A stretch of DNA of 64,000 nt from Candidatus Woesearchaeota archaeon (GTDB lineage Archaea > Nanobdellota > Nanobdellia > Woesearchaeales > BM511), in contig PKTL01000069.1 of the NCBI GenBank assembly GCA_002867475.1, forward strand, positions 9,382 through 73,381, read 5' to 3'. The notes beneath the pieces were generated by a model that did not search any database, was not told the DNA's origin, and saw nothing but the letters and a program-made list of their open reading frames with translations. This document shows, one piece after another, positions 1 to 64,000 of this stretch; positions within the stretch are counted from its first letter, which is position 1, and every line of letters starts with the position of its first letter. Position numbers and translations under genes: made by a program.

Positions 1-60
1 TTTTCAAATCCCTAATTTATACTCAAAATAAAACAAGAAAAAAACATTTTGGAGGAAAAA

Positions 61-1344
61 ATGGCAGAAAAAACACATATAAACTTAGTATTCATCGGTC
101 ACGTTGACCACGGAAAATCAACATCTGTAGGACGACTTATGTTTGACGCTGGTAACATCGATGAACAGACAATGAGAAAACTAAAAGATAAAGCAGCTCA
201 ACTAGGAAAAGCAGGTTTCGAATTCGCATACGTTATGGATAACCTAAAAGAAGAGCAAGAAAGAGGAGTAACAATCGACCTAGCTCACAAAAAGTTCGAA
301 ACAGATAAGTATTATTTTACAATAATCGACGCTCCAGGACACAAGGACTTTATCAAGAATATGATTACAGGAGCATCACAAGCTGACGCAGCAGTTCTAG
401 TAGTAGCAGCAAACGATGGAATCAACGCACAAACAAAAGAACACGTATTCTTAAGTAAAACACTAGGTGTTGGACAAATGATTGTGGCTATCAACAAGAT
501 GGACTTACAAGACCACGCAGAAGCAAGATTCAATACAGTAAAAGACGAAGTTGGAAAACTACTAGCATCAGTAGGATTCAAAGTTGACGAAGTAACATTC
601 ATCCCAGTAGCGAGCCTACACGGAGAAAACATCGTAAATAAATCAGACAAGATGCCTTGGTACACAGGACCAGTTCTATTAGAAGCAATCAACGCTCTAA
701 AAGAACCAGAAAAACCAACAGACCTACCTCTAAGATTCCCAGTACAGGATGTATACAACATCACAGGAATTGGAGTAGTACCAGTAGGGAGAGTTGAAAC
801 AGGAGTTCTAAAACCAGGAGACAAGATTGTAGCAGTTCCAGGAAGAGAAGGAAAACAAATATCTGCAGAAGTAAAAACTGTAGAGATGCACCACGAACAG
901 TTAAAACAAGCTATCCCTGGAGACAATGTAGGACTATCATGTAAAGGATTCGGTAAAAAAGACCTTGCAAGAGGAGATGTTATCGGACACCCAGACAGTG
1001 TACCTACAGTAGCTGACGAATTCGAAGCACAAATCGTAGTATTGAACCACCCAAGTGTAATCACAGTTGGATACACACCTGTAGTTCACTTGCACACAGC
1101 TCAAGTAGCTATGAGTTTCATAGAAATTGTTAAGAAGATGGATCCAAAATCAGGACAGGAAGTAACAGAAAACAAAGATATCTTAAGAAATGGAGATGCA
1201 GCAATTGTTAAACTAAAACCTGTTCAACCAGTAGTAATTGAAGAAGTTGGGAAAATCCCACAAATGAGCCGATTCGCTATTAGAGATTCAGGTTCAACAG
1301 TTGCAGCTGGAATGGCTAAATCAATTAAACCAAAACCAATGTAA
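61..1344 (+). CDS. tuf: Translation elongation factor EF-1alpha
   Basis: [14 protein letters not shown] and NKMD GTPase motifs; archaeal-type sequence; ATG at 61 after GGAGG. Confidence 0.98.
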
Positions 1345-1442
1345 GTAGATTTTTCTACTTTCTTTTTTTATTATTAATTCTTCTTTAACATTCTTATATC
1401 AAAAGATTTATATAGCATTAGACATCATTTATATTAAAAAAG

Positions 1443-1760
1443 GTGACAATTATGGATAAAGAGGATTTAAGCATCATAATTCTAAATGAGAAGATAGATC
1501 TTATGAAAAGTGAGTTAGAAGAAAACAAGCTATATCTTGAGTTATGTTTTGTTGCTTTACTTATAATCATCTTTGGTTATTTCAAGACAGAACTTGGTCA
1601 ACAAGCGATTTCTAGTGCATCAACAGTTGGGCTTACTATGATAGTTATAGTTCTTGGATTATATGTTGGTATCGTATACTTTTTTTATTCAGTAATCATG
1701 ATAAATAATAAGAATAAGAAATTGATAAATGAAAAGATTGATTTCTTATCAAAGAAATGA
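1443..1760 (+). CDS. Hypothetical two-TM membrane protein
   Basis: ORF with two hydrophobic segments; layout similar to 1893-2204. Confidence 0.6.
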   Translation: MTIMDKEDLSIIILNEKIDLMKSELEENKLYLELCFVALLIIIFGYFKTELGQQAISSASTVGLTMIVIVLGLYVGIVYFFYSVIMINNKNKKLINEKIDFLSKK

Positions 1761-1915
1761 AAAGAAAAGTAGCTATAATACTAATATTATTAGCTGTAGC
1801 AAACATGATTTTGTATGCTGCAAAAAAGATAAATGATCTTACTTTTTGGTTAATGATATTATTGTTATTTATAATAGCTAAATATTTTTACAATGACAAA
1901 AGAAGAAAGAGATGA
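1757..1915 (+). CDS. Small hydrophobic protein (about 52 aa)
   Basis: Read manually; ATGA overlap with the upstream ORF; not in the ORF track. Confidence 0.4.
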   Translation: MKRKVAIILILLAVANMILYAAKKINDLTFWLMILLLFIIAKYFYNDKRRKR

Positions 1916-2204
1916 AATTGACGCGAAGCTTCAACTTTTAAACCATGAGTTATCTGAATCCAGGACTTATTTTAAAGTAGCTTTAGCAACATTATTACTT
2001 ATACTTTTAGCTTTTTTTACTGAGAAAAGTTTCTTATCATACCTTATGGAAAATAAGGTTTTTGCAGTATTTATACTTGTTGTAATCACTTTATTGGTTA
2101 TGTCGCTTGTGTATTTATTGACAAACATATTTCTCTTCAACAAGCATGATAAAGATGAGCTTAATGAAGACGAGAAAGATTCCAATAGAGATTGGACAGA
2201 ATAA
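1893..2204 (+). CDS. Hypothetical two-TM membrane protein
   Basis: ORF with two hydrophobic segments. Confidence 0.6.
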   Translation: MTKEERDEIDAKLQLLNHELSESRTYFKVALATLLLILLAFFTEKSFLSYLMENKVFAVFILVVITLLVMSLVYLLTNIFLFNKHDKDELNEDEKDSNRDWTE

Positions 2205-2207
2205 TCC

Positions 2208-2708
2208 TTAATCTAATTCCATTAAAATTTCTGAAATATTTTTAGAATAATAGATCTTTTCTGCAAAAGCAGGGTCTAAATTAAGGAAACCATCAATTAT
2301 CTGACTGCTTCCGTGAAGATATAAAAGGGGTGTATTATAGTCATTAACAGCAACTATAGATTCTGTTAAAGTTCCTGTTCCTCCTGTCAATGCTAATATT
2401 TTATCTCCTTCTCTTAATTGAAGAATATTTCTTACAGGATAATCTTCATTTGTATAGATTGGTTTATCAGGTTCAACCAATACTTTTTCTCCTATTGATT
2501 CCATTTTATCAAGATCTGGGTAGAATCCTATGAATTGATTTCCTCCAGCTTCCTTGTAATGCTTTGCGACCAAGCCTTGAATACCTGAACTAGGTGAAGC
2601 AACAAGAGAATGTTTTCTTTTTGCAAGATATTTACCAACTATCTGAGCATCTAATTCAAACTGTTTGGAAATGGATTCATTCCAGGTACCTATAACTAGA
2701 ACTTTCAT
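2208..2708 (-). CDS. LOG/SLOG-family nucleotide-binding protein
   Basis: N-terminal Rossmann-like strand, GGTGTLTE motif. Confidence 0.7.
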   Translation of the reverse strand: MKVLVIGTWNESISKQFELDAQIVGKYLAKRKHSLVASPSSGIQGLVAKHYKEAGGNQFIGFYPDLDKMESIGEKVLVEPDKPIYTNEDYPVRNILQLREGDKILALTGGTGTLTESIVAVNDYNTPLLYLHGSSQIIDGFLNLDPAFAEKIYYSKNISEILMELD

Positions 2709-2750
2709 TGTAAATAAAAAAATAAAAAGTTTAGAGAATTATTTCTCTAA

Positions 2751-3938
2751 TTATTCTTCTGTTTCTCCGTTGATGAATATTGGAGCTCTGTTCTTGTTCA
2801 ATACTGTAACTTTTACATGTTGGAATGTGTTATGTGTTTCATCACTTACAGTTATTGTAACAATATATTCTCCTTCATCATCATAGGTTGTTGTGTATGT
2901 GCTTGAAGTCATCCAACCTGAATATCTAAGTGTGATGTCATCACCATCAGGGTCATATGCTATCGGAGTGAATCTTACTGTGTCTCCTTCTTCAACAACC
3001 ATGTCTTCGACTTCTTCAAGAATTGGTGCTTTATTAGCCGGTAATACTTCAACTTCAAAGCTTGCAACGGTTTCATCAACACCATCATATGCTGTGACTG
3101 TGAATTCTGTAATTCCTTCATCTCCAATCTCTGTCATCCATTCACCATTCTCATCTAGAGGTGCACCAAATTCAACTGTTACATCGTCACCGTCAGGATC
3201 ATATGTTTCAATATCAACTGATAAGGTTTCACCTTCAACGAGAACTAAATCTGAAGTAATATTTACTGACGCAGGTCTGTTCACATTATTTATTATTACT
3301 GTAAATGTTTCAGAAACCTTCTCTTTTCCATCGTCTCCAGTTATTGTGACTTCATATATTCCTGCTGATTCATAGTCTAAAGGATATCTTGATCCATAAT
3401 CCCATCCTTCGATGGTATAGACAACTTCGTCCCCATCTTCATCTGTGATGTTGAAAGGGAGTACCATGTTTGTTCCTTCATCAAAATGTGTTGGATCTTC
3501 CATCATAATTATAGGTAGTGCATTTCTTTGAAGAATCTGTATCACTATTTCTTTTGATACTGTTTCGAATCCGTCGCTTGCAAGAACTAAAGTTCTATAG
3601 AACCCGGCATCTCCATCTTCAGTTTGCCAAATCCCATCATCTGTAAAAGGTGATGAGAAATTATATGTTACTATATCTCCATCAGGATCTATTGCTGTGA
3701 CATTAAGGTCTATAAGATCGCCTTCTGTGTATATCAAATTGACTTCAGACTCATTTATTGTCTCGTTCAAATCGACTTTTATTTCTTCAATCTGCTTTTG
3801 CATTTCCATTTCGCAGATGCTTGTAATGTTATCTTTTGGTATGCATATCACTTCACTGTCTTCATTAAAACTAACGTCTTTACATCCTGCAAAGAGCATA
3901 AGTGTGATTGCAATAAGAATTAATGATATTTTCTTCAT
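2751..3938 (-). CDS. Surface (lipo)protein with tandem Ig/cadherin-like repeats
   Basis: Signal peptide with FAGC lipobox; repeated D[P/E]DGD and N..P motifs; acidic. Confidence 0.75.
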   Translation of the reverse strand: MKKISLILIAITLMLFAGCKDVSFNEDSEVICIPKDNITSICEMEMQKQIEEIKVDLNETINESEVNLIYTEGDLIDLNVTAIDPDGDIVTYNFSSPFTDDGIWQTEDGDAGFYRTLVLASDGFETVSKEIVIQILQRNALPIIMMEDPTHFDEGTNMVLPFNITDEDGDEVVYTIEGWDYGSRYPLDYESAGIYEVTITGDDGKEKVSETFTVIINNVNRPASVNITSDLVLVEGETLSVDIETYDPDGDDVTVEFGAPLDENGEWMTEIGDEGITEFTVTAYDGVDETVASFEVEVLPANKAPILEEVEDMVVEEGDTVRFTPIAYDPDGDDITLRYSGWMTSSTYTTTYDDEGEYIVTITVSDETHNTFQHVKVTVLNKNRAPIFINGETEE

Positions 3939-4133
3939 CTTTTTACCACCCTATATTGATTTTGTTTTTATTTTATAGTAATTAAACTTTGTTGTTATTT
4001 CATAATAATTAAATTATTTATAAATCTTGCTATTAAATTTATCTTAATGTCAATAAAATAACTAATCTCATTTATTTCTAAAAGTTTATGAAAGCCTATC
4101 ATATTTAAATATTGATGCAAATCCTTTAAATAT

Positions 4134-4514
4134 ATGAGAAGGGAAATGCCTCAATTAAATGAAGATGATATATCTTATGATTATGTTAATGAGTATGGGT
4201 ATTTATATGGATTAATCACATTATTGAAAAAAGAAGATGTTGATAAATCCAAGATTTCAAGAATTTATGAGGTTTCTGAAGAGGAATATGTATTTAGTAA
4301 GGCTCCAATGTTTTTAACATATACTGAAAGGTATGACACTGCAGATTTCTTTTTCACTATCAATGATAAAAATAGAGAAATAATTGAAAAATTAGATGAT
4401 ATAGCAATTAAAATAAGAAACCATATTGGTGATAAAGGGACTGATTTGGATTATTTAGCAAATCTTTTGAATGAAAGTAATTATTTAATAAAAAAAGAAT
4501 ATTTAAGATTTTAG
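4134..4514 (+). CDS. Hypothetical protein
   Basis: 126-aa ORF with upstream TTTAAATA box. Confidence 0.55.
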   Translation: MRREMPQLNEDDISYDYVNEYGYLYGLITLLKKEDVDKSKISRIYEVSEEEYVFSKAPMFLTYTERYDTADFFFTINDKNREIIEKLDDIAIKIRNHIGDKGTDLDYLANLLNESNYLIKKEYLRF

Positions 4515-4879
4515 AAATCATCATCGAAATCATCGATTTCTTTAAGAAGTCCTTTTTGTCTAAGGACATGAACCTGATTAGGCTTATACTTGAAGATTAT
4601 ATCTCCTTTCTCATCTCCTGAAAATTCCCAAGGTTCAATAAGAACAATATTTCCTTCTCTAACCCATAAACTTCTTTTTAGTCTTCCAGGGATTCGGCAC
4701 ACTCTAACTTTCCCATCAAAGCATCTAATTCGGCACCTTGACCCACCAAGCCTTTGTTCAAGAACACCAAGAACTTGATTATTCCTAGGAAGTCTTACCC
4801 TCCTTATATCTTCTTGTTCTCTTAGCCTTTTAGCTTCAAGTTCAGCCTTTTGTTTTTTTGTTAGATGTTCATCTGCCAT
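4511..4879 (-). CDS. eif1a: Translation initiation factor aIF-1A
   Basis: RLGGSR..CFDGK.R.CRIPGRLK..WVREG motif. Confidence 0.95.
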   Translation of the reverse strand: MADEHLTKKQKAELEAKRLREQEDIRRVRLPRNNQVLGVLEQRLGGSRCRIRCFDGKVRVCRIPGRLKRSLWVREGNIVLIEPWEFSGDEKGDIIFKYKPNQVHVLRQKGLLKEIDDFDDDF

Positions 4880-4960
4880 TTAATAGTGGAGAAAAAGAGG
4901 ATGTTTATAAAACCTTTGATTTCAATAGATTTAAATAAAATTAGACTATAATATCTTTTT

Positions 4961-5302
4961 ATGGGAACCTTATTATTTATTATAATCTTGTTGATTGGTT
5001 TAGCTATTAGTGCTTTGCCATTAAATATAGCTGTACATCTTCTTGGAGGAGATAGTAGCACCATAAAAGTTATAATTGTTAATATTTCTGTAGGTATAGT
5101 TGCTGCATTGATAAATGTGTATGTTAATGTTTATGCAGGCATCGTAGCTTTTATCGCAATGCTTTTCATATATAAGGTTGCTTTTGATCTAGGCTGGATA
5201 AGAGCATTTTTTGCATGGATACTTCAAGGAATCATATTGGCGCTGTTAATATTAGGTCTTATTTTAGTATTTGGTGCAGGAGTATTGACAACATTATTAT
5301 GA
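4961..5302 (+). CDS. Hypothetical membrane protein
   Basis: Highly hydrophobic 113-aa ORF. Confidence 0.65.
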   Translation: MGTLLFIIILLIGLAISALPLNIAVHLLGGDSSTIKVIIVNISVGIVAALINVYVNVYAGIVAFIAMLFIYKVAFDLGWIRAFFAWILQGIILALLILGLILVFGAGVLTTLL

Positions 5303-5340
5303 TATAACTTTTATTTAGAAGTAATTTATTGTTAATTTGA

Positions 5341-5880
5341 TTATTTAACTTTGATCTCTTTGACAAGTTCATCAATCCTAGTTTTTAAGAATTCAATAGT
5401 TCGAGAATTATCTTGTTGATTCATCAGTTCTCCACATTCAGGACATTTAAATTCAAAGTCTACTGCTTTTTCAAACGGCATCCTAGTACATGCGTTCTTG
5501 CACATGAAAAATTGATTATCTTCTTCTTTATGGAGCCTTTCATTAAGTTTTTCTAATTTCGCCTTTTTTTCTTTCATGTAGGCATGATTGATGTTTTCTG
5601 GGTGGTATGTCCAATAGCAAATGTACCAACCTTTGATCTTATCTTTTTTTCTTATGAATGTGGCTATATTGTTATCTAGGAGTCTATAAAGAAGTGTTCT
5701 TGTTTGGTGTATTTCAATATTTAATTTTTCAGCGATTATAAATTCAGATATGTCTTTTTTGCCTTTTAGATATTCAATTATCTTAAGTCCTTCTTCGCCT
5801 GTTAGGTCACCTACAAGCTCTTCCTCTATCTGTTTTTCATCTTTCATTGTTGCTAAAATATTATCTGTTGATTTTTCCAT
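5341..5880 (-). CDS. tfe: Transcription factor E (TFE alpha)
   Basis: Winged helix (R.LLY.L...GWY..YW) plus Zn ribbon (F.CPECG). Confidence 0.92.
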   Translation of the reverse strand: MEKSTDNILATMKDEKQIEEELVGDLTGEEGLKIIEYLKGKKDISEFIIAEKLNIEIHQTRTLLYRLLDNNIATFIRKKDKIKGWYICYWTYHPENINHAYMKEKKAKLEKLNERLHKEEDNQFFMCKNACTRMPFEKAVDFEFKCPECGELMNQQDNSRTIEFLKTRIDELVKEIKVK

Positions 5881-6149
5881 TTTTAAACATTTCCTTTATG
5901 TTCCAAAACAGGTTATTTTTTTGGGTATCTGGTCGAGAATACCTCTTTTTGTATTCCCAAAAACATCTTGCAAAGTTTTTTTTCTTTTGTTCTTTTTATA
6001 AACTTTGCTGAAATGTTGTTTATTACTGTATAATAGTAAATATATAAATCTATCGGTTTTTCAAATTAAAAGTGACAAAATCTTATTGATCACAATAATG
6101 TTTAAAATTATCTAAAGATTTATAAATTCTTAATCGAAATATATCCTAT

Positions 6150-7085
6150 ATGGGGAAATTATTAAAGAAAGATGATTTGAACAGGTTCCTCTACAAATTG
6201 AAACAAAGAGGTGAACTTATAGCTCCAACAAAAGAAAATTCTATTAGTTTTCAAACCATAAAAGACATAAAAAGAATATATTTAGAAGAAATTCCTAATT
6301 TTAGTGCAAAAAAATACTTTTTACCATCAAAATAAGAAATATTATCTTATGAATCACAAAAAGCTTCTCAAGGACCTAAACTTAAAGAAAGAATAATTTT
6401 CGGAATGAGATTATGTGACCTCAACGCTGTTTTAAGGATGGATTCATTATTTCTAGATCCAAAAAATGAAGATTGTTTATATAAGGACAAAAGAAAAAAC
6501 ACAATAATGATTGGTTATAACTGTAAAGAACCAGGACCTTACTGCTTTTGTGATTCTATGGGATTAGAAAATTATCATGATCTCTTTTTCTATGATATGG
6601 GTGAATTTTATTATATCGATGTTGGAAGTGAAAGAGGTATGAAATTAGTGTCAAGACTAAAAGATTATGATTACAAACCTCCTCAAATAAAGTGCGAAAA
6701 GACATTAAATAAGAAATTATTCCTTAAACACTTCAAAAATCCTATTTGGGAAAAATTATCAAAAAACTGCTTAAGTTGTGGAAGATGCAATCTTTTATGC
6801 CCAACTTGTTACTGTTTTACAGTCGAAGATAAACCAGATATGACTCTTACAAAAGGCATAAGAACAAGGGAATGGGACAGTTGTCAATTCAAAGATTTTA
6901 CAAAAGTAGCAGGGGGCTTTGTTTTTAGGGACAAAAGAACTGAAAGACTAAAGCATAGAATATATCATAAATTATTATATTATAGACAAAGATTCAATAA
7001 AGATATGTGTGTCGGATGTGGAAAATGCATCGAACACTGTCCAACAAAGATAGATTTCGTTGAAGCGATAAACAAGATCAAATAA
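6150..7085 (+). pseudogene. hydB: Group 3b hydrogenase beta (4Fe-4S) subunit interrupted by an in-frame TAA at 6333-6335
   Basis: ORFs 6150-6335 and 6405-7085 are in the same frame with one stop between them; CLSCGRC..LCPTCYC and CVGCGKC..HCP motifs. Confidence 0.8.
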
Positions 7086-7086
7086 A

Positions 7087-7914
7087 ATGCCACATACAAA
7101 ATTAAATAAGCTATTAAAACCTGTAAAAAATCTTTATCTTCCAAAAGAAGCAAAGATAGAAAGTGTAGAGAAATTCACAAAAGATACATATCTATTCAAA
7201 GTAAAAAATGTATTAGACCAAAAGATACTTCCCGGCCAATTTATAGAAGTCAGCATATTTGGAATGGGTGAATCTCCAATTAGCGTATGTAGTTATAATG
7301 ATAATCAAATAGAGCTTTTAGTAAGGGATGTTGGAAATGTAACAAGCCATATTTGTAGGTTAAAAGCAAAAGAAAAGATGATGCTAAGAGGTCCGTATGG
7401 TAGAGGATATCCTATGGACGAATTGAAAAATGCCAATATTGTAGTTATTTCGGGAGGGACCGGCACTGCGCCTCCTAGAAGTGTTATCCAATACATTCAA
7501 AAACATAGAAATGACTATAAAGACCTAAACATTTTTTTAGGATTTAGATCGCCAGAAGACATTCTTTTTTCAAAGGATCTATCTAAATGGGAAAAGGAAT
7601 TCAAGACAAAAGTAATAGTCGATAAAGGGAATCCGTCTTGGCAAGGAGAAACAGGTATGATAACTGACCTGTTAGATAAATATAAATTTCCTAAAAAACC
7701 AAAATTTGTGTTATGTGGTCCGCCCATAATGATAAAATTCGTCACTGAAAAGCTTATAAAACATAATTATCCAGAAACAGATATTTATGTAAGTTTTGAA
7801 AGAAATATGAAATGTGGTGTTGGAAAATGCGGACATTGTATGATACATGGGAGATATGTGTGTACTGATGGGCCAGTATTTAGATATGATCTAGCAAAAA
7901 AATTCACTGAATAA
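7087..7914 (+). CDS. hydG: Hydrogenase gamma subunit (FAD/NAD(P)-binding, 2Fe-2S)
   Basis: PGQF, RGPYG, GGTG, CGPP, MKCGVGKCGHC motifs. Confidence 0.9.
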   Translation: MPHTKLNKLLKPVKNLYLPKEAKIESVEKFTKDTYLFKVKNVLDQKILPGQFIEVSIFGMGESPISVCSYNDNQIELLVRDVGNVTSHICRLKAKEKMMLRGPYGRGYPMDELKNANIVVISGGTGTAPPRSVIQYIQKHRNDYKDLNIFLGFRSPEDILFSKDLSKWEKEFKTKVIVDKGNPSWQGETGMITDLLDKYKFPKKPKFVLCGPPIMIKFVTEKLIKHNYPETDIYVSFERNMKCGVGKCGHCMIHGRYVCTDGPVFRYDLAKKFTE

Positions 7915-7942
7915 AAATCAATAAATAATAATTTGAAGAAAA

Positions 7943-8695
7943 ATGAAACCAAAAGTTGCAATACATAGCATAACCGGATGTGCAGGATGCCAATTGACAA
8001 TTTATTTTTTGCAAGACCATTTACTTGACCTACTTTCTAAAATTGACCTTGTTGCTGCACCAATGATTCAATCAAAAAACAGCAAAGGTCCTTATGATAT
8101 CTGTTTTTTAGAAGGAAGTGTTTCCTCCGAAGAAGATCTTGAAAAAGCAAAAGAATATAGGGAAAAGTCAACAGTACTTATAGCATTTGGAACTTGTGCA
8201 GCGTTTGGAAACATGCAAAGTAGTCTAAAATATCATCCTAAAAAGAAAGATATACCTAAAAAAATATATAAAAATGTGGACCATTTAAAGATTGTTGAAT
8301 CTACAAGATTATGTGATCATATAGATATAGATTATACAATTCCTGGATGTCCACCTGATAAAAATGAAGTTTTTAAGTTCATCAAAGACCTTTTGCTTGA
8401 AAAAAAACCATCATTAACAACAAATCCTGTATGTTATTATTGCACGTTGAATGAAAATAATTGCTTGATAGAACAAGGAGTGCCTTGTCTTGGACCTATT
8501 ACCAATGGGGGTTGCAAAGCACTATGCCCTACTAATAATCATGGATGTACTGGTTGTAGAGGACCCATAGATGATATGAATTACACTGCACAAAAAGCTC
8601 TTTTGAAACGAATAGGTGTGAGTGAAGAAGTATTTATACAGAAAGTACAAAAGTTTGCACCGAAAAGATTCGATGAACTTATAAAACGGTTTTAA
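7943..8695 (+). CDS. hydD: [NiFe]-hydrogenase small (delta) subunit, copy 1
   Basis: GCAGC, GTCA, IPGCPP, C-terminal Cys cluster. Confidence 0.9.
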   Translation: MKPKVAIHSITGCAGCQLTIYFLQDHLLDLLSKIDLVAAPMIQSKNSKGPYDICFLEGSVSSEEDLEKAKEYREKSTVLIAFGTCAAFGNMQSSLKYHPKKKDIPKKIYKNVDHLKIVESTRLCDHIDIDYTIPGCPPDKNEVFKFIKDLLLEKKPSLTTNPVCYYCTLNENNCLIEQGVPCLGPITNGGCKALCPTNNHGCTGCRGPIDDMNYTAQKALLKRIGVSEEVFIQKVQKFAPKRFDELIKRF

Positions 8696-8719
8696 CATAT
8701 AGAAATCAAACTAAATAAA

Positions 8720-10000
8720 ATGAGTAAAATAAAGCTAAACCACATATGCAAAATTGAAGGCCATGCCAATCTTGAATTAGAGATAGAAGGTAACACCATA
8801 AAAAAATGCCATTTAGAAGCGGCAGAAGGTGCAAGATTTTTCGAAGGAATAATTATTGGGAAAAAATATGATGAGATCACAGAAATAGTAAGTAGGATCT
8901 GTGGCATATGTAGTGTGGGACACACAGTAACAAGCCTAAAAACTATAGAGACAGCATTTGGGATAAATGTGACAAGACAAACCGAAGTTTTAAGAGAATT
9001 ATTAACTATGGGTGAAAGGATTAGAAGCCACGCAACACACCTATATTTTCTATGTTTGCCAGATTATACGGGGCATAGCAGTGCCATCGAAATGGCATCA
9101 AAATATAAAAAAGAAATAACTAGAGCCTTGAACTTAATAAAAACAGGCAATAAATTGGTTGAGATAATAGGTGGAAGAGAGATGCATCCGTTCACATCAG
9201 TCGTTGGAGGATTTACACGTTCAATTTCGGGTGAAGAAAAAAATAAATTACTGACAATGCTAAAACAAGCATCGTTAGATGCAGCAAAAACTTATGAATT
9301 ATTCTCTAAAATTGTATATCCTTCTTTTGAAAGATACAGAGAAAACATATCTTTAAAGCAATTTGATGGATTTCCATTATTAGAAGGAACTATAATATCT
9401 GATAAAGGAGTTTCTTTACAACCTGATAAGTATCAGGAATTCTTAAAGGAATCTTTCAATATATATTCAACAAGCAAATTTGCGCTGCGAGAAGGTAAGG
9501 AATTTATGGTTGGTGCACTTCCAAGAGTGAATAATAATTTTAAACTTTTATCAGGAAACTGTGAAAGGCTCATAAAGAAAAGTAGGATAAGATTCCCTAG
9601 CAAGAACCCTTTCCACAATCTTATTGCACAAAGTCTCGAATTGGTACATTGGATAGAACATGCTATAGATCTATTAAGCAGAACTGAGTTTTTCAATGAA
9701 GTCCCTGTGGAATTTAAACCTAAGAAATGCAAAGGGATAGCTGCTACGGAAGTTCCAAGAGGCATATTATATCACCATTATGAATTTGACAATAAAGGTT
9801 TTGTCACTAAATCAAATATAATAACTCCAACGGTTCAAAATCTTAAAACCATGGAAAAGGACATAAAAGAATTTGTTCCAAGCTTACTACATAAGAAAAA
9901 AGAAGAAATAATATTGGATATAGAAAAATTGATACGGGCATATGACCCTTGTTTTAGTTGTAGCACGCATTTTCTAAATGTAAATTGGAAAAGGAGTTAA
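8720..10000 (+). CDS. hydA: [NiFe]-hydrogenase large (alpha) subunit, copy 1
   Basis: L1 RICGICSVGH, L2 DPCFSCSTH with C-terminal extension. Confidence 0.95.
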   Translation: MSKIKLNHICKIEGHANLELEIEGNTIKKCHLEAAEGARFFEGIIIGKKYDEITEIVSRICGICSVGHTVTSLKTIETAFGINVTRQTEVLRELLTMGERIRSHATHLYFLCLPDYTGHSSAIEMASKYKKEITRALNLIKTGNKLVEIIGGREMHPFTSVVGGFTRSISGEEKNKLLTMLKQASLDAAKTYELFSKIVYPSFERYRENISLKQFDGFPLLEGTIISDKGVSLQPDKYQEFLKESFNIYSTSKFALREGKEFMVGALPRVNNNFKLLSGNCERLIKKSRIRFPSKNPFHNLIAQSLELVHWIEHAIDLLSRTEFFNEVPVEFKPKKCKGIAATEVPRGILYHHYEFDNKGFVTKSNIITPTVQNLKTMEKDIKEFVPSLLHKKKEEIILDIEKLIRAYDPCFSCSTHFLNVNWKRS

Positions 10001-10006
10001 AATATT

Positions 10007-10777
10007 ATGGGTAAGCAAAAAAAGAGGTTAGGGATATTTTCTCTCACATCTTGTGATGGTTGTCAGATAACTTTTCTTGATATGGATGAAGATTTTTTAG
10101 ATCTACTTGATAATTATGAAGTTATTGATTTTCCTCTTATAAAAGATGGAACTAATCTTTTTGAAGAAGTTGATATAGCTTTTGTAGAGGGAACTCCTGT
10201 AAACGATGAAGAAATAAAAACATTGCAGAAAATAAGAAAACTTTCAAAAAAATTAGTAGCTTTTGGTACTTGCGCAACTTTTGGTGGCGTCACAGCAATA
10301 AAAGATTTTAGTGATGATAAAATAAAAAAAGAAATAAAAAAAGATAATGAGTATCTAAATCTTCATGATAATATAAAAGGAATAGGTGACATTGTCAAAG
10401 TAGATGCATACATAAGAGGATGCCCACCAACAAAATTTGAGATAAAAAACTTGCTTCAAACCTTTTTAGATGGTAAAGAGATTGAACATAGAAAAAGTCC
10501 GGTATGTATCGAATGTAGAAAAAATGGAAATCCTTGCTTTTTGAAAGAAGGAATTGCTTGTATGGGAAGCATAACTTATAGTGGGTGTGATTCCATATGT
10601 ATTAATAATAAATTTCCTTGCTATGGGTGTAGGGGTCCAGTAGAGAAAGCAAACGCAGACAGCTTATTTCTAGTCCTAAAAAACAAGATAGGTATGAATG
10701 ATAAAGAAGTAAAAAATATGTTTATGCTTTATGCAGGAACCAATAAAAGATATTCAAATTTAATAAAAAATGGTTAA
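10007..10777 (+). CDS. hydD: [NiFe]-hydrogenase small subunit, copy 2
   Basis: SCDGC, GTCA, RGCPP, C-terminal Cys cluster. Confidence 0.9.
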   Translation: MGKQKKRLGIFSLTSCDGCQITFLDMDEDFLDLLDNYEVIDFPLIKDGTNLFEEVDIAFVEGTPVNDEEIKTLQKIRKLSKKLVAFGTCATFGGVTAIKDFSDDKIKKEIKKDNEYLNLHDNIKGIGDIVKVDAYIRGCPPTKFEIKNLLQTFLDGKEIEHRKSPVCIECRKNGNPCFLKEGIACMGSITYSGCDSICINNKFPCYGCRGPVEKANADSLFLVLKNKIGMNDKEVKNMFMLYAGTNKRYSNLIKNG

Positions 10778-12038
10778 AAAAATTCAAATAGATTATATAA
10801 CAAAAATAGAAGGCCACGCAAAATTATATGTAAAAATAGATGAGGGTATAGTAAAAGATGTTCGTATGGAAGTTTTTGAAGGTGCAAGACTTTTTGAAAG
10901 CCTTCTCATTGGTAAAAAATATGACGAAGTCCCTATAATAACTTCAAGGATCTGCGGGGTTTGTCCTCAAGCACACAGCATAGCATCAATTGACGCAATC
11001 GAAAAAGCATTTGGTCATGTACCTAATAAATCAATTGAGACACTCAGGGAATTATTATTGATTGGTCAAATAATTAAAAGCCACACATTACATCTTTATT
11101 TTTTAGCTTTACCTGATTTTTTCAATAAGAGAAGTGTAATAGAACTTGCTAAAGAACAAAAAGAAGTGTTGAATCTTGGCATAAGATTGAAGAAATTAAG
11201 TAATGAGATTACAACAATCATTGGTGGAAGAGAGATACATTCAATAACAAATATTCCTGGAGGATTCACAAAAGCGCCAACTGATGAAGAATTGACCACT
11301 CTTCAAAAAAATATAAAATCTTCTTTGGAAGATTCACTTGAAGGAATAAAGCTTTTTTCATCATTTAGCGTTCCTGACTACTCCAATAAAACAGAATATC
11401 TTTATTTGAAAAAAGATGAAAATCCAAATGTTAAAGGGACTGTGATCTGCAGCGATAATATATGTAATTCTGTTGAGAAATATGCTGATTTGATGAATGA
11501 GTTTGTCGAAGAATATAGTAGTGCAAAACATGTCACTATTGGAGAAAAAAGCTTTTTTGTTGGAGCACTTTCAAGAATAAATCAAACACTTATCCCTGAT
11601 GATATTAAAAAAATTCTAGATAAAAATAGTATACTGTTTCCAAGTTATAACCCTTATTACAATAACCTTGCACAATGTATCGAAATCCATATATTACTTC
11701 AAAAAGCTAAAGATCTCATCAAAAAAATTGATGTTGGAGAAGTATTTCATCATAAGATCACTCCAAAGAAAGGAAAGGCAGTAAGTGCATTAGAAGCGCC
11801 AAGAGGGATATTATTTCATGAATATTCATTTGATGATAAGGGTTATGTGACAAAAGCAAATATAATAACTCCAACAACTCAAAATTTAAAGAACATGGAA
11901 AATGACATCATGAAAATATTGCCTTCTCTGCTCGATAAACCTGAAGAAAAGATAAAGTTTGAACTGGAAAAGCTGATTAGAGCATATGATCCTTGTATCA
12001 GTTGCTCAACTCATTTCTTAGATGTCATTTGGGAATGA
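10770..12038 (+). CDS. hydA: [NiFe]-hydrogenase large subunit, copy 2
   Basis: L1 RICGVCPQAH, L2 DPCISCSTH. Confidence 0.95.
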   Translation: MVKKIQIDYITKIEGHAKLYVKIDEGIVKDVRMEVFEGARLFESLLIGKKYDEVPIITSRICGVCPQAHSIASIDAIEKAFGHVPNKSIETLRELLLIGQIIKSHTLHLYFLALPDFFNKRSVIELAKEQKEVLNLGIRLKKLSNEITTIIGGREIHSITNIPGGFTKAPTDEELTTLQKNIKSSLEDSLEGIKLFSSFSVPDYSNKTEYLYLKKDENPNVKGTVICSDNICNSVEKYADLMNEFVEEYSSAKHVTIGEKSFFVGALSRINQTLIPDDIKKILDKNSILFPSYNPYYNNLAQCIEIHILLQKAKDLIKKIDVGEVFHHKITPKKGKAVSALEAPRGILFHEYSFDDKGYVTKANIITPTTQNLKNMENDIMKILPSLLDKPEEKIKFELEKLIRAYDPCISCSTHFLDVIWE

Positions 12039-12218
12039 TTCTAAAATAATTAAAAGAGAAGATCTGCGATGGATTATGAAAATTCATACATATTTTCCAT
12101 TTTTTCAAAATGAAAAACTACAATAAATTCATTTATTGATGAATTTAAGCATCTTTCTCTAAAAGAGAAAGATATATAAATCTAATACTCTATAAAACTA
12201 TTAAAAATAGGTGATTTT

Positions 12219-12875
12219 ATGGCTAATGATTATGCAATTGTTCCTGAAGAAGATTTCTCAAAATTAAAAAATAAGGTTGATAAGATAGAAAGTAACCCCT
12301 TTGGGGAAAGCAAAGAAGGAAAAGAATTAGTAACAACTCTAAAAGACTTAAACTCCTCAATGAGCGGTCTTGTAAACCTTTTCAATACGGCAACTGAAGA
12401 ATTAAAGATTGAAGAACATGATTCGTCTTTAATTGCTGAAAAAGTAGGGCCTTTGTTTGAAAAAATTGAAACTTTGGAATCACAAAATGAAAAGATTGCA
12501 AAAGGAATTGTTGCTGTTGCAGATATGGTAAAAGAATTGAAGATGGAAATCGAAGATGTTAAAAGTCAGATAAAACTAGGGTTTGAATCTAAAACTGAAA
12601 CTCCAAAACCGAAAACTGAATCTTTCAAAACGGAAACAACACAAACTCCTAATTTTCCAGATTCAGGAAACATGAATTTTAATCAACCAAATCAACCAGT
12701 ACCTAACAATAATACTGGGATGAATACAGGTTTTCAAACAAATAATAGCTTAAATGACTCATTTAGTGGACAAAACGGGCAAGGAATGAAACCTTTACCT
12801 ATGGATCCAGCACCAATGCCTCAAATGGGTGAAGAAAAAAATAAGGATTCTAAAAAAGGAATGTTTCATTTTTAA
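12219..12875 (+). CDS. Hypothetical coiled-coil protein with N/P/Q-rich tail
   Basis: ORF with GGTGA RBS. Confidence 0.7.
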   Translation: MANDYAIVPEEDFSKLKNKVDKIESNPFGESKEGKELVTTLKDLNSSMSGLVNLFNTATEELKIEEHDSSLIAEKVGPLFEKIETLESQNEKIAKGIVAVADMVKELKMEIEDVKSQIKLGFESKTETPKPKTESFKTETTQTPNFPDSGNMNFNQPNQPVPNNNTGMNTGFQTNNSLNDSFSGQNGQGMKPLPMDPAPMPQMGEEKNKDSKKGMFHF

Positions 12876-12878
12876 AAA

Positions 12879-13529
12879 ATGAGTGTTGATAGTGCACCAT
12901 CAAATCAAAACAAACCATTACCAGATAATAATCTTTATGGTTCTGTTTTTGAAGGTCAATCACCAAATAATGTAAATTCACAGCCTCATTTATCAAAAAA
13001 TTCTATGAAACGTCTTGTAAAACTGATTTTGAGAACTTATTCGAAGATGAGCAAACAAAAAAAGATAGGTCCTAAAAGAAAAATTAAAGTAGGTAAACCT
13101 TCTGCAGATTCAGAACATCAAAATCTCCATGAAGAGATAACTGCTATAAAAAATAAGCTTAAGCAAAGAGCAGATATAAATAAATTGATTCAAGAACAGA
13201 AAAAAAAAGAATTCTTCGATAAAAAACAAGCTGAAAAAATAGTCGATGAATATCTCGAAAAAGAAGAAGAGAATAAAAAATCACCAGAGCCACAAAAAGA
13301 GATAGAAAAAACTGATACAATTAGCGATGATCTAGTTATCGAAAAGAAAAAGATAGAGTTAGTAGATAAGAAGAAAAAAGAGCTCGAAGAGATAAAAATC
13401 GTACTTAAATCTCTGGAAGAAAAACATAACGAACTAGTTAAAAAGAAACATGATCCTGTAATACTAGTAAGACTTGATGAAAAGATAAACCTTCTTAAAC
13501 GAAGAATAAACCATATTGAAAATGAATAA
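12879..13529 (+). CDS. Hypothetical K/E-rich coiled-coil protein
   Basis: ORF in operon. Confidence 0.65.
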   Translation: MSVDSAPSNQNKPLPDNNLYGSVFEGQSPNNVNSQPHLSKNSMKRLVKLILRTYSKMSKQKKIGPKRKIKVGKPSADSEHQNLHEEITAIKNKLKQRADINKLIQEQKKKEFFDKKQAEKIVDEYLEKEEENKKSPEPQKEIEKTDTISDDLVIEKKKIELVDKKKKELEEIKIVLKSLEEKHNELVKKKHDPVILVRLDEKINLLKRRINHIENE

Positions 13530-13560
13530 GAAACTTATTCGAATTAATTTTGGTGCCAAA

Positions 13561-13851
13561 ATGAATAATGAAGTAACAACCGAAAAACTTGATAATTATT
13601 TCGATGTTAGCAATAGGGCTATAAAAATGGTTGAAGAGAAAGGTTTTGATAAATCTAGAATCGATCAAGCTAAAGATTTTCTTGACATGGCTAAACGTTA
13701 CAATTCAGATGCATATCATTTTAGGGAAAAAGGAGATTATGTATTAGCATTCGCTGCATTGAACTATGCCCATGGGTGGCTTGATGCAGGTGCAAGAATC
13801 GGTTTATTTTTGGTTAAGGATTCAACTCTTTTCACGGTCGATGATGAATGA
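13561..13851 (+). CDS. DUF357-family protein
   Basis: MAKRY.SDA.HF..KGD.VLAFAALNYAHGWLDAG motif. Confidence 0.85.
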   Translation: MNNEVTTEKLDNYFDVSNRAIKMVEEKGFDKSRIDQAKDFLDMAKRYNSDAYHFREKGDYVLAFAALNYAHGWLDAGARIGLFLVKDSTLFTVDDE

Positions 13852-14279
13852 TATTAGTTAATAATTTGATGAATGGAATTCTTTTAGATACTTGCTATTT
13901 GATACATTTAATAAAAAATAACCAATTATACACATTAGAAAAAAAGAAGGCTGATTTTAATATTGGAATAACAAGCTTTAACTTCCACGAATTAGAACGT
14001 AAAACTAAAGAATTATACCTTCATTATGAATTGCCTGAACTTTTCATGGTAAATATCCCTTTTTATCCGGGACACATGATTAACGAAAAAATGTTTGTCA
14101 ATGATGTAGAACCTGAATTATTAGAGGTCATAGACGACCCTTCTAATGCAGTGCTTGCAGCAGCAGCAATCAAGTTTGGTGCAAAAAAGATAATAACTAG
14201 AGATAAACAGCACTTATTAAACAACCATGCTAAGCATTTGATGGAAAAATATAGTATAGAAATAAGCTCAGACCTCTAA
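13848..14279 (+). CDS. PIN-domain protein
   Basis: ILLDT, ITRD motifs. Confidence 0.7.
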   Translation: MILVNNLMNGILLDTCYLIHLIKNNQLYTLEKKKADFNIGITSFNFHELERKTKELYLHYELPELFMVNIPFYPGHMINEKMFVNDVEPELLEVIDDPSNAVLAAAAIKFGAKKIITRDKQHLLNNHAKHLMEKYSIEISSDL

Positions 14280-15352
14280 TCGATTCTTGGATAAGTTCCT
14301 GGTTCCATAAAGACTCTATCGACTTCTACAGCGATTCCTTTACTGTTTTTAATTATGTCTTTAGGAAGGATTTTTAACTTTCCTATTGCTACTAATTCAT
14401 TTTTCAAAGTCATTATAGCAACATCTTCATCAATTTGTATCTCTGTCTCGACCTTGCTAACTCCAGGTATTTTAAGGTTTGACCCATGACAAAGGCTGTT
14501 AACAGTTGAATCAAGAACCCAAATTTTAGGGATGTGACTAACTGCAAACTCGATAGGGAATATATTTTTTCTTATAGCTTTCTCATCTCCATATTCCTTA
14601 TAATAATGAAGGTTATCAGTCAAGGTTTGTAAAGAACATAAAGTTTCTTCATTAAAAGGGCCAACTTTTGTACGTCTAAGTTCAGCCATGTGAGCACCAC
14701 AACCAAATTTTTCACCCATATCATGACATAGTTTTCTTATGTAGGTTCCTGCTTGAGTACCAACTCTAAATAATACATCTTGTCCTTTGACCTCTAAAAT
14801 GTCTATGTAATAGACTTTTCTGTATCTCCATTCACGTTTAATCGCTGACTTGATTGGAGGTAATTGTTTTAATTTGCCAACGAAACCCATCATCACATTC
14901 TTGATTTCATCTTCAGGTAGTTCTTTGTGAATATGTATTAAGCAAACATATTCTTTTCCTGCGCTAAGAAGAGTTTGTACAACTCTTGTGCCTTTTGCTA
15001 ATGCAGTTGGAAGAAGTCCTGTAACTCCTGGATCAAGTGTTCCACTATGTCCTGCTTTGTCAACTCCGAGAATCTCTTTAGTGTAAGCACTAACTTGGTG
15101 GCTTGTAGGCCCAGCAGGCTTATCAATATTGACAATGCCAAAATCAATCAGTTCATCAACAGTCCTGTTCTCTGGCTTTTTACCATATTTTGGGTCTGTA
15201 TCTGCATTTCTTTTGATCAATATTTCTCTTTTGATCTTCTCAAAAGGCAATTGATTCAATGAAGAATTATTTTCTTCATGCTCAAAGACTTTATTTTCAG
15301 AATAGGTTTTGGCATGTTTTTCTCCATTAAGTCTTTGATTCTTTTCTTCCAT
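14276..15352 (-). CDS. cbf5: H/ACA pseudouridine synthase Cbf5/TruB
   Basis: DKPAGPTSH, GHSGTLDP, GTYIRKL, PUA domain. Confidence 0.96.
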   Translation of the reverse strand: MEEKNQRLNGEKHAKTYSENKVFEHEENNSSLNQLPFEKIKREILIKRNADTDPKYGKKPENRTVDELIDFGIVNIDKPAGPTSHQVSAYTKEILGVDKAGHSGTLDPGVTGLLPTALAKGTRVVQTLLSAGKEYVCLIHIHKELPEDEIKNVMMGFVGKLKQLPPIKSAIKREWRYRKVYYIDILEVKGQDVLFRVGTQAGTYIRKLCHDMGEKFGCGAHMAELRRTKVGPFNEETLCSLQTLTDNLHYYKEYGDEKAIRKNIFPIEFAVSHIPKIWVLDSTVNSLCHGSNLKIPGVSKVETEIQIDEDVAIMTLKNELVAIGKLKILPKDIIKNSKGIAVEVDRVFMEPGTYPRID

Positions 15353-15572
15353 GAGATTCTAGAAATTTTGTCTGATTAATAAATGTTTTTAACTTTTAGA
15401 AGCAAAAACTGAATTGTGCACCTGGAAAGAGGCGCGTAATATAAACCAAGCACACATTAGTTCAGTTTAATCATATGAGTTATTCCCCCTTTATAAATTT
15501 GATATTGAAGTAAAAAATGAAGGTTTAATCATAGAAGTTTTTTTAAAGAGAAAAATAAAGAAATCTCCTAGG

Positions 15573-16157
15573 GTGATATCTTTTAATATTAATAGTTTGG
15601 TAATACAATTAAAACCTTTATTTTATTTCATATTAGGTATCGTCTTCTATTCAATATTCATATTCAAGTTCTATAGATTTCTTGCAACTAAAGATCTGTT
15701 GAAGCTTGATCTTGATAGATATAATAATGTTGAACATTCAGGACTCAAGAAATTTATCAAAGCAATACTTTATCCTTTTGAATACATGATAGTGATTCCA
15801 GTATTCATATTTTTTTGGTTCATGGTACTGACAACGCTTTTAGTTTTCCTTGCAAAAAACCCTGTCATAGAAAACATTCTTTTGATATCATTATCTCTTG
15901 TTGCATCTGTGAGAATCACTTCTTATTACGATGAAGATCTCTCTAAAGACCTTGCTAAAATGCTACCTTTCGCGCTTTTAGGTGTCTTCTTGGTTGACGC
16001 GTCTTATTTTTCCTTTTCTGAATCAATAATATTGTTGAAATCTATACCTTCTCACTGGGTTTTATTATTAACATACTTGATGTTTATAGTCATTTTAGAG
16101 TTCATATTAAGAATTATAATCGGCACCTATAATCTCATAGTAGAACGATGGTTTTGA
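15573..16157 (+). CDS. Hypothetical membrane protein
   Basis: Multi-TM ORF. Confidence 0.7.
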   Translation: MISFNINSLVIQLKPLFYFILGIVFYSIFIFKFYRFLATKDLLKLDLDRYNNVEHSGLKKFIKAILYPFEYMIVIPVFIFFWFMVLTTLLVFLAKNPVIENILLISLSLVASVRITSYYDEDLSKDLAKMLPFALLGVFLVDASYFSFSESIILLKSIPSHWVLLLTYLMFIVILEFILRIIIGTYNLIVERWF

Positions 16158-16185
16158 GAAAATTTTAAGAATAAGTATAAGAAAA

Positions 16186-16297
16186 TAGCGGGGAGAGGAT
16201 TTGAACCTCCGACCTCCGGGTTTCTTGATCTCTGATCGAGAATTCGACCTTGGAGATATATGAGCCCGACGGGCACTCCTAGCTGCCCTACCCCGCT
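16186..16297 (-). tRNA. tRNA-iMet(CAT) with 37-nt intron (16222-16258) at 37/38
   Basis: AGCGGGG acceptor, GGG/CCC anticodon stem, CAT at 16260-16262, GGTTCAAATCC T arm. Confidence 0.92.
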
Positions 16298-16430
16298 TTA
16301 TGTAATAAAGAGAAAAAGGTGCCAGTTTATAAACTTTATCCTAAGAAAATACTGAATTCTTAAAAAATATGTACTTTAGATTCATAAATTTTTTAAAGGA
16401 TGCATGTTCCATCAATCTTGGTGGGTACAC

Positions 16431-17420
16431 ATGAATGCAGAAATAAAAAAATTAACAGAAAAATCAGTTAAATATTCTGAGAAAATCAACACTGTAATAA
16501 AAGAGATAGAAAAAGTTATAGTAGGTCAAGAGGACATTATTGAAAAAGTTATGATCTCTTTGATAGCGAAAGGTCACGTGCTTTTAGAAGGTGCACCAGG
16601 ATTAGCAAAGACACTTCTTGTGAAGACCTTGTCAGACACCACAAATCTTGCATTTAAGCGTATACAGTTCACACCAGACTTGCTTCCTGCAGATATTTTA
16701 GGAACAAGAATATATAATCACAAGGAAGCGTCATTTACAACCCAAAAAGGACCTATCTTTGCAAATCTAGTTTTGGCAGATGAGATCAATAGAGCTCCAC
16801 CAAAAGTGCAATCAGCACTACTTGAAAGCATGCAGGAAAAGCAAGTAACAATAGGTAAGGAATCATTCAATCTTGATGAGCCCTTCTTTGTTCTCGCAAC
16901 GCAAAACCCTATCGAGACTGAAGGAACATACAGGCTTCCAGAAGCACAAGTTGATAGGTTCATGTTCAAGTTAATAGTTGATTATCCTAATATAAAAAAC
17001 AGTGTTGAGATCATTGATAGGATGACAAAAAATCATGTTCCCTCCGTGAAAAAGATAATTTCTGATAAAGACTTGACTTCCATCCAATTATTTGCTAAAG
17101 AAATATATGTGGATGAAAAAGTCACAGATTATGTTGCTAGAATAGTTGATGCGACAAGAAACCCTAAAGAATATGATCTGGAAGAGCTAGAAGAACAAAT
17201 AGATTATGGTGCAAGTCCAAGAGCATTGATCTGGTTAATACTTGGTGCTAAAGCTAATGCTCTTTTGAATTCAAGAGGTTTTGTAAAGCCAGAAGACGTG
17301 CTTCACATAGCAAAGGATGTGCTTAGACACAGGATACTAATAAGCTATGAGGCTGAAGCTGAAGATATAACAAGCGATATGATAATTGATAAGATTCTTT
17401 CAAAGGTGAAAATGCCATAA
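16431..17420 (+). CDS. moxR: MoxR-family AAA+ ATPase
   Basis: GAPGLAKT, RIQFTPDLLP, DEINRA, ATQNP. Confidence 0.95.
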   Translation: MNAEIKKLTEKSVKYSEKINTVIKEIEKVIVGQEDIIEKVMISLIAKGHVLLEGAPGLAKTLLVKTLSDTTNLAFKRIQFTPDLLPADILGTRIYNHKEASFTTQKGPIFANLVLADEINRAPPKVQSALLESMQEKQVTIGKESFNLDEPFFVLATQNPIETEGTYRLPEAQVDRFMFKLIVDYPNIKNSVEIIDRMTKNHVPSVKKIISDKDLTSIQLFAKEIYVDEKVTDYVARIVDATRNPKEYDLEELEEQIDYGASPRALIWLILGAKANALLNSRGFVKPEDVLHIAKDVLRHRILISYEAEAEDITSDMIIDKILSKVKMP

Positions 17421-17422
17421 AA

Positions 17423-18289
17423 ATGAAGGAGATAATCAAAAAAGTAAAAAAGATAGAAATATCTACAAGAAACCTTGTTGAAGGACTTCTTCAAGGTGCT
17501 TACCACTCAGTCTTTAAAGGAAGAGGTATAGAGTTTTCTGACGTTCGTGAGTATTCTTATGGTGACGCTATAAAAACAATCGATTGGAATGTTACTGCAA
17601 GGATGGACACTCCTTTTGTCAAAGAATTTGTTGAAGAGCGTGACTTGACAGCGTACATCGTTTTTGATGGGAGTGCCAGTGAATCTTTTGGTTATGAGAA
17701 AGAAAAACGTATGTCTAATATTGAAATAGCAGCATCCATGGTATTTGCAGCGCAAAAAAACAATGACAACATAGGGCTTTTCATATTTACTGATAAGATA
17801 GAAAAATTTATTCCTGCAAGGAAAGGGAAAAGACACGCATTGAAGATCATAAGTGAGCTTGTAAGATTCAAGCCAGAAAGCAAGAAAACAGATGTTTATG
17901 AAGCTTTAAGGAAGATAAATAAAGTTGTTAAACGAAAAAGTATCTTTTTCATAGTTAGTGATTTTGATTCTAATGATTTTGAAAAACCATTTAAGATACT
18001 TAGAAGAAAGCATGAAATCATACCTATTAACGTGTTTGATACGAGAGAGAATCATATTCCTGAAATTGGTTATGTTGAGTTTGAGGATGCTGAGACTGGT
18101 GAGACCTTCTTGATAGATACTAGCGATAAAGATATTATGAAAGCATATTATAAACTTGTTAAGGAAGATAATAAAAAAATAGAAGGATTTTTTAAGAAAA
18201 ATAAGATTGATCAAATAAGGATAAAAACTGATGAGGATTTCTCGATTCCAATAAGGATATTTTTCAAACGAAGGGGGGCAAGAAGATAA
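17423..18289 (+). CDS. DUF58 / VWA-like protein
   Basis: GRGIEF.DVREY..GD....IDWNVTAR. Confidence 0.92.
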   Translation: MKEIIKKVKKIEISTRNLVEGLLQGAYHSVFKGRGIEFSDVREYSYGDAIKTIDWNVTARMDTPFVKEFVEERDLTAYIVFDGSASESFGYEKEKRMSNIEIAASMVFAAQKNNDNIGLFIFTDKIEKFIPARKGKRHALKIISELVRFKPESKKTDVYEALRKINKVVKRKSIFFIVSDFDSNDFEKPFKILRRKHEIIPINVFDTRENHIPEIGYVEFEDAETGETFLIDTSDKDIMKAYYKLVKEDNKKIEGFFKKNKIDQIRIKTDEDFSIPIRIFFKRRGARR

Positions 18290-19254
18290 TGAGATTGACT
18301 TTTCTAAAACCTTTATGGTTACTTGGATTATTATTTGTTCCTTTGGTTTGGTATTGGTATAAGAAAAGATTAGAAGAAAATAAAAATAGAACTTTAGTCT
18401 TTTCAAAACTTGCATTGTTGAAGAAAGCAGCTGAAAATAAGCAGCCTAAATGGAGAAAGAACTTATCTATGATATTGATGCTTATAATATTTTCATCTTC
18501 AATAATTGCTCTTGCAGATCCATATTTTCCATTGAAAAACACGAAGAAAGGTGTAAATGTGATTTTAGCGCTTGATGTTAGTGGGAGTATGCAGGAAACT
18601 GATTTTAGCCCTAATAGGCTTGAAGCAGCAAAAAGAAATACTTTGAATCTTATAGATCAATTGAATCCTAATGATTTAGTTGGTGTAATCACTTTTGGTC
18701 AAGGAGCGACCACTACAAGTTATCTTACCAATATGAAAGAAAGAGCAATTGAAAAAGTTAAAGCTATCAAGATACAAGCGACTCAAAGCTTTTTTGGAGG
18801 TTGTACAGGTCTTGGTTGTGAAACACATATAGGTGTAGGGCTTGCTAGCGCAGTTGACATGGCAACAAGCATTCCAAACAAGAAAAAAGTGATAATTTTT
18901 TTGTCTGACGGCGCAAATAACGGAGGTGTTATAACTCCTGATGAATCAATTGCTTATGCTAAAAGCAATGATATTCAAGTTTTTACTATCGGTATGGGTA
19001 GCAAAAAAACTGATGCATATGGACGAGTTCTTCTCGATGAAGCACTTTTGAAAAAAATAGCAAGTAATACAGATGGTGAATATTTCAATGCAGTTAATGA
19101 TGATACTTTAAAAGATATATATGATAGTCTCAGCGATAAGATAAAAAGAGAAAAAGAAGATGTATCTATCAAGGATCTTTTCATATTTATCTCGCTTATA
19201 TCCTCATTATCCTGGATTTATTTCAATTATGGGAAGCGTTCAATATTAAGGTGA
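18289..19254 (+). CDS. BatA-like VWA membrane protein
   Basis: N-terminal F..P.WL TM, DVSGSM MIDAS, SDG. Confidence 0.9.
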   Translation: MRLTFLKPLWLLGLLFVPLVWYWYKKRLEENKNRTLVFSKLALLKKAAENKQPKWRKNLSMILMLIIFSSSIIALADPYFPLKNTKKGVNVILALDVSGSMQETDFSPNRLEAAKRNTLNLIDQLNPNDLVGVITFGQGATTTSYLTNMKERAIEKVKAIKIQATQSFFGGCTGLGCETHIGVGLASAVDMATSIPNKKKVIIFLSDGANNGGVITPDESIAYAKSNDIQVFTIGMGSKKTDAYGRVLLDEALLKKIASNTDGEYFNAVNDDTLKDIYDSLSDKIKREKEDVSIKDLFIFISLISSLSWIYFNYGKRSILR

Positions 19255-19258
19255 TCTA

Positions 19259-20734
19259 ATGAAAAAAAACATTTTTTTCACAATATTGATTCTTCTGATG
19301 ATCCAAATAGTTTATGCTGAAGATTTAGTTTTTACTGTGAACAGTACAGATTATTATTTTAATGTTGGTCAAGAAGCTATAATTCCCGTATATGTTGAAA
19401 ATGATTATGGTTCTGCTATATCGGGTCAATTGACTTATACCATAACTGAAACTGTGAGTTCTTCAGGTTCATACTATAGTTCCTCAAACACACAAACCCA
19501 AGGCTTTACCATATTAGAAGAGCAAGAAGAACCTATAGCATTTGGAATAGGTACTAGTGATAAAGAATTAGTAAGGGAGTTTGCTTCAAGCTTCAAGTAC
19601 ACTAATGAAGCTGGCGATCAAGTAATTGTAACACTTCCAAAAATAAATATTCATTTCGTTGAAAATAAGGACGAACAAAGTCAAAGCCAAGAAGAACAGC
19701 AACAATCATCTTCAAGCGATGAAGAAGAGCAACAAACTCAAAGCACAAGTGAGACTCAAGAAAATACTGAGCCTTTGAAGTCAGAAGATCAAATGCAGCA
19801 AGATTTGCAGAATAACCAAGCAAGTCAGGATTCAAGCGCTTTAAAGAATCAGATGAATCAAGAAGTGCAAGATAGCCAGCAAAGAGAACAAGAGCAAAAA
19901 GAACAGCTTGAACAAAATAGTGAATATCAAGACATGAAAGAACAGCTTGAAGAGCAAGGATTCAACCAAGAAAATGAGCCTAATTTCGGTTCTGACGAAT
20001 TCTCTCAAGAGTTTACCAATCCTGAAACGGGAGAAAAAGCTTCCCTTTCTGGAAGTATGGATAATAATACTTTTGATGATTTGAAGTCTGAGTTTGAAAG
20101 TGAAAGCTTAGAAAATGATATCTTAAATAATCAGAATAAAACAAATCAAAATTTGAAAAAAGCAATTGAAGACTTAAAAGAAAAGGGTTTTAATGAGTCT
20201 CCGATGAAATTTTCAACAAGCAATAATATGACAACTTTTCAAAAAGAATTTGTTGACGAAAAGAATAACACTGTTGTGATTAAAGGAACACTTGATGATG
20301 AAGAAGTTTTGGAGTTTGATGAAGATAAAGACAGAAATCTATTATTATGGATAATACTAATCATTTTTGCTGTTGCCACTTATTATTTTTATTCTAAATA
20401 TTATAAAAAGGAAAATGCGGTTGAAGAGCCTAAAAAGACACTAAAACCTCTTGATTATAGAAAAGAAGCATTGAAAATATTGAAAGATGCTGAGAAAACT
20501 TATTCAATTGATAAAAAAACTGCTTATGAGCTTTTAGCATACTCTGTTCGATACTTTTATTCTCATAAGAATAAGCTTTCTAAAGAGTTATCTAATGACG
20601 AGTTTAGAAAACAAGTGAAAGATAAAGATTTGAATAGTTTAATACTTGCGTCAGAAATGATCGAGTTCGCTAAAGGAAAAGATAAAGGAGAATTCAATAG
20701 GTTTGTTGACTTTGCTAGAAGATTCATAAAGTAA
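19259..20734 (+). CDS. Membrane-anchored protein with Q/E/S-rich region (Bat operon associated)
   Basis: Signal peptide, low-complexity middle, single TM near C-terminus. Confidence 0.75.
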   Translation: MKKNIFFTILILLMIQIVYAEDLVFTVNSTDYYFNVGQEAIIPVYVENDYGSAISGQLTYTITETVSSSGSYYSSSNTQTQGFTILEEQEEPIAFGIGTSDKELVREFASSFKYTNEAGDQVIVTLPKINIHFVENKDEQSQSQEEQQQSSSSDEEEQQTQSTSETQENTEPLKSEDQMQQDLQNNQASQDSSALKNQMNQEVQDSQQREQEQKEQLEQNSEYQDMKEQLEEQGFNQENEPNFGSDEFSQEFTNPETGEKASLSGSMDNNTFDDLKSEFESESLENDILNNQNKTNQNLKKAIEDLKEKGFNESPMKFSTSNNMTTFQKEFVDEKNNTVVIKGTLDDEEVLEFDEDKDRNLLLWIILIIFAVATYYFYSKYYKKENAVEEPKKTLKPLDYRKEALKILKDAEKTYSIDKKTAYELLAYSVRYFYSHKNKLSKELSNDEFRKQVKDKDLNSLILASEMIEFAKGKDKGEFNRFVDFARRFIK

Positions 20735-20780
20735 AACTTTATAAATTGATTAAATAGATTCTTTAACGGGTGATATTAAA

Positions 20781-21518
20781 ATGGTATTAATTACATATAT
20801 AGCTATATTTGTTCTAGTCTTTATCCTTTCAGGCATAAAGGTAGTGAACCAATATGAAAGAGGAGTTAAATTTACATTAGGTAAATATAGCGGACTTATG
20901 GATCCAGGATTAAGAATAGTTATCCCCTTAATCCAATCATGGCAAAGAATAGATATAAGGGTTAAAGCTGTTGATGTTCCTGATCAAGATTGTATAACAA
21001 AAGATAACATTTCTGTAAATGTGAATGCTATAATATACTATAAGGTTAGTGCTGCAGATAAAGCATTTATCGAAGTTGAAAATTATAGGTTTGCAGTAAG
21101 TCAACTGGCACAAACCACTATGAGAAACATGGTTGGAGAGGTTGATCTTGATGAACTATTGCAACAAAGAGATGAGATTTCAAATAGGATACAAACAATC
21201 ATAGACAAAGCAACAGATCCTTGGGGAATAAAAGTTGATAGCGTAGACTTGAAAGACATCACTTTACCACAAGATATGAAGAGAGTTATTGGTAAGCAAG
21301 CCGAAGCTGAAAGAGAAAAAAGAGCAGTTATCATCAAGGCTGAAGGAGAGGTTGTAGCAGCAAATAATATGGCAAAGGCAGCAAAAACTTTAGCATCTGC
21401 TGATGGAGCACTTCATCTTAGAACTCTTCAAAGCATAAATGATATGAGTAGTGATCAATCGAACACTATTGTTTTCACTATTCCTTTAGAGATCTTAAGG
21501 GCATTCGGCAAGAAATAA
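20781..21518 (+). CDS. SPFH/stomatin (band 7) protein
   Basis: QYERGV.F.LG, ITKDN, AEAERE. Confidence 0.93.
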   Translation: MVLITYIAIFVLVFILSGIKVVNQYERGVKFTLGKYSGLMDPGLRIVIPLIQSWQRIDIRVKAVDVPDQDCITKDNISVNVNAIIYYKVSAADKAFIEVENYRFAVSQLAQTTMRNMVGEVDLDELLQQRDEISNRIQTIIDKATDPWGIKVDSVDLKDITLPQDMKRVIGKQAEAEREKRAVIIKAEGEVVAANNMAKAAKTLASADGALHLRTLQSINDMSSDQSNTIVFTIPLEILRAFGKK

Positions 21519-21603
21519 TCTCGCTTAATTTTCTTTTATTTTTTATCTTTTTCTACTTTAAAATAACAAACTATTTAAACCTATTAATCCAGAAAGTTAT
21601 TGG

Positions 21604-22746
21604 ATGGGTGCAGGGACTAGTATAATTGAAATGTTTCCTTTGACTAAAGAGGAAATAATAATAACCTTATCAGATACATATTCTACTTTTGAAGAACATG
21701 ATTTTGATATATATGAATATCCTTACATAGTTGAAATGTTAAAGAATAGATCTAAAACACAGACATTTGAACTGGATAAAAGATCTATGTTGGATGATAT
21801 TGGTATGTTCGCAAATTACTTGCTTGATGCCCCAAAAAATTATTCCGAAATAATTTCTGATTACTTGAAAAAAGACCATCCTGATTTTGTTCTTAGAAAA
21901 GCGTTAGCTCACATGTTTGCCGCTTCTCTTTACATACAAGATATAAGTAATGAACCTATTCAAGCAGTTGAATTTACACAATTTAATAATCCTGATGATT
22001 TTGATGAAAGATTGCTTGAGGCAAAAATAGTGATTGGAAATCTTGATCGATTTGAAAATGAAAAAAAATTACCTTTTTCCAATTATATTCAAACACTTAA
22101 CACCATACTTGAAAATGAACTTTATCTGCTAACTGGAAGTGATGCAAGAGAATTCTACCTTAGAAAAGCAGAAAGATTGAAAGAAAAAGGGATCTGTACA
22201 TTGTTTGATAAAGAGTTGGAATCTGAAAGCTATCATGAATTCAAGAATGGTGAAATCATTAGAAATGGAAACGATTTTCTCAAACGATATGCTTCAGAGG
22301 ATAGTTGGAATATAAAATCTGAAAATGAGGATGTGGTGCCGCGATTGAAAGAATTATTATTTTCACATTATGAAAACATGGGATGTAACCTTGATAGATT
22401 GGATGATGAAGAAGTTTTTGAATATTATTCTAATTCTGCAAAAGCTTTCTTATTTTTATCAGGATTTGAAAAACGATCAAGTATTGATTCTTATGTTAAA
22501 AGCGCTGAAAAAGCATTGGATGCTATAACTGAAGGGATAAGGTTCAATCCGTTAAGAATGGAATTTTATGATATATTTATCAAGTATAATAAGCTAGGTT
22601 TGCCTATTCCTTATGAGGTTTTGCATGAAGTTGTAGATTCATATGAAGAAGAATTCTCCAATTATGGTTATATGATAACTGATAACAGATCAGCTGATGA
22701 ATTGAAGGATATAGATGAAGGCATAAGATTATTAAAAGAGGCTTAA
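21604..22746 (+). CDS. Hypothetical protein
   Basis: 380-aa ORF, no recognisable motif. Confidence 0.65.
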   Translation: MGAGTSIIEMFPLTKEEIIITLSDTYSTFEEHDFDIYEYPYIVEMLKNRSKTQTFELDKRSMLDDIGMFANYLLDAPKNYSEIISDYLKKDHPDFVLRKALAHMFAASLYIQDISNEPIQAVEFTQFNNPDDFDERLLEAKIVIGNLDRFENEKKLPFSNYIQTLNTILENELYLLTGSDAREFYLRKAERLKEKGICTLFDKELESESYHEFKNGEIIRNGNDFLKRYASEDSWNIKSENEDVVPRLKELLFSHYENMGCNLDRLDDEEVFEYYSNSAKAFLFLSGFEKRSSIDSYVKSAEKALDAITEGIRFNPLRMEFYDIFIKYNKLGLPIPYEVLHEVVDSYEEEFSNYGYMITDNRSADELKDIDEGIRLLKEA

Positions 22747-23328
22747 TAAAGTCAATATCACGCCGCTAATTAAAGGTATACTGAGGTTATCATCTATCCT
22801 GTATTTGAATTCTACAGCTTCTAGAACCATTGCAAATAGGCTTGCTATAAATGCGTGAATCATTGGCACAACAACGCTTGCAGCAAGGGTTGAAAATATG
22901 ATTCCAGCAATTGTTCCTTCAATCAATTTTTTCTCATTGAATATCTTTATTGAAGTCTTTCCATATTTCAATCCTATCAATGGACTTATAGAATCTCCAA
23001 CTGAAAGTATTAGGATGCTTGCAGTAACTATATCTTTATTGAAACCAAATATTATCATCGTCAAAAAGCTGCCGATTAAGAAATTTAAAGCACCAAGGCC
23101 TTCATATTTAATATCTGGTCTTTCAAAATGCCTTATAAAAAAATTGATATATTTGATTTTCTTTTTCTTATGTATAAGTATAACTATTGATGCTGCAATT
23201 ATTGCAAAAAATATGTCTCTTGGCCCGATATGCTCAAAATAATATAAAACTGCCAAGACCAATCCAAACAATAGGTGGAAAATTTGTCTTTTTATTTCCA
23301 GATGTATTTTTCCAGATATTTGAACCAC
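22732..23328 (-). CDS. Dolichol/phytol kinase-like membrane protein
   Basis: RQIFH, GDS.S...G, K..EG, DDN..IP. Confidence 0.85.
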   Translation of the reverse strand: MVQISGKIHLEIKRQIFHLLFGLVLAVLYYFEHIGPRDIFFAIIAASIVILIHKKKKIKYINFFIRHFERPDIKYEGLGALNFLIGSFLTMIIFGFNKDIVTASILILSVGDSISPLIGLKYGKTSIKIFNEKKLIEGTIAGIIFSTLAASVVVPMIHAFIASLFAMVLEAVEFKYRIDDNLSIPLISGVILTLLSLF

Positions 23329-23897
23329 CCATATCTTTTTTCTAGTAATAATATTCCTTCTCCTATAACAAGACCTATAAGAACTCCATATATCACATCA
23401 CTAAAATAATGCACACCTAAATACAATCTTGATAATCCAACCATGACACCAATAAAAATCCATAGACGCTTATGATGTGAAAATGTATTATCAAGTATAG
23501 GTATCATAGCAAATATTATTGCTGTGTGAAGTGAAGGAAAACTATAATCTATAAGATTGAAAAATATGACTAATTCGATCCCGTTTGGTCTAGGTCTCAT
23601 AACAAGAAATTTGAAATAATAAACAACAAGTAACGTCAATATCAATGAAGTTAGTATTGCTATTGACCATTTGTGATCTTTTTTTATCGCAAGCATTGAT
23701 ATAGTCACTACTAATATAAAACCAACAATTATTGAGATATTACTAAAAAAAGAGAATATTATATCAAATAAAGAATTGTGTGTCTTTAGCATTAACTCAC
23801 TTACAACACCATCAAATAAGAATGATAAAGGCGTTAATAATATCGTTGCTAGATAGAAATATTGCTTGTTTTCATTCCTTAAAATGGTTGCGTTCAT
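23292..23897 (-). CDS. PAP2-family phosphatase
   Basis: K....RPRP, SFPS.H, SRLYLGVHY.SD. Confidence 0.9.
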   Translation of the reverse strand: MNATILRNENKQYFYLATILLTPLSFLFDGVVSELMLKTHNSLFDIIFSFFSNISIIVGFILVVTISMLAIKKDHKWSIAILTSLILTLLVVYYFKFLVMRPRPNGIELVIFFNLIDYSFPSLHTAIIFAMIPILDNTFSHHKRLWIFIGVMVGLSRLYLGVHYFSDVIYGVLIGLVIGEGILLLEKRYGWFKYLEKYIWK

Positions 23898-24469
23898 TTT
23901 TCCCTCTTATTATATATGAAATAAACTATTGCGAGTATAATTATTGCTATTATGCTTATGATATTGAAATATTTATCTATGAAATTTTGTATGGCAACGC
24001 CATAAAGCATCAATAGTGTTGCTACTATAAAAAACCTCGCACCTCTGCTGATTGAGCTTACAATGATGAATTTTTTAAAATCTATATAGAAAACCCCTGC
24101 CGAAACAGCAAATAGCTTGTAAGGAAGAGGTGTGAATCCCCCTATAGCCACAGCCAAGGTTTCATATTTCTCATAATAATCATGAACTATATCTATCTTC
24201 TTTTTTGAAAACATCTTTTTTAGTATCGGAAGACCCAAATATTCACCAAGCTTATATCCAACAGCCCCACCTAAAATAGACCCTAGCAAGGTTATGAATG
24301 CAAAAAACAAAGCCATTTCTGGGTTTGCTAAGCAAAGAACTATGAGAAGAAAATCTACAGGAATCGGGAAAAATATTGATTCTATAAATGCCAATATAAA
24401 TAATCCTACAGGACCTAATGGAGCAAATGTATCTTTTGTCCAATCAAGTAAACCATTGACAAATCCCAT
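23894..24469 (-). CDS. DedA/YqaA-family membrane protein
   Basis: AFIESIFFPIP.D, FTPLPYK, RGARF. Confidence 0.9.
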   Translation of the reverse strand: MGFVNGLLDWTKDTFAPLGPVGLFILAFIESIFFPIPVDFLLIVLCLANPEMALFFAFITLLGSILGGAVGYKLGEYLGLPILKKMFSKKKIDIVHDYYEKYETLAVAIGGFTPLPYKLFAVSAGVFYIDFKKFIIVSSISRGARFFIVATLLMLYGVAIQNFIDKYFNIISIIAIIILAIVYFIYNKREK

Positions 24470-25729
24470 TTATAATACCTCTTTTTTTATTGCTTTAACC
24501 CTTTCTTTTACATATGTTTCTTTTATCAAAAAATTTGCTATCTGAAGAGGTTTAATGAATTTCCTTTCAACCTTTGCATAAAATCTTCCATTTCTTACAT
24601 AAACATTGTCATGCTTTGCTCTAAACCTTGTTGAATCTTCAAGTATCTTTGTTGGTGGACCTCTTTTTTCTAATTCTTTTTCTAATTCTTTTCCATCAAT
24701 AAAAAAATAGAAACATACATCTTTTTCTTTATCCCAATTCCAACCTTTCCTTTTGGTCTTGAAATCGTTTCTTTTTAATTCTTTAGCTAGATATTCATAT
24801 ACTTTGACAAGCTTTGCACCGACAACATCAGTTTTTCCAGGTAAAGCCTTTGCATAAAATATTATTATTTTTTCATCGTTAGCTTTCTCTTTTTTTATCT
24901 TATTAAGGTCAAACTTCTTTTTCTTGAAGAATTCTTTACTTGGATTCTTTAGGAACTCTTTTGCTTTTTCCTTGAAAAGATCAAACTTTTCTTCTGAAAG
25001 TGCAGCTGCTGCATTTCTATCTGGTTGTACAGGATCAACAATTATCAAAGGAGATAAAACTTTAGAACTATTAAGATCATTGAAAGGATCATCCAAATGA
25101 TGTTCTATATCTATTATTTCTTTGTCTTTCCAATCTTGAGAAGCATTAAGAACATCTAAAAATGAGCCATAATGGATTGTCATTATATCAATTATGTGTC
25201 CAGAAAAACCACCTATATAGCTTTCAGCACCATAAAGATCATTTGCTTTACAGAATTGTTTTAGAAGTCTTATTTCGGATAAAAGTTTATTATTGCTATT
25301 CTTTTTTACCCACTCTACATGAAAAGGGCTCATATCTGTGACATTTTTTGCCATCTTATAATTATCTATATATAATACTGGCACTAATTCGAATACTAAT
25401 TTTTTATCAGTGATCTGGAAATAATCTCTGCTTCCATGAACTTTTTCATAATCAAAATTTCCTTTGAGCGCTTTTTCAAGCTCTTTACTAATATCTTTAT
25501 TTTCATATTTTTCAAAATTGAACCGTACAAAAAGATCAACATCATGATCATCTTTGATCAAGGTTCCTTTAGCAACGCTTCCACCAGGAACGCAGATTGC
25601 ATCGATTTTTTTTGATGATAATAATTCGTTTAGATCTTTGATGAAAACATTTACCTTCTCAATAAATTTCTTATTGGGTTCAAGTGTTTTCGAAACCTCT
25701 TTCAACATCCCTGCTAGTCCCATAGACAT
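24470..25729 (-). CDS. cca: Archaeal class I CCA-adding enzyme
   Basis: GGSVAKGT....DVD, GAES...GFSG, DPV...RNAAA. Confidence 0.93.
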   Translation of the reverse strand: MSMGLAGMLKEVSKTLEPNKKFIEKVNVFIKDLNELLSSKKIDAICVPGGSVAKGTLIKDDHDVDLFVRFNFEKYENKDISKELEKALKGNFDYEKVHGSRDYFQITDKKLVFELVPVLYIDNYKMAKNVTDMSPFHVEWVKKNSNNKLLSEIRLLKQFCKANDLYGAESYIGGFSGHIIDIMTIHYGSFLDVLNASQDWKDKEIIDIEHHLDDPFNDLNSSKVLSPLIIVDPVQPDRNAAAALSEEKFDLFKEKAKEFLKNPSKEFFKKKKFDLNKIKKEKANDEKIIIFYAKALPGKTDVVGAKLVKVYEYLAKELKRNDFKTKRKGWNWDKEKDVCFYFFIDGKELEKELEKRGPPTKILEDSTRFRAKHDNVYVRNGRFYAKVERKFIKPLQIANFLIKETYVKERVKAIKKEVL

Positions 25730-25839
25730 TTTTGTTAGTGCATCTATTTATATAGTCTTTGAAAATGAACTTATTTCCCTCTTTGCTCCACCAAAAGCTT
25801 TATAAACCAGTAATCATCAAAAATAATCTAGGTGGGAAC

Positions 25840-27252
25840 ATGATAAAAAAGAGCATTCCTTTAATGATATTCTTTCTTTTAATTATGAGTATCTCTTTTG
25901 CAGATGTAAATGTAGAGATAACTCCAATAACTGATGTGATATTTGAAGATGAAGTTGCATTATTTGAGCTTAAGATCATAAATACTGATTCTTTTGAGCA
26001 CTATTTTGAGCGACCTTCAACATATCAAGTCGATTGGGTCACTTACACATCTCCAGGTTCCATAGTTGTTCCTGCAAATAGCATTCAAATATTTAATCTT
26101 ACACTAGATCCTAAAATCACAGTGAGGCCAGGTCAACAAGAAGTCCTTGTGTCATTCAAGTCTCCAAATCTTGATGACTCAATTGATGAGAACATTCTTG
26201 TCCTTGTTAAATCCTTGAATCAAATAGCTCCTGAGTATAAGATATCTATTGCTCTTGGTGCTGATGCCCCTTATGATGTTGATCCTAGAGAAAAGCTTCC
26301 AGTGACTGTTTATTTAAGAAATAGGAATCCCATCAATATAGCTAATCTAACAATCTCTATAAAAAGTGATCTCATTGAGAGAGAAGTAAGTTTTCCATTT
26401 GAACCTATGGAAGAAAAGACTGAGAAGATAATGTTTGATCTTGATAGATATCAAGTGCCTACTGAAGATGAGATTTCTGTTGAAGTTGTCATTAACAATA
26501 AAACTTTCAACCAGAAAACTTTACCTATAAGAGTGATTGAATATTCTGATCTTGAAGAAAAAGTTATTATGAAGGAGTCTTTGTTGAAGACCACTTGGGC
26601 TATAGAATTGACAAATGAAGGTAATGTTGTAAATAATGGAGGGTATCTTTTCCCTGTTACTAAATTAAGTAACCTTTTCACTTCAACAGAGCCTGAGACT
26701 GAACTTATTAAAGGTGATGAGCAATATAGAAATTTTAATCTTGTCTTTGAACCTTTAGACACTCAAACAATATATGTTGAGACTAATTATAGAAGTATAC
26801 TTTATACTCTTATTATTATAATATTGTCTGTGACAGCTTATTACTTGTATAGAAGTCCAATAGTCTTAAAGAAAAGAATCATACCTATACATGGAGAAGA
26901 TGGCGCTGTTAATGAGTTCCACATAAGGCTTCTTGTAATGAACAGGACAAAACAACCTGTTGAGAATATCAGCATTACGGAGATTGTACCAAAGATTGTT
27001 AGTGTGGTAAAAGAGCATGATATCGGAACAATTGAGCCTTCTAAAGTTATCAAGCATGATAAGAAAGGGACATTACTTAAATGGGAGATAAATTATCTTG
27101 AACCTTTTGAAGAAAGGATAATTACTTTCAAGATTATTTCAAAGCTAGGTATTGTTGGAAGTATGGTTCTTCCTAAGACAAAAGCTAAGTTTGAGACAAG
27201 CAAAGGACATCATAGGATAACTTATTCTGGAAAAGAATCATTAAAGATTTAA
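25840..27252 (+). CDS. Secreted/membrane Ig-fold protein
   Basis: Signal peptide, beta-rich ectodomain, one TM. Confidence 0.7.
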   Translation: MIKKSIPLMIFFLLIMSISFADVNVEITPITDVIFEDEVALFELKIINTDSFEHYFERPSTYQVDWVTYTSPGSIVVPANSIQIFNLTLDPKITVRPGQQEVLVSFKSPNLDDSIDENILVLVKSLNQIAPEYKISIALGADAPYDVDPREKLPVTVYLRNRNPINIANLTISIKSDLIEREVSFPFEPMEEKTEKIMFDLDRYQVPTEDEISVEVVINNKTFNQKTLPIRVIEYSDLEEKVIMKESLLKTTWAIELTNEGNVVNNGGYLFPVTKLSNLFTSTEPETELIKGDEQYRNFNLVFEPLDTQTIYVETNYRSILYTLIIIILSVTAYYLYRSPIVLKKRIIPIHGEDGAVNEFHIRLLVMNRTKQPVENISITEIVPKIVSVVKEHDIGTIEPSKVIKHDKKGTLLKWEINYLEPFEERIITFKIISKLGIVGSMVLPKTKAKFETSKGHHRITYSGKESLKI

Positions 27253-27302
27253 TGATACTTTTTTACATAAATTTTTTAAATAGTTCATGTTGAGTAAATC
27301 AT

Positions 27303-27938
27303 ATGGAAAAAATAAAATCATATTATAAAAAAAATAAAGGAAAATCTTTATTGATTGGTCTTTTCATAGTTATTGTTAGCCTTATATTGATCAATAACCT
27401 TGTTAAACCAGCATATCCTGATGTTTATGTACCAAGGCCTGTTGAAGGTAATGCTGACGCGAAAGTTACACTGACAGAATTTAGCGATTATGAATGTCCT
27501 GCGTGTAAAGTTGCTTATTTTGATGTTCAAAGACTTCTTGATGAATATTCTGATGATATCAAGATAGAATACAAGCATCTTCCATTAAGATCGATTCACC
27601 CTTATGCTCAAAAAGCTGCTGAAGCTGCTGAATGCGCTAATGATCAAGGCAAGTTTTGGGAATATACAGACTTATTATTTAAGAATAGTCCTGAGCTTTC
27701 CAAGACACACCTAAAGGTCTATGCTGAAGAGACAGGCTTGAATAAGAGCTTTGAAGCATGTCTTGAGAGTGGTTCGAAGGAAAAGGTTGTAGAAACTGAT
27801 TTTAGGGAAGCTTTACGTCTTGGAATACAAGGAACGCCGACATTCTTTGTGAATGGGGAGCAGATGACTTATGTTAATGGAATGACAAGATATGACATCT
27901 TAAAGAAAATGATCGAGGATGAATTATCTTCATCTTGA
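27303..27938 (+). CDS. DsbA-family thiol-disulfide oxidoreductase
   Basis: FSDYECPAC, GTPTF. Confidence 0.92.
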   Translation: MEKIKSYYKKNKGKSLLIGLFIVIVSLILINNLVKPAYPDVYVPRPVEGNADAKVTLTEFSDYECPACKVAYFDVQRLLDEYSDDIKIEYKHLPLRSIHPYAQKAAEAAECANDQGKFWEYTDLLFKNSPELSKTHLKVYAEETGLNKSFEACLESGSKEKVVETDFREALRLGIQGTPTFFVNGEQMTYVNGMTRYDILKKMIEDELSSS

Positions 27939-28009
27939 TTTATTTTTTGACACTTCTTTAAAGTAGTATAAATAAAAAGATTTATATTAAAGTTATAACT
28001 TGATTACTT

Positions 28010-29014
28010 ATGCAACCAATAACTCAACTAATAGAAACAGCAAAACATTTGTTCGGATCAGGACATGATTCAAAAGAAATACTCCAACTTGAAGATGATA
28101 TTGCTCACATGAAGTCAGCATATGAAAAGACTAATTCTCATGAAGCTAGACGTGCTCAAGCATTAGTACAGATAGCTGAAGATGAACTTATATTCAAGAA
28201 AAGAAATTTTCTTGCATCAAAAGGAAAAAAATATAATGGTCTCGAAACAGTCCTTAAGATGTATGACTTGGGAAACCTTCGAGGCGTGCAAGACCTATTA
28301 TCCATAAATCCTGAAGTTTTTCATTTAGGAACTCGTAGAAATTTTGATCTATATTCAATAGTTGCTAAAGAAAGCCCTCATTTTTTAGAAAACCTTGCAA
28401 AGATGGCAAGTGTTGAAGATTCAGCATTAATAATGGGTATAGATACGGGTTTTGGAAATAGAAAAGAAGAAATCGAAAATGAAGGTTATGAAATTTCTGC
28501 AAGAGATGAAATTTTTCTATCAAGTAGAGAATATGAAAATGTTGATAACTCTCTAGGTTACGCTTTTTGCAGTTTGAAAAAAGTTAAAGGAACTTTTGAC
28601 TATAACAGTAATTCATTAGTGCTTTTAGGAAAGAAAGAAGATCTTACTGACGAACTTTTGTCAGATCACATAGCATTAAGATGGACTGATAAAGAAATTG
28701 AAAATGTTTCTTTCGACAGATTTTTAGGTGAAGAAAAATGGATAACTCCTCCTTCTATAGAAGAAGAAAAAGCGATAATTCAGATGACTGAAGCTTACAC
28801 AGTACATCTTCTACAAAACGGGTATAAAGGAGAAAGAAGAGATCCATTCCAATCAATGATGGATGGAGCTTTTGGAATTAGAAAATACAATCCTCCTAGC
28901 GTTTCAAAAGAAGGAACATATGGCATTAGACTTGATGACGTTAAAGATTTTATAGAAACTATTCATTTGACAAACAAGGTAGTTGACCATCTTAAAAGAT
29001 ATGACGCTATCTAA
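28010..29014 (+). CDS. Hypothetical protein
   Basis: 334-aa ORF. Confidence 0.65.
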   Translation: MQPITQLIETAKHLFGSGHDSKEILQLEDDIAHMKSAYEKTNSHEARRAQALVQIAEDELIFKKRNFLASKGKKYNGLETVLKMYDLGNLRGVQDLLSINPEVFHLGTRRNFDLYSIVAKESPHFLENLAKMASVEDSALIMGIDTGFGNRKEEIENEGYEISARDEIFLSSREYENVDNSLGYAFCSLKKVKGTFDYNSNSLVLLGKKEDLTDELLSDHIALRWTDKEIENVSFDRFLGEEKWITPPSIEEEKAIIQMTEAYTVHLLQNGYKGERRDPFQSMMDGAFGIRKYNPPSVSKEGTYGIRLDDVKDFIETIHLTNKVVDHLKRYDAI

Positions 29015-29091
29015 TTTTTATTTTTTTTATTAAACTTAATTCTCAGTAAATTTTATAAAGGAGATAAATTTCCAAATATTAACATTCACAT

Positions 29092-29201
29092 GCTGCGATG
29101 GGACAATCTGGTACTCCACCGGCCTTGAGATTAAAAACAAGGTTTTTATACGAGTTAGCCGGCTTGCTTTGCATATCCCGGTTCAAATCCGGGTCGCAGC
29201 G
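29092..29201 (+). tRNA. tRNA-Ser(TGA) with 27-nt intron (29130-29156)
   Basis: GCTGCGA/TCGCAGC acceptor, CCGGC/GCCGG stem, TGA at 29126-29128, long variable arm, G discriminator. Confidence 0.88.
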
Positions 29202-29261
29202 CATTTTTTCTAATAATTTAAAATAGAATTTTTTATTAATAACTTAAATAAATTGTATATT

Positions 29262-29720
29262 ATGATTAAGATCAAATATGAAAACATTCTTGTTCCGATC
29301 CTTGTTGGAATTGTAATGAATTTGGTCAATTCAAACTTTTTGAAATTATTGTTTCATTATTTTCCCATAACTTTGGTCTGGACCTTTGGAAAGGGTGCTT
29401 GGTGGCTTTATGTGCCTTGGTACATCCAAATTTTATATGTGGGTATCGCAGCACCCGTGTTTGAAGAGTTGATATTTAGAAATCTTATTTTCAATTGGTT
29501 CTTGAAAAAGAAATATTTCACTTATGGCCTTATTATTTCAAGTGTATTATTTGGCTTTTGGCATATGGTTTCAGGCTGGGGAATCCTTAAAGCTATAGAT
29601 ATGATCTTTGTGGGGATAATATTTGCTTTAATATATAATAAATATGGATTTAAAGGATCTCTAATAGCTCACCTTTCAAATAATTGGTTATCCTTGTTTT
29701 TTTTACTTGTCTTAAATTAG
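29262..29720 (+). CDS. CPBP/CAAX intramembrane metalloprotease
   Basis: EELIFR, FG.WH, H..NN. Confidence 0.88.
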   Translation: MIKIKYENILVPILVGIVMNLVNSNFLKLLFHYFPITLVWTFGKGAWWLYVPWYIQILYVGIAAPVFEELIFRNLIFNWFLKKKYFTYGLIISSVLFGFWHMVSGWGILKAIDMIFVGIIFALIYNKYGFKGSLIAHLSNNWLSLFFLLVLN

Positions 29721-29884
29721 CGAGCCTAACCGAAAAAATTGCAAAAATACGTTTTTAAAAGTTACGCAATGTTTATAAATAAACTTATAAAAAACAGAAA
29801 CCTTTATAAATAATGACATAACTTTCTTTTTAAAAGTTAGGGTTTATAGAGATATAACTCTCTATATTGCAGGGGGTAGCAACC

Positions 29885-30826
29885 ATGTCAAGAGATGATC
29901 ATTACGTAAAAAAATGCCCAGAATGTGGCGGTATAAACTTATTCTGGAACAAAGATAAAGGAGAAATAATCTGTCGAGACTGCGGACTAGTCGTAGAAGA
30001 GAAAATGGTTGAATTCGGCCAGGAATGGAGAGAATTCGACGGAGACGACGCAGACAAGAGAAGAAGAACAGGAGCTCCAATAACATACACTCAATACGAT
30101 AAAGGTTTAGGTACTGAAATAGGAAGAAAAGCAGACCTATATGGCCTAGATGGAAAAGGCAAATCAAAATTCTTTAGATTAAGAAAATGGCAATACAGGA
30201 TAAGTACTGCAATTGAAAGAAATCTAAAACTAGCACTTGCTGAACTAAAAAGAGTCAGTTCATTCTTGAAGATTCCTAAAAGCGTTGAAGAAGAAGCTGC
30301 AAGGATATATACATTAGCTGTTCAAAGAGGACTTGTTAGAGGAAGAAGTATGGAATCTGTTGTTGCAGGAGCACTTTACGCGGCTTGTAGAAGACATGAA
30401 GTTCCAAGAACTCTTGATGAACTAAGCGAATCAAGTGGTATAGAGAAAAAAGAAGTTGGAAGAACATATAGGTTTATCACAAGAGAACTTCAAATCTCAA
30501 TAATGCCAAGTAATCCAGCTGATTACATTCCAAGATTTTCAAGCGCTTTAAAACTTACACCTGAGACTCAAAGTAAATCTATTGAAATTATTGAACAAGC
30601 TCAGATCAAGGAGCTTACTAGCGGTAGAGGTCCAACAGGAATCGCTGCTGCAGGTCTTTACGTTGCAGCTTTGATCAATGGTGAGAAGCGAACACAAAGA
30701 GAAGTTGCTGATGTTGCTGGTGTGACAGAAGTTACTATCAGGAACAGGTATAAGGAACTTCTTGATAAGTTAGATCTTGAGAAAGAGATCAAAAAGACTA
30801 AAAAGCGTAAGAAAGGCGAAGAATAA
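29885..30826 (+). CDS. tfb: Transcription initiation factor TFB
   Basis: Zn ribbon CPECG...CRDCG, EWR.F, two cyclin repeats. Confidence 0.97.
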   Translation: MSRDDHYVKKCPECGGINLFWNKDKGEIICRDCGLVVEEKMVEFGQEWREFDGDDADKRRRTGAPITYTQYDKGLGTEIGRKADLYGLDGKGKSKFFRLRKWQYRISTAIERNLKLALAELKRVSSFLKIPKSVEEEAARIYTLAVQRGLVRGRSMESVVAGALYAACRRHEVPRTLDELSESSGIEKKEVGRTYRFITRELQISIMPSNPADYIPRFSSALKLTPETQSKSIEIIEQAQIKELTSGRGPTGIAAAGLYVAALINGEKRTQREVADVAGVTEVTIRNRYKELLDKLDLEKEIKKTKKRKKGEE

Positions 30827-30835
30827 GCAAGTAAA

Positions 30836-31258
30836 ATGCTGAAAGTCATTCTTGATACTAATTTTCTTTTTATTCCTTTTCAGTTCAATGTCGATATATT
30901 TATTGAGATCGATAGGATTATTGAAGAAAAATATGAATTATTCATATTAAAAGAAACTCTTGATGAGCTTGATTTCTTGATAGAAAAAGAAAAGGGTAAA
31001 AACAAGCAAAATGCGGTGCTTGCAAAGAAACTTGCCATGAGTAAAAACATACCTGTTCTTGACGTGTCAAAACAAAAAGACTTATATATTACTGACATTT
31101 CCAAAAACAATAAAGTAGATGACTTGCTGGTCGCGTTATCCGACAAGGACCACTTGGTGGCTACACTTGATTTAGAACTCAAAAAGAGGATAAGAAAAAA
31201 GGGTTCAAAGATTTTATATTTAAGATCAAAAGATCATCTCGAGATAGGAGGATTATAA
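30836..31258 (+). CDS. PIN-domain (Fcf1/Utp24-like) protein
   Basis: ILDTNFL, VAT.D..LK; conserved position before rpoE. Confidence 0.85.
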   Translation: MLKVILDTNFLFIPFQFNVDIFIEIDRIIEEKYELFILKETLDELDFLIEKEKGKNKQNAVLAKKLAMSKNIPVLDVSKQKDLYITDISKNNKVDDLLVALSDKDHLVATLDLELKKRIRKKGSKILYLRSKDHLEIGGL

Positions 31259-31816
31259 ATGTTTTACAAAACTTTAGTAAAGGATCATATAAGGGTTTCA
31301 CCTGAATTGTTTGCAAAACCTACAAAGGATGCAATCACAGAAGAGATCAAAAAACAATATGAAGGTTTCATCAATAAGGACATGGGAGTCGTAATTGATG
31401 TATATGATATCAGCAAGATCGATGAAGGCGTTGTCATCCCAGGTGATGGTGCTGCTTATTTTGATACAGAATTTACACTTATTACTTATAAACCTGAACT
31501 TCAGGAAGTGATTCCTGGACAGATAAAGGATATCGCTGACTTTGGTGCTTTCATAACAATGGGTCCTCTCGATGGTATGATTCATATATCTCAGACAATG
31601 GATGACTTCGTATCATTTAGCAAGGACAAAGTACTTCTTGGTAAAGAATCAAAAAGAAACCTAAAAGTTAATGATAAATGTAAAGCTAGAATAATCGCAG
31701 TTAGCTATAAAGACATAGCAAATCCAAAAATAGGACTTACTATGAGACAAGAGCAACTTGGAAAGCTTGAATGGATTGAAGAGACAAACCAAAAGAAAGC
31801 TGCTAAAAAAGAATAG
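31259..31816 (+). CDS. rpoE1: RNA polymerase subunit Rpo7 (E')
   Basis: PGDGA, GP.DG.IHISQ. Confidence 0.95.
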   Translation: MFYKTLVKDHIRVSPELFAKPTKDAITEEIKKQYEGFINKDMGVVIDVYDISKIDEGVVIPGDGAAYFDTEFTLITYKPELQEVIPGQIKDIADFGAFITMGPLDGMIHISQTMDDFVSFSKDKVLLGKESKRNLKVNDKCKARIIAVSYKDIANPKIGLTMRQEQLGKLEWIEETNQKKAAKKE

Positions 31817-31825
31817 GTGATCATT

Positions 31826-32011
31826 ATGAAGAAAAAAGCATGTAAGAAATGCAAAATCTTAGTTGAAGGTAATGAATGTCCAATCTGTAAGAAAAATCAA
31901 TTCTCAACAAACTGGCAAGGACAGATTGTAGTGATAGACACTGTAAAAAGTGAGATTGCTAAAGTTATGGGTTATGAGCATAAAGGAGATTATGCCATTA
32001 AAGTTAGGTAA
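31826..32011 (+). CDS. spt4: Transcription elongation factor Spt4 (RpoE'')
   Basis: AC..C...CP.C...W.G, S.IAK, YAIKVR. Confidence 0.93.
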   Translation: MKKKACKKCKILVEGNECPICKKNQFSTNWQGQIVVIDTVKSEIAKVMGYEHKGDYAIKVR

Positions 32012-32059
32012 TTAATCATATTAACCAATTTTTAATTTAAAAAAACGGTGAAGCAAAAA

Positions 32060-32458
32060 ATGGAATTAAACATATTAAAAGAAAAGGAAATACCTCTTCT
32101 TGAGCGAAAAAGAGTTACAGCAACAATCGCTTCGCAGGAAGGAAAAACGCCTTCTAGAGTTGATGTAATAAAAGCAGTAGCAAAAAAGCTTAAGACTAAA
32201 GAGGAAAATATTGTAGTTAGGCACATATATTCAAAGTTTGGTAGTGGCATAGCTAAAGCTATCATGCATGTATACAATGATGCGAAAACAAAAGTGAAGT
32301 TTGAAAGGAAAGGTCTTCTTGAGAAGCATGTGATTCCTGTAGAAGCTCCAAAGGAAGAAGAAAAAGCGCCTGAAGCTGCACCAGTAGAAGAAGCTCCTAT
32401 AGAGGAAGCAGAACCTGTTGCTACTGAAGAAAAAGCTGAAGAACCTAAGGAGGAATGA
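32060..32458 (+). CDS. rps24e: 30S ribosomal protein S24e
   Basis: PLLERK, TPSR motifs; operon position. Confidence 0.9.
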
Positions 32459-32460
32459 AG

Positions 32461-32616
32461 ATGGGAAAAAAATCATTCGCAAATAAAGCACATACCATGT
32501 ATGAAGATGGTAAAGCTAAAAATAAGCCATGCCCTAAATGTGGTGATGGAATATTCTTAAGCGAACATAAGGACCGAAGGACTTGTGGTAAGTGCAAATA
32601 TATGGAAAAGAAGTAA
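32461..32616 (+). CDS. rps27ae: 30S ribosomal protein S27ae
   Basis: Manual translation: [22 protein letters not shown]; not in the ORF track. Confidence 0.92.
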
Positions 32617-32634
32617 ATATTTTTTCTATTTTAA

Positions 32635-32949
32635 TTATTTTTCTTTATAATTTTCTTTGATTATTTCTGCAATAGAATCTATAAAACTTCTATATCCAAC
32701 ATCAGTTATATCTTTTCTGTTTTGATTATCCAAAAACCATTTTTCTTTTTTATCATTTAATTTAGAATATAATTCACTTAAGACATCTTTTCTTTTTTCA
32801 CCATCTTTAATCTGCCACTTATAATCTTGATACATCGGCTTTATCTTGAAGAATTCAAAATGAGATTTTGAAGTTTTAGCACCATATGCAGCCGCAGCAG
32901 TCAATCCGACTGAAAAAGAAGCGATCTCAATCATAGTTTCTAAAACCAT
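32635..32949 (-). CDS. Hypothetical protein
   Basis: 104-aa ORF. Confidence 0.55.
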   Translation of the reverse strand: MVLETMIEIASFSVGLTAAAAYGAKTSKSHFEFFKIKPMYQDYKWQIKDGEKRKDVLSELYSKLNDKKEKWFLDNQNRKDITDVGYRSFIDSIAEIIKENYKEK

Positions 32950-32968
32950 ATGTGAGAATATCTTATTT

Positions 32969-33592
32969 CTATATATTAATCTTTTGGAGTCTCCAGCAAC
33001 CGACTCTTATTCTTTGGATTTTTTTCTTGTGATAATCCATTGTTTGTTTTAGTGGAAAATCAAACTCGAAAAGATTTGTGACTTCAAAACCTTCATCTTC
33101 ACTTAATGCATTTATAAAGCCTTTTGATTCAAGCTTGTGAAATGAATATATAACTTTTCCTGTCTTGAATGCTTTGAGTAAAAATCTTCTGTCAGCATGA
33201 TCATCCTTAACACCGAAAGGAGGGTTTTGAAGAACAATATCTGCTGATAACTCGAGATCTTCAATATTTGAATTTATGAACTCATATTCTCCAACTACAT
33301 ACTCTTCTTCTACTTTTTTTAGGTTCTCTTTCGCAATATTTATTGCTGAACTATCTATATCTATAAAATAAACTTTCTTTGCACCTGCTATCAATGCACC
33401 TATACCTAGGATTCCTGTGCCACAACCTAAGTCAGCAATTATCTTATCTTTGAAATCACCGACTATGTTTGCGTGCCAGATTATATCTGCAGCTATTTCA
33501 CTGTCCGTTGGGTATTGTTCAAGCTTCCATTTAGGATTTTCAAAGACTTTTAAATGGCTTAAGTATACACCTAATTCTTTTTTTGTACGCAT
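32969..33592 (-). CDS. METTL5-like SAM-dependent methyltransferase
   Basis: LEQYPT, DLGCGTG, NPPFG. Confidence 0.9.
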
Positions 33593-33694
33593 AGATATTA
33601 GTTACTATAAATAGTATAAAAAATATACTATTACTAGAATATAGAAAAGTATATAAACACATTTTTGATTTTAATTTTTAGGGGTTGAAAATTG

Positions 33695-34228
33695 ATGTTT
33701 GATATTCAAAGCAAGACAGTTAAAAAAATTGAAAATGGACTGAAAGATTCTTTTTCTAAAATTCGTGAAGAGATGGATATCCACTTAGACACCATCAATG
33801 AAAACACCAATGAACTTGCTGCAAATTATGATTATATGATGAAGCTTGAAGGAAAGATAGACAAGCTAAATGAAAGAATTGATGAACTCACTATAATGAT
33901 GGAAGAGTTTGTAGGTATGCCTAAAAAGATTGGTTACAAAGAGCAGTTTGAAAACATAGTTCTTAGCAATAGAGAACAAGAAGTTTTTTTAGTATTATAT
34001 TCTTCACAAACAGACCTTTCCCATAATGAGATTGCGAGAAAATTAGGACTTACTATCCAATTGGTCGATCAGAACATTGATGGGATGATCTCAAAAGGAG
34101 TTCCTATAATAAAAAGATATAATGAAGGTAAAGTCACTTTAAAAGTTGATGATGACTTCAAGAGTCTTCAGGCAAAAGAGAACATACTTAATATTAACGA
34201 AGCAATTGTTACGAGCATCATGCAATAA
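33695..34228 (+). CDS. Coiled-coil plus winged HTH protein
   Basis: N-terminal coiled coil, LS.REQEVF..LY HTH-like segment. Confidence 0.7.
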   Translation: MFDIQSKTVKKIENGLKDSFSKIREEMDIHLDTINENTNELAANYDYMMKLEGKIDKLNERIDELTIMMEEFVGMPKKIGYKEQFENIVLSNREQEVFLVLYSSQTDLSHNEIARKLGLTIQLVDQNIDGMISKGVPIIKRYNEGKVTLKVDDDFKSLQAKENILNINEAIVTSIMQ

Positions 34229-34238
34229 ATTTTTCTTT

Positions 34239-34407
34239 GGACTTGTAGCTCAGCCTGGTATGAGCGCTCGGTTGGCATATGAAAAGTCAAGCTTTTCGAG
34301 TTTGGTTTGAAATCCGAAAATCGAAAGGCCATGGGTTCACACTAAAATTCTTCTAGAATTTTGTGCACAAAAGAGCTTGACTTTTTTAGTGAATTCCACA
34401 GAGTCCA
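34239..34407 (+). tRNA. Degenerate tRNA-Ala(GGC)-like gene with two insertions (anticodon loop and T loop)
   Basis: TAGCTCAGCCTGGTATGAGC D arm, TTGGCA loop, AGGCC variable loop, GAGTCCA 3' end; several stem mismatches. Confidence 0.65.
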
Positions 34408-34443
34408 TAAAATATAAAAAGGATGTATTAATAAGGATTTATT

Positions 34444-34923
34444 ATGAGAATAGCTATAATTTCAGACACTCATGAAAATGAAGCAGCATTATTGAAAGCT
34501 GTAAGCATGATAAAAAAAGAAGGGATAAAGACAGTCCTTCATTGTGGTGATCTGATAAGTCCCCCTATGCTTGATTACTTTAAAGGTTTTGATTTCAGGT
34601 TTGTTTTTGGTAATAATGATGGAGAACATAATGGATTAGTTAATACTTGTAAAAAGTTAGGTTTTGAAAAACCAGAAATTGCAAAATCTTTAATCCTTGA
34701 AGGTAAGAATATATTCATGTGTCATGAAAAGCCGGATTGTGAGGAAGCTATAAATTCACAAAAGTTTGATTATATATTTTTTGGCCATAGTCATTCTACT
34801 TACGATGAAAAAATAGGGAACACAAGAGTTATTAATCCTGGTGCATTATTTAGGGCTTCTATCTATACTTTCGCAATCCTTGACCTAAAAACAGATAGTC
34901 TAGAATTCCTTAGAGTTTTTTAA
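34444..34923 (+). CDS. YfcE/MJ0936-family metallophosphoesterase
   Basis: SDTH, HCGD, GNND, GHSH, NPG. Confidence 0.92.
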   Translation: MRIAIISDTHENEAALLKAVSMIKKEGIKTVLHCGDLISPPMLDYFKGFDFRFVFGNNDGEHNGLVNTCKKLGFEKPEIAKSLILEGKNIFMCHEKPDCEEAINSQKFDYIFFGHSHSTYDEKIGNTRVINPGALFRASIYTFAILDLKTDSLEFLRVF

Positions 34924-34967
34924 CTAAGGTACTGGAATAGTTTAACTCTTCAAAGATTATAGAGTTC

Positions 34968-35738
34968 TTATCTAGATAAGTGCTTACTGCTTATTGTTGA
35001 AAGATCAGTAGTCTTATCTATTTCAAGTATTGCGTTTGCTAGTTGCTTTCCACCAACCACTTCTGGCATCACAACTATTTGCGCACCAACTTTATGAAGT
35101 CTTCCAACACTTTCTTCATCGCTTGCTTTTGCAGCAATTATCAAATTAGGATTCAGCTCTGATGCTGTCATGACCACATAGATATTATCGCTATTTTCCC
35201 TTAAAGTTGAAACTAAAACTTTCGCTTGTTTAATATTTGCTTTCTCCAATATGTGTGGATCCATAGCATTTCCTTGGATAACTTGTTCTCCTTTATCAAG
35301 AAGTCTTTGTACAACGTCTGGATCTTTTTCTATTATGATATATTTTTTTGTGTCTTTCTTTAAGTTTTCAAGAGTGTATTTTCCTATCATCCCATAACCG
35401 CACACAATGATATGATTCTTTTCTTTTTTCATTCTGATGATTCCTCCTTTGAGCCCTTTAATGAGTAAATTTGTTTGAGTTTCTATTACCATGCTTGCAA
35501 AAGCTGTTGCCGTATATAACACGGCACCCATACCTAGATATATTGATATGACTGCAATCAATTTTCCAAAGGGTGTTTCTGGTTTGAAAAGTATATCTAC
35601 TGTCAAAAACATTAGAAATGTGGAGTAGATAGCATCATAGAAGGGGATTCCTTCTACCATTGTCAGAAGCGATGCGCTAAAACTCGCAACTGATATAAAA
35701 AATAACACTCCAAAAAAAATACTTTTTTTATGTACCAA
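34968..35738 (-). CDS. Potassium channel-like protein with TrkA-N (RCK) domain
   Basis: Two TM + PET..GK, HIIVCGYG; selectivity filter divergent. Confidence 0.82.
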   Translation of the reverse strand: MVHKKSIFFGVLFFISVASFSASLLTMVEGIPFYDAIYSTFLMFLTVDILFKPETPFGKLIAVISIYLGMGAVLYTATAFASMVIETQTNLLIKGLKGGIIRMKKEKNHIIVCGYGMIGKYTLENLKKDTKKYIIIEKDPDVVQRLLDKGEQVIQGNAMDPHILEKANIKQAKVLVSTLRENSDNIYVVMTASELNPNLIIAAKASDEESVGRLHKVGAQIVVMPEVVGGKQLANAILEIDKTTDLSTISSKHLSR

Positions 35739-35864
35739 TAACCCACCTCTTTTAGTCTATAAATTGGTCTTTTCTTATTTAAAGGTTTTTATTTTTTTAA
35801 TGATTAAATAAGATTTATACTATTAAACCATGTTTTTATAAAATATATTTTTTTATCAAATCCT

Positions 35865-36269
35865 ATGGAAGAGGTTAATTTAGCACATGTTCTTATCTGT
35901 AACAATCGTTATGAAGTCATTGCTGGACTGCATAAAAGTAGGAATGATCTGACACTGCCTGGCGGAAAAGTGGAAGAATATGAAAGTTTTACAGATGCTG
36001 CCAAAAGAGAAACCAAGGAAGAAACTGGAATAATCTTAAATTCCTTAGAGATCTTGCTTTATGAAGCTAGAATACCTAAAGAAGATAAAATATTCAATGT
36101 GAAAACTTTTTTTGCAACAACAGACAAAAAACCTCGTAACCTCTTAAAAGATGAACATGGGTTCATGAAATTTTTACCATATGAAACCCTTTTTAAGTAT
36201 CCTAGAGCATTTTATATAGAGCAACCAATAATAGATTTCTATAATATTAACAATGTATCAAATTTTTAA
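35865..36269 (+). CDS. Nudix hydrolase
   Basis: PGGKVE..ES...AAKRETKEETG. Confidence 0.9.
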   Translation: MEEVNLAHVLICNNRYEVIAGLHKSRNDLTLPGGKVEEYESFTDAAKRETKEETGIILNSLEILLYEARIPKEDKIFNVKTFFATTDKKPRNLLKDEHGFMKFLPYETLFKYPRAFYIEQPIIDFYNINNVSNF

Positions 36270-37223
36270 GAACTTAAAATCTTTCAATTCTTCAAAATTC
36301 AAGAAATTGTAGTTCTTGTTTTCTTTTATGAATTCTTCAATCTCTTCTTTTTCGAGAATATCCTGTTTTGACAAGTATACATGAATCGGTTTATGAAGCT
36401 TTTTTACGTTATCATAAAGCTTTTTTTGCTTCTCAATAGGATAAGTTTCTGTAAGATCAATAATAAAAAGTATGGAGTCTGCAACGTAACGCATAGCTAG
36501 ATATGCTTGGATCTCTACAGAATTCATCTTTTCTACTCTGTTTAGAGTTCCAGGAGTATCTATTAATTGTATCTTGTTATATGATTTTTTCATATATCCA
36601 ACATTAAGTTTTTTTGTTGTGAAAGCATAACTGTTTATCTCTGGAGTGCTTGTTGTAAGTTTTGATAAAAGCGTGCTTTTTCCCACGTTTGGAAAACCTG
36701 CTATAGCGACAGTTTTTAATCCTGTTTTAATACTTGGATAGTTCTTCATTGTTATTCTTGCTTGTTCTAAGTATTTCAACTCGTTTCTTATTTGTTTTGG
36801 AACACTGCTTATTCTTCCTAAAAATTCCCTTACAAGCTTATTTATTAGTATAAGCTCTTTTGCTGATTTTATCTTTTTCACATAATCATTTGTAAGTTTT
36901 GATGTCTGTTTAGTTGCCCAATTCAAAGATGCGAGACTTTTTTTCAATAAGTCGATTTCTAAAGTAAGATTTAGTAATTGTTTGTAAAACTCGCTCAATT
37001 CATCGAAACTTGGATAGGATTTGATAATCTTACCATACTGACTATTTATGGATTTTTCAATAACTCTTATCTTTTCTATCTCGATAGTTTTACTCTTTTG
37101 CATCCTTGTCAATTTGCTTGAAAGACTGCTTCTTATCTCTGTAGCGTGCTTTTTTCCTCTTTTTATAGCTACATCTAGATAAAAGTCAGGTGTTTCAATC
37201 TTCTGCAATCCTTGAAAGTTCAT
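36258..37223 (-). CDS. NOG1-family GTPase
   Basis: GFPNVGKS, YAFTT, DTPG. Confidence 0.9.
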   Translation of the reverse strand: MNFQGLQKIETPDFYLDVAIKRGKKHATEIRSSLSSKLTRMQKSKTIEIEKIRVIEKSINSQYGKIIKSYPSFDELSEFYKQLLNLTLEIDLLKKSLASLNWATKQTSKLTNDYVKKIKSAKELILINKLVREFLGRISSVPKQIRNELKYLEQARITMKNYPSIKTGLKTVAIAGFPNVGKSTLLSKLTTSTPEINSYAFTTKKLNVGYMKKSYNKIQLIDTPGTLNRVEKMNSVEIQAYLAMRYVADSILFIIDLTETYPIEKQKKLYDNVKKLHKPIHVYLSKQDILEKEEIEEFIKENKNYNFLNFEELKDFKFLKI

Positions 37224-37260
37224 AGATATTTAGAAATGGTTGCTTCTTTTTAAATAGATA

Positions 37261-38043
37261 CTATTTATTAAACCATTCTTGCATTTTGATTGCATCGTTT
37301 AATGGTTCAGGAGATTCATTGATTATTGTAATATTGTAACCTTTATCTCCATATTCTTGTAGCTTTTTTATTAATGGTTCTGCGAATTCCTTGCTTGTTA
37401 GAATATGGTTTCTTTCTCCTTTATCTGTGTATTCAATGCCTGAGAAATGTGCGTGGAAAGTTTTTGGAAGTTTCTTAAATACTTCACCATAATCAATCTT
37501 TCCTATATTTCTAGCATAGATATGGCTAAAATCGACAGTTATTGAGATTCCCAATTCTTCTCTTAATCTCAATAGTTCGTCTAAATCTCCAAACTGACTT
37601 GCCTTCCCAGTAGTTTCAGGTGCTAAAATCTTCTTATCCCAACAATTTTCTTCCATTATTTGGATTATATCTTCTATTTCTTCTTTAATTATTTCATAGA
37701 CTTCTTCTTTGTCCTGTTTTTGGTAGAATCCTGGGTGAAAGACAACATACTTCGCGTTTAAATGAATTGCTCGTTCAACAGAGTCTAATATTCTTTTTTT
37801 GCTTGCTTCTCTCTTTATTTTTTCTGGACTTGCAAGGTTTATGAAATAAGGCGCGTGAATAGTTAAAATTACACCTTGTTCTTTTGCTAATTCGCCCAGT
37901 ATTTTTGCTTTCTCATTTGATACATTTACACCATGGGTGAATGGCATCTCTAGAATCTTCAAACCATTGTTTTTTACATTAGGTATTCCTTTCTCGTAGC
38001 CTAAACCATCTGTTCCTGCCGGACCTATAATTACATTATCCAT
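37261..38043 (-). CDS. nfo: Endonuclease IV / AP endonuclease family 2
   Basis: HAPYFINL, FHPG, ETTGK, D..H, HFSGI. Confidence 0.9.
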   Translation of the reverse strand: MDNVIIGPAGTDGLGYEKGIPNVKNNGLKILEMPFTHGVNVSNEKAKILGELAKEQGVILTIHAPYFINLASPEKIKREASKKRILDSVERAIHLNAKYVVFHPGFYQKQDKEEVYEIIKEEIEDIIQIMEENCWDKKILAPETTGKASQFGDLDELLRLREELGISITVDFSHIYARNIGKIDYGEVFKKLPKTFHAHFSGIEYTDKGERNHILTSKEFAEPLIKKLQEYGDKGYNITIINESPEPLNDAIKMQEWFNK

Positions 38044-38107
38044 AATAAGAAAATTAAAAGTTCCTTTTTTTAAGGGTTTTGTTTAAAAAAAAAAGAAAAA
38101 GAAGAAT

Positions 38108-38353
38108 TTATTCATCTCCAGACCAATCAGGCCTTTCATCACAGATAGGACCTCTACATGTTGGTCTTACTGGTTCATTAGGTCTTTCCATTAATGTTAA
38201 TGGGTCATCTATATCTGAATTTTCTGTTGGTGGTTCGAAAGATGGATCGAATCCCCACTCATTATAAACATTGTCAGCAAATACACTGACACTCCCAATT
38301 ATTGTTAAAACTAAAATCGAAGTCAACAATAAAATTTTTATTTTTCTTTTCAT
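38108..38353 (-). CDS. Small secreted protein
   Basis: Signal peptide; GAGGTG RBS. Confidence 0.6.
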   Translation of the reverse strand: MKRKIKILLLTSILVLTIIGSVSVFADNVYNEWGFDPSFEPPTENSDIDDPLTLMERPNEPVRPTCRGPICDERPDWSGDE

Positions 38354-38365
38354 CTTATTCCACCT

Positions 38366-38620
38366 CTATTCATCCATTGAATTTCTTATAGTGTTATTTA
38401 TTCTTGAGCCTGTTTCATCAGGATATCCTGAGTAATCAACTAAACTATCTGCACCATATTCTGGTTCAAATTCTGTTCCTTCTCCACTATGGACTCTTTC
38501 TTCATTTCCGGGCCACGTTTCCGGGTCATACATCGGATTTAAATGGTGTGCGCTAACACTCGCAACTAACATTGTCATTAATGCTAGTACCATCAAAATA
38601 CTCATTGTTTTTCTTTTCAT
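38366..38620 (-). CDS. Small secreted protein
   Basis: Signal peptide MKRK...ASVSA. Confidence 0.6.
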   Translation of the reverse strand: MKRKTMSILMVLALMTMLVASVSAHHLNPMYDPETWPGNEERVHSGEGTEFEPEYGADSLVDYSGYPDETGSRINNTIRNSMDE

Positions 38621-38646
38621 ACATACCACCTTTTATTTTTTATTTT

Positions 38647-38841
38647 TTATATCATCTCACCGATCTCAACATATTCATCTTCTAGGAATCCATCTTCTAG
38701 ATCGCTGATTACTTTTTCATCCTCAAATACTGCGTTACCTGTTGTTACTGAAATATCTTTTTCTTCGTTTGTTGAAACTTCTGTATTAGTACATGCAGTA
38801 AAAGCTAAAGCAAGAACCAATAAAACCATTAAATATTTCAT
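38647..38841 (-). CDS. Small lipoprotein
   Basis: FTAC lipobox, C-terminal EIGEMI. Confidence 0.65.
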   Translation of the reverse strand: MKYLMVLLVLALAFTACTNTEVSTNEEKDISVTTGNAVFEDEKVISDLEDGFLEDEYVEIGEMI

Positions 38842-39788
38842 CAGTAAACACCTCCTTTAACACCTGTTTCTTCGCTGCTAGCTGAAGGTTCTTTAGGTGC
38901 TGTAGTTGCACTTTCAGTTGGTGCTTCATCACTGTTTGAATCTTCTGAATTATCGCTTGATTGCTCTCCAGTTACGGTTACTGAATTACTATCTTCATTG
39001 CTTGGTGCTGAATCAAAATTTGGTTCTTCATTCTTGTTTTCGAATGTTGATTCCACTTGCACTTTCAGTTCTGTCTCTGCTGCTTTGTTCTGTATGCTTG
39101 TGCTTACCGCTTCTTCTATCACTCTTTTTGCTGCAGTTTCTTTTTCTTCACCGCTCATCTTTGAATAAACATCACTTAAGAATGTTTTTGCTCCATCAAC
39201 TGTTGCAGAACCACTTTTTATTTGTTGTACTGCTTCAGGATTTTCTAATCCTAATAATGCGAGCTTACTTTGAAATTGTAAAGCGTTGTACTCATTCTTT
39301 TTCTTTTGAATCTCTGTTTCAAGTGCTTTTACCTGTTCTTTTTCCTGATTTTTTATCTGTTCTTTTATACTATTTTTTACTGCTTCCTCTGTTACGACTT
39401 CGCTTACTGTTTGTCTGAATTCAGTTATGAGATCTCTTGATTCTGCTTTTATTGAAAGATAAACTTCACTTAGATAAGTTGTGTTTGAATCTAAATTAAT
39501 ATTTTGTAGTTCTTCTAGTAAAACTTCGAGTTCGGATAAAATTTCACCCATTCTTGTTGTGTTAAAAGCTGGATACTCCTTATTTATCTCTTCAATTATC
39601 AGGTTTCCATCAATTATTTTGTCTGTAAGATCTTGCTCTAACTCTAAGAATCTTACTTCTCCACCATATTCATTATTGAATGCTGAGACTTCTGATAAGT
39701 CTTCAACTAGTACTTCTGGCTCTGCAAAACCTATACCCATTAGGAATATTGCAAAGATTGCCAAAAACATTATTTTTTTTGTTTTCAT
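38841..39788 (-). CDS. Secreted coiled-coil protein
   Basis: Signal peptide MKTKK..., GGAGG RBS. Confidence 0.7.
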   Translation of the reverse strand: MKTKKIMFLAIFAIFLMGIGFAEPEVLVEDLSEVSAFNNEYGGEVRFLELEQDLTDKIIDGNLIIEEINKEYPAFNTTRMGEILSELEVLLEELQNINLDSNTTYLSEVYLSIKAESRDLITEFRQTVSEVVTEEAVKNSIKEQIKNQEKEQVKALETEIQKKKNEYNALQFQSKLALLGLENPEAVQQIKSGSATVDGAKTFLSDVYSKMSGEEKETAAKRVIEEAVSTSIQNKAAETELKVQVESTFENKNEEPNFDSAPSNEDSNSVTVTGEQSSDNSEDSNSDEAPTESATTAPKEPSASSEETGVKGGVY

Positions 39789-39877
39789 ATTATTGCCTCC
39801 CAGTTTTTTGTAAATAGTATTAAGATGGAACAAGATATTAATTTTTACCGGAACTAAGCGGAACTACCGGTGAGAAA

Positions 39878-40576
39878 TCAGTTTTTTAAGGTTAATCTGT
39901 TACTCATCCCGACCTTTTCTTTTGAGATGATGTCTTTTCTTACCATTGACTCAATGTTTCTTGAAACACTGCTTTTTGGAAGGTTTGTCTTTTCTTCTAT
40001 ATATTTTTGAGTTAATGGTTTTTTGCTCTTTTTTAGAATATCATAAATTATCTTTTGCCTTTCAGTTAGAAAAGCTGGGTCTATTCTTTTTGTTTTCTTT
40101 TTCTTATGAAAAAAGAAGAAATATGCTGCAAGTAAAATCAAGATTATAATTGATAAGAAAATAGAGATTAAGTAATTATTGTTTTCAAGCCTGTTTATTG
40201 AGTATTGAACTAGGATAACCAAACTTTCATCTCTTCCAGTACCAATAACTGTTATTGAATCATCTTGATCTATTCTTGAGAGATGTCTTGTTTTTAGATA
40301 ATTGATGTCCAAATCCTTTGGCATGTGAAGCCTGTATATGAACTCATCAAACGTTTCATCCATTGTCATATTGAAAAGCCAATATTTGCCTTTTTTAGAA
40401 GTGTAATTAGGGTTTGGTTGTTCAGTTAATAAATTTGGATAATTCGAGATTCCTTCAATTATCACATTGCCATCATCTTCTAAGAATATATCAATATCTG
40501 CATAATATCCAGCAAATACAGAGTTTATCATAAGAATAAATACTGTTAAACATAAGAATATGTTCTTAGATCTCAT
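39878..40576 (-). CDS. Membrane-anchored protein with C-terminal winged HTH
   Basis: Signal peptide, TM, LTQ..I...TNLPKSSVSR....GMSN. Confidence 0.8.
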   Translation of the reverse strand: MRSKNIFLCLTVFILMINSVFAGYYADIDIFLEDDGNVIIEGISNYPNLLTEQPNPNYTSKKGKYWLFNMTMDETFDEFIYRLHMPKDLDINYLKTRHLSRIDQDDSITVIGTGRDESLVILVQYSINRLENNNYLISIFLSIIILILLAAYFFFFHKKKKTKRIDPAFLTERQKIIYDILKKSKKPLTQKYIEEKTNLPKSSVSRNIESMVRKDIISKEKVGMSNRLTLKN

Positions 40577-40733
40577 AATTATACTAAGTTCTGGTTAAAT
40601 AAAAAGCTTTTGTCTTTGAAAACTTTTTTATAATATTGTTTTCATATAATCATTTATGGATAGCTATTATTTAAATCTTTCGATTATTTTGTCTTTCATT
40701 AGTAGTAACATAAAAGACTTGATTTCGAATTGT

Positions 40734-40753
40734 AACTAACATCGCTGTTACAT
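40734..40753 (-). repeat. Site S1, collapsed attC-like mini-site
   Basis: AACTAAC-ATCGCT-GTTACAT. Confidence 0.7.
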
Positions 40754-40917
40754 ACCCCGAAACAAAGTTTATGATTGACTTTAGTCCAATCAATAAACGA
40801 CTTGAGAGTGCAACGAGGTCGACTGAAGGGAGAAGTTTTAGAGCCCGAAAAAGAGTTAGTTTTTCAAAGTAGTGACAAACCGTAAGATTTATATTTAATT
40901 TAATCGTGCTTTTTATT

Positions 40918-41283
40918 ATGTCAAAAAATAACGAAAAAAATTTATCAACTATAATGTATCTTGCAGAACAACTTGGTATTAATCTTGATGATAAAAGAAC
41001 TGCTATTGCTACACCTGAAGAAATGAGCACAGCAAGAATGTATGATGGTTCTTTAGAAGCTAGAGTAATTCCTAATTCTAGACCTGCTGTTGAAATTGAA
41101 ACTCCAAGAGGTCCAGGAATTTGGATAGAATTAGTTGACCACACTAGAGATTTAGCTCCAGAAGGAGCAATATATCAAATAAGAACTTACGTACCTAAAG
41201 AAGATCATAAAGAAGGTTTAACTGGAGATGTTTATTCTGTTTATGTTGGGAAAACTGGAATTATGCTTGATTTGCCAAAATAA
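40918..41283 (+). CDS. Hypothetical protein (cassette A cargo)
   Basis: ORF filling the cassette; TTTATA box at about 40888. Confidence 0.7.
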   Translation: MSKNNEKNLSTIMYLAEQLGINLDDKRTAIATPEEMSTARMYDGSLEARVIPNSRPAVEIETPRGPGIWIELVDHTRDLAPEGAIYQIRTYVPKEDHKEGLTGDVYSVYVGKTGIMLDLPK

Positions 41284-41321
41284 GTTGATAATTCTGCATT
41301 GAAATAGGGCTCTAAAATTGT

Positions 41322-41341
41322 ATGTAACATCGCTGTTAAAT
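41322..41341 (-). repeat. Site S2, collapsed attC-like mini-site
   Basis: ATGTAAC-ATCGCT-GTTAAAT. Confidence 0.7.
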
Positions 41342-41497
41342 ACTCCGAGTCCGAGTTTAACTTGAACTTTAGTTCTAAGATTAAACGAAACGAGAGCGCA
41401 ACGGGACAAGGAGCGACTAGCGACGCAGAGTAAATTAGAGTCTTATTCTTCAAAAGAGTGAAACGATGCATTGAAGCTAACTTAAAAGGGCAATTTT

Positions 41498-41800
41498 TTA
41501 TTCAAATTTGATATTTTCATATTTTTTAAGATGTTTAGAACTATGCTTATATACAACATCATGATGTTCATAATCAACAAAAAATACGGTTCCGTCATCT
41601 CCAAAAAATAAAATTACATAAGAATTATTCACATGAACACGTTTAAATTTCTTTAAATCTTATGAAAGATTTTTATAATGATATAAATTATCTGAATTTA
41701 GAATTTCATCTCTTTTATTAAGAATATTTTGAAGCTCTTTTCCTTTAAGCTTCTTAAGAGCTTTCTTGAAAAGATTGCCATATTTTCTTTTTCTCATCAT
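41498..41800 (-). pseudogene. relE: RelE-family toxin with premature TAA at 41660-41662 (cassette B)
   Basis: Manual translation MMRKRKY...HYKNLS*DLKKFKRVHV...YVILF...DYEHHD.VY; similar to 42512-42775. Confidence 0.8.
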
Positions 41801-42045
41801 AAATTAGCTCTATCTTTAAGTTCCTTTTCAAAGATATCAGCTTCTTCGTCTGATAAAAAAGAATTAGCATCTTTACTATTCAATCTTTCTAAATATTCTT
41901 CTCTTACTTTGAAATTATCAAAGATTTTTTCACGTGCAGCTTCACGCATGAATTCTTGAACATTCAAAAAACCATGATTTTTAGCATATTCTTTAGCTTG
42001 TTCTAAAAAATCTTCAGATAATCTTAGATTTATTTGCGTAGTCAT
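41797..42045 (-). CDS. RHH antitoxin (cassette B)
   Basis: MTTQINLRL..QEFMREAAREK; overlaps the toxin start. Confidence 0.8.
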   Translation of the reverse strand: MTTQINLRLSEDFLEQAKEYAKNHGFLNVQEFMREAAREKIFDNFKVREEYLERLNSKDANSFLSDEEADIFEKELKDRANL

Positions 42046-42133
42046 AATATTATATGATATTACATAATATTTAAAACTATCGCTTAATCTTAAAAAATTG
42101 CCCATTTTCAAAAAAAAGACTCTAATTTATTGT

Positions 42134-42159
42134 ATTTAACATCAGGATCGTTGTTAGTC
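42134..42159 (-). repeat. Site S3, short attC-like site
   Basis: ATTTAAC-ATCAGGATCGTT-GTTAGTC. Confidence 0.65.
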
Positions 42160-42287
42160 AGTGAGTCTGCAAGACGAACGAAGGAGCGAATAGCGACTGA
42201 CAGTATGACGCAGAGAGCCGAACGGGCTTAAACGTAAAATTTATATATGATTAAATAACATTAAATAATATTATTTAAGGTGATAAA

Positions 42288-42515
42288 ATGAGTATAAAAT
42301 CTTTTAACGTCGATGAAGACACATATGGGAAATTTTCCTCTTATTGTAAAGAAAATGGGATAAGTATGAGTAAACAAGTGGAAACCTTCATGAAATCAAT
42401 GATTGAAGAAGATCCACAAGTGAAACAAGAATACCTAGAAAAATTAGAAAGAATAAGAAAAGGAAAATTCGTAAAAGTAAACAACTTTGCTGAGAGATAT
42501 GGATTAAAAGAATGA
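42288..42515 (+). CDS. RHH antitoxin (cassette C)
   Basis: KSFNVD...F..YC...G..MSKQVE; ATGA overlap with the toxin. Confidence 0.8.
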   Translation: MSIKSFNVDEDTYGKFSSYCKENGISMSKQVETFMKSMIEEDPQVKQEYLEKLERIRKGKFVKVNNFAERYGLKE

Positions 42516-42775
42516 GTTATGAACTTGAAATCCATGAAGATTTAGATAGAACTTTTTCTAAACTTTCAAAGAAAAATAAGAAACAATTAGAAATAATCTT
42601 CAAAAAAGTTGATGAAATTCTAAAAAATCCATATCATTACAAACCTCTTCGTGGAGACATGAAAGGTTCAAGAAGAGTTCATATCGATAAACACTTCGTT
42701 CTAATATATGAAATTCTTAAAGAATCAAAAGTTGTTCGATTACTAGACTATAATCATCACGACAAAGTTTACTAG
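42512..42775 (+). CDS. relE: RelE/YafQ-family toxin (cassette C)
   Basis: NP.HYKPLRGDMKG.RRVHI...VLIY...HHDKVY. Confidence 0.9.
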   Translation: MSYELEIHEDLDRTFSKLSKKNKKQLEIIFKKVDEILKNPYHYKPLRGDMKGSRRVHIDKHFVLIYEILKESKVVRLLDYNHHDKVY

Positions 42776-42797
42776 TTCGGCTCTTGAGTAATATTGT

Positions 42798-42886
42798 AAC
42801 TAACATCGCTGTTAAATGAGGTTTTCTGATAAGAAAATCTGGAAGAGCGCCGAGCCGAGGCGCGAATCATTTAATCGCTGTTAGAC
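42798..42886 (-). repeat. Site S4, full attC-like hairpin (89 bp)
   Basis: TAAC-A-TC-GC..TTAAATGA...TCATTTAA..GC-T-GTTA with two internal sub-hairpins. Confidence 0.85.
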
Positions 42887-43007
42887 GACCCGAACCATAC
42901 AAAGTGAAGGTGAGAGCGCAGCGTGGCAAGAAAATCTATGATTTTCGCAGAGTTCTTTTGTTTGCCCGTACATAAATTTAAATAGTTACTTTGAATTAAT
43001 AATTATA

Positions 43008-43850
43008 ATGGTTTCACTTAATAAATATCTTAATATTCTTCAAAGAGGAATTGATAACTTTATTAGTTTTGAATCTAATTCAATTTTAGAGAAAAAACAA
43101 TTCCAAGCTAATTTTAATAGTGATGAAATTGAAAAAATCATCGAAGTAATTGAAAATCAAATCAAAATCATAAAAAAAGCGATTAAGCATGCAGATTTTT
43201 ATCGAATTCATCTTGAAGTTATGAATAATAAAGAACTTGTTGCATACATGGAAATTAACAAGAGAGTTCCATATTTTGAGTTCCGTTATAATCAAGTTTT
43301 TTCTCAACAAAAAAAAGTGATGGAGAAAAGATTAAAAGAATTAAGTAAAGAACAATCTAAAGCAATCAGTTCATGGAATTCAATAATAGGAATCTTTAAT
43401 ATATTCTGCAACGAATCATTACATTTACTAAAAAAACAAAGAAGATATTTAGAAAAATATGAAAAAAATCCTGCAAAATATACAAAGAAAAGTTTGGGAA
43501 ATAAAATGAGGAAATTTCTTAAAAATGACTTTGAAGGATTATTAAAAATTGAGGAAAAATTATTTTTAACTGTTCTTTATTCAAGTAAAAAAGAATCAGA
43601 GAATTTGAGAGAATTTGGTAAGGAAATTGAAAAATTATTACATTTAGAGGAATTCAAAATGTATCCTCATATCCCTGGTTTAGTCCTAAACATTTTTCCT
43701 GAGGCAGGTTTATCAGATATAGCATCTGCACCATTTCATGCAGCAGGATTTTTTCTTAGTATAATTCAAAGAACCAACAAATATTACAAAGAGTGGAACG
43801 AATTCATTAAAGATAATGCTTTAAAGAGCAAACAAAAGAATTTTGTCTAA
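43008..43850 (+). CDS. Hypothetical helical protein (cassette D cargo)
   Basis: 280-aa ORF whose TAA stop lies in the GTCTAAC core. Confidence 0.75.
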   Translation: MVSLNKYLNILQRGIDNFISFESNSILEKKQFQANFNSDEIEKIIEVIENQIKIIKKAIKHADFYRIHLEVMNNKELVAYMEINKRVPYFEFRYNQVFSQQKKVMEKRLKELSKEQSKAISSWNSIIGIFNIFCNESLHLLKKQRRYLEKYEKNPAKYTKKSLGNKMRKFLKNDFEGLLKIEEKLFLTVLYSSKKESENLREFGKEIEKLLHLEEFKMYPHIPGLVLNIFPEAGLSDIASAPFHAAGFFLSIIQRTNKYYKEWNEFIKDNALKSKQKNFV

Positions 43851-43933
43851 CATCGCGATTAAGAGAAGTTATTTTGCAAAAATAATTTGGATGAGGGCGC
43901 TGCAAGGCCCGAATCTCTTAATCGCTGTTACAT
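43845..43933 (-). repeat. Site S5, full attC-like hairpin (89 bp)
   Basis: TAAC-A-TC-GCGATTAAGAGA...TCTCTTAATCGC-T-GTTA. Confidence 0.88.
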
Positions 43934-44043
43934 ACCCCGAAACAAAGCTTAACTTGTCGAAGACTAAGATTAAGCGACTTGAGAGTGCAACGAGGTCGAG
44001 AATTTATGAAATAAATTCGAAGAAGTTTTGTTTTTAGCGCCGT

Positions 44044-44298
44044 TTACAATTTCTTGTAAACCTTGCTTCGATGATCTGCATGAATGACATATATAATCAA
44101 TTTATTATCTTCAATGTCAGCGATTACTCTGTAATCTCCAACTCTTAATTTATATTCAGAACGACTTGATAATTTTACAAAGTAATGATGAGGGTTTTCT
44201 TTTGTTTCTTGAAGCTTCTTAAAAATTCTTTGAGAAATGTCTTTAGGTAATTTTTCTAAATATGTTGATACTTTTTCATCGAAAACTAATTCATACAT
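44044..44298 (-). CDS. relE: RelE/ParE-family toxin (cassette E)
   Basis: ENP....KL....YKLRVGDYRVI...HR..VY. Confidence 0.92.
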   Translation of the reverse strand: MYELVFDEKVSTYLEKLPKDISQRIFKKLQETKENPHHYFVKLSSRSEYKLRVGDYRVIADIEDNKLIIYVIHADHRSKVYKKL

Positions 44299-44299
44299 T

Positions 44300-44539
44300 T
44301 TACAATCCTAATCTTTTAGACATTTCTGCTTCAGAAACTAAATTTCCTTGTTTGATACGTGCTCTTGCTGCTTCAATAGCTTCAATAGTTTCTTTACTAA
44401 GCTCAGGTTCATCTTTAACATGTTTTACAATATGAACTAGTTTAGTAATCACTTCATCATAACTTTCATTACGATATTCTCTAAATTTATCAAGTTCGGA
44501 CTTTGTCCCGTCATGAATTTTAATAGTTGTCGCAGTCAT
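44300..44539 (-). CDS. Antitoxin (cassette E)
   Basis: TTIKI...K..L...ESYDEVI..L; directly upstream of relE. Confidence 0.8.
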   Translation of the reverse strand: MTATTIKIHDGTKSELDKFREYRNESYDEVITKLVHIVKHVKDEPELSKETIEAIEAARARIKQGNLVSEAEMSKRLGL

Positions 44540-44626
44540 TTTATATCACCTTTGAGTTTACTTCAGTATACCATAGTAAACTAAAGTATATAAATGTATG
44601 CTTTAAGGCGCTAAAAACAAAATTGT

Positions 44627-44688
44627 ATGTAACTTCGGGTTTTGACGAAGTTTTTCGTCAGAAAAATTTTGTTTAAACCCTGTTACGC
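44627..44688 (-). repeat. Site S6, attC-like hairpin (62 bp)
   Basis: GTAAC-T-TC-GGGTTT...AAACCC-T-GTTAC. Confidence 0.8.
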
Positions 44689-44969
44689 GAACCGAAAGCC
44701 TTTTGCTGAGGGAAGTTTTTGCTCGTGCTAATCTTAGTCAGACATACAATAATATATTATTATACTATGTATAATATATTATGTATGGTCTAGACTATCA
44801 AGATTAGTAGCACAGGAGTCAAACCTCCTTAGCACACAAAAAGTCTTAGTTCGAGCTCCACAGGGCTTGAATTTCGTAAAAAACTTTTTACGATGACTAT
44901 TTGCTTCTGAAATCGAAGCAGGCAAAAGCTATGCTGCTATTTTGTGCTAGAGCAAAAATTTTGCGTAAC
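44682..44969. other. Gene-less, highly structured cassette F
   Basis: No ORF in the track; nested inverted repeats across its length. Confidence 0.75.
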
Positions 44970-45056
44970 ATCGCGATTAAGAGAAGTTATTTTGGAACAA
45001 AATAATTTGGATGGAAAAGTCTGCAAGACTTTGGAATCTCTTAATCGCTGTTAGTT
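44963..45056 (-). repeat. Site S7, full attC-like hairpin (94 bp), close relative of S5
   Basis: Same outer stem as S5; different inner hairpin (AAAGTCTGCAAGACTTT). Confidence 0.88.
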
Positions 45057-45137
45057 TCTTCTGATAAGAACGAGGAATAACTGCAAGTGGTTTTTGACGA
45101 AGTCAAAAAATTCCGAAGAGTAATTTTTAGCCCCCAT

Positions 45138-45557
45138 TCAATATCTTTTAGTAATATAAAGAGTAGCTTTAAAATTATCAATATCTCCAGTTGAAAGAAA
45201 TCTACTTTCTAAACTTGGACCTAAGTATAAATTAGAAGTTTTATCAGCAGTAAAATTAGGCACTGGCATAATTCCTGCACACCCCATATACCCATCTTTT
45301 AGCTTTAATAATAAATCTTCTTCAGGTTCATCAAATTCAACCCCTGTTTGACTTAACATAAAATCAACTGGCGTAGAATAATTTTCTGCAAGTGAATATA
45401 ATCCTCTTCCAACAATAAAAATTGGACCTGTCATCACGATATGTTGAGGATTAAAAGGCATATCCTCTCCAGACATCATTCTTTGTGAGATTTCATTTCT
45501 CATAGATTCAATTGCAGCTTCAACAAAACCCATATGAATTGCGTTATTATCTTTCAT
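45138..45557 (-). CDS. Hypothetical protein (cassette G cargo)
   Basis: 139-aa ORF filling the cassette. Confidence 0.7.
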   Translation of the reverse strand: MKDNNAIHMGFVEAAIESMRNEISQRMMSGEDMPFNPQHIVMTGPIFIVGRGLYSLAENYSTPVDFMLSQTGVEFDEPEEDLLLKLKDGYMGCAGIMPVPNFTADKTSNLYLGPSLESRFLSTGDIDNFKATLYITKRY

Positions 45558-45622
45558 AAAAAGTGTAACTACTAAATAGTTTATATACTTTTCTTTTTTT
45601 AAAGGGGGCTAAAAATTATTGT

Positions 45623-45708
45623 AACTAACATCGGAATTTAACGAAGTCGCCGAAGGCGATTTGGGAAAAATGCGAGCCGAGCATTTTTCCGTTAAATTCC
45701 TGTTAGCC
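45623..45708 (-). repeat. Site S8, full attC-like hairpin (86 bp)
   Basis: CTAAC-A-TC-GGAATTTAACG...CGTTAAATTCC-T-GTTAG. Confidence 0.88.
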
Positions 45709-45941
45709 GACCCGCAGCTACGAGCGATGTTTTGAGCGGAGTGGCAAGGGCAAGGTTTAACTTGCTTGCAAGATTAAACCGCAGAGTTTTCTTACTGCCG
45801 AGAACTAGATAGGTGCCGTAGTTTTAACTTACTTTAGAAAAATCCTATACATAACGAGTGAAACGAGACAAATTAGTTCGCTAGAACTGGGGGCGTTCTT
45901 AAAAAAAATATTTTATGTTTAATAATTCATGAATTATTTTA

Positions 45942-47402
45942 TTAACATTTAATTGTGAATTTAATATTTATTGTTGAAGGGATATCTATTTCTATAAAAT
46001 CTGCTCGTAAAATTCCATTTTCTTCTATTCGAAATTGTGCATTAATTATATCATCATACTTATTTTGACCTAATTCAATACCACATTCTTTATCATCGCA
46101 CCATGAAGTATCTCTTTGAATATTTGTTGTGGTGTTTAAAGCATTTAATTCCATAAAACATTTTGATAAATTGTATTTATTTTCTTCCAATCTATATATG
46201 TATTCCCTATAATGTCCTACTGAATAATTTAATTTATTATTAATATAAATGCTTACTTTACAAGTATTATTTTCACAAGTTGTTAAATCATCATATTCAT
46301 ATCTTTTATTTCTATCTTCTTTAACAAAACCTTTAAGGATTAATTTTGAAATATTTTGATCTTTAATTTTAAATTTATTAAATTTTAATAGAATCATACC
46401 TTTATTTTCATTTAGCAAAATTTTTTCAAATCCGAATCTATCGAAAGAATCTTTTAAATTATTGTTTGAAATATCATAAAACCCATCAATTATTTTATTA
46501 TTTTTATCTGTTAATAATTCAAATTTATCATCATGATCCGCACTAGTATCTATATTATATTTTCCATAATTTATAGGTATTAGAGGTATAGTACTTGTCA
46601 TTAATCCAAAATTATTTTTGATTTTAATGGGGACTTCAATATTTCTATAAATATATTCACTATTGCCATGGTCAATATAATAATTTACTAATTTTTCATC
46701 ACCATATGAAAAAAATGGAATAGATATTATTGTTGATATTATACCTAATAAAATTATAATAGGAATTGCATAAATAATAAATTTTTTAGTATTAAAATTT
46801 TTTGCTAATTTTTCATTTTTATCCTTTTTTAGAAATTCCTTGATTGATTTATCAAAATTATTAAATATTGATTTGAAATAAACATTATAAATAATAAAAC
46901 AAATCATCAAAAGCATTAAAAAGAGTATAAATAATATGATTCCCTCAGCCAAAAATTCATGTAAATAAGGAATTAATGCAATAATAATAATATTTTTGAT
47001 GAGAATTATTAGAAAAAATAATTGGATAAATAATAAAGATATAAACCAATTTCCTAAATCTTTTTTTGAACATTTATGTTTGTTACGATAAATTATAAAA
47101 AAAATAAAAATAAAACCTATTCCTGCAAAAATAATCCCTAATTGTGTGATTTCCCAAGACTTAGAAATGTCAAAATCTAAATTAAACCTATTGCTAAAAT
47201 AAGTTCCTAAAAAGAAAGTAAATAAAGCAGTTATAAATAAAAAAAGCCAAATAACTATTAAATCAATTACAGAATTAGAATTATTCAATTTGAATTTTCC
47301 TTTATTTTGGAATTTTGACCATAGTAAAAAAGTTAATAATATTGAAACTACTAAATACCCAGGCATATTAACCAAAAGATCAAATAGATTTTCCCAACCC
47401 AT
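45942..47402 (-). CDS. Multi-TM membrane protein with soluble C-terminal domain (cassette H)
   Basis: 486 aa, very AT-rich, several TM segments. Confidence 0.7.
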   Translation of the reverse strand: MGWENLFDLLVNMPGYLVVSILLTFLLWSKFQNKGKFKLNNSNSVIDLIVIWLFLFITALFTFFLGTYFSNRFNLDFDISKSWEITQLGIIFAGIGFIFIFFIIYRNKHKCSKKDLGNWFISLLFIQLFFLIILIKNIIIIALIPYLHEFLAEGIILFILFLMLLMICFIIYNVYFKSIFNNFDKSIKEFLKKDKNEKLAKNFNTKKFIIYAIPIIILLGIISTIISIPFFSYGDEKLVNYYIDHGNSEYIYRNIEVPIKIKNNFGLMTSTIPLIPINYGKYNIDTSADHDDKFELLTDKNNKIIDGFYDISNNNLKDSFDRFGFEKILLNENKGMILLKFNKFKIKDQNISKLILKGFVKEDRNKRYEYDDLTTCENNTCKVSIYINNKLNYSVGHYREYIYRLEENKYNLSKCFMELNALNTTTNIQRDTSWCDDKECGIELGQNKYDDIINAQFRIEENGILRADFIEIDIPSTINIKFTIKC

Positions 47403-47539
47403 AAAATTATTTATTAAATCTTTTATTTAAAAAGCTTTCTTGTGAGTTTGCAAAGATTGGGATAAATTTCTCAATTATTTATCCCAAGACAGCGTTTAAA
47501 AAAGAAAGAGTTATATAATTAAATAATAAATTGAAATAG

Positions 47540-48205
47540 ATGTCAGAAAAATTAACAGGTTCAGAAATTGAAAAAAAAGTATATGAACACATTATAAAAA
47601 GTGTTGGTATGGGTTATACTACTGACTTTAATCCTTTAAATTTATCTACAGAAGGGATTGCTGATTGTCTTGGTTTATCAATGGAAGAAGTTGAAGAAGC
47701 AATCAACAAACTAAAAGGTGAAGGTGAATCAACCAATATTGAGAGAATAGAATCTGTGAAACCTAAATTTGAAATTTGGTTACCTAAAACTAAAAAAGGT
47801 AAAGAAGTTTTAGATGAATTATGTAATTCAGGCGTTGCTATTAAAGGTTCAATGCAATGGTTTTACACTTTTTTACTTTTGGCAGCTTCATATATTTTCA
47901 CATTTGAAAAACCATACTTAGCAAATGTGTTAGAATTAAAATCATTTAATGAGTATTTTGTATGGGCTGTTATTTTTACAGGGATTTCATCATACTTTGG
48001 AAGTTATTTGGCTCATAAATGGCATCAAATAAATTATGAAATGGAAAGAATAAAAGGCGGCAAATATTACATTTATGCATTTATATTATTGATTTCAGGA
48101 ATAATATATAGTTGGATGAAAGAAATAGATGTTGCACTTATCATTACAAGTGTAGGAACAATAGCAAATTTGGTATTAGTAATATATCAAATCATAAAAA
48201 AATAA
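47540..48205 (+). CDS. HTH-like N-terminus plus TM protein (cassette H)
   Basis: STEGIADCLGLSMEEVEEAI segment followed by TMs. Confidence 0.65.
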   Translation: MSEKLTGSEIEKKVYEHIIKSVGMGYTTDFNPLNLSTEGIADCLGLSMEEVEEAINKLKGEGESTNIERIESVKPKFEIWLPKTKKGKEVLDELCNSGVAIKGSMQWFYTFLLLAASYIFTFEKPYLANVLELKSFNEYFVWAVIFTGISSYFGSYLAHKWHQINYEMERIKGGKYYIYAFILLISGIIYSWMKEIDVALIITSVGTIANLVLVIYQIIKK

Positions 48206-48206
48206 A

Positions 48207-48917
48207 ATGGCAAAGAAAAAATCATATGAAGAAGGGAGTATTGCAGATTTTGCAGCTCAGGGATTAAAAAATATTAAGAAATTATCAGGAAGTTCTTTAA
48301 TGAGTGAAAAATTAGTTGGTTTAAGCACATTTTTATTTTCATTGGTATTTACCTTTAGTTTCGGTAAATGGTTAATACAACCCGAACAGTTATATGAAAT
48401 AAGTTCAGTAGTTATTTTAATTTTAGGATTAATGATTGGTCTAGGATTATCTTCAGGTTATTCATTTATATTGTTAGCAATTTCAGACTTTGCAAAAGAT
48501 AAAATTCAAAGTTTAAGATTAGGAATTGTTTTCTTATTTATTTCAATTCCTTTGTCAATAGCGGGATTAGCATTAAATTCAAACTTTTTCATAGCTTCTA
48601 GTTGGATATTAATTGTTGTTCAACTTGCATTAATCTTGTTAAGTTTCTTTTTTAGCTTTTCATCTCAGAGCATTCCAGATATTAAAGTAAATGCTTCAGG
48701 TATATGGAAATCTATAGGTAGAGCTGGGTCAATTGCAAGTATATTAGGTTTAGTATTGGCTGTTTTAGTAATACTCGCACCACAATATTTCGGACAAACA
48801 TTATACCAATGTATTGATGGAACTGTTCAAAAAAGTTTAGAAGCATGTCCAAATATAAAAGAATATTTAGTCACATTTGCTAAAGAACAAGGATATAATT
48901 TAACTAATATTAACTAA
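48207..48917 (+). CDS. Membrane protein (cassette H)
   Basis: Multi-TM ORF. Confidence 0.65.
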   Translation: MAKKKSYEEGSIADFAAQGLKNIKKLSGSSLMSEKLVGLSTFLFSLVFTFSFGKWLIQPEQLYEISSVVILILGLMIGLGLSSGYSFILLAISDFAKDKIQSLRLGIVFLFISIPLSIAGLALNSNFFIASSWILIVVQLALILLSFFFSFSSQSIPDIKVNASGIWKSIGRAGSIASILGLVLAVLVILAPQYFGQTLYQCIDGTVQKSLEACPNIKEYLVTFAKEQGYNLTNIN

Positions 48918-48944
48918 ATTAAAAAATATGGGGAAAAAATAAAA

Positions 48945-49250
48945 ATGGAAAATAAAGAAATATTTATTCAAGCTATAAATGAAAAAAAGAAAGTGAAAGT
49001 GAAAATCAATACTGATGAAAAAGGAATTATTATAAGAGATTGTATTCCTTTTGATTTCGGAACTGGTAAATTGCCAGGAATCAGATATCATTTTCTCGAT
49101 TTAACTAGTCCTGATGGACCTCACAATTTATCTGTTTTACCTAATAAATTATTAGAAATTGAAATTTTAGATGAAACATTTAATCCTGCTGATTACATTA
49201 AATGGAAACCTAATTGGAAATTAGCAAGAGATTGGGGAGAATTTTCTTAG
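48945..49250 (+). CDS. Hypothetical protein, possibly WYL-like fold (cassette H)
   Basis: AI..KK.V.....R.C.P.DFG....I.IL.ETF.P pattern resembles stand-alone WYL-like proteins. Confidence 0.55.
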   Translation: MENKEIFIQAINEKKKVKVKINTDEKGIIIRDCIPFDFGTGKLPGIRYHFLDLTSPDGPHNLSVLPNKLLEIEILDETFNPADYIKWKPNWKLARDWGEFS

Positions 49251-49496
49251 ATTTTAAGAACGCCCCTTTTTATTTTCTTTTTTTTCTAAAGTAAGTTAAA
49301 ATTTGGGTGGAGTGCGAGGTTTTCTCGTGCGTAACCGTTAAACATTTGTTAGATACAATCTTTCCAATGTATATTATACGAAGTTTTTTCTAAGCCTTCT
49401 CCTCTATGAGAAGAGCTTTCCCTTTTAACGAAGGCACCTACCTTTTTAGATTCCCGGGCACGTTTTGTCGTCTACAAAAGGCAGTAAGAAAATTTT

Positions 49497-49540
49497 GGCT
49501 AACATCTTTTAGGTGAATTTTTATGAGAATAAAAGATGTC
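49497..49540 (-). other. Candidate attI-like primary recombination site
   Basis: Minus strand CACCTAAAAGAT-GTTAGCC; last core before the integrase, with no closing GTTA box. Confidence 0.6.
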
Positions 49541-49596
49541 TTTTATTTTTAAGTTAAAACCCAGTTTTAGGTTTTGATATGTTTTTTGCTAAAGAC

Positions 49597-49797
49597 TTAT
49601 TTGTCTTTAGCGTGGCTGAGAAGCTCTTCATGGAGAAGCTCAAGCTTTTCAATTGTTCTTATGTGCATGTCTTTCATGACTGCGAACTGATATTTTTTAC
49701 TATTGTCTTTTTTTAGTAGCCAGTTCAACTTATTTGATAATCCTATTATTAGATCTTCATATTGTGTTAAGAGTTCGATTGCTTGTTTTTTATTCAT
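49597..49797 (-). CDS. Small hypothetical protein pointing into the array
   Basis: 66 aa, GAGGTGAT RBS at 49803-49810. Confidence 0.6.
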   Translation of the reverse strand: MNKKQAIELLTQYEDLIIGLSNKLNWLLKKDNSKKYQFAVMKDMHIRTIEKLELLHEELLSHAKDK

Positions 49798-49824
49798 TTT
49801 ATATCACCTCGATATGGCTAAATT

Positions 49825-49950
49825 CACTGGACAAGACAGCTCATGTAACCTTCGATTATGAAATAATCGATTGGTTCAATGAATGTTGTTGCAGTCCTGC
49901 TTTGTTATCGAGGTGAATTGAATAAAAATAGAGGCAGTGGACACTGGACA
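49825..49950. repeat. CA(C/G)TGGACA repeats, left cluster (49825, 49935, 49942)
   Basis: Same motif as the 51974-52042 cluster. Confidence 0.6.
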
Positions 49951-50014
49951 TAGTCAAATGAGATTTAAAAATCATAGATAACATTTAAATAATATGAGTG
50001 GCTATAAATTGAAT

Positions 50015-50233
50015 ATGACAAAATACACGGCATTTATACAAAAAGATGAAGATATGTATGTTGCTACATGTGTAGAACTTGGCACGGTTAGTCAAGGATA
50101 CACGGTTGAAGAAGCATTAGATAATCTAAAAGAAGCAACCGAACTTTACCTTGAAGAAATGCCAGGAGAAGAAGTTTCTGATTATTCTTTTACTACCACT
50201 TTTGAAGTTGGTGGTAAAAGTGTTAAAGCTTAA
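50015..50233 (+). CDS. hicB: HicB-family antitoxin
   Basis: YVA.C.EL...SQG.T.EEAL.NL.EA.ELYLE. Confidence 0.9.
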   Translation: MTKYTAFIQKDEDMYVATCVELGTVSQGYTVEEALDNLKEATELYLEEMPGEEVSDYSFTTTFEVGGKSVKA

Positions 50234-50450
50234 AAAAATTTCTGGAAAAAACTGTGTTAAACTAATTTGTAATAAGTTCAGTTTTAAATATGTTAGGCAA
50301 TCTGGAAGTCATATAATTCTTAAAAAAATAAGTGGAGATACCACAATTACTTGTGTTGTTCCTAATCATTCTGAAATTAAAATTAACACTCTGAAAGGAT
50401 TATTAAAACAAGCAAAAATTAGACAAGAGGATTTTATAAAATATCAATAG
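50220..50450 (+). CDS. hicA: HicA-family toxin
   Basis: RQSGSH....VVPNH.EI...TL...LKQA; GTG start after GGTGG. Confidence 0.88.
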   Translation: MLKLKKISGKNCVKLICNKFSFKYVRQSGSHIILKKISGDTTITCVVPNHSEIKINTLKGLLKQAKIRQEDFIKYQ

Positions 50451-50460
50451 AGGTGATAAA

Positions 50461-51237
50461 ATGAATGTGTCAAAAATAATATTTGATAAATTGTTTATTC
50501 AAGGTTGTAGTATGAAAACCATAACTGCTTATGAATTGCAGCTAGAAAAGTTTCTTGAGTGGGTTGATAAGCCTCCATTAAAAGTCAAACAAAAAGATAT
50601 TGAAGAGTATACCAAATATCTAAGAAGAAATGATTATGCCCATTCAAGTATTAGGCTTTCCCTTAATGCTATCAAATATTATTTTGTGAAAATAATGAAG
50701 AGAAGGTTTGAGATTTCCATGCCTAAAAAACATGAGAAACACACAGGCGTTTGTGATAGAAATGAGATTGTTGAAGCAATTGATAATTTAAGAAATCCAA
50801 AGCACAAATTACTTCTTGCATTGCTATATGGTTCTGGTGTTCGTGTTAGTGAAGCTGTAAAGATTAGGCATGATGATATTTTTGATGATTATGCAGTTAT
50901 CAGGCAAGGTAAAGGAAGTAAAGATAGAAAGATAATAGTTTCTGATATTTTTCTAGAATTATATGAACCTTTTAAAAAAAGAAAAGGTTTTGTTTTTAAT
51001 GGTAGAAATTCTCATTTGACTGTTAGAAGTGTTCAAGAGATAGTTAAAAAAGCGTTTAAGGATAGACATGTTCATCCTCATATGTTAAGAGCAAGTTTTG
51101 CAACGCACCTTTACGAGTCAAGTGTTGATAAGCATAAGATCCAAAGATTACTTGGTCATAAGGATGTGAGAACTGTTGAAGTTTATACTAAGTATTCAAA
51201 GTTCGATCCAGAAGTTAAAAGCCCTTTAGATATTTAA
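50461..51237 (+). CDS. Tyrosine recombinase, integron-integrase-like but without the IntI-specific insertion
   Basis: LLYGSGVRVSE, GKGSKDR, HMLRASFATH, LLGH, VYT; C-terminal KSPLD. Confidence 0.93.
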   Translation: MNVSKIIFDKLFIQGCSMKTITAYELQLEKFLEWVDKPPLKVKQKDIEEYTKYLRRNDYAHSSIRLSLNAIKYYFVKIMKRRFEISMPKKHEKHTGVCDRNEIVEAIDNLRNPKHKLLLALLYGSGVRVSEAVKIRHDDIFDDYAVIRQGKGSKDRKIIVSDIFLELYEPFKKRKGFVFNGRNSHLTVRSVQEIVKKAFKDRHVHPHMLRASFATHLYESSVDKHKIQRLLGHKDVRTVEVYTKYSKFDPEVKSPLDI

Positions 51238-51289
51238 AACATTTAAAAAAACAATAAATTTAAATATTTAGATTATCTAAATGTTTGCT

Positions 51290-51553
51290 ATGGGAACTAT
51301 AACTGTAAATGTATCGGACGAGACTGAAAAAATGTTTAGAGAAGCTGTAAAACAAAATATTGGAATAGGAAAGGGGGTCCTCGGAAAAGCTATAGGCGAA
51401 GCTATGAATATGTGGGCTGAAGAAAAAGAAAGAGAAGAAAGAAGAAGAAAAGCTATTGAAAGACTTGAGAAAGGATTTGATTTAGGGAATTTTTCTTATA
51501 AGAATAGAGAGGAATTATATGGAGATAGATTTAAAAAGTGGGATAAAAAATAA
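51290..51553 (+). CDS. VapB-like antitoxin
   Basis: MGTIT.NV...E..FR...W; GF.LG...REELY; upstream of the PIN gene. Confidence 0.75.
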   Translation: MGTITVNVSDETEKMFREAVKQNIGIGKGVLGKAIGEAMNMWAEEKEREERRRKAIERLEKGFDLGNFSYKNREELYGDRFKKWDKK

Positions 51554-51971
51554 TATTGAGAAAAAAGTTTTTATTGACACTAATATTTTTATTTATGCTT
51601 ATAATAATGAGAATTCTAAAAGAAATATTTGCTTGCAGATTGTTAAAAACTTATTTAAAAATAAAATTTCATATATAAGTATTCAAACATTAAGTGAACT
51701 TTCTAATGTTCTATTACACAAAATGAAATTATCCAACTTGGATTTAAATGAAGTTATATATGAATTGGTCGAATTTGGAAATCTTTGTGAAATTAAATCA
51801 AGCACAATTATTAAAGCAATAGATATACATAAAAAATTTAAGATTCATTTTTTCGATGCACAGATTGTTGCTACTATGATTCAAAATGGTGTTGATACAA
51901 TATATACTGAAAATGTGAAGGATTTTTCTAAAGTTCCTTTTATTAAAGCTATTAACCCTTTAGATATTTAA
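51519..51971 (+). CDS. vapC: VapC PIN-domain toxin
   Basis: FIDTNIFIY, FFDA.I.A, IYTEN.KDF, NP. Confidence 0.88.
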   Translation: MEIDLKSGIKNNIEKKVFIDTNIFIYAYNNENSKRNICLQIVKNLFKNKISYISIQTLSELSNVLLHKMKLSNLDLNEVIYELVEFGNLCEIKSSTIIKAIDIHKKFKIHFFDAQIVATMIQNGVDTIYTENVKDFSKVPFIKAINPLDI

Positions 51972-51972
51972 G

Positions 51973-52042
51973 CCACTGGACACTGGACACAACGAAGAAA
52001 TTGTTTCTTCGAGCATCCACTGGACAAAAAGTCCACTGGACA
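51973..52042. promoter_or_regulatory. ORB-like repeats (TCCACTGGA/CACTGGACA x4) upstream of cdc6, candidate oriC
   Basis: Copies at 51974, 51981, 52018, 52034; the core resembles the archaeal ORB TCCAnTGGA. Confidence 0.55.
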
Positions 52043-52151
52043 TTCACGCTTAAGCCTTTTAAACTGTTTTTCCCATAAATGAAATTATGATTAAAAATTT
52101 CAATCAATTATTAAAGCAAATTTTATATATGAGGCGATAAAAATGAAAACT

Positions 52152-53222
52152 ATGGGAATGTTTGATGACATGTTAAAGCAAGGAGAATCCTTGTTCAAGG
52201 ACGCAGTAGCATTAGATTATGATTATATTCCCAAACTTGTTCCTTTCAGAGAGACTCAACAAAGGTTTGTTGCTGAAAGCATTAAACCATTATTTAGTCA
52301 GAGAAACGGCAAGAACATGCTTATTCATGGACCGCCAGGAATCGGTAAGACTGTTGCTGTAAGACATCTTCTAAAAGAGTTAGAAGAAAAAACTGATGAA
52401 ATAGTTCCAATTTATGTTAATTGTTGGCAGAAAAATACCACTTTCAAGATACTGATGGAGATCTGTGACCAGTTAGGATACAAGTTCACACATAATAAGA
52501 AAACGGATGATCTTTTCAAGATAATTGAAGACTACTTAAACAAAGATAGTGTTGTTTTCGTCTTTGATGAAGTTGATAAGCTTGAAGATGAAGATTTCTT
52601 ATATATGATATTAGAAAAGATTTACAGAAAAACAATATTGTTGATTACGAATTATCAAGAATGGCTTGTGAATCTTGATGAGAGAATCAGAAGCAGACTT
52701 ACTCCTGAACTTTTAGAGTTCAAGAAGTATAATGGTAACGAGATAAAAGGAATACTTAAACAAAGATTAAATTATGCTTTTGTCGATGGAGCACTCCAAG
52801 ATGATGCTTTTAATGAGATTGCTAAAAAAACTATTGAGATGAGTGATATAAGACAAGGTCTTTACATGCTAAAAGAAGCTGGAAATATTGCTGAAAGCAA
52901 GTCTAGTAAATCTATTTGTTTAGAACACGCAACTGAAGCTATTAAGAAATTAGAAGAATTTACGATAAAGAAAACCGATGATTTGGAGACTGAAGAAAGA
53001 GTTATATTAAACATTGTGAAAACTAATCCTGGTAAAAAGATTGGTGAGCTTTTTGAGATCTATCAATCTAATGGAGGAGTTGGAGTGTATAAGACTTTTC
53101 AAAGGAAGATAAAAAAGCTTGCCGATAACAGATTCTTACATGTGAAAAAGGTTACTGGTGGAAAGGATGGCACAACAACTATTGTGAATACTCCCCAAAG
53201 TACTAAATTAACTGATTTTTAA
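52152..53222 (+). CDS. cdc6: Orc1/Cdc6 replication initiator
   Basis: L..DY.P...P.RE, GPPGIGKT, VNC, DEVD, RIRSRL. Confidence 0.92.
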   Translation: MGMFDDMLKQGESLFKDAVALDYDYIPKLVPFRETQQRFVAESIKPLFSQRNGKNMLIHGPPGIGKTVAVRHLLKELEEKTDEIVPIYVNCWQKNTTFKILMEICDQLGYKFTHNKKTDDLFKIIEDYLNKDSVVFVFDEVDKLEDEDFLYMILEKIYRKTILLITNYQEWLVNLDERIRSRLTPELLEFKKYNGNEIKGILKQRLNYAFVDGALQDDAFNEIAKKTIEMSDIRQGLYMLKEAGNIAESKSSKSICLEHATEAIKKLEEFTIKKTDDLETEERVILNIVKTNPGKKIGELFEIYQSNGGVGVYKTFQRKIKKLADNRFLHVKKVTGGKDGTTTIVNTPQSTKLTDF

Positions 53223-53243
53223 AAAAATAAGAAAAGAAAAAAA

Positions 53244-53510
53244 TTATTCTTTAGTTTCTTCTAAAGCTTCTTCTGCTTGTTCAGCTCCTTCTTCAGCGTT
53301 TTCTGTTTGAGTTTCTTCTTTAGCTACCTCTTTCTCTGCTTCTTTAGCAGCTTGCTTAGCTCTAGTTTTCCCAGCTTCAAACTTCTTCTTCAACGCTTCT
53401 TCTTTTATCTTAACACCTGCACTAGACCTATTACAATCTCTACACATACGAGTATAGTTCAAGAATTTTGTTGCACCACATAATTTGCATTTATCATATA
53501 TTTTAGCCAT
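53244..53510 (-). CDS. Small Zn-finger-like protein with acidic tail
   Basis: CKLC...CRDC; GAGG RBS. Confidence 0.65.
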   Translation of the reverse strand: MAKIYDKCKLCGATKFLNYTRMCRDCNRSSAGVKIKEEALKKKFEAGKTRAKQAAKEAEKEVAKEETQTENAEEGAEQAEEALEETKE

Positions 53511-53610
53511 TTTAATCCTCCAAAAAAGGGTTCTAACCTATACTTAATTGGTTTGATGTTTATATATGTTTAGGACAAAGTTAATAAAGGACCAATACCA
53601 AGATTTCGTG

Positions 53611-54114
53611 ATGATAGAAATAGATAAAAAAGATGTTTTCAAAATGATAAGACCTTACCCTCTAGTTTTTGTCATGACTATTGATGGTGAAGGCAAACCT
53701 ACAGGCATGGCTTGCGGGTGGCATATGAAATGCAGTTTGAATCCTCCTCTTTACGCTGTCGCGTTGAAAAAAGGAAAATATACTCATGAAATGATTAAGA
53801 ATTCTAAAGAGTTTGTTGTTGCTTTTCCAAGTCATGAACTCGAAAAAGAGATTGAATATTTTGGAACCCGTAGCGGAAAAGAGTTCGATAAATTTAAAAA
53901 AACAGATATAAAAACTAGAGAATCAACATATCTTCGTGTGCCTCTTGTAGAAAAAGCAAGTATCAACATGGAATGTTTTCTTCAGGATACTTTTGAGACA
54001 AGCGATCATACAGTCTTTGTGGGAAAGGTTGTCTCAGCACATTATAAGCCAGGACAAAAATTGCTTTTTTATCTTGGTCAAAAAGAAGGTGTAAGAGAAT
54101 TCAAAGAACTGTGA
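53611..54114 (+). CDS. Flavin reductase family protein
   Basis: P.P, S..PP, G..SG...DKF, DH.VFVG.V. Confidence 0.88.
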   Translation: MIEIDKKDVFKMIRPYPLVFVMTIDGEGKPTGMACGWHMKCSLNPPLYAVALKKGKYTHEMIKNSKEFVVAFPSHELEKEIEYFGTRSGKEFDKFKKTDIKTRESTYLRVPLVEKASINMECFLQDTFETSDHTVFVGKVVSAHYKPGQKLLFYLGQKEGVREFKEL

Positions 54115-54156
54115 CTATTCAAAAGTTATAAAAATAAAGACATTTTTCTTTTTCAT

Positions 54157-54855
54157 ATGAAATTTAGAAGTACTCCAAGTGGAAGAAAATCCCCAGTGAG
54201 AAGAGTGTATGGCGGTTGGGATGAAAAAGGTAGTGAAAAACCTTTAAGACAGATCATAGAAGAATCAAGTGGAACATCCAGTAATAACCCCTCAAATATT
54301 AAAATTGATGAAAATAATAGACCCTATAAAAAAATATTAGAAGAAGTATCAAAAAGATTAAAAGTACCTTATAATGGTATACTTGTTAATTATTCTGATG
54401 ATCAAATATATTTTAGAGCAAAAGTAAGAAGAGATAGTGAGACTAGCAAATTAGTTTTCACATATATTTGGGAATCAGTTGAAAGCAATACTCAAAATCA
54501 AGATTTAACTTATTTAAACAATGCGATCTTAAAAATAACCCCTAATGAAGAAACATCTCTTTTAAATTCAACACATTATTATGAAGAAAAAGCAAATACA
54601 TTAACAGAGGATAACTTTTCAAAAGTAGATATTGAAGGACTAGAAAGTTTATTATTGACCACTGCAGCGCACATTGTTGGAGTGCCCGAACTGAAAAAAG
54701 AATTAGCATATTCATGTCAAGATATCTATCAAGGTCTGACAATTCCAAAAATTAAAGAAAAAAAAGAAATGGTTCAAAGAGCGATCTTGAAAAAAAAAGA
54801 ATTAGAAAAAATGACAGGTTTTGACCCTGAAAAAGATCTTAAAAGTTTATATTAA
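54157..54855 (+). CDS. Hypothetical protein
   Basis: 232-aa ORF. Confidence 0.6.
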   Translation: MKFRSTPSGRKSPVRRVYGGWDEKGSEKPLRQIIEESSGTSSNNPSNIKIDENNRPYKKILEEVSKRLKVPYNGILVNYSDDQIYFRAKVRRDSETSKLVFTYIWESVESNTQNQDLTYLNNAILKITPNEETSLLNSTHYYEEKANTLTEDNFSKVDIEGLESLLLTTAAHIVGVPELKKELAYSCQDIYQGLTIPKIKEKKEMVQRAILKKKELEKMTGFDPEKDLKSLY

Positions 54856-54858
54856 AAA

Positions 54859-55803
54859 TCACATAGCTTTTAATCTCTCAATCCTATCATCAATTGGTGG
54901 GTGAGTGCTAAAAAGGTTGCTCCAAAACCTACCCGTCTTGGTTTTCTTTCTTCTAAAAGGATTATTGATAAATAAGTGCGCTGTTGCTTTATTAGCATGG
55001 TCGACCAATGGATCAGGATCCCCTTTTATCTTTTCAAGCGCGCTAGCAAGTCCTTTTGGATATCTTGTAAACATAGCACCTGATGCGTCTGCTAAGTATT
55101 CTCTTTTCCTACTCATTGCAAGCTTGAACAATAGAGTGAAAAATGGGGCGATGATAGCAAAAAGCAACCATAAAAGAAGTGCTATAGCTTTAAATTTGCC
55201 ATCATCCCTACTGCTTGACCTTGTTATAGCTATGTAATAGAACACGGTTCCAAGAAGTGTAAAAACACCTAATAAACCGGCAACATAAAGCATTAGCTTG
55301 ATATCTTGGTTTTTTATGTGAGCTAATTCATGAGCAACAACACCTTCTAATTCTTGTCTGTTCAACTTTTCCATCAACCCAGTTGTTACAACAATATATG
55401 ATTTTTCTGGCTTAAAACCTGTAGCATAAGCATTGAGCGCTGTGTCCTTGATCACATAGCATTTTGGAACTGCTTTTAGTCCTGCTGCTATACTTAAACC
55501 TTCCACTGTGTGAAAGAGGTGAGGATAATTTTTCCGTGAAACTTCATGTGCTCCTGTCGCGCTAAGGATCATCTTGTCACCTTTGCTCAAAAAATAAAAT
55601 AAATATCCAAGGATTACTAATAAGGTGATAGGATAATAAAAATAAAAATTTGAAAGAGTCTGTTCAGTATTGAAATTTGATGTAACACCTGCAATCAGAT
55701 AAGTTGCAATTGCAAATATCAAACTAGAAAAAAGAAAAAAAGCTGTTAGAACAAGCATTGATTTTCTCTGATTGCTTCTTATCTCATCAAACATGTTACG
55801 CAT
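54859..55803 (-). CDS. htpX: HtpX-family M48 metalloprotease
   Basis: NAYATG, HELAH, REY.AD, STHP. Confidence 0.93.
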   Translation of the reverse strand: MRNMFDEIRSNQRKSMLVLTAFFLFSSLIFAIATYLIAGVTSNFNTEQTLSNFYFYYPITLLVILGYLFYFLSKGDKMILSATGAHEVSRKNYPHLFHTVEGLSIAAGLKAVPKCYVIKDTALNAYATGFKPEKSYIVVTTGLMEKLNRQELEGVVAHELAHIKNQDIKLMLYVAGLLGVFTLLGTVFYYIAITRSSSRDDGKFKAIALLLWLLFAIIAPFFTLLFKLAMSRKREYLADASGAMFTRYPKGLASALEKIKGDPDPLVDHANKATAHLFINNPFRRKKTKTGRFWSNLFSTHPPIDDRIERLKAM

Positions 55804-55832
55804 TTTAAATTACCTATTATTCATTTCTTTTT

Positions 55833-55963
55833 TAATATTTGTTAGGGCACGGCGCCTTAGAAAATTTCAAACACTAAAAGCAAAAAATTGCTTTTTTGCA
55901 CAGAAGTTTGATAAACTTCTTGTGAATGAAATTTTGCGCCTCATTTGGCGCTAACAAATATTA
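55833..55963. repeat. Intergenic multi-hairpin (REP/MITE-like) element
   Basis: Outer IR TAATATTTGTTAG/CTAACAAATATTA with internal hairpins. Confidence 0.6.
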
Positions 55964-55972
55964 TAAAAAAGA

Positions 55973-56533
55973 TTAAAATTCGACTTTCACATTCTTTTTT
56001 TCTTCAGCTGTTGCTTCAAAGCTTTCTTCAGCCTTAAAATTGAAGATTCCTGCAAAGATATTATTTGGAACTGTTTCTATTTTAGTATTGTACACCATTA
56101 CCATATCGTTATAATGTTGCCTAGCATAACTTATTTTATTCTCAGTTCCGGTTATTTCTTCTTGTAATTGCATGAAGTTTTGATTAGCTTTTAGATCTGG
56201 ATAATTTTCACTTACTGCAAATAAGCTTTTCAACGCTCCACTAAGAACATTGCTAGTTTCTGCTTTTTCACCTATTGTTTGTGCACCCATCATAGCAGTC
56301 CTTGCTTTAGTAACGTTTTCCAATAATTCCTTTTCATGCTTAGCATAACCTTTAACAGTATTTACAAGGTTAGGTATAAGATCACTTCTTCTTTTTAGCT
56401 GAACATCTATTTGAGCCCAACTATTTTTAACTTGATTTCTCAATCTAATAATACTATTGTAGATACCTATTACAACTACTAAAATCACTACCGCGCCTAT
56501 AATAGTAATGATCAATCCAATTCCTAATGCCAT
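55973..56533 (-). CDS. lemA: LemA-family protein
   Basis: [22 protein letters not shown]. Confidence 0.95.
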
Positions 56534-56684
56534 AATTTATCACCTTTTATTAATGATTCAGCCTACAAAGAATGTATATATAAAGTTTTCTTATAAAACA
56601 TAATACCAATCAATTTGAGTATATAACCTGTAAGATTAATTCTTAGAATTCATAGTTTAATATAAAAAAAAAAATATGAAAGCC

Positions 56685-56876
56685 TTAATTTTTATTTTGT
56701 CCATTTATCCAATTTACTCCAATAAGTATCCCACAAAATATACCAATGACAAATAAAAGAGCTTCAGGAGCTTTATGTCTTGACAATAATACTGCAAGGA
56801 TTCCAATTGCTGGAGCAATACCAATCAAGGCTTTTTTTGGAATATTAATAAAATTTTTGTTTGATTTCTGTTCCAT
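56685..56876 (-). CDS. Small membrane protein
   Basis: Two hydrophobic segments. Confidence 0.5.
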   Translation of the reverse strand: MEQKSNKNFINIPKKALIGIAPAIGILAVLLSRHKAPEALLFVIGIFCGILIGVNWINGQNKN

Positions 56877-57041
56877 GATTGAAAACAGGAGAATTGGATA
56901 TAAAAAACTTTCTAGAAGACAAAATAAATTAAAAACTTGTTTTGATTAAATTTTAATTGATTGATTTTGATTATTGTGAATATGGTTGATTAAACGAATT
57001 ATTTATAATTAATAAAAACAATATATTGTTTGGTGGTATGA

Positions 57042-57206
57042 ATGATAACTAATCTGTCAAAAGATGAAAAAAGATTTTTGAGATATGCAACAAGAAGACA
57101 CATATTAGAAGTGGAGAAAAATATGAATATGGGTGAACCCTTATTTCAGTTCACAAGCGAAGAAAAATATGTTGAATTCTTAGAGAAACTTATGAAAAAA
57201 TTATAA
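57042..57206 (+). CDS. Small hypothetical protein (54 aa)
   Basis: Read manually; GGTGG RBS and TTTATA box upstream. Confidence 0.4.
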   Translation: MITNLSKDEKRFLRYATRRHILEVEKNMNMGEPLFQFTSEEKYVEFLEKLMKKL

Positions 57207-57230
57207 GATAAAAAAATTAAATAAGAAAAC

Positions 57231-58327
<1,097 letters not shown>

Positions 58328-58370
58328 CAATGATCACCTCAATTTATAATTAAGAAAATAATAAAGGAGT

Positions 58371-59465
58371 TTATAACTTTTTCGAAGAGTAAACATCTTC
58401 AAGAAATTGTTCATATTGATTGATGATAGGTGTTGTTCTTTCACTTACCTCTAACTTATTAAGCATATCTATACCAGCTTGAAATAAAGGTTTTATCTTA
58501 TTTTTTATATGGATAAAAGTTCTTTCTTCAATACTTTCTTTAGAAGATTCTAAAAGATCATATATTTCAACACAATTATTAGCAAGATATGATAGAAGTT
58601 GAGTAGATGGCTCTTTTTTTCGAACAATGTTTTCTGTCAACATCAAAATATCTTCATTGAATCCTTCTATATACCATTCTAATGAAGTGTTAAAAATCTC
58701 TTTTTCTTCATAATATTTGCTTATCGCTTTCGCTTTTCTTGCTAAATGACCTGATTGCCTGAAAGACTTACCGTATGAAAAATCTTTTTTTATACGTTTT
58801 TCAAGTTTGTAAGATTTTAATAATAGATTTATATCTTCCCGACCCTCATCACTATTCTTATCGCATAAAAGAGATAATTTTTTTGTATAGAGCATCACGA
58901 CTTTTCTTTTTGTATCTATATTTATCACAGTTTTATCCATTAAATCATAAGCTTTATCCAAGTGATACATCAATTTTTCATCCCATTTCATGAATTCTTT
59001 TGATTTTTTATTTTTTCCTTCACGTACAAAATTATCAAGTATTGTTTCTATCTTCCCGCAAGATAAGTAATGTGCAAAGAAAAGAGTTTTTTTATCAGCT
59101 GTTTTTTCAACTGATACCTGTAAAGACCTATATGATTCTCTAAGAAAGCCCAAATCGCCAGTTTTTCTATACATAATATTTTCAAAGTTTGATTTTGTAA
59201 AATTAAGATTTGCTATGTCTTGATGATAGCTAAATTTAGAAGGTTCTTCAACCATAAGATTTTTTAGTTTTTCATTAGCAATATCTGTAGCTTTAACCAA
59301 TGATTCCAATAATTCATCAGAGATATCCTTATAATTCTTATTTTTTACTTCTCTTGAGTGTTCTCTAATAACTCCAAGTGCTTGACCTATATTATCATAA
59401 TCTTCATTTAATATATCATCTAAGTTTCTTGTTCTTGTATCTGAAGCTGAACTTGATCGACTCAT
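58371..59465 (-). CDS. Hypothetical helical protein
   Basis: 364-aa ORF. Confidence 0.65.
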   Translation of the reverse strand: MSRSSSASDTRTRNLDDILNEDYDNIGQALGVIREHSREVKNKNYKDISDELLESLVKATDIANEKLKNLMVEEPSKFSYHQDIANLNFTKSNFENIMYRKTGDLGFLRESYRSLQVSVEKTADKKTLFFAHYLSCGKIETILDNFVREGKNKKSKEFMKWDEKLMYHLDKAYDLMDKTVINIDTKRKVVMLYTKKLSLLCDKNSDEGREDINLLLKSYKLEKRIKKDFSYGKSFRQSGHLARKAKAISKYYEEKEIFNTSLEWYIEGFNEDILMLTENIVRKKEPSTQLLSYLANNCVEIYDLLESSKESIEERTFIHIKNKIKPLFQAGIDMLNKLEVSERTTPIINQYEQFLEDVYSSKKL

Positions 59466-59603
59466 AATTATTAGAATGAGACTTATATTAATAAATCTTA
59501 CTCTAAAATATTACTATTTAGTAGTAAAATTATTCAAACAAATTCTTATTTTCAGACATTTTCAAACAATAACTTTTTAAATCTGCAGATTCCCATAAAA
59601 ATT

Positions 59604-60470
59604 ATGGAAGAGCTTCTACTTGGCGGACAGGCTGTTATTGAAGGTGTGATGATGAAAGGAAAAAATCATTACGCTGTTGCGGTCAGAAAAAATGATGGAG
59701 AGATATTAGTAGATCATAACATATGGGATTCTTTAACACAGAAACTAAAAATATTCAGTTTCCCAATAATTAGAGGAGTTGTCAGCCTTGTTGAAATGAT
59801 GGTATTGGGAATAAGAACATTAACATATAGTGCTAATGTAGCCGCAGAAGATATGGATGAAAATCTTAGTGGAACAGAGATCTTTTTTACGATACTTGTA
59901 TCTTTGCTTTTCTCTGCACTTCTTTTCATATTACTTCCATTATTCCTATCAGGACTCATCATAAATAATAACAATATTTGGTTTAACATACTTGATGGAG
60001 TTTTAAGGATCTTAATATTTATAGGATATGTTCTTGCTATTGGAATGATGAATGATGTAAAAACATTATTTGAATATCATGGCGCTGAACATAAAACTGT
60101 TCATGCTTATGAAGCTAAAGTTCCTTTAACAGTAAAGAATGTGAAAAAATATAGCACTTTACACCCTCGATGCGGCACTAGTTTTGTTTTCATAGTTCTT
60201 ATTGTTTCAATCATTGTTTTTAGTCTTGTAAGGCCTGAAACGTTTTTGATGAAACTTGTTTCTCGATTGACATTGATACCTTTGATTGCTGGAATATCTT
60301 ATGAGATCTTAAAGATCAGCGCCAAGAAAAAAGATAGTTTTTTGTTCAAACTTATTGTTCTTCCAGGTTTAGGAGTTCAAAAGCTTACAACACGAGAACC
60401 AAGCAATAAACAATTAGAAGTTTCTATTGAATCTATAAAGAAAGTCATCGCGCTTGAAGCAAAAAAATAG
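59604..60470 (+). CDS. DUF1385-family membrane protein
   Basis: GGQAVIEGVMM, YHGAEHK, HPRCGTSF, T.EP. Confidence 0.92.
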   Translation: MEELLLGGQAVIEGVMMKGKNHYAVAVRKNDGEILVDHNIWDSLTQKLKIFSFPIIRGVVSLVEMMVLGIRTLTYSANVAAEDMDENLSGTEIFFTILVSLLFSALLFILLPLFLSGLIINNNNIWFNILDGVLRILIFIGYVLAIGMMNDVKTLFEYHGAEHKTVHAYEAKVPLTVKNVKKYSTLHPRCGTSFVFIVLIVSIIVFSLVRPETFLMKLVSRLTLIPLIAGISYEILKISAKKKDSFLFKLIVLPGLGVQKLTTREPSNKQLEVSIESIKKVIALEAKK

Positions 60471-60499
60471 ATAGAAAATTTCTTTTAATGTTTACCTTT

Positions 60500-60922
60500 T
60501 TAAGTTCTGTTGTTTATCTCTTCAATCAACAATTTTTTGAATCTATCTCTTGTAACAAGACCTTCAACTTTCCAACCGTCTAGTTTTGATAAAGATTCTT
60601 CTTTCTCATTGTTTTTTGCTGCATCCTTAAACTTACTAATTATACTTTGCATATGATTAAGATCAGATGATAATATTTTGGCTAATGATTCAACCTCTAA
60701 CTTAAGGTCTTCAATTCCTTTTTCAAAACTTGAAATAGATCCATCCCAACTTTCATCACGAACAACCATAGAGTTATTTACTTCTTCAAACTTATCTTCC
60801 ATGTTTTTGAATCGTCGAGAGATTCCTTTAATCTGTTTTTGAACATCTTCTAGAAAAATCATTTCATTATGGATTTTTTCCATCTCTTTTTTCTTATCAG
60901 AACCTAAATTGATTTCCATCAA
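60500..60922 (-). CDS. Hypothetical coiled-coil protein
   Basis: 140-aa ORF. Confidence 0.6.
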   Translation of the reverse strand: MMEINLGSDKKKEMEKIHNEMIFLEDVQKQIKGISRRFKNMEDKFEEVNNSMVVRDESWDGSISSFEKGIEDLKLEVESLAKILSSDLNHMQSIISKFKDAAKNNEKEESLSKLDGWKVEGLVTRDRFKKLLIEEINNRT

Positions 60923-61155
60923 TACACTAATAATCTGAGAGGTATTTAAATTTTTGTCTTTACTTATTTTAACAACACATCAAAAAACGAAATTTGATAA
61001 AAAAAGAATATCCTAACAATTTTTACTGAATAAGAACTCTTTTTAAAATTTTTTATCATTTTATAATTACAAAAAAACTTTATAAATATTAGTAATACTA
61101 GAAGGTATACGAATCGTAATTAAATTACTTTAAAGTAACATAAAGAGGGGTATTC

Positions 61156-64000
61156 ATGGATAATAAGGGGGACTTGGACCAGATAATTCTAAAAGATGCT
61201 AAGCATCCATTTTGGCTTGGAGGAAAAAAACCAATAAATAATCTTCTCGAGCTTAAATCAACACTAGAAGAAATAGATGAAAATTCTTTTTCTAATCATG
61301 TAAATAGTAAGAAACATGATTTTGCAACTTGGATCAAACATAGCTTAGATAATCATGAACTTGCTGAAGTGATTTCAAAAATAGATAACAAGCAAGATCT
61401 TATAATTTTCCTTGATTCATATGGACAATCAAGTTTTGAAGAGAAAGACACTACTAAAAATGAAGATGTGAATAAAAAAATATCTGATGATAAGGAAGAT
61501 GATAGCGAAAATTTCCTTAGCGAAATAGAAAAAGAACGTGAAAAACTTGAAAAATTGATTCCAGAAGGAAATAATGATTCAAAAGATGATACTCCTAAAA
61601 AAGATGAAAAAATTGAATCTGAGCTTCCTCCTATAGAAAGTCCTGAAAATCTTTTCAATGTTCCAGAAGGGGAAAAAGAAGAAGATAATAATTTTATGAA
61701 TCAAGATGAAGAAAATGCTAATTTTGAAATTCCTGAATCTAGCAATCTTTTTACGGATAAAAATGAAGGAAGCATTAAAGATTCAAGTACCCAGAAAAAT
61801 GATGCTATCAATCATATGAATGAAGAGACTCCTGAACTTTTTATTCCTAAACCTGAAGATCCAAGTGATATGAAAGTTGCAGAAAAAAATGTTGCGAAAC
61901 CTAAAGGTTTTTTAGCAAGATTATTCAAGAAAAAACAAAAAGAAGAAAAGGTTGAACCTTCACCCGTTGATCAAACAGAAGATCAATCAAATCGTAAGAT
62001 GGCTCCGCAATTACCATCTGATTCCAATCCAGATGAATCTTCTCAAGACATATTTAGTTATAATCCTGAAAAAGATTTAGGTCAAACTCCTGAAGAAATC
62101 CCTCAATTAGGTATTGAAGATATCAAAGAAGGATTAAATGAGATTGATATTCCTAAACCTGAAGATTTTGAAAACAAAGATAAAAAAGAAGAGGAAGAAA
62201 TGACTCCCCCTTCCATCGAAAATGTTAACCTTGGAGAACCTTCATTATTCCAAGAAGAAAAAATAAATGATAAACCTTCAGAAGATCAAACAGAAAACCA
62301 AGATATTTTTGAACAAAAAGAAGAAGAGATTCAACCTCCTAGTTTAGAAAAACCGATTCTCCCTTCAAAAGATGAATTTTTTCATACTGATGAAGATAAT
62401 AAACCTTCAGAGGATGTATCAAAAGATAATCAAAATGATGATTCGGCAAATATAGGTGAAAACATTATTGATTCTGAAAATGTTTTTGTTATGGACGATA
62501 AACCTGTAATGGAAAATTCTAAAGAAAATGAGGAAGATCATAAATCAAATCAAGAACAAGATTCCCCAAGTAATAGCAAAAATCTTTTTGAAAATGTTGA
62601 GGAAACAAAACAAAATGAAGAAATAAATGATGCAAATAAAGAAACTGAAATCATTGAAGAATCACCAAAAATTGAAGATTCTAATAAGCTAATGGAAGAT
62701 ATTCCTATCCCACAAGAACAAACTGAAGAAACACCAAAAATTGAAGAATCAACTGATTCAGCTGAACCAATTGAAGCTCCGGTTCCCGAGCAAGCTGATC
62801 TTGAACAAAAACCTGAAGAAAATGTTGAAAATACTGATTCCGTAGATGATCTAAAAGATCTTGTGGGTAAAAATTCTGATGATATTGAAAAAATTGTTAA
62901 TGAGTTAGAAGATAAGAATAAAGAGATTGAAAGTTTGAAGGAAACTATTGAAAATCTTAAATCTGAAAAAAATAGTAATAATGATCTTTTCGAAAAAACT
63001 AAAGAGGATCTTGCTAAAAAAGAGCAAGATTTTATTGAACTAGAAAATGATTTTGATAATAAAAAAATTGAGCTTGAAAAAGAGCTTAATGAACTATCCT
63101 CTCAAAAAGTGGATATGGAATCATTAGATAATAAAAGAAAAGAGCTTGAAGATCTTGAGAATAAGAAAAAAGAGCTTGATGAAGCTAATAAGAATCTTGA
63201 AGCTGAGAAAAATAGCTTATCTATAAAATCTGATCTATTGCAGAAGAATAAGGACGCATATGAGAACCTTAAAAGAAAGCTTGATAATGAGATTCGTGAA
63301 AGAGAAGAAAGACTAAAAGAACTTGAAGCTGATTTTTCTAAAAAGAATGAATTTGCTGAGAAAAAGATTGCAGAACTAAAAACCCTTGAGCTTGAGCTAG
63401 AATATAAAGAAAAAGAACTTAAGGAAAAAGAGAAAGTTGTTGAAAAGGACAGATTTCAATTATCTGATAAGGAAATCAGTATAAATTCTAAAGAAGATAG
63501 ATTGAATACATTGTATGATGAGTATGATCAAAAGCAAAAAGAGCTTGATAAAAAGGAAGAAGATCTTGTAAAGCTCATAAAAGATGCTGAATTAGATAAA
63601 GAGACCTTGAAGAAAGATAAGGAAGAGTTAAGCTCTAAACAAAAACAGTTTGATGAAAATATAAAAAATCAAAAAGATGAGATAGAATCCTTAAAGAAAG
63701 ATCTTGAGAAAAGAAAAAATGAGCTTGACTTAAAAGAAAAAGAACTTAACATGGCAGATAACGCACTTGATTATGCTATGAAAGAATATAATGAGAAAAA
63801 AGATGATCTTGATGATGATGAATTCCATAAATATCTTCATGATAAATTGAATGAACTTTCCAACCATGATGATGTTATGAAGACTGCTTCAAAGAATTTC
63901 AATGTAAATGATAAATATGTAAGTGAAATTCAAAAGATTAATAATCAAATTGACTCATGTAGAACTCTTATTGGTAAAAAAGATTTTGATAGTGCTAAAG
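61156..64000 (+). CDS. Large acidic/coiled-coil protein, truncated by the window end
   Basis: ATG at 61156 after GAGGGG; frame appears open to the end; N-terminal PFW..HV...KHDFA.WI domain, E/D/P-rich middle, long heptad region. Confidence 0.8.
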   Translation, partial: MDNKGDLDQIILKDAKHPFWLGGKKPINNLLELKSTLEEIDENSFSNHVNSKKHDFATWIKHSLDNHELAEVISKIDNKQDLIIFLDSYGQSSFEEKDTTKNEDVNKKISDDKEDDSENFLSEIEKEREKLEKLIPEGNNDSKDDTPKKDEKIESELPPIESPENLFNVPEGEKEEDNNFMNQDEENANFEIPESSNLFTDKNEGSIKDSSTQKNDAINHMNEETPELFIPKPEDPSDMKVAEKNVAKPKGFLARLFKKKQKEEKVEPSPVDQTEDQSNRKMAPQLPSDSNPDESSQDIFSYNPEKDLGQTPEEIPQLGIEDIKEGLNEIDIPKPEDFENKDKKEEEEMTPPSIENVNLGEPSLFQEEKINDKPSEDQTENQDIFEQKEEEIQPPSLEKPILPSKDEFFHTDEDNKPSEDVSKDNQNDDSANIGENIIDSENVFVMDDKPVMENSKENEEDHKSNQEQDSPSNSKNLFENVEETKQNEEINDANKETEIIEESPKIEDSNKLMEDIPIPQEQTEETPKIEESTDSAEPIEAPVPEQADLEQKPEENVENTDSVDDLKDLVGKNSDDIEKIVNELEDKNKEIESLKETIENLKSEKNSNNDLFEKTKEDLAKKEQDFIELENDFDNKKIELEKELNELSSQKVDMESLDNKRKELEDLENKKKELDEANKNLEAEKNSLSIKSDLLQKNKDAYENLKRKLDNEIREREERLKELEADFSKKNEFAEKKIAELKTLELELEYKEKELKEKEKVVEKDRFQLSDKEISINSKEDRLNTLYDEYDQKQKELDKKEEDLVKLIKDAELDKETLKKDKEELSSKQKQFDENIKNQKDEIESLKKDLEKRKNELDLKEKELNMADNALDYAMKEYNEKKDDLDDDEFHKYLHDKLNELSNHDDVMKTASKNFNVNDKYVSEIQKINNQIDSCRTLIGKKDFDSAK

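Follow-up and report, generated by a model that had tools for sequence, protein, structure and literature searches.

Gene-less cassettes are already known in bacteria. In Vibrio, most of 29 such cassettes display promoter activity (Blanco et al. 2024, PMC11014356), and promoter activity is also reported in the accessible text on ORF-less cassettes of oral Treponema (Tansirichaiya et al. 2019, PMC6557892). The accessible text of the Vibrio study defines a gene-less cassette operationally as an attC-bounded unit with no ORF of at least 70 aa, and proposes promoters, small RNAs and protein-binding sites as possible roles; its main text contains no mention of hairpins or secondary structure (PMC11014356). 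For archaea, integrons and CALINs have been described in a study in whose accessible text integrons are defined by an IntI with an extra domain, Xer recombinases serve only as an outgroup, and most arrays are without IntI (Ghaly et al. 2022, PMC9668308); the same text holds nothing on non-coding cassettes, closing stems or Xer-linked attC arrays. A search of the full-text literature returned no description of Xer-linked attC arrays either. The pdif modules of Acinetobacter plasmids are small, often carry toxin-antitoxin genes and are moved by Xer-type recombinases, being flanked by plain 28-bp double-stranded sites in alternating orientation. As for RNA as cargo, the integron-borne small RNA sRNA-Xcc1 of Xanthomonas, again bacterial, would be a precedent.

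In the present study we have analysed a gene-less cassette, C6, which sits in an unusual and little-described Xer-linked system of an archaeon, within a 64-kb stretch of DNA that is referred to as the window. Like its bacterial counterparts C6 is attC-bounded and lies among toxin-antitoxin and orphan-gene cassettes; it differs from them in its archaeal host, in the presence of an Xer-like recombinase instead of IntI, in the absence of a promoter box of the local type and in a folding z-score of about -9. The surrounding array shares with the archaeal integrons and CALINs, as presented in the accessible text of PMC9668308, the tandem attC-like hairpins, the uncultivated archaeal hosts and the many toxin-antitoxin cassettes, whereas here the recombinase gene is Xer-like, encodes no extra domain and is located downstream of and codirectional with the sites in all 21 linked genomes. 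Unlike those of pdif modules, the sites of the array are long hairpins in one orientation with the integron-type G|TT crossover signature.

A gene-less cassette between two attC-like hairpins

The source genome (1.67 Mb in 84 contigs, about 31% GC, 95% complete) contributes to the window genes that are archaeal in type, namely a NOG1 GTPase, a Cdc6/Orc1 with Cdc6 lid and an archaeal MCM winged helix. The cassette array extends on the plus strand from 40731 to 49356 and comprises eight cassettes with toxin-antitoxin pairs and orphan ORFs, set apart by repeats of the form RYYYAAC ... GTTRRRY. Three ParE/RHH-type toxin-antitoxin pairs are found among its cargo, a HicAB pair lies just past the array, and at least four pairs with DNA-binding antitoxins are counted in the array; its orphan ORFs match no Pfam or NCBIfam family. 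The coding cassettes are compact, with closing stems that abut promoter and stop codon. Five of the sites, all on the plus strand, are attC-like hairpins (42797-42888, 43844-43935, 44626-44690, 44962-45058 and 45622-45710). Simple sites lacking a hairpin lie within the array near 40731, 41319, 42132 and 49330, the first two consisting of TAAC-6 nt-GTTA and the other two being related to them.

Folded as DNA, the five hairpin sites pair TAAC with GTTA, followed by a short unpaired spacer, a second helix and a branched tip, and all five carry two extra bases as a 2-nt bulge on the 5' arm. This is the architecture expected of integron attC sites (an R''-L''...L'-R' hairpin in which a spacer stays unpaired and one arm has extra bases), and in the alignment of attC-like sites 13 of the 26 consensus pairs are backed by compensatory changes. 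R1, a covariance model made from the five sites, recovers only these five in the whole 1.67-Mb genome, with scores of 59-94 bits on the plus strand and 16-27 bits on the minus strand, a gap that allows the orientation of a site to be called. At E values up to 1e-3, R1 sites are present in 54 of the 151 genomes of the order, the source genome included (53 of 150 without G452). GNA triloops closed by C-G are known to form very stable DNA mini-hairpins. Among 151 triloop hairpins with stems of at least 4 bp in 64 attC-plus-leader segments, 95 read GNA on the top strand (GAA 45, GCA 26, GTA 23) and none reads the complement TNC, a bias which hints that the top strand of attC may be the strand that folds.

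On its upstream side C6 is preceded by the attC-like site of the ParE toxin-antitoxin cassette C5 (44626-44690, plus strand; R1 score 59 bits on plus and 16 on minus), which folds as a hairpin with TAAC/GTTA pairing and whose R' core GTTACGC begins at 44682, the crossover falling between G 44682 and T 44683. The attC-like site of C6 itself (44962-45058, plus strand; 79.2 bits on plus and 23.6 on minus) has its R'' core GCGTAAC at 44963-44969 and its R' core GTTAGTT from 45050; it folds as a hairpin with the two extra 5'-arm bases, and its identity to the 5' arm of attC 43844-43935 (family D1) is about 89%. Since the R' G residues lie at 44682 and 45050, the cassette corresponds to 44683-45050 on the plus strand (368 bp) and is made up of a leader, a closing stem, 225 nt of cargo and the part of its own attC that extends to the R' G. 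The original prediction had placed here a 288-bp unit, 44682-44969; the location was right, but that extent runs from the upstream R' core to the R'' core of the cassette's own site, and in the integron sense the cassette measures 368 bp with its attC included.

The 7-mer at the boundary, GTTACGC, is the reverse complement of the cassette's own R'' GCGTAAC at all three variable positions, the first six bases of C6, TTACGC, being the exact complement of its own R'' core GCGTAA, whereas the R' that follows the C6 attC (GTTAGTT), used as a control, matches at none of the three. The same complementarity to the own R'', and not to the downstream R', is observed in three neighbouring cassettes, and across a set of 38 cassettes of the family, taken from 17 of 20 fetched arrays and the window, it holds in 29, against 9 for the downstream-R' control. 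The GTTACGC/GCGTAAC pairing is the classical signature of an integron-type crossover between G and TT, after which a cassette begins with six bases complementary to its own R''. The valid cores and inverted repeat claimed for the ends of the unit are thus borne out, as a pairing generic to cassettes. Its description as mobile also gains support, as C6 is flanked by attC-like sites for which both folding and covariation (13 of 26 pairs) are seen, its TTACGC complements its own R'', and two other metagenomes contain pieces of it linked to different attC sites. A MITE or repeated palindromic element was considered and rejected, because C6 is single-copy, shows no visible flanking duplication and has end pairings generic to cassettes.

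An Xer-like tyrosine recombinase of 258 aa is encoded downstream of the array and in the same direction (50461-51237, plus strand). Its best family match is archaeal XerA (NF040815, 171.8 bits with a cut-off of 220); TIGR02249 scores 132 bits (cut-off 265) and aligns only at model positions 7-168 and 242-313, the IntI-specific extra domain (positions 169-241) being missing. In the alignment with IntI4 (2A3V), residues 181-245 of the latter (65 residues) correspond to 15 in the recombinase, and the R, H-x-x-R, H and Y motifs are in place. No IntI with the additional domain is encoded upstream of the first cassette, and the 95%-complete genome holds no other candidate. In 21 of the 54 attC-bearing genomes a XerA-family match (E up to 1e-40) shares the contig with the sites and lies no more than 10 kb from them, a count that leaves out 16 weaker XerA matches, and in all 21 the linked gene is downstream of, and codirectional with, the attC top strand. 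As a separate observation, genomes G009 and G020 possess a second, higher-scoring XerA elsewhere.

C6 is a real, complete, gene-less cassette. Eleven ORFs of at least 20 aa overlap 44640-45060, and the longest within the element, on the minus strand with a TTG start, has 48 aa, in keeping with the definition of PMC11014356 (no ORF of at least 70 aa from ATG, GTG or TTG). When 1,376 ORFs of at least 50 aa from the arrays and from positions 38-52 kb of the window were compared with C6 by tblastn, matches at E < 8e-4 were confined to the attC part, and a single weak match was found in the leader (E 8e-4, 33% over 24 aa). The element had been called non-coding and devoid of any ORF, and it was so found: no ORF exceeds 48 aa and, beyond the weak leader match, no protein similarity to the 1,376 ORFs exists outside the attC.

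Generic and specific layers of the fold

The 288 nt between the cores, folded as RNA on the plus strand, reach -100.9 kcal/mol (z -9.69), and none of 200 shuffled sequences folds as well; the minus strand reaches -89.1 kcal/mol (z -6.50). The claim that the unit folds along its whole length is therefore true, with the qualification that two of the three layers of this fold are generic to the cassette family. The outermost layer of 7 bp is the R'/R'' complementarity GTTACGC/GCGTAAC described above, shared by 29 of 38 family cassettes. The second is a closing stem whose sequence is specific to the cassette, in which TTTTTGCTC (44716-44724) pairs with GAGCAAAAA (44950-44958), a perfect 9-nt complement situated 4 nt before the R'' core, both halves on the plus strand. 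A closing stem of its own sequence is seen in each window cassette inspected by eye. Scored as a perfect complement of at least 9 nt between the initial 220 nt of a cassette and the 30 nt that precede R'', it is present in 29 of 37 cassettes, compared with 101 of 1332 mismatched cassette pairs. Among the 29 cassettes having the stem, 28 have its 5' half beginning 33-98 nt after R', and offset arithmetic places the end of the 3' half 4 nt before R'' in four window cassettes. In the excised circle such a stem would close a junction holding attC and leader.

The third layer, the inner 225 nt (44725-44949), has a z-score of -8.90 as RNA, and of -10.11 and -7.12 as plus- and minus-strand DNA. Out of 2,924 windows of 225 nt sampled on the plus strand of 14 contigs of the genome, just one folds lower than the -74.8 kcal/mol of this segment, and it is itself 52% GC. 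Another gene-less cassette, in G428 (locus L167, 4721-5031, longest ORF 36 aa), has a z-score of just -3.57. Thus the cargo of C6 is exceptional in its own right, and separating generic from specific layers guards against over-reading the whole-length folds of other cassettes.

The leader (44683-44715, plus strand), delimited by an alignment of cassette starts, begins with TTACGC, the remainder of R', and continues as GAACCGAAAGCC..GAGGGAAG. Its words AGGGAAGTTTTT(GC) recur, by blastn-short, inside the attCs of 12 other array loci (L140-L185), and AGGGAAGTTTTT(GC) followed by ...GCAAAAA TTT(T)G is the pattern of L'' and first hairpin of attCs in other genomes. The closing stem of C6 with its flanks, GAGGGAAG-TTTTTGC ... 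GCAAAAA-TTTTG, copies this arrangement of L'' and first hairpin in typical attCs elsewhere.

The cargo opens with an 89-nt bulged hairpin (44725-44813, plus strand, z -6.21), in which only the 3' arm has bulges. At its base (GCTAATCTTAGTC / GACTATCAAGATTAGTAGC) it is similar to the leader hairpin of C5, and the 11-nt word GACTAAGATTA has its only window copies in that hairpin (43962-43972, plus) and at 44729-44739 (minus), where 0.07 would be expected. The apex is an AT-rich palindromic segment of 55 nt (44736-44790) with two ATAATATATTAT palindromes at 44749-44760 and 44771-44782, 22 nt from start to start; they are the only two in the 64-kb window, against 0.11 expected by chance, and the apex has probably been inserted into the loop of a hairpin of the leader type. 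A short hairpin of 16 nt, AGGAG-TCAAAC-CTCCT (44814-44829, plus strand), follows in both the minimum-energy and the centroid fold. The remaining 120 nt (44830-44949, plus strand) form a multibranch domain closed by TAGCACA/TGTGCTA and containing three inner stems. The features named in the original prediction were all recovered at their places, including GTGCTA at 44725-44730, TAGCAC at 44808-44813 and AGGAG/CTCCT at 44814-44829; in the predicted fold TAGCAC at 44830 pairs with TTTTGTGCTA at 44940, and the inner stems TTCGAGC/GCTTGAA, TCGTAAAAA/TTTTTACGA and TGCTTC/GAAGCA are all formed.

The multibranch domain has a z-score of -4.64 on the plus strand and -2.10 on the minus strand. All five G.U pairs of the plus-strand fold are within it, while the minus-strand fold has a single one, and a T5 run is found inside it at 44884-44888. 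The cargo as a whole folds better on the plus strand, which is also the strand on which the attCs and leaders of the family fold; none of its loops is of the GNA type, unlike those of the system's own hairpins. Within the cargo no second attC was detected by R1 at E values up to 1, and a profile HMM of 30 leaders gave no match to C6. The suggestion that the element might be an empty cassette has gained from two of these observations, namely the 11-nt word common to the C5 leader hairpin and the base of the 89-nt hairpin, and the copying by the closing stem of the first inner hairpin of typical attC sites.

Expression signals and relatives

The promoter box of this genome, TTTAWATA, peaks 30 nt before ATG and occurs at exactly -30 in 43 of 1,166 upstream regions. 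A box with log-odds of 3.4-4.0 precedes the gene in each of the coding cassettes C3, C4, C5 and C7, and 8 of the 10 tRNA genes parsed have one of at least 2.6. The only TATA-like words of C6 are ATATATTA (2.0), twice per strand, and TAAAAAAC (2.4). The copy of ATATATTA at 44774, a word about 4-fold enriched before genes, would with a 30-nt spacing let transcription begin near 44804, close to the border of the 3' domain. A promoter cassette, one of the roles originally envisaged, is without sequence support, the best such word scoring 2.0 against 3.4-4.0 in coding cassettes. On the plus strand T5 runs are located at 44716-44720, at the entry of the cassette, and at 44884-44888, and T5-T6 runs are found on the minus strand. 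Oligo-T acts as an archaeal terminator, and these runs make a regular long transcript from C6 less probable. The plus-strand bias leaves room for a non-coding RNA, another of the envisaged roles; the internal T5 run and the lack of relatives showing a conserved structure tell against it.

In Rfam the only window match at gathering thresholds is a tRNA at 16186-16297, outside C6, and at E values up to 10 the nine matches in 44500-45150 include none better than E 0.53 (24.6 bits with a threshold of 100). By blastn C6 is single-copy in its own 1.67-Mb genome, and BLAST searches of 60 relatives and of 400 genomes from the phylum returned only AT-rich or leader words of up to 37 nt. In metagenome contigs the double-palindrome pattern occurs at no fewer than 119 loci, all of which are chance AT-rich matches by blastn; a 20-mer scan of genome contigs gave two chance matches in bacterial MAGs, three exact words had no match each in viral contigs, and blastn of phage and plasmid collections found none. 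A single-sequence covariance model of 44814-44949 matched none of the 150 other genomes of the order at E values up to 0.1 and nothing credible in the 20 fetched arrays (best E 0.18).

The only relatives are partial and mosaic, and come from raw-run contigs of two other metagenomes, X2 and X3; for the runs X2, X3, X4 and X6 the uncovered parts of the stretch are not evidence of absence. In X2, a read-length contig of 151 nt matches 44674-44760 with 4 differences and 5 gaps behind a different attC, spanning the R', leader, stem and hairpin start of C6. In X3, a contig of 1,435 nt is identical to 44736-44790, has 155 unrelated letters in place of the following 104 nt (44791-44894), and resumes at 44895-44971 with 5 differences and 2 gaps (about 91% identical), where it passes into a different attC; its hairpin apex is separated by about 550 nt from a preceding attC-like piece, compared with 54 nt in C6. 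Both matches indicate that the element exists elsewhere, as a mosaic joined to other attC interiors. The proposed search for further copies met with these partial ones, and with none in the 460 other genomes searched by BLAST. Other structured elements were tried and discarded: a C/D-box or H/ACA guide RNA (no C' box, by eye), a bulge-helix-bulge splice motif (both bulges on one strand, by eye), a rolling-circle origin (the only nick-like 7-mer, CTTGATA, is on the minus strand, by eye), a retron (no reverse transcriptase nearby) and domain V of a group II intron (dropped on inspection by eye).

Origin and possible role of the cargo

We tentatively favour, with somewhat less than even confidence, the explanation that C6 is a complete, mobilisable but passenger-less cassette, assembled at least partly from hairpins of the system, with an AT-rich palindrome inserted. 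It would possess the parts for being cut out and re-inserted (the TTACGC remainder of R', a short leader, a closing stem and an intact attC hairpin), and 225 nt of hairpins would occupy the place which in other cassettes is taken by promoter and gene. The closing stem would be a copy of the first inner hairpin of a typical attC and the base of the 89-nt hairpin would be a leader-type hairpin, whose loop now appears to carry the 55-nt AT-rich palindrome. Such a cassette would make no protein and probably no regular transcript; as single-stranded DNA it would fold compactly on the same plus strand as the attCs and leaders of the family. The Xer-like enzyme would move C6, which may be kept as a hitch-hiker because the recombinase can move the cassette, presumably with no function for the host. 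Several observations weigh against this explanation. A z-score of about -9 and five separate hairpins exceed the need of a hitch-hiker and may mean selection for function, the cargo loops are not of the GNA type, and the gene-less arrangement at about 90% identity in X2 suggests upkeep rather than mere decay. As the leader HMM has no match in C6, construction from site parts rests on two short word matches. Moreover, the 3' domain shows the G.U content (5 against 1) and the z-scores (-4.6 against -2.1) expected of a plus-strand RNA, and the weak TATA-like word at 44774 would start a transcript near 44804, where that domain begins.

The last two observations lead to the possibility, which we judge worth keeping though not probable, that the cargo is a small RNA gene and the AT-rich palindromic hairpin its weak promoter, possibly with an operator. 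The RNA would be read on the plus strand from about 44805, either for about 84 nt to the T5 run at 44884-44888 or for about 140-155 nt covering the multibranch domain. Besides the plus-strand bias of the 3' domain and the placing of the start by ATATATTA next to the first base of that domain, it is consistent with X3, where the 55-nt apex with both TATA-like words is identical and the 3' end about 91% identical, and the accessible text of PMC11014356 counts small RNAs among the possible roles of gene-less cassettes. Against it, the TATA-like word scores 2.0 where coding cassettes have 3.4-4.0 and 8 of 10 parsed tRNA genes at least 2.6, the T5 run is inside stem F, and neither an Rfam match nor a structural relative in 150 genomes was found. 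In X3 unrelated sequence stands where the 5' half of such an RNA would be encoded, so that the structure is not conserved in full. An A-U helix of about 35 bp would also be unusual for a cellular RNA.

A broader proposal, which we hold doubtful, is that the cargo functions as a folded nucleic acid, in a strand-specific manner, and is spread by an archaeal Xer-linked cassette system, being either a structured small RNA or a single-stranded-DNA element, the 55-nt palindrome being an exchangeable module shared between otherwise different cassettes. As single-stranded DNA it would act in cassette movement, for instance by priming second-strand synthesis of the excised circle or by engaging the recombinase.

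It is unlikely that C6 is the remnant of a coding cassette, from which a gene between closing stem and hairpin was deleted and the non-coding flanks were left. The stretch of about 550 nt before the apex in X3 would, by arithmetic, leave room for a gene of about 130-170 aa, and C6 is single-copy in its own genome. However, the coding cassettes of the array are compact and 225 nt of hairpins are not typical flanking DNA, the tblastn comparison with 1,376 ORFs revealed no protein remnant, the gene-less start is found also in X2 at about 90% identity, and the fold is far too strong for decayed coding sequence.

Quite unlikely, too, is a regulatory cassette acting as double-stranded DNA, that is, a promoter or an operator or decoy. 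A dimeric regulator, for instance the antitoxin of a neighbouring toxin-antitoxin cassette, would bind to the two palindromes of 12 bp, which are 22 bp apart, or, alternatively, the cassette would drive the transcription of its neighbours as bacterial gene-less cassettes do. The precedents of Vibrio and Treponema, as far as the accessible texts describe them (PMC11014356, PMC6557892), point in this direction, as do the identical palindromes two helical turns apart, unique in the window, and the four or more toxin-antitoxin pairs with DNA-binding antitoxins in the array. On the other hand C6 has no strong TATA box, and since each coding cassette brings its own box a shared promoter is not needed; the gene of the cassette downstream is on the opposite strand with T5 runs in between, and the 136-nt 3' domain with its strand bias is left unexplained.

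Finally, a tiny toxic peptide of the type I toxin-antitoxin kind, encoded by the 24-aa hydrophobic ORF MLVLILVRHTIIYYYTMYNILCMV in the hairpin (44719-44793, TTG start), is highly improbable despite its hydrophobicity, the strong structure of the region and the frequency of toxin-antitoxin cassettes in such arrays, given that it starts with TTG without an upstream box or ribosome-binding site, that AT-rich palindromes yield I/L/Y-rich frames by composition alone, and that a charged R-H pair breaks the hydrophobic run.

C6 thus combines the lack of a promoter of the local type with a fold that is among the tightest in its genome. Should it be a hitch-hiker without a passenger, as we tentatively prefer, it shows the minimal parts of a cassette of this family, namely the R' remainder, leader, closing stem and attC, and represents a convenient substrate for testing cassette movement by the Xer-like enzyme. 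If instead the cargo has a function, structured RNAs or DNA elements, and not genes alone, can be spread by cassette systems, and C6 would be the first non-protein cargo of defined structure in archaeal cassette arrays.

Closing stems and the leader behind R'

Each cassette of the integron-like array in the window (40731-49356), and of the 20 further arrays L167-L186, has its own perfect inverted repeat of 9-16 nt, which brackets the promoter and gene. This bracketing repeat, the closing stem, was found in 29 of 37 cassettes in the window and L167-L186, compared with 101 of 1332 mismatched controls, and its pairing is preserved even though the sequence varies from cassette to cassette. The 5' copy lies 33-98 nt past R', the core at the 3' end of the attC-like site, in 28 of the 29 cassettes; its 3' partner lies some 4 nt ahead of R'', the core at its 5' end. 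Directly 3' of R', most cassettes carry a semi-conserved leader of 40-110 nt, copies of which are located at 40747-40830, 41335-41430, 42880-42960, 43927-44042 and 45702-45800. The leader is formed by a CCCGAA-containing segment, a hairpin (TTAACTTG/CAAGATTAA) showing compensatory changes, GAGAGYGCAACGRGG, a second hairpin and finally CGMAGAG, which immediately precedes the closing stem. Concerning promoters, TTTAWATA boxes peak exactly 30 nt upstream of ATG across the whole genome that carries the window, and most of its mRNAs are thus probably leaderless.

Putative folded strand and the recombinase gene

Among 151 triloop hairpins in 64 attC-plus-leader segments (from the window and from L167-L186), 95 have a GNA loop on the top strand and none has the complementary TNC. 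This strand asymmetry is strong, and it suggests that the top strand of these attC-like sites is the one that folds, in contrast to classical integrons, where the bottom strand is folded. A gene of the XerA family that lacks the extra domain of IntI is located downstream of the attC arrays and codirectional with them in 21 of the 21 genomes that have gene and array on one contig within 10 kb, namely that of the window (gene at 50461-51237) and 20 others of the order; the genomes G009 and G020 encode a second, better-scoring XerA elsewhere.

Hairpin-less sites, cassette C8 and the left flank

The array also contains sites without a hairpin (TGTAACTAAC-ATCGCT-GTTACATACC and relatives; 40731-40753, 41319-41341, 42132-42160 and 49330-49356), formed by two arms with a spacer of 6 or 12 nt. 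In appearance they resemble the simple double-stranded core sites on which a tyrosine recombinase acts, and they terminate cassettes C1 and C2 as well as the large C8 (3.6 kb). C8 encodes a 486-aa ORF of 22.8% GC together with three further ORFs, none of the four with a family match, and by eye is flanked by two nested inverted repeats of ~20 nt (45822-45842/49280-49302) and ~15 nt (45888-45903/49250-49266). Immediately left of the array, a 330-aa ORF (38841-39833, minus strand) without Pfam or NCBIfam match adjoins a membrane-anchored winged-helix protein (39878-40576). Elsewhere in the window, a tRNA match at 16186-16297 (minus strand) extends over 112 nt against a 71-position model, which makes an intron in this gene probable.

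Relatives in other metagenomes

The cargo ends of the gene-less cassette C6 (compared over 44674-44971) adjoin different attC interiors on both sides in contigs from X2 and X3, sequencing runs of other metagenomes. This means either that attC interiors are swapped or homogenised inside a host, or that crossover can take place at R'' as well. The neighbouring ParE toxin-antitoxin cassette C5 (44044-44627) is matched on a 921-nt contig of X3 at ~93% identity, with 41 differences and 2 gaps over 584 nt; X3 being an unrelated run, cassettes are therefore common to different communities.

Follow-up and report, generated by a model that had tools for sequence, protein, structure and literature searches.

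Sequence comparisons point, with good probability, to a tyrosine recombinase that is derived from XerA, lacks the insertion specific to IntI and is dedicated to a cassette array, for which it would serve as a functional analogue of IntI. Its gene lies in the window, the whole 64,000-nucleotide stretch of woesearchaeal DNA. By the defining features of the two families the protein counts neither as an IntI nor as an orthodox XerA, but an integron-integrase-like role is the most likely one for it.

50461..51237, plus strand: tyrosine recombinase gene, 258 amino acids, XerA-derived clade B, without the IntI-specific insertion (ORF, Pfam, NCBIfam, tree and model)

Catalytic residues, missing insertion and fold of the recombinase

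The open reading frame at 50461-51237 starts with an ATG on the plus strand, and both its translation and its Pfam match confirm it as a real gene for a protein of 258 amino acids. The Pfam hits comprise Phage_integrase (6.9e-30) and N-terminal SAM-like domains. When the recombinase was aligned with its archaeal relatives and with bacterial IntIs, R128, K151, H207, R210, H233 and Y242 were found to be invariant and K154 nearly so, and the full R-K-H-R-H-Y catalytic set described in the original prediction is thus present.

The same prediction held that the IntI-specific segment is missing directly after the FVF motif, and the sequence it gave, GFVFNGRNSHLTVRSVQ, occurs in the protein exactly as written. 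Comparison with five bacterial IntIs revealed about 46 absent alignment columns, 34 of them before GFVF and 12 after FVFNG. The absence of the insertion is therefore borne out, but its placement only after FVF is not, because 34 of the 46 missing columns precede that motif. The IntI profile TIGR02249 aligns to the recombinase in two separate stretches, with 132.1 bits, below the curated cut-off of 265, and on the homologues of relatives only profile positions 2-180 and 238-315 are covered. An AlphaFold2 (AF2) model of the recombinase is confident (pLDDT 89.1) and has two domains, in which the helices 162-171 and 188-198 are joined by a short beta element only, with no extra helix. If it recombines the array sites, the enzyme would have to manage without the IntI helix.

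The C-terminus of the protein reads ...VKSPLDI. The KSPLD ending noted originally is accordingly there, but it cannot be taken as a mark specific to IntI, as orthodox XerA proteins of the same archaeal order also end in SPLD. Using Foldseek, the nearest solved folds of the AF2 model were found to be XerA 4a8e (1.4e-13) and IntI4 2a3v (3.9e-13), which are about equal, and XerA and IntI were not separated as the nearest fold. The best match among NCBIfam families is XerA_Arch (NF040815), with 171.8 bits, below the cut-off of 220, and the best sequence match in the PDB is the XerA of P. abyssi.

These last two matches favour another reading of the gene, namely that it encodes the housekeeping XerA, a fast-evolving orthologue resolving chromosome dimers at a dif-like site, while the cassettes would be mobile DNA taking advantage of Xer sites, in the style of IMEX or dif modules, and the array would be a by-product. 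Such a role is compatible with one in the array, and a dual role is possible. As an explanation of the locus it is considered unlikely, and the evidence for and against it is given below together with the sites, the tree and the host genome to which it belongs.

The attC-like array and the segment before the gene

The array occupies 40.7-45.7 kb, upstream of the recombinase gene and on the same strand, and its strong sites, S3 to S7, span 42.8-45.7 kb. The sites in the window were scored with covariance model R1 (see below).

40731..40757, plus strand: collapsed site S1, left edge of the array, with a downstream leader common to S4 (25.5 bits)
41319..41345, plus strand: collapsed site S2, consisting of TAAC, 6 nt and GTTA (26.5 bits)
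42131..42160, plus strand: collapsed site S2b, R''-spacer-R' without the long stem (22.4 bits)
42800..42884, plus strand: attC-like site S3 (covariance model, 79.8 bits)
43847..43931, plus strand: attC-like site S4 (covariance model, 99.1 bits; fold z -3.7)
44629..44686, plus strand: attC-like site S5, short form (covariance model, 56.6 bits)
44965..45054, plus strand: attC-like site S6 (covariance model, 93.8 bits)
45625..45706, plus strand: attC-like site S7 (covariance model, 73.8 bits; fold z -5.5)

In the consensus site the outer box, TAACA/TGTTA, is conserved, the 5' arm carries two bulged nucleotides, the stem measures 11 bp and the three-way tip is variable. In an alignment of 15 sites from six loci, 8 of the 16 pairs are compensatory. 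Among 56 model matches, 95.7% of cells are paired, compared with 77.8% after shuffling and 31-45% with the partner slid; compensatory changes occur at 12 of 16 pairs, and none of 500 shuffles attains the observed score, these pair counts being taken from a model-fitted alignment, which favours structure. The attC-like sites are long, strongly covarying hairpins, repeated along the array and separating its cassettes. This structure, rather than that of a simple dif, argues against a housekeeping XerA as the whole explanation. The cassettes between the sites carry toxin-antitoxin pairs of RHH/ParE-YafQ type and proteins without family assignment (orphans). For the RHH antitoxin gene at 41797-42111, the corresponding toxin gene is apparently broken into two frames of 46 and 44 amino acids (41498-41800, minus strand) and has probably decayed.

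S1, S2 and S2b retain just the core of TAAC, a 6-nt spacer and GTTA. S1 and S2 are 9-6-9 palindrome-like and belong to the array, and their resemblance to classic 9-6-9 duplex core sites is a point in favour of a housekeeping XerA. S1-type core words were found nowhere else in the assembled host genome, and no clear S1-type collapsed sites were found in the arrays of 12 relatives. The three collapsed sites could derive by deletion between two direct copies of the spacer plus GTTA within one full site.

The similarity between S4 and S6 breaks off at GTTA, and S1 and S4 are alike after GTTA. Joining of cassettes at the GTTA box would leave breakpoints of this kind, and the comparison makes a crossover at the 3' GTTA the most likely one.

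Following the GTTA of each site, a GC-rich and hairpin-rich leader of 50-90 nt was observed (42885-42960, 43932-44010, 45707-45790 and 40758-40830). It also occurs at loci L035, L039, L042 and L048, with motifs common to cassettes and to genomes of different families. The leader has no match in Rfam, and a scan of 33-53 kb against Rfam at E<=1 returned nothing relevant. ARAGORN found no tRNA in 33.5-53.5 kb. A tRNA-like 5' half followed by a long insert lies at 34240-34340 and may represent an intron-bearing or split archaeal tRNA, although ARAGORN and Rfam call none there.

The recombinase gene sits 4.7 kb from the last strong site, with a rearranged segment and a hicBA pair in between.

45700..49510, no strand assigned: rearranged zone, inverted arms around four ORFs without family assignment (sequence comparison)
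49359..49382, minus strand: half of a dif-like palindrome, one arm plus 6-nt spacer, of the type preceding clade X xerA genes in relatives
49497..49545, no strand assigned: weak hairpin that marks the right-hand limit of the inverted arm and has, on the minus strand, a GTTAGCC end (fold z about -1.9)
49836..49873, plus strand: small TAAC...GTT hairpin, candidate gene-proximal site (weak model match, 10.2 bits; DNA fold z about -3.4 to -4.0)
49934..49975, plus strand: tandem (A/C)(C/G)TGGAC words followed by a TATA-like box (sequence and comparison with relatives)
49994..50233, plus strand: HicB-like antitoxin gene, first of an apparent hicB-hicA-recombinase operon (DUF7387, 5e-07; HicB_lk weak)
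50220..50450, plus strand: HicA toxin gene, start uncertain, the ORF being listed as 50151-50450 (HicA_toxin, 3.4e-13)
51281..51971, plus strand: small ORF and PIN-domain (VapC-like) gene directly 3' of the recombinase (PIN, 1.5e-12)

The arms of the rearranged zone, at about 45700-45905 and 49250-49510, are imperfect inverted copies that each begin at GTTAGCC, and they enclose ORFs of 486, 221, 236 and 101 amino acids. The segment resembles a portion of the array that was inverted or rearranged. The half dif-like word at 49359-49382 may be the scar of a lost xerA/dif module. Mini-hairpins analogous to that at 49836-49873 were found upstream of clade A and B genes.

The ACTGGAC-type words at 49934-49975 lie upstream of hicB, about 12 nt before the TATA-like box, and such words also precede clade B and C genes at loci L052, L007, L034, L010, L011, L018 and L054. 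They may act as an operator, bound either by a regulator or by the recombinase. The stop codon of hicA is 10 nt before the recombinase ATG. As the promoter motif stands directly before the clade B and C genes in relatives, the recombinase here appears to be co-read with an inserted hicBA pair.

The 4.7-kb gap and the rearranged segment are also what would be cited for a third reading, in which the recombinase comes from an unrelated element and lies close to the array by coincidence, the array being a CALIN relic or being served in trans by a canonical IntI. The toxin-antitoxin genes that flank the recombinase likewise suit this reading, and Ghaly et al. (2022; PMC9668308) point out that CALIN cassettes could be acted on by IntIs of exogenous origin. 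It is nevertheless very improbable in view of the position and strand of the gene in relatives, which are taken up in the next section.

An Orc1/Cdc6 gene adjoins the recombinase in the window, which would suit a housekeeping XerA. Against this, the adjacency is not conserved: none of 20 loci of relatives, fetched with about 10 kb on each side, gave an Orc1 match, and among all loci it was seen only in L112 and L018.

Phylogeny, host genome and linkage to arrays

Homologues of the recombinase were found in 36 of the 41 genomes of the order, often in two copies. A 52-row tree was computed by IQ-TREE with SH-aLRT supports and contains the following groups.

Clade X, 14 rows, not one branch: all 11 array-less genes, G023_C22 and two named reference proteins
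Clade A, 12 rows, SH-aLRT 96: eight array-linked genes and four at contig ends
Clade B, 11 rows, SH-aLRT 97: the query, two other linked genes, five at contig ends and three database proteins
Clade C, 5 rows, SH-aLRT 95: upstream sequence mostly missing

The groups differ in their scores against XerA_Arch. Clade X proteins score 249-281 bits, with seven of seven above the cut-off of 220, compared with 204-222 in clade A, 194-218 in clade C and 159-205 in clade B, to which the query contributes its sub-threshold score. For clade X proteins, identity is 60-75% over the 120 best matches listed, the named ones of which are from Woesearchaeota, Nanoarchaeota or Aenigmatarchaeota; the nearest relatives of the recombinase are only 66, 60, 45 and 42% identical to it. 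Forcing the query subclade together with clade X was rejected by the AU test (p=0.003), for a group that was named after the tree had been seen. By these measures of sequence the recombinase is not an orthodox XerA and belongs to a fast-evolving clade B, apart from the conserved clade X. Both the score and the AU test speak against a housekeeping XerA, and a grouping with housekeeping XerA, which the original prediction had named as an outcome contrary to it, was not obtained.

The clades also differ in what precedes their genes. Clade X genes have a dif-like palindrome with 9-bp arms and a 6-bp spacer just before the start codon, where genes of clades A, B and C have small TAAC-type hairpins. 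The palindrome was seen in the last 60 nt or so before the xerA start at L036, L037, L040, L041, L043, L045, L047, L051 and L023. Clade C appears as the sister of seven bacterial IntIs, with supports of 90 and 95 in two trees in which the sampling of bacterial Xer proteins is too thin for the placement to be trusted or rooted.

The host genome assembly comprises 1.67 Mb in 84 contigs and is about 95% complete, the window being within a 73.6-kb contig and the nearest named relatives being Candidatus Woesearchaeota. Among public sequencing runs the locus was found in a single one, in the form of contigs, which is probably its source. Three PF00589 genes were found in it, the recombinase and two others, of 226 and 391 amino acids, which are of phage/provirus type and are encoded elsewhere in the assembly, on different contigs. 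Neither a canonical IntI nor a second Xer-like gene was found in this ~95%-complete genome, and TIGR02249 gave no match above its cut-off in any of the 41 genomes of the order (the host and 40 relatives). A canonical intI elsewhere in the genome, which the original prediction had listed as evidence against itself, did not turn up, nor did the separate XerA for which it had advised a search. The failure to find a canonical IntI in any of the 41 genomes and the phage/provirus type of the two other integrases, encoded on other contigs, weigh against a coincidental neighbourhood of gene and array.

The recombinase is accordingly the sole Xer-like gene found in the host genome, and the same holds for three other genomes of the same family; an orthodox (clade X) XerA was found neither in the host genome nor in these three family relatives. 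This makes a housekeeping role of the recombinase possible, as does the finding that several relatives with complete or nearly complete genomes, among them G031 and G010, likewise have a non-X copy only. An intact dif of the clade X type was not found in the host genome, where only the half site is present.

Linkage to arrays was studied with covariance model R1, which was built from sites found beside recombinase genes and which matched in 19 of the 41 genomes, 11 of these having a homologue directly downstream on the same strand and contig. Across the 41 genomes, co-oriented upstream sites were found for 8 of 12 clade A genes and 4 of 8 clade B genes (12 of 20 together), for none of 5 in clade C and for none of 12 in clade X. 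Six genomes have two copies (G008, G009, G018, G020, G021 and G032), and in each of them the linked copy is non-X. Where the two coexist, the array is found with the paralogue, and the orthodox XerA has a dif-like palindrome of its own but lacks an array, a division that speaks against a housekeeping XerA.

A further set outside model building, consisting of 80 metagenome loci and one genome locus (81 in all), was searched on both strands. All 20 R1 matches, from 13 loci, were upstream of the gene and on its strand, and in a 133-row FastTree the 13 matched loci all fell in clades A and B, with none of 27 clade X loci matched; several metagenome loci encode identical proteins, and these locus counts are hence not all independent. 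Such conservation of position and strand, in 11 of the 19 genomes with matches and for 20 of 20 matches in the 13 further loci, speaks against coincidence. The survey of neighbourhoods thus placed arrays at clade A and B genes, where the original prediction had allowed for homologues that lack them.

A contig end less than 700 nt upstream was observed for 13 of 25 clade A, B and C genes compared with none of 12 clade X genes; an array that is repetitive or varies between strains and begins at that point would have this effect. In the relative G005, the ATG of the recombinase follows the GTTA of the last site by 6 nt. Arrays without a recombinase on the contig also exist (G023 C4, G027 C37 and G031 C2), and they count in favour of coincidence. 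Four clade B loci gave no R1 match although at least 1.3 kb is available upstream of the gene, and two of them show a small hairpin only. A purpose-made hairpin finder that accepted any hairpin within 600 nt upstream gave 6 of 37 in clade X, 7 of 12 in clade A, 12 of 29 in clade B and 0 of 5 in clade C; it was noisy and was set aside for R1.

Taken over the order, clade B and its sister clade A are probably the resident recombinases of integron-like arrays in Woesearchaeota, and probably clade C as well. From this linkage it is inferred that the recombinase would cut and join the array sites.

Relation to integrons and Xer systems

In classical integrons, intI is divergent from the array and located at its attI end. 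The locus resembles an integron (IntI/TIGR02249, 2a3v) in having a tyrosine recombinase gene at the edge of a cassette array and cassettes rich in toxin-antitoxin pairs and orphan genes. The sites resemble attC in their imperfect hairpins, their ...AAC/GTT... outer boxes, the extra R''-L'' arm bases, the covarying stem and the variable tip, and the protein resembles IntI in its C-terminal ...SPLD and in the match of its N-terminal domain to the IntI profile. It differs from IntI in lacking the IntI-specific additional domain (about 181-237 of the profile), scoring 132 against 265 bits. The layout differs as well, since the recombinase gene adjoins the R' end of the array and shares its strand, a polarity opposite to the classical one. 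Ghaly et al. (2022; PMC9668308) place attI beside intI. Further differences are the conserved GC-rich leader after each site and the absence of any established attI or Pc equivalent at the locus.

With XerA (NF040815, 4a8e) the recombinase shares size, domain layout and fold, the status of a single recombinase with no FtsK partner, and the best sequence and structure match. It differs by falling under the family cut-off, by standing apart phylogenetically from the orthodox XerA of the order and by its linkage to multi-site hairpin arrays and not to one 11-6-11 palindrome. Archaeal XerA acts at a unique dif palindrome with 11-bp arms and a 6-bp spacer, and in Thermococcales dif and xerA are not neighbours (Cortez et al., 2010; PMC2958812). 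In contrast to the latter arrangement, the orthodox XerA genes of the present order are directly preceded by a dif-like palindrome.

IMEX and bacterial dif modules use the host's housekeeping XerC/D together with simple duplex dif-like sites. The present locus is similar to them in that accessory genes are bounded by sites of an insertion-less Xer-type recombinase, and it differs in its dedicated paralogue and its long structured hairpin sites.

Ghaly et al. reported 539 attCs and 6 IntIs in 75 archaeal genomes, and in their Data S1 no IntI is listed for any of the attC-bearing MAGs of Woesearchaeales (6) and Pacearchaeales (6) (Ghaly et al., 2022; PMC9668308). The arrays they describe in Nanoarchaeota, including Woesearchaeales and Pacearchaeales, are similar to the present one and nearly all lack a detectable IntI. 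IntegronFinder uses the IntI-specific additional domain around patch III, and Ghaly et al. likewise required this domain and attributed many CALINs to MAG fragmentation (PMC9668308). Unlike the present analysis, the available portion of that paper makes no mention of Xer-like recombinases beside arrays. The available portion of a review (PMC8371274) mentions neither DPANN nor such arrays, and a literature search outside subscription journals found no published account of integrases that are Xer-like, lack the insertion and lie next to archaeal attC arrays. The suggestion made at the outset, that an enzyme of this kind would be annotated as a generic Xer-like protein and so be hidden from surveys, fits the XerA_Arch best match below cut-off and the twelve listed MAGs without an IntI.

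If the recombinase is indeed dedicated to the array, the system could work as follows. Cassettes separated by attC-like sites would be exchanged by crossover at the 3' GTTA. The recombinase gene follows the array on its 3' (R') side and has the orientation of the sites, which are thereby inverted relative to those of a bacterial integron, and in the host genome the gene would be transcribed from the conserved promoter along with the inserted hicBA. A simple origin would be a duplicated module of xerA plus its upstream site, the site having turned into a docking point for cassettes.

A wider proposal, which as a whole is tentative and somewhat more likely to fail than to hold, is that of a parallel integron in DPANN archaea. 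According to it, at least two, perhaps three, insert-less lineages derived from XerA would be the true integrases of the archaeal attC arrays regarded as integrase-less, and would recombine folded hairpins without the I2 helix. They would have arisen from a duplicated xerA with its upstream dif, the latter becoming the docking point for cassettes. One of these lineages, clade C, comes out as sister to bacterial IntI, and these enzymes may then mark the transition from Xer to IntI, at a stage before the insertion was gained.

Surveys define the integron by the IntI-specific domain, and almost all archaeal attC arrays consequently count as orphans. The recombinase lineages found at array ends may explain this apparent lack of an integrase. 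If so, the orphan arrays would gain a mechanism and detection tools would need a new marker, while the accepted requirement of the IntI helix for recombination at hairpin sites would become testable on a natural counter-example. The origin of integrons from Xer-type enzymes would also be open to study via living intermediates, including xerA genes immediately preceded by dif and paralogues that carry cassette arrays at the corresponding place.
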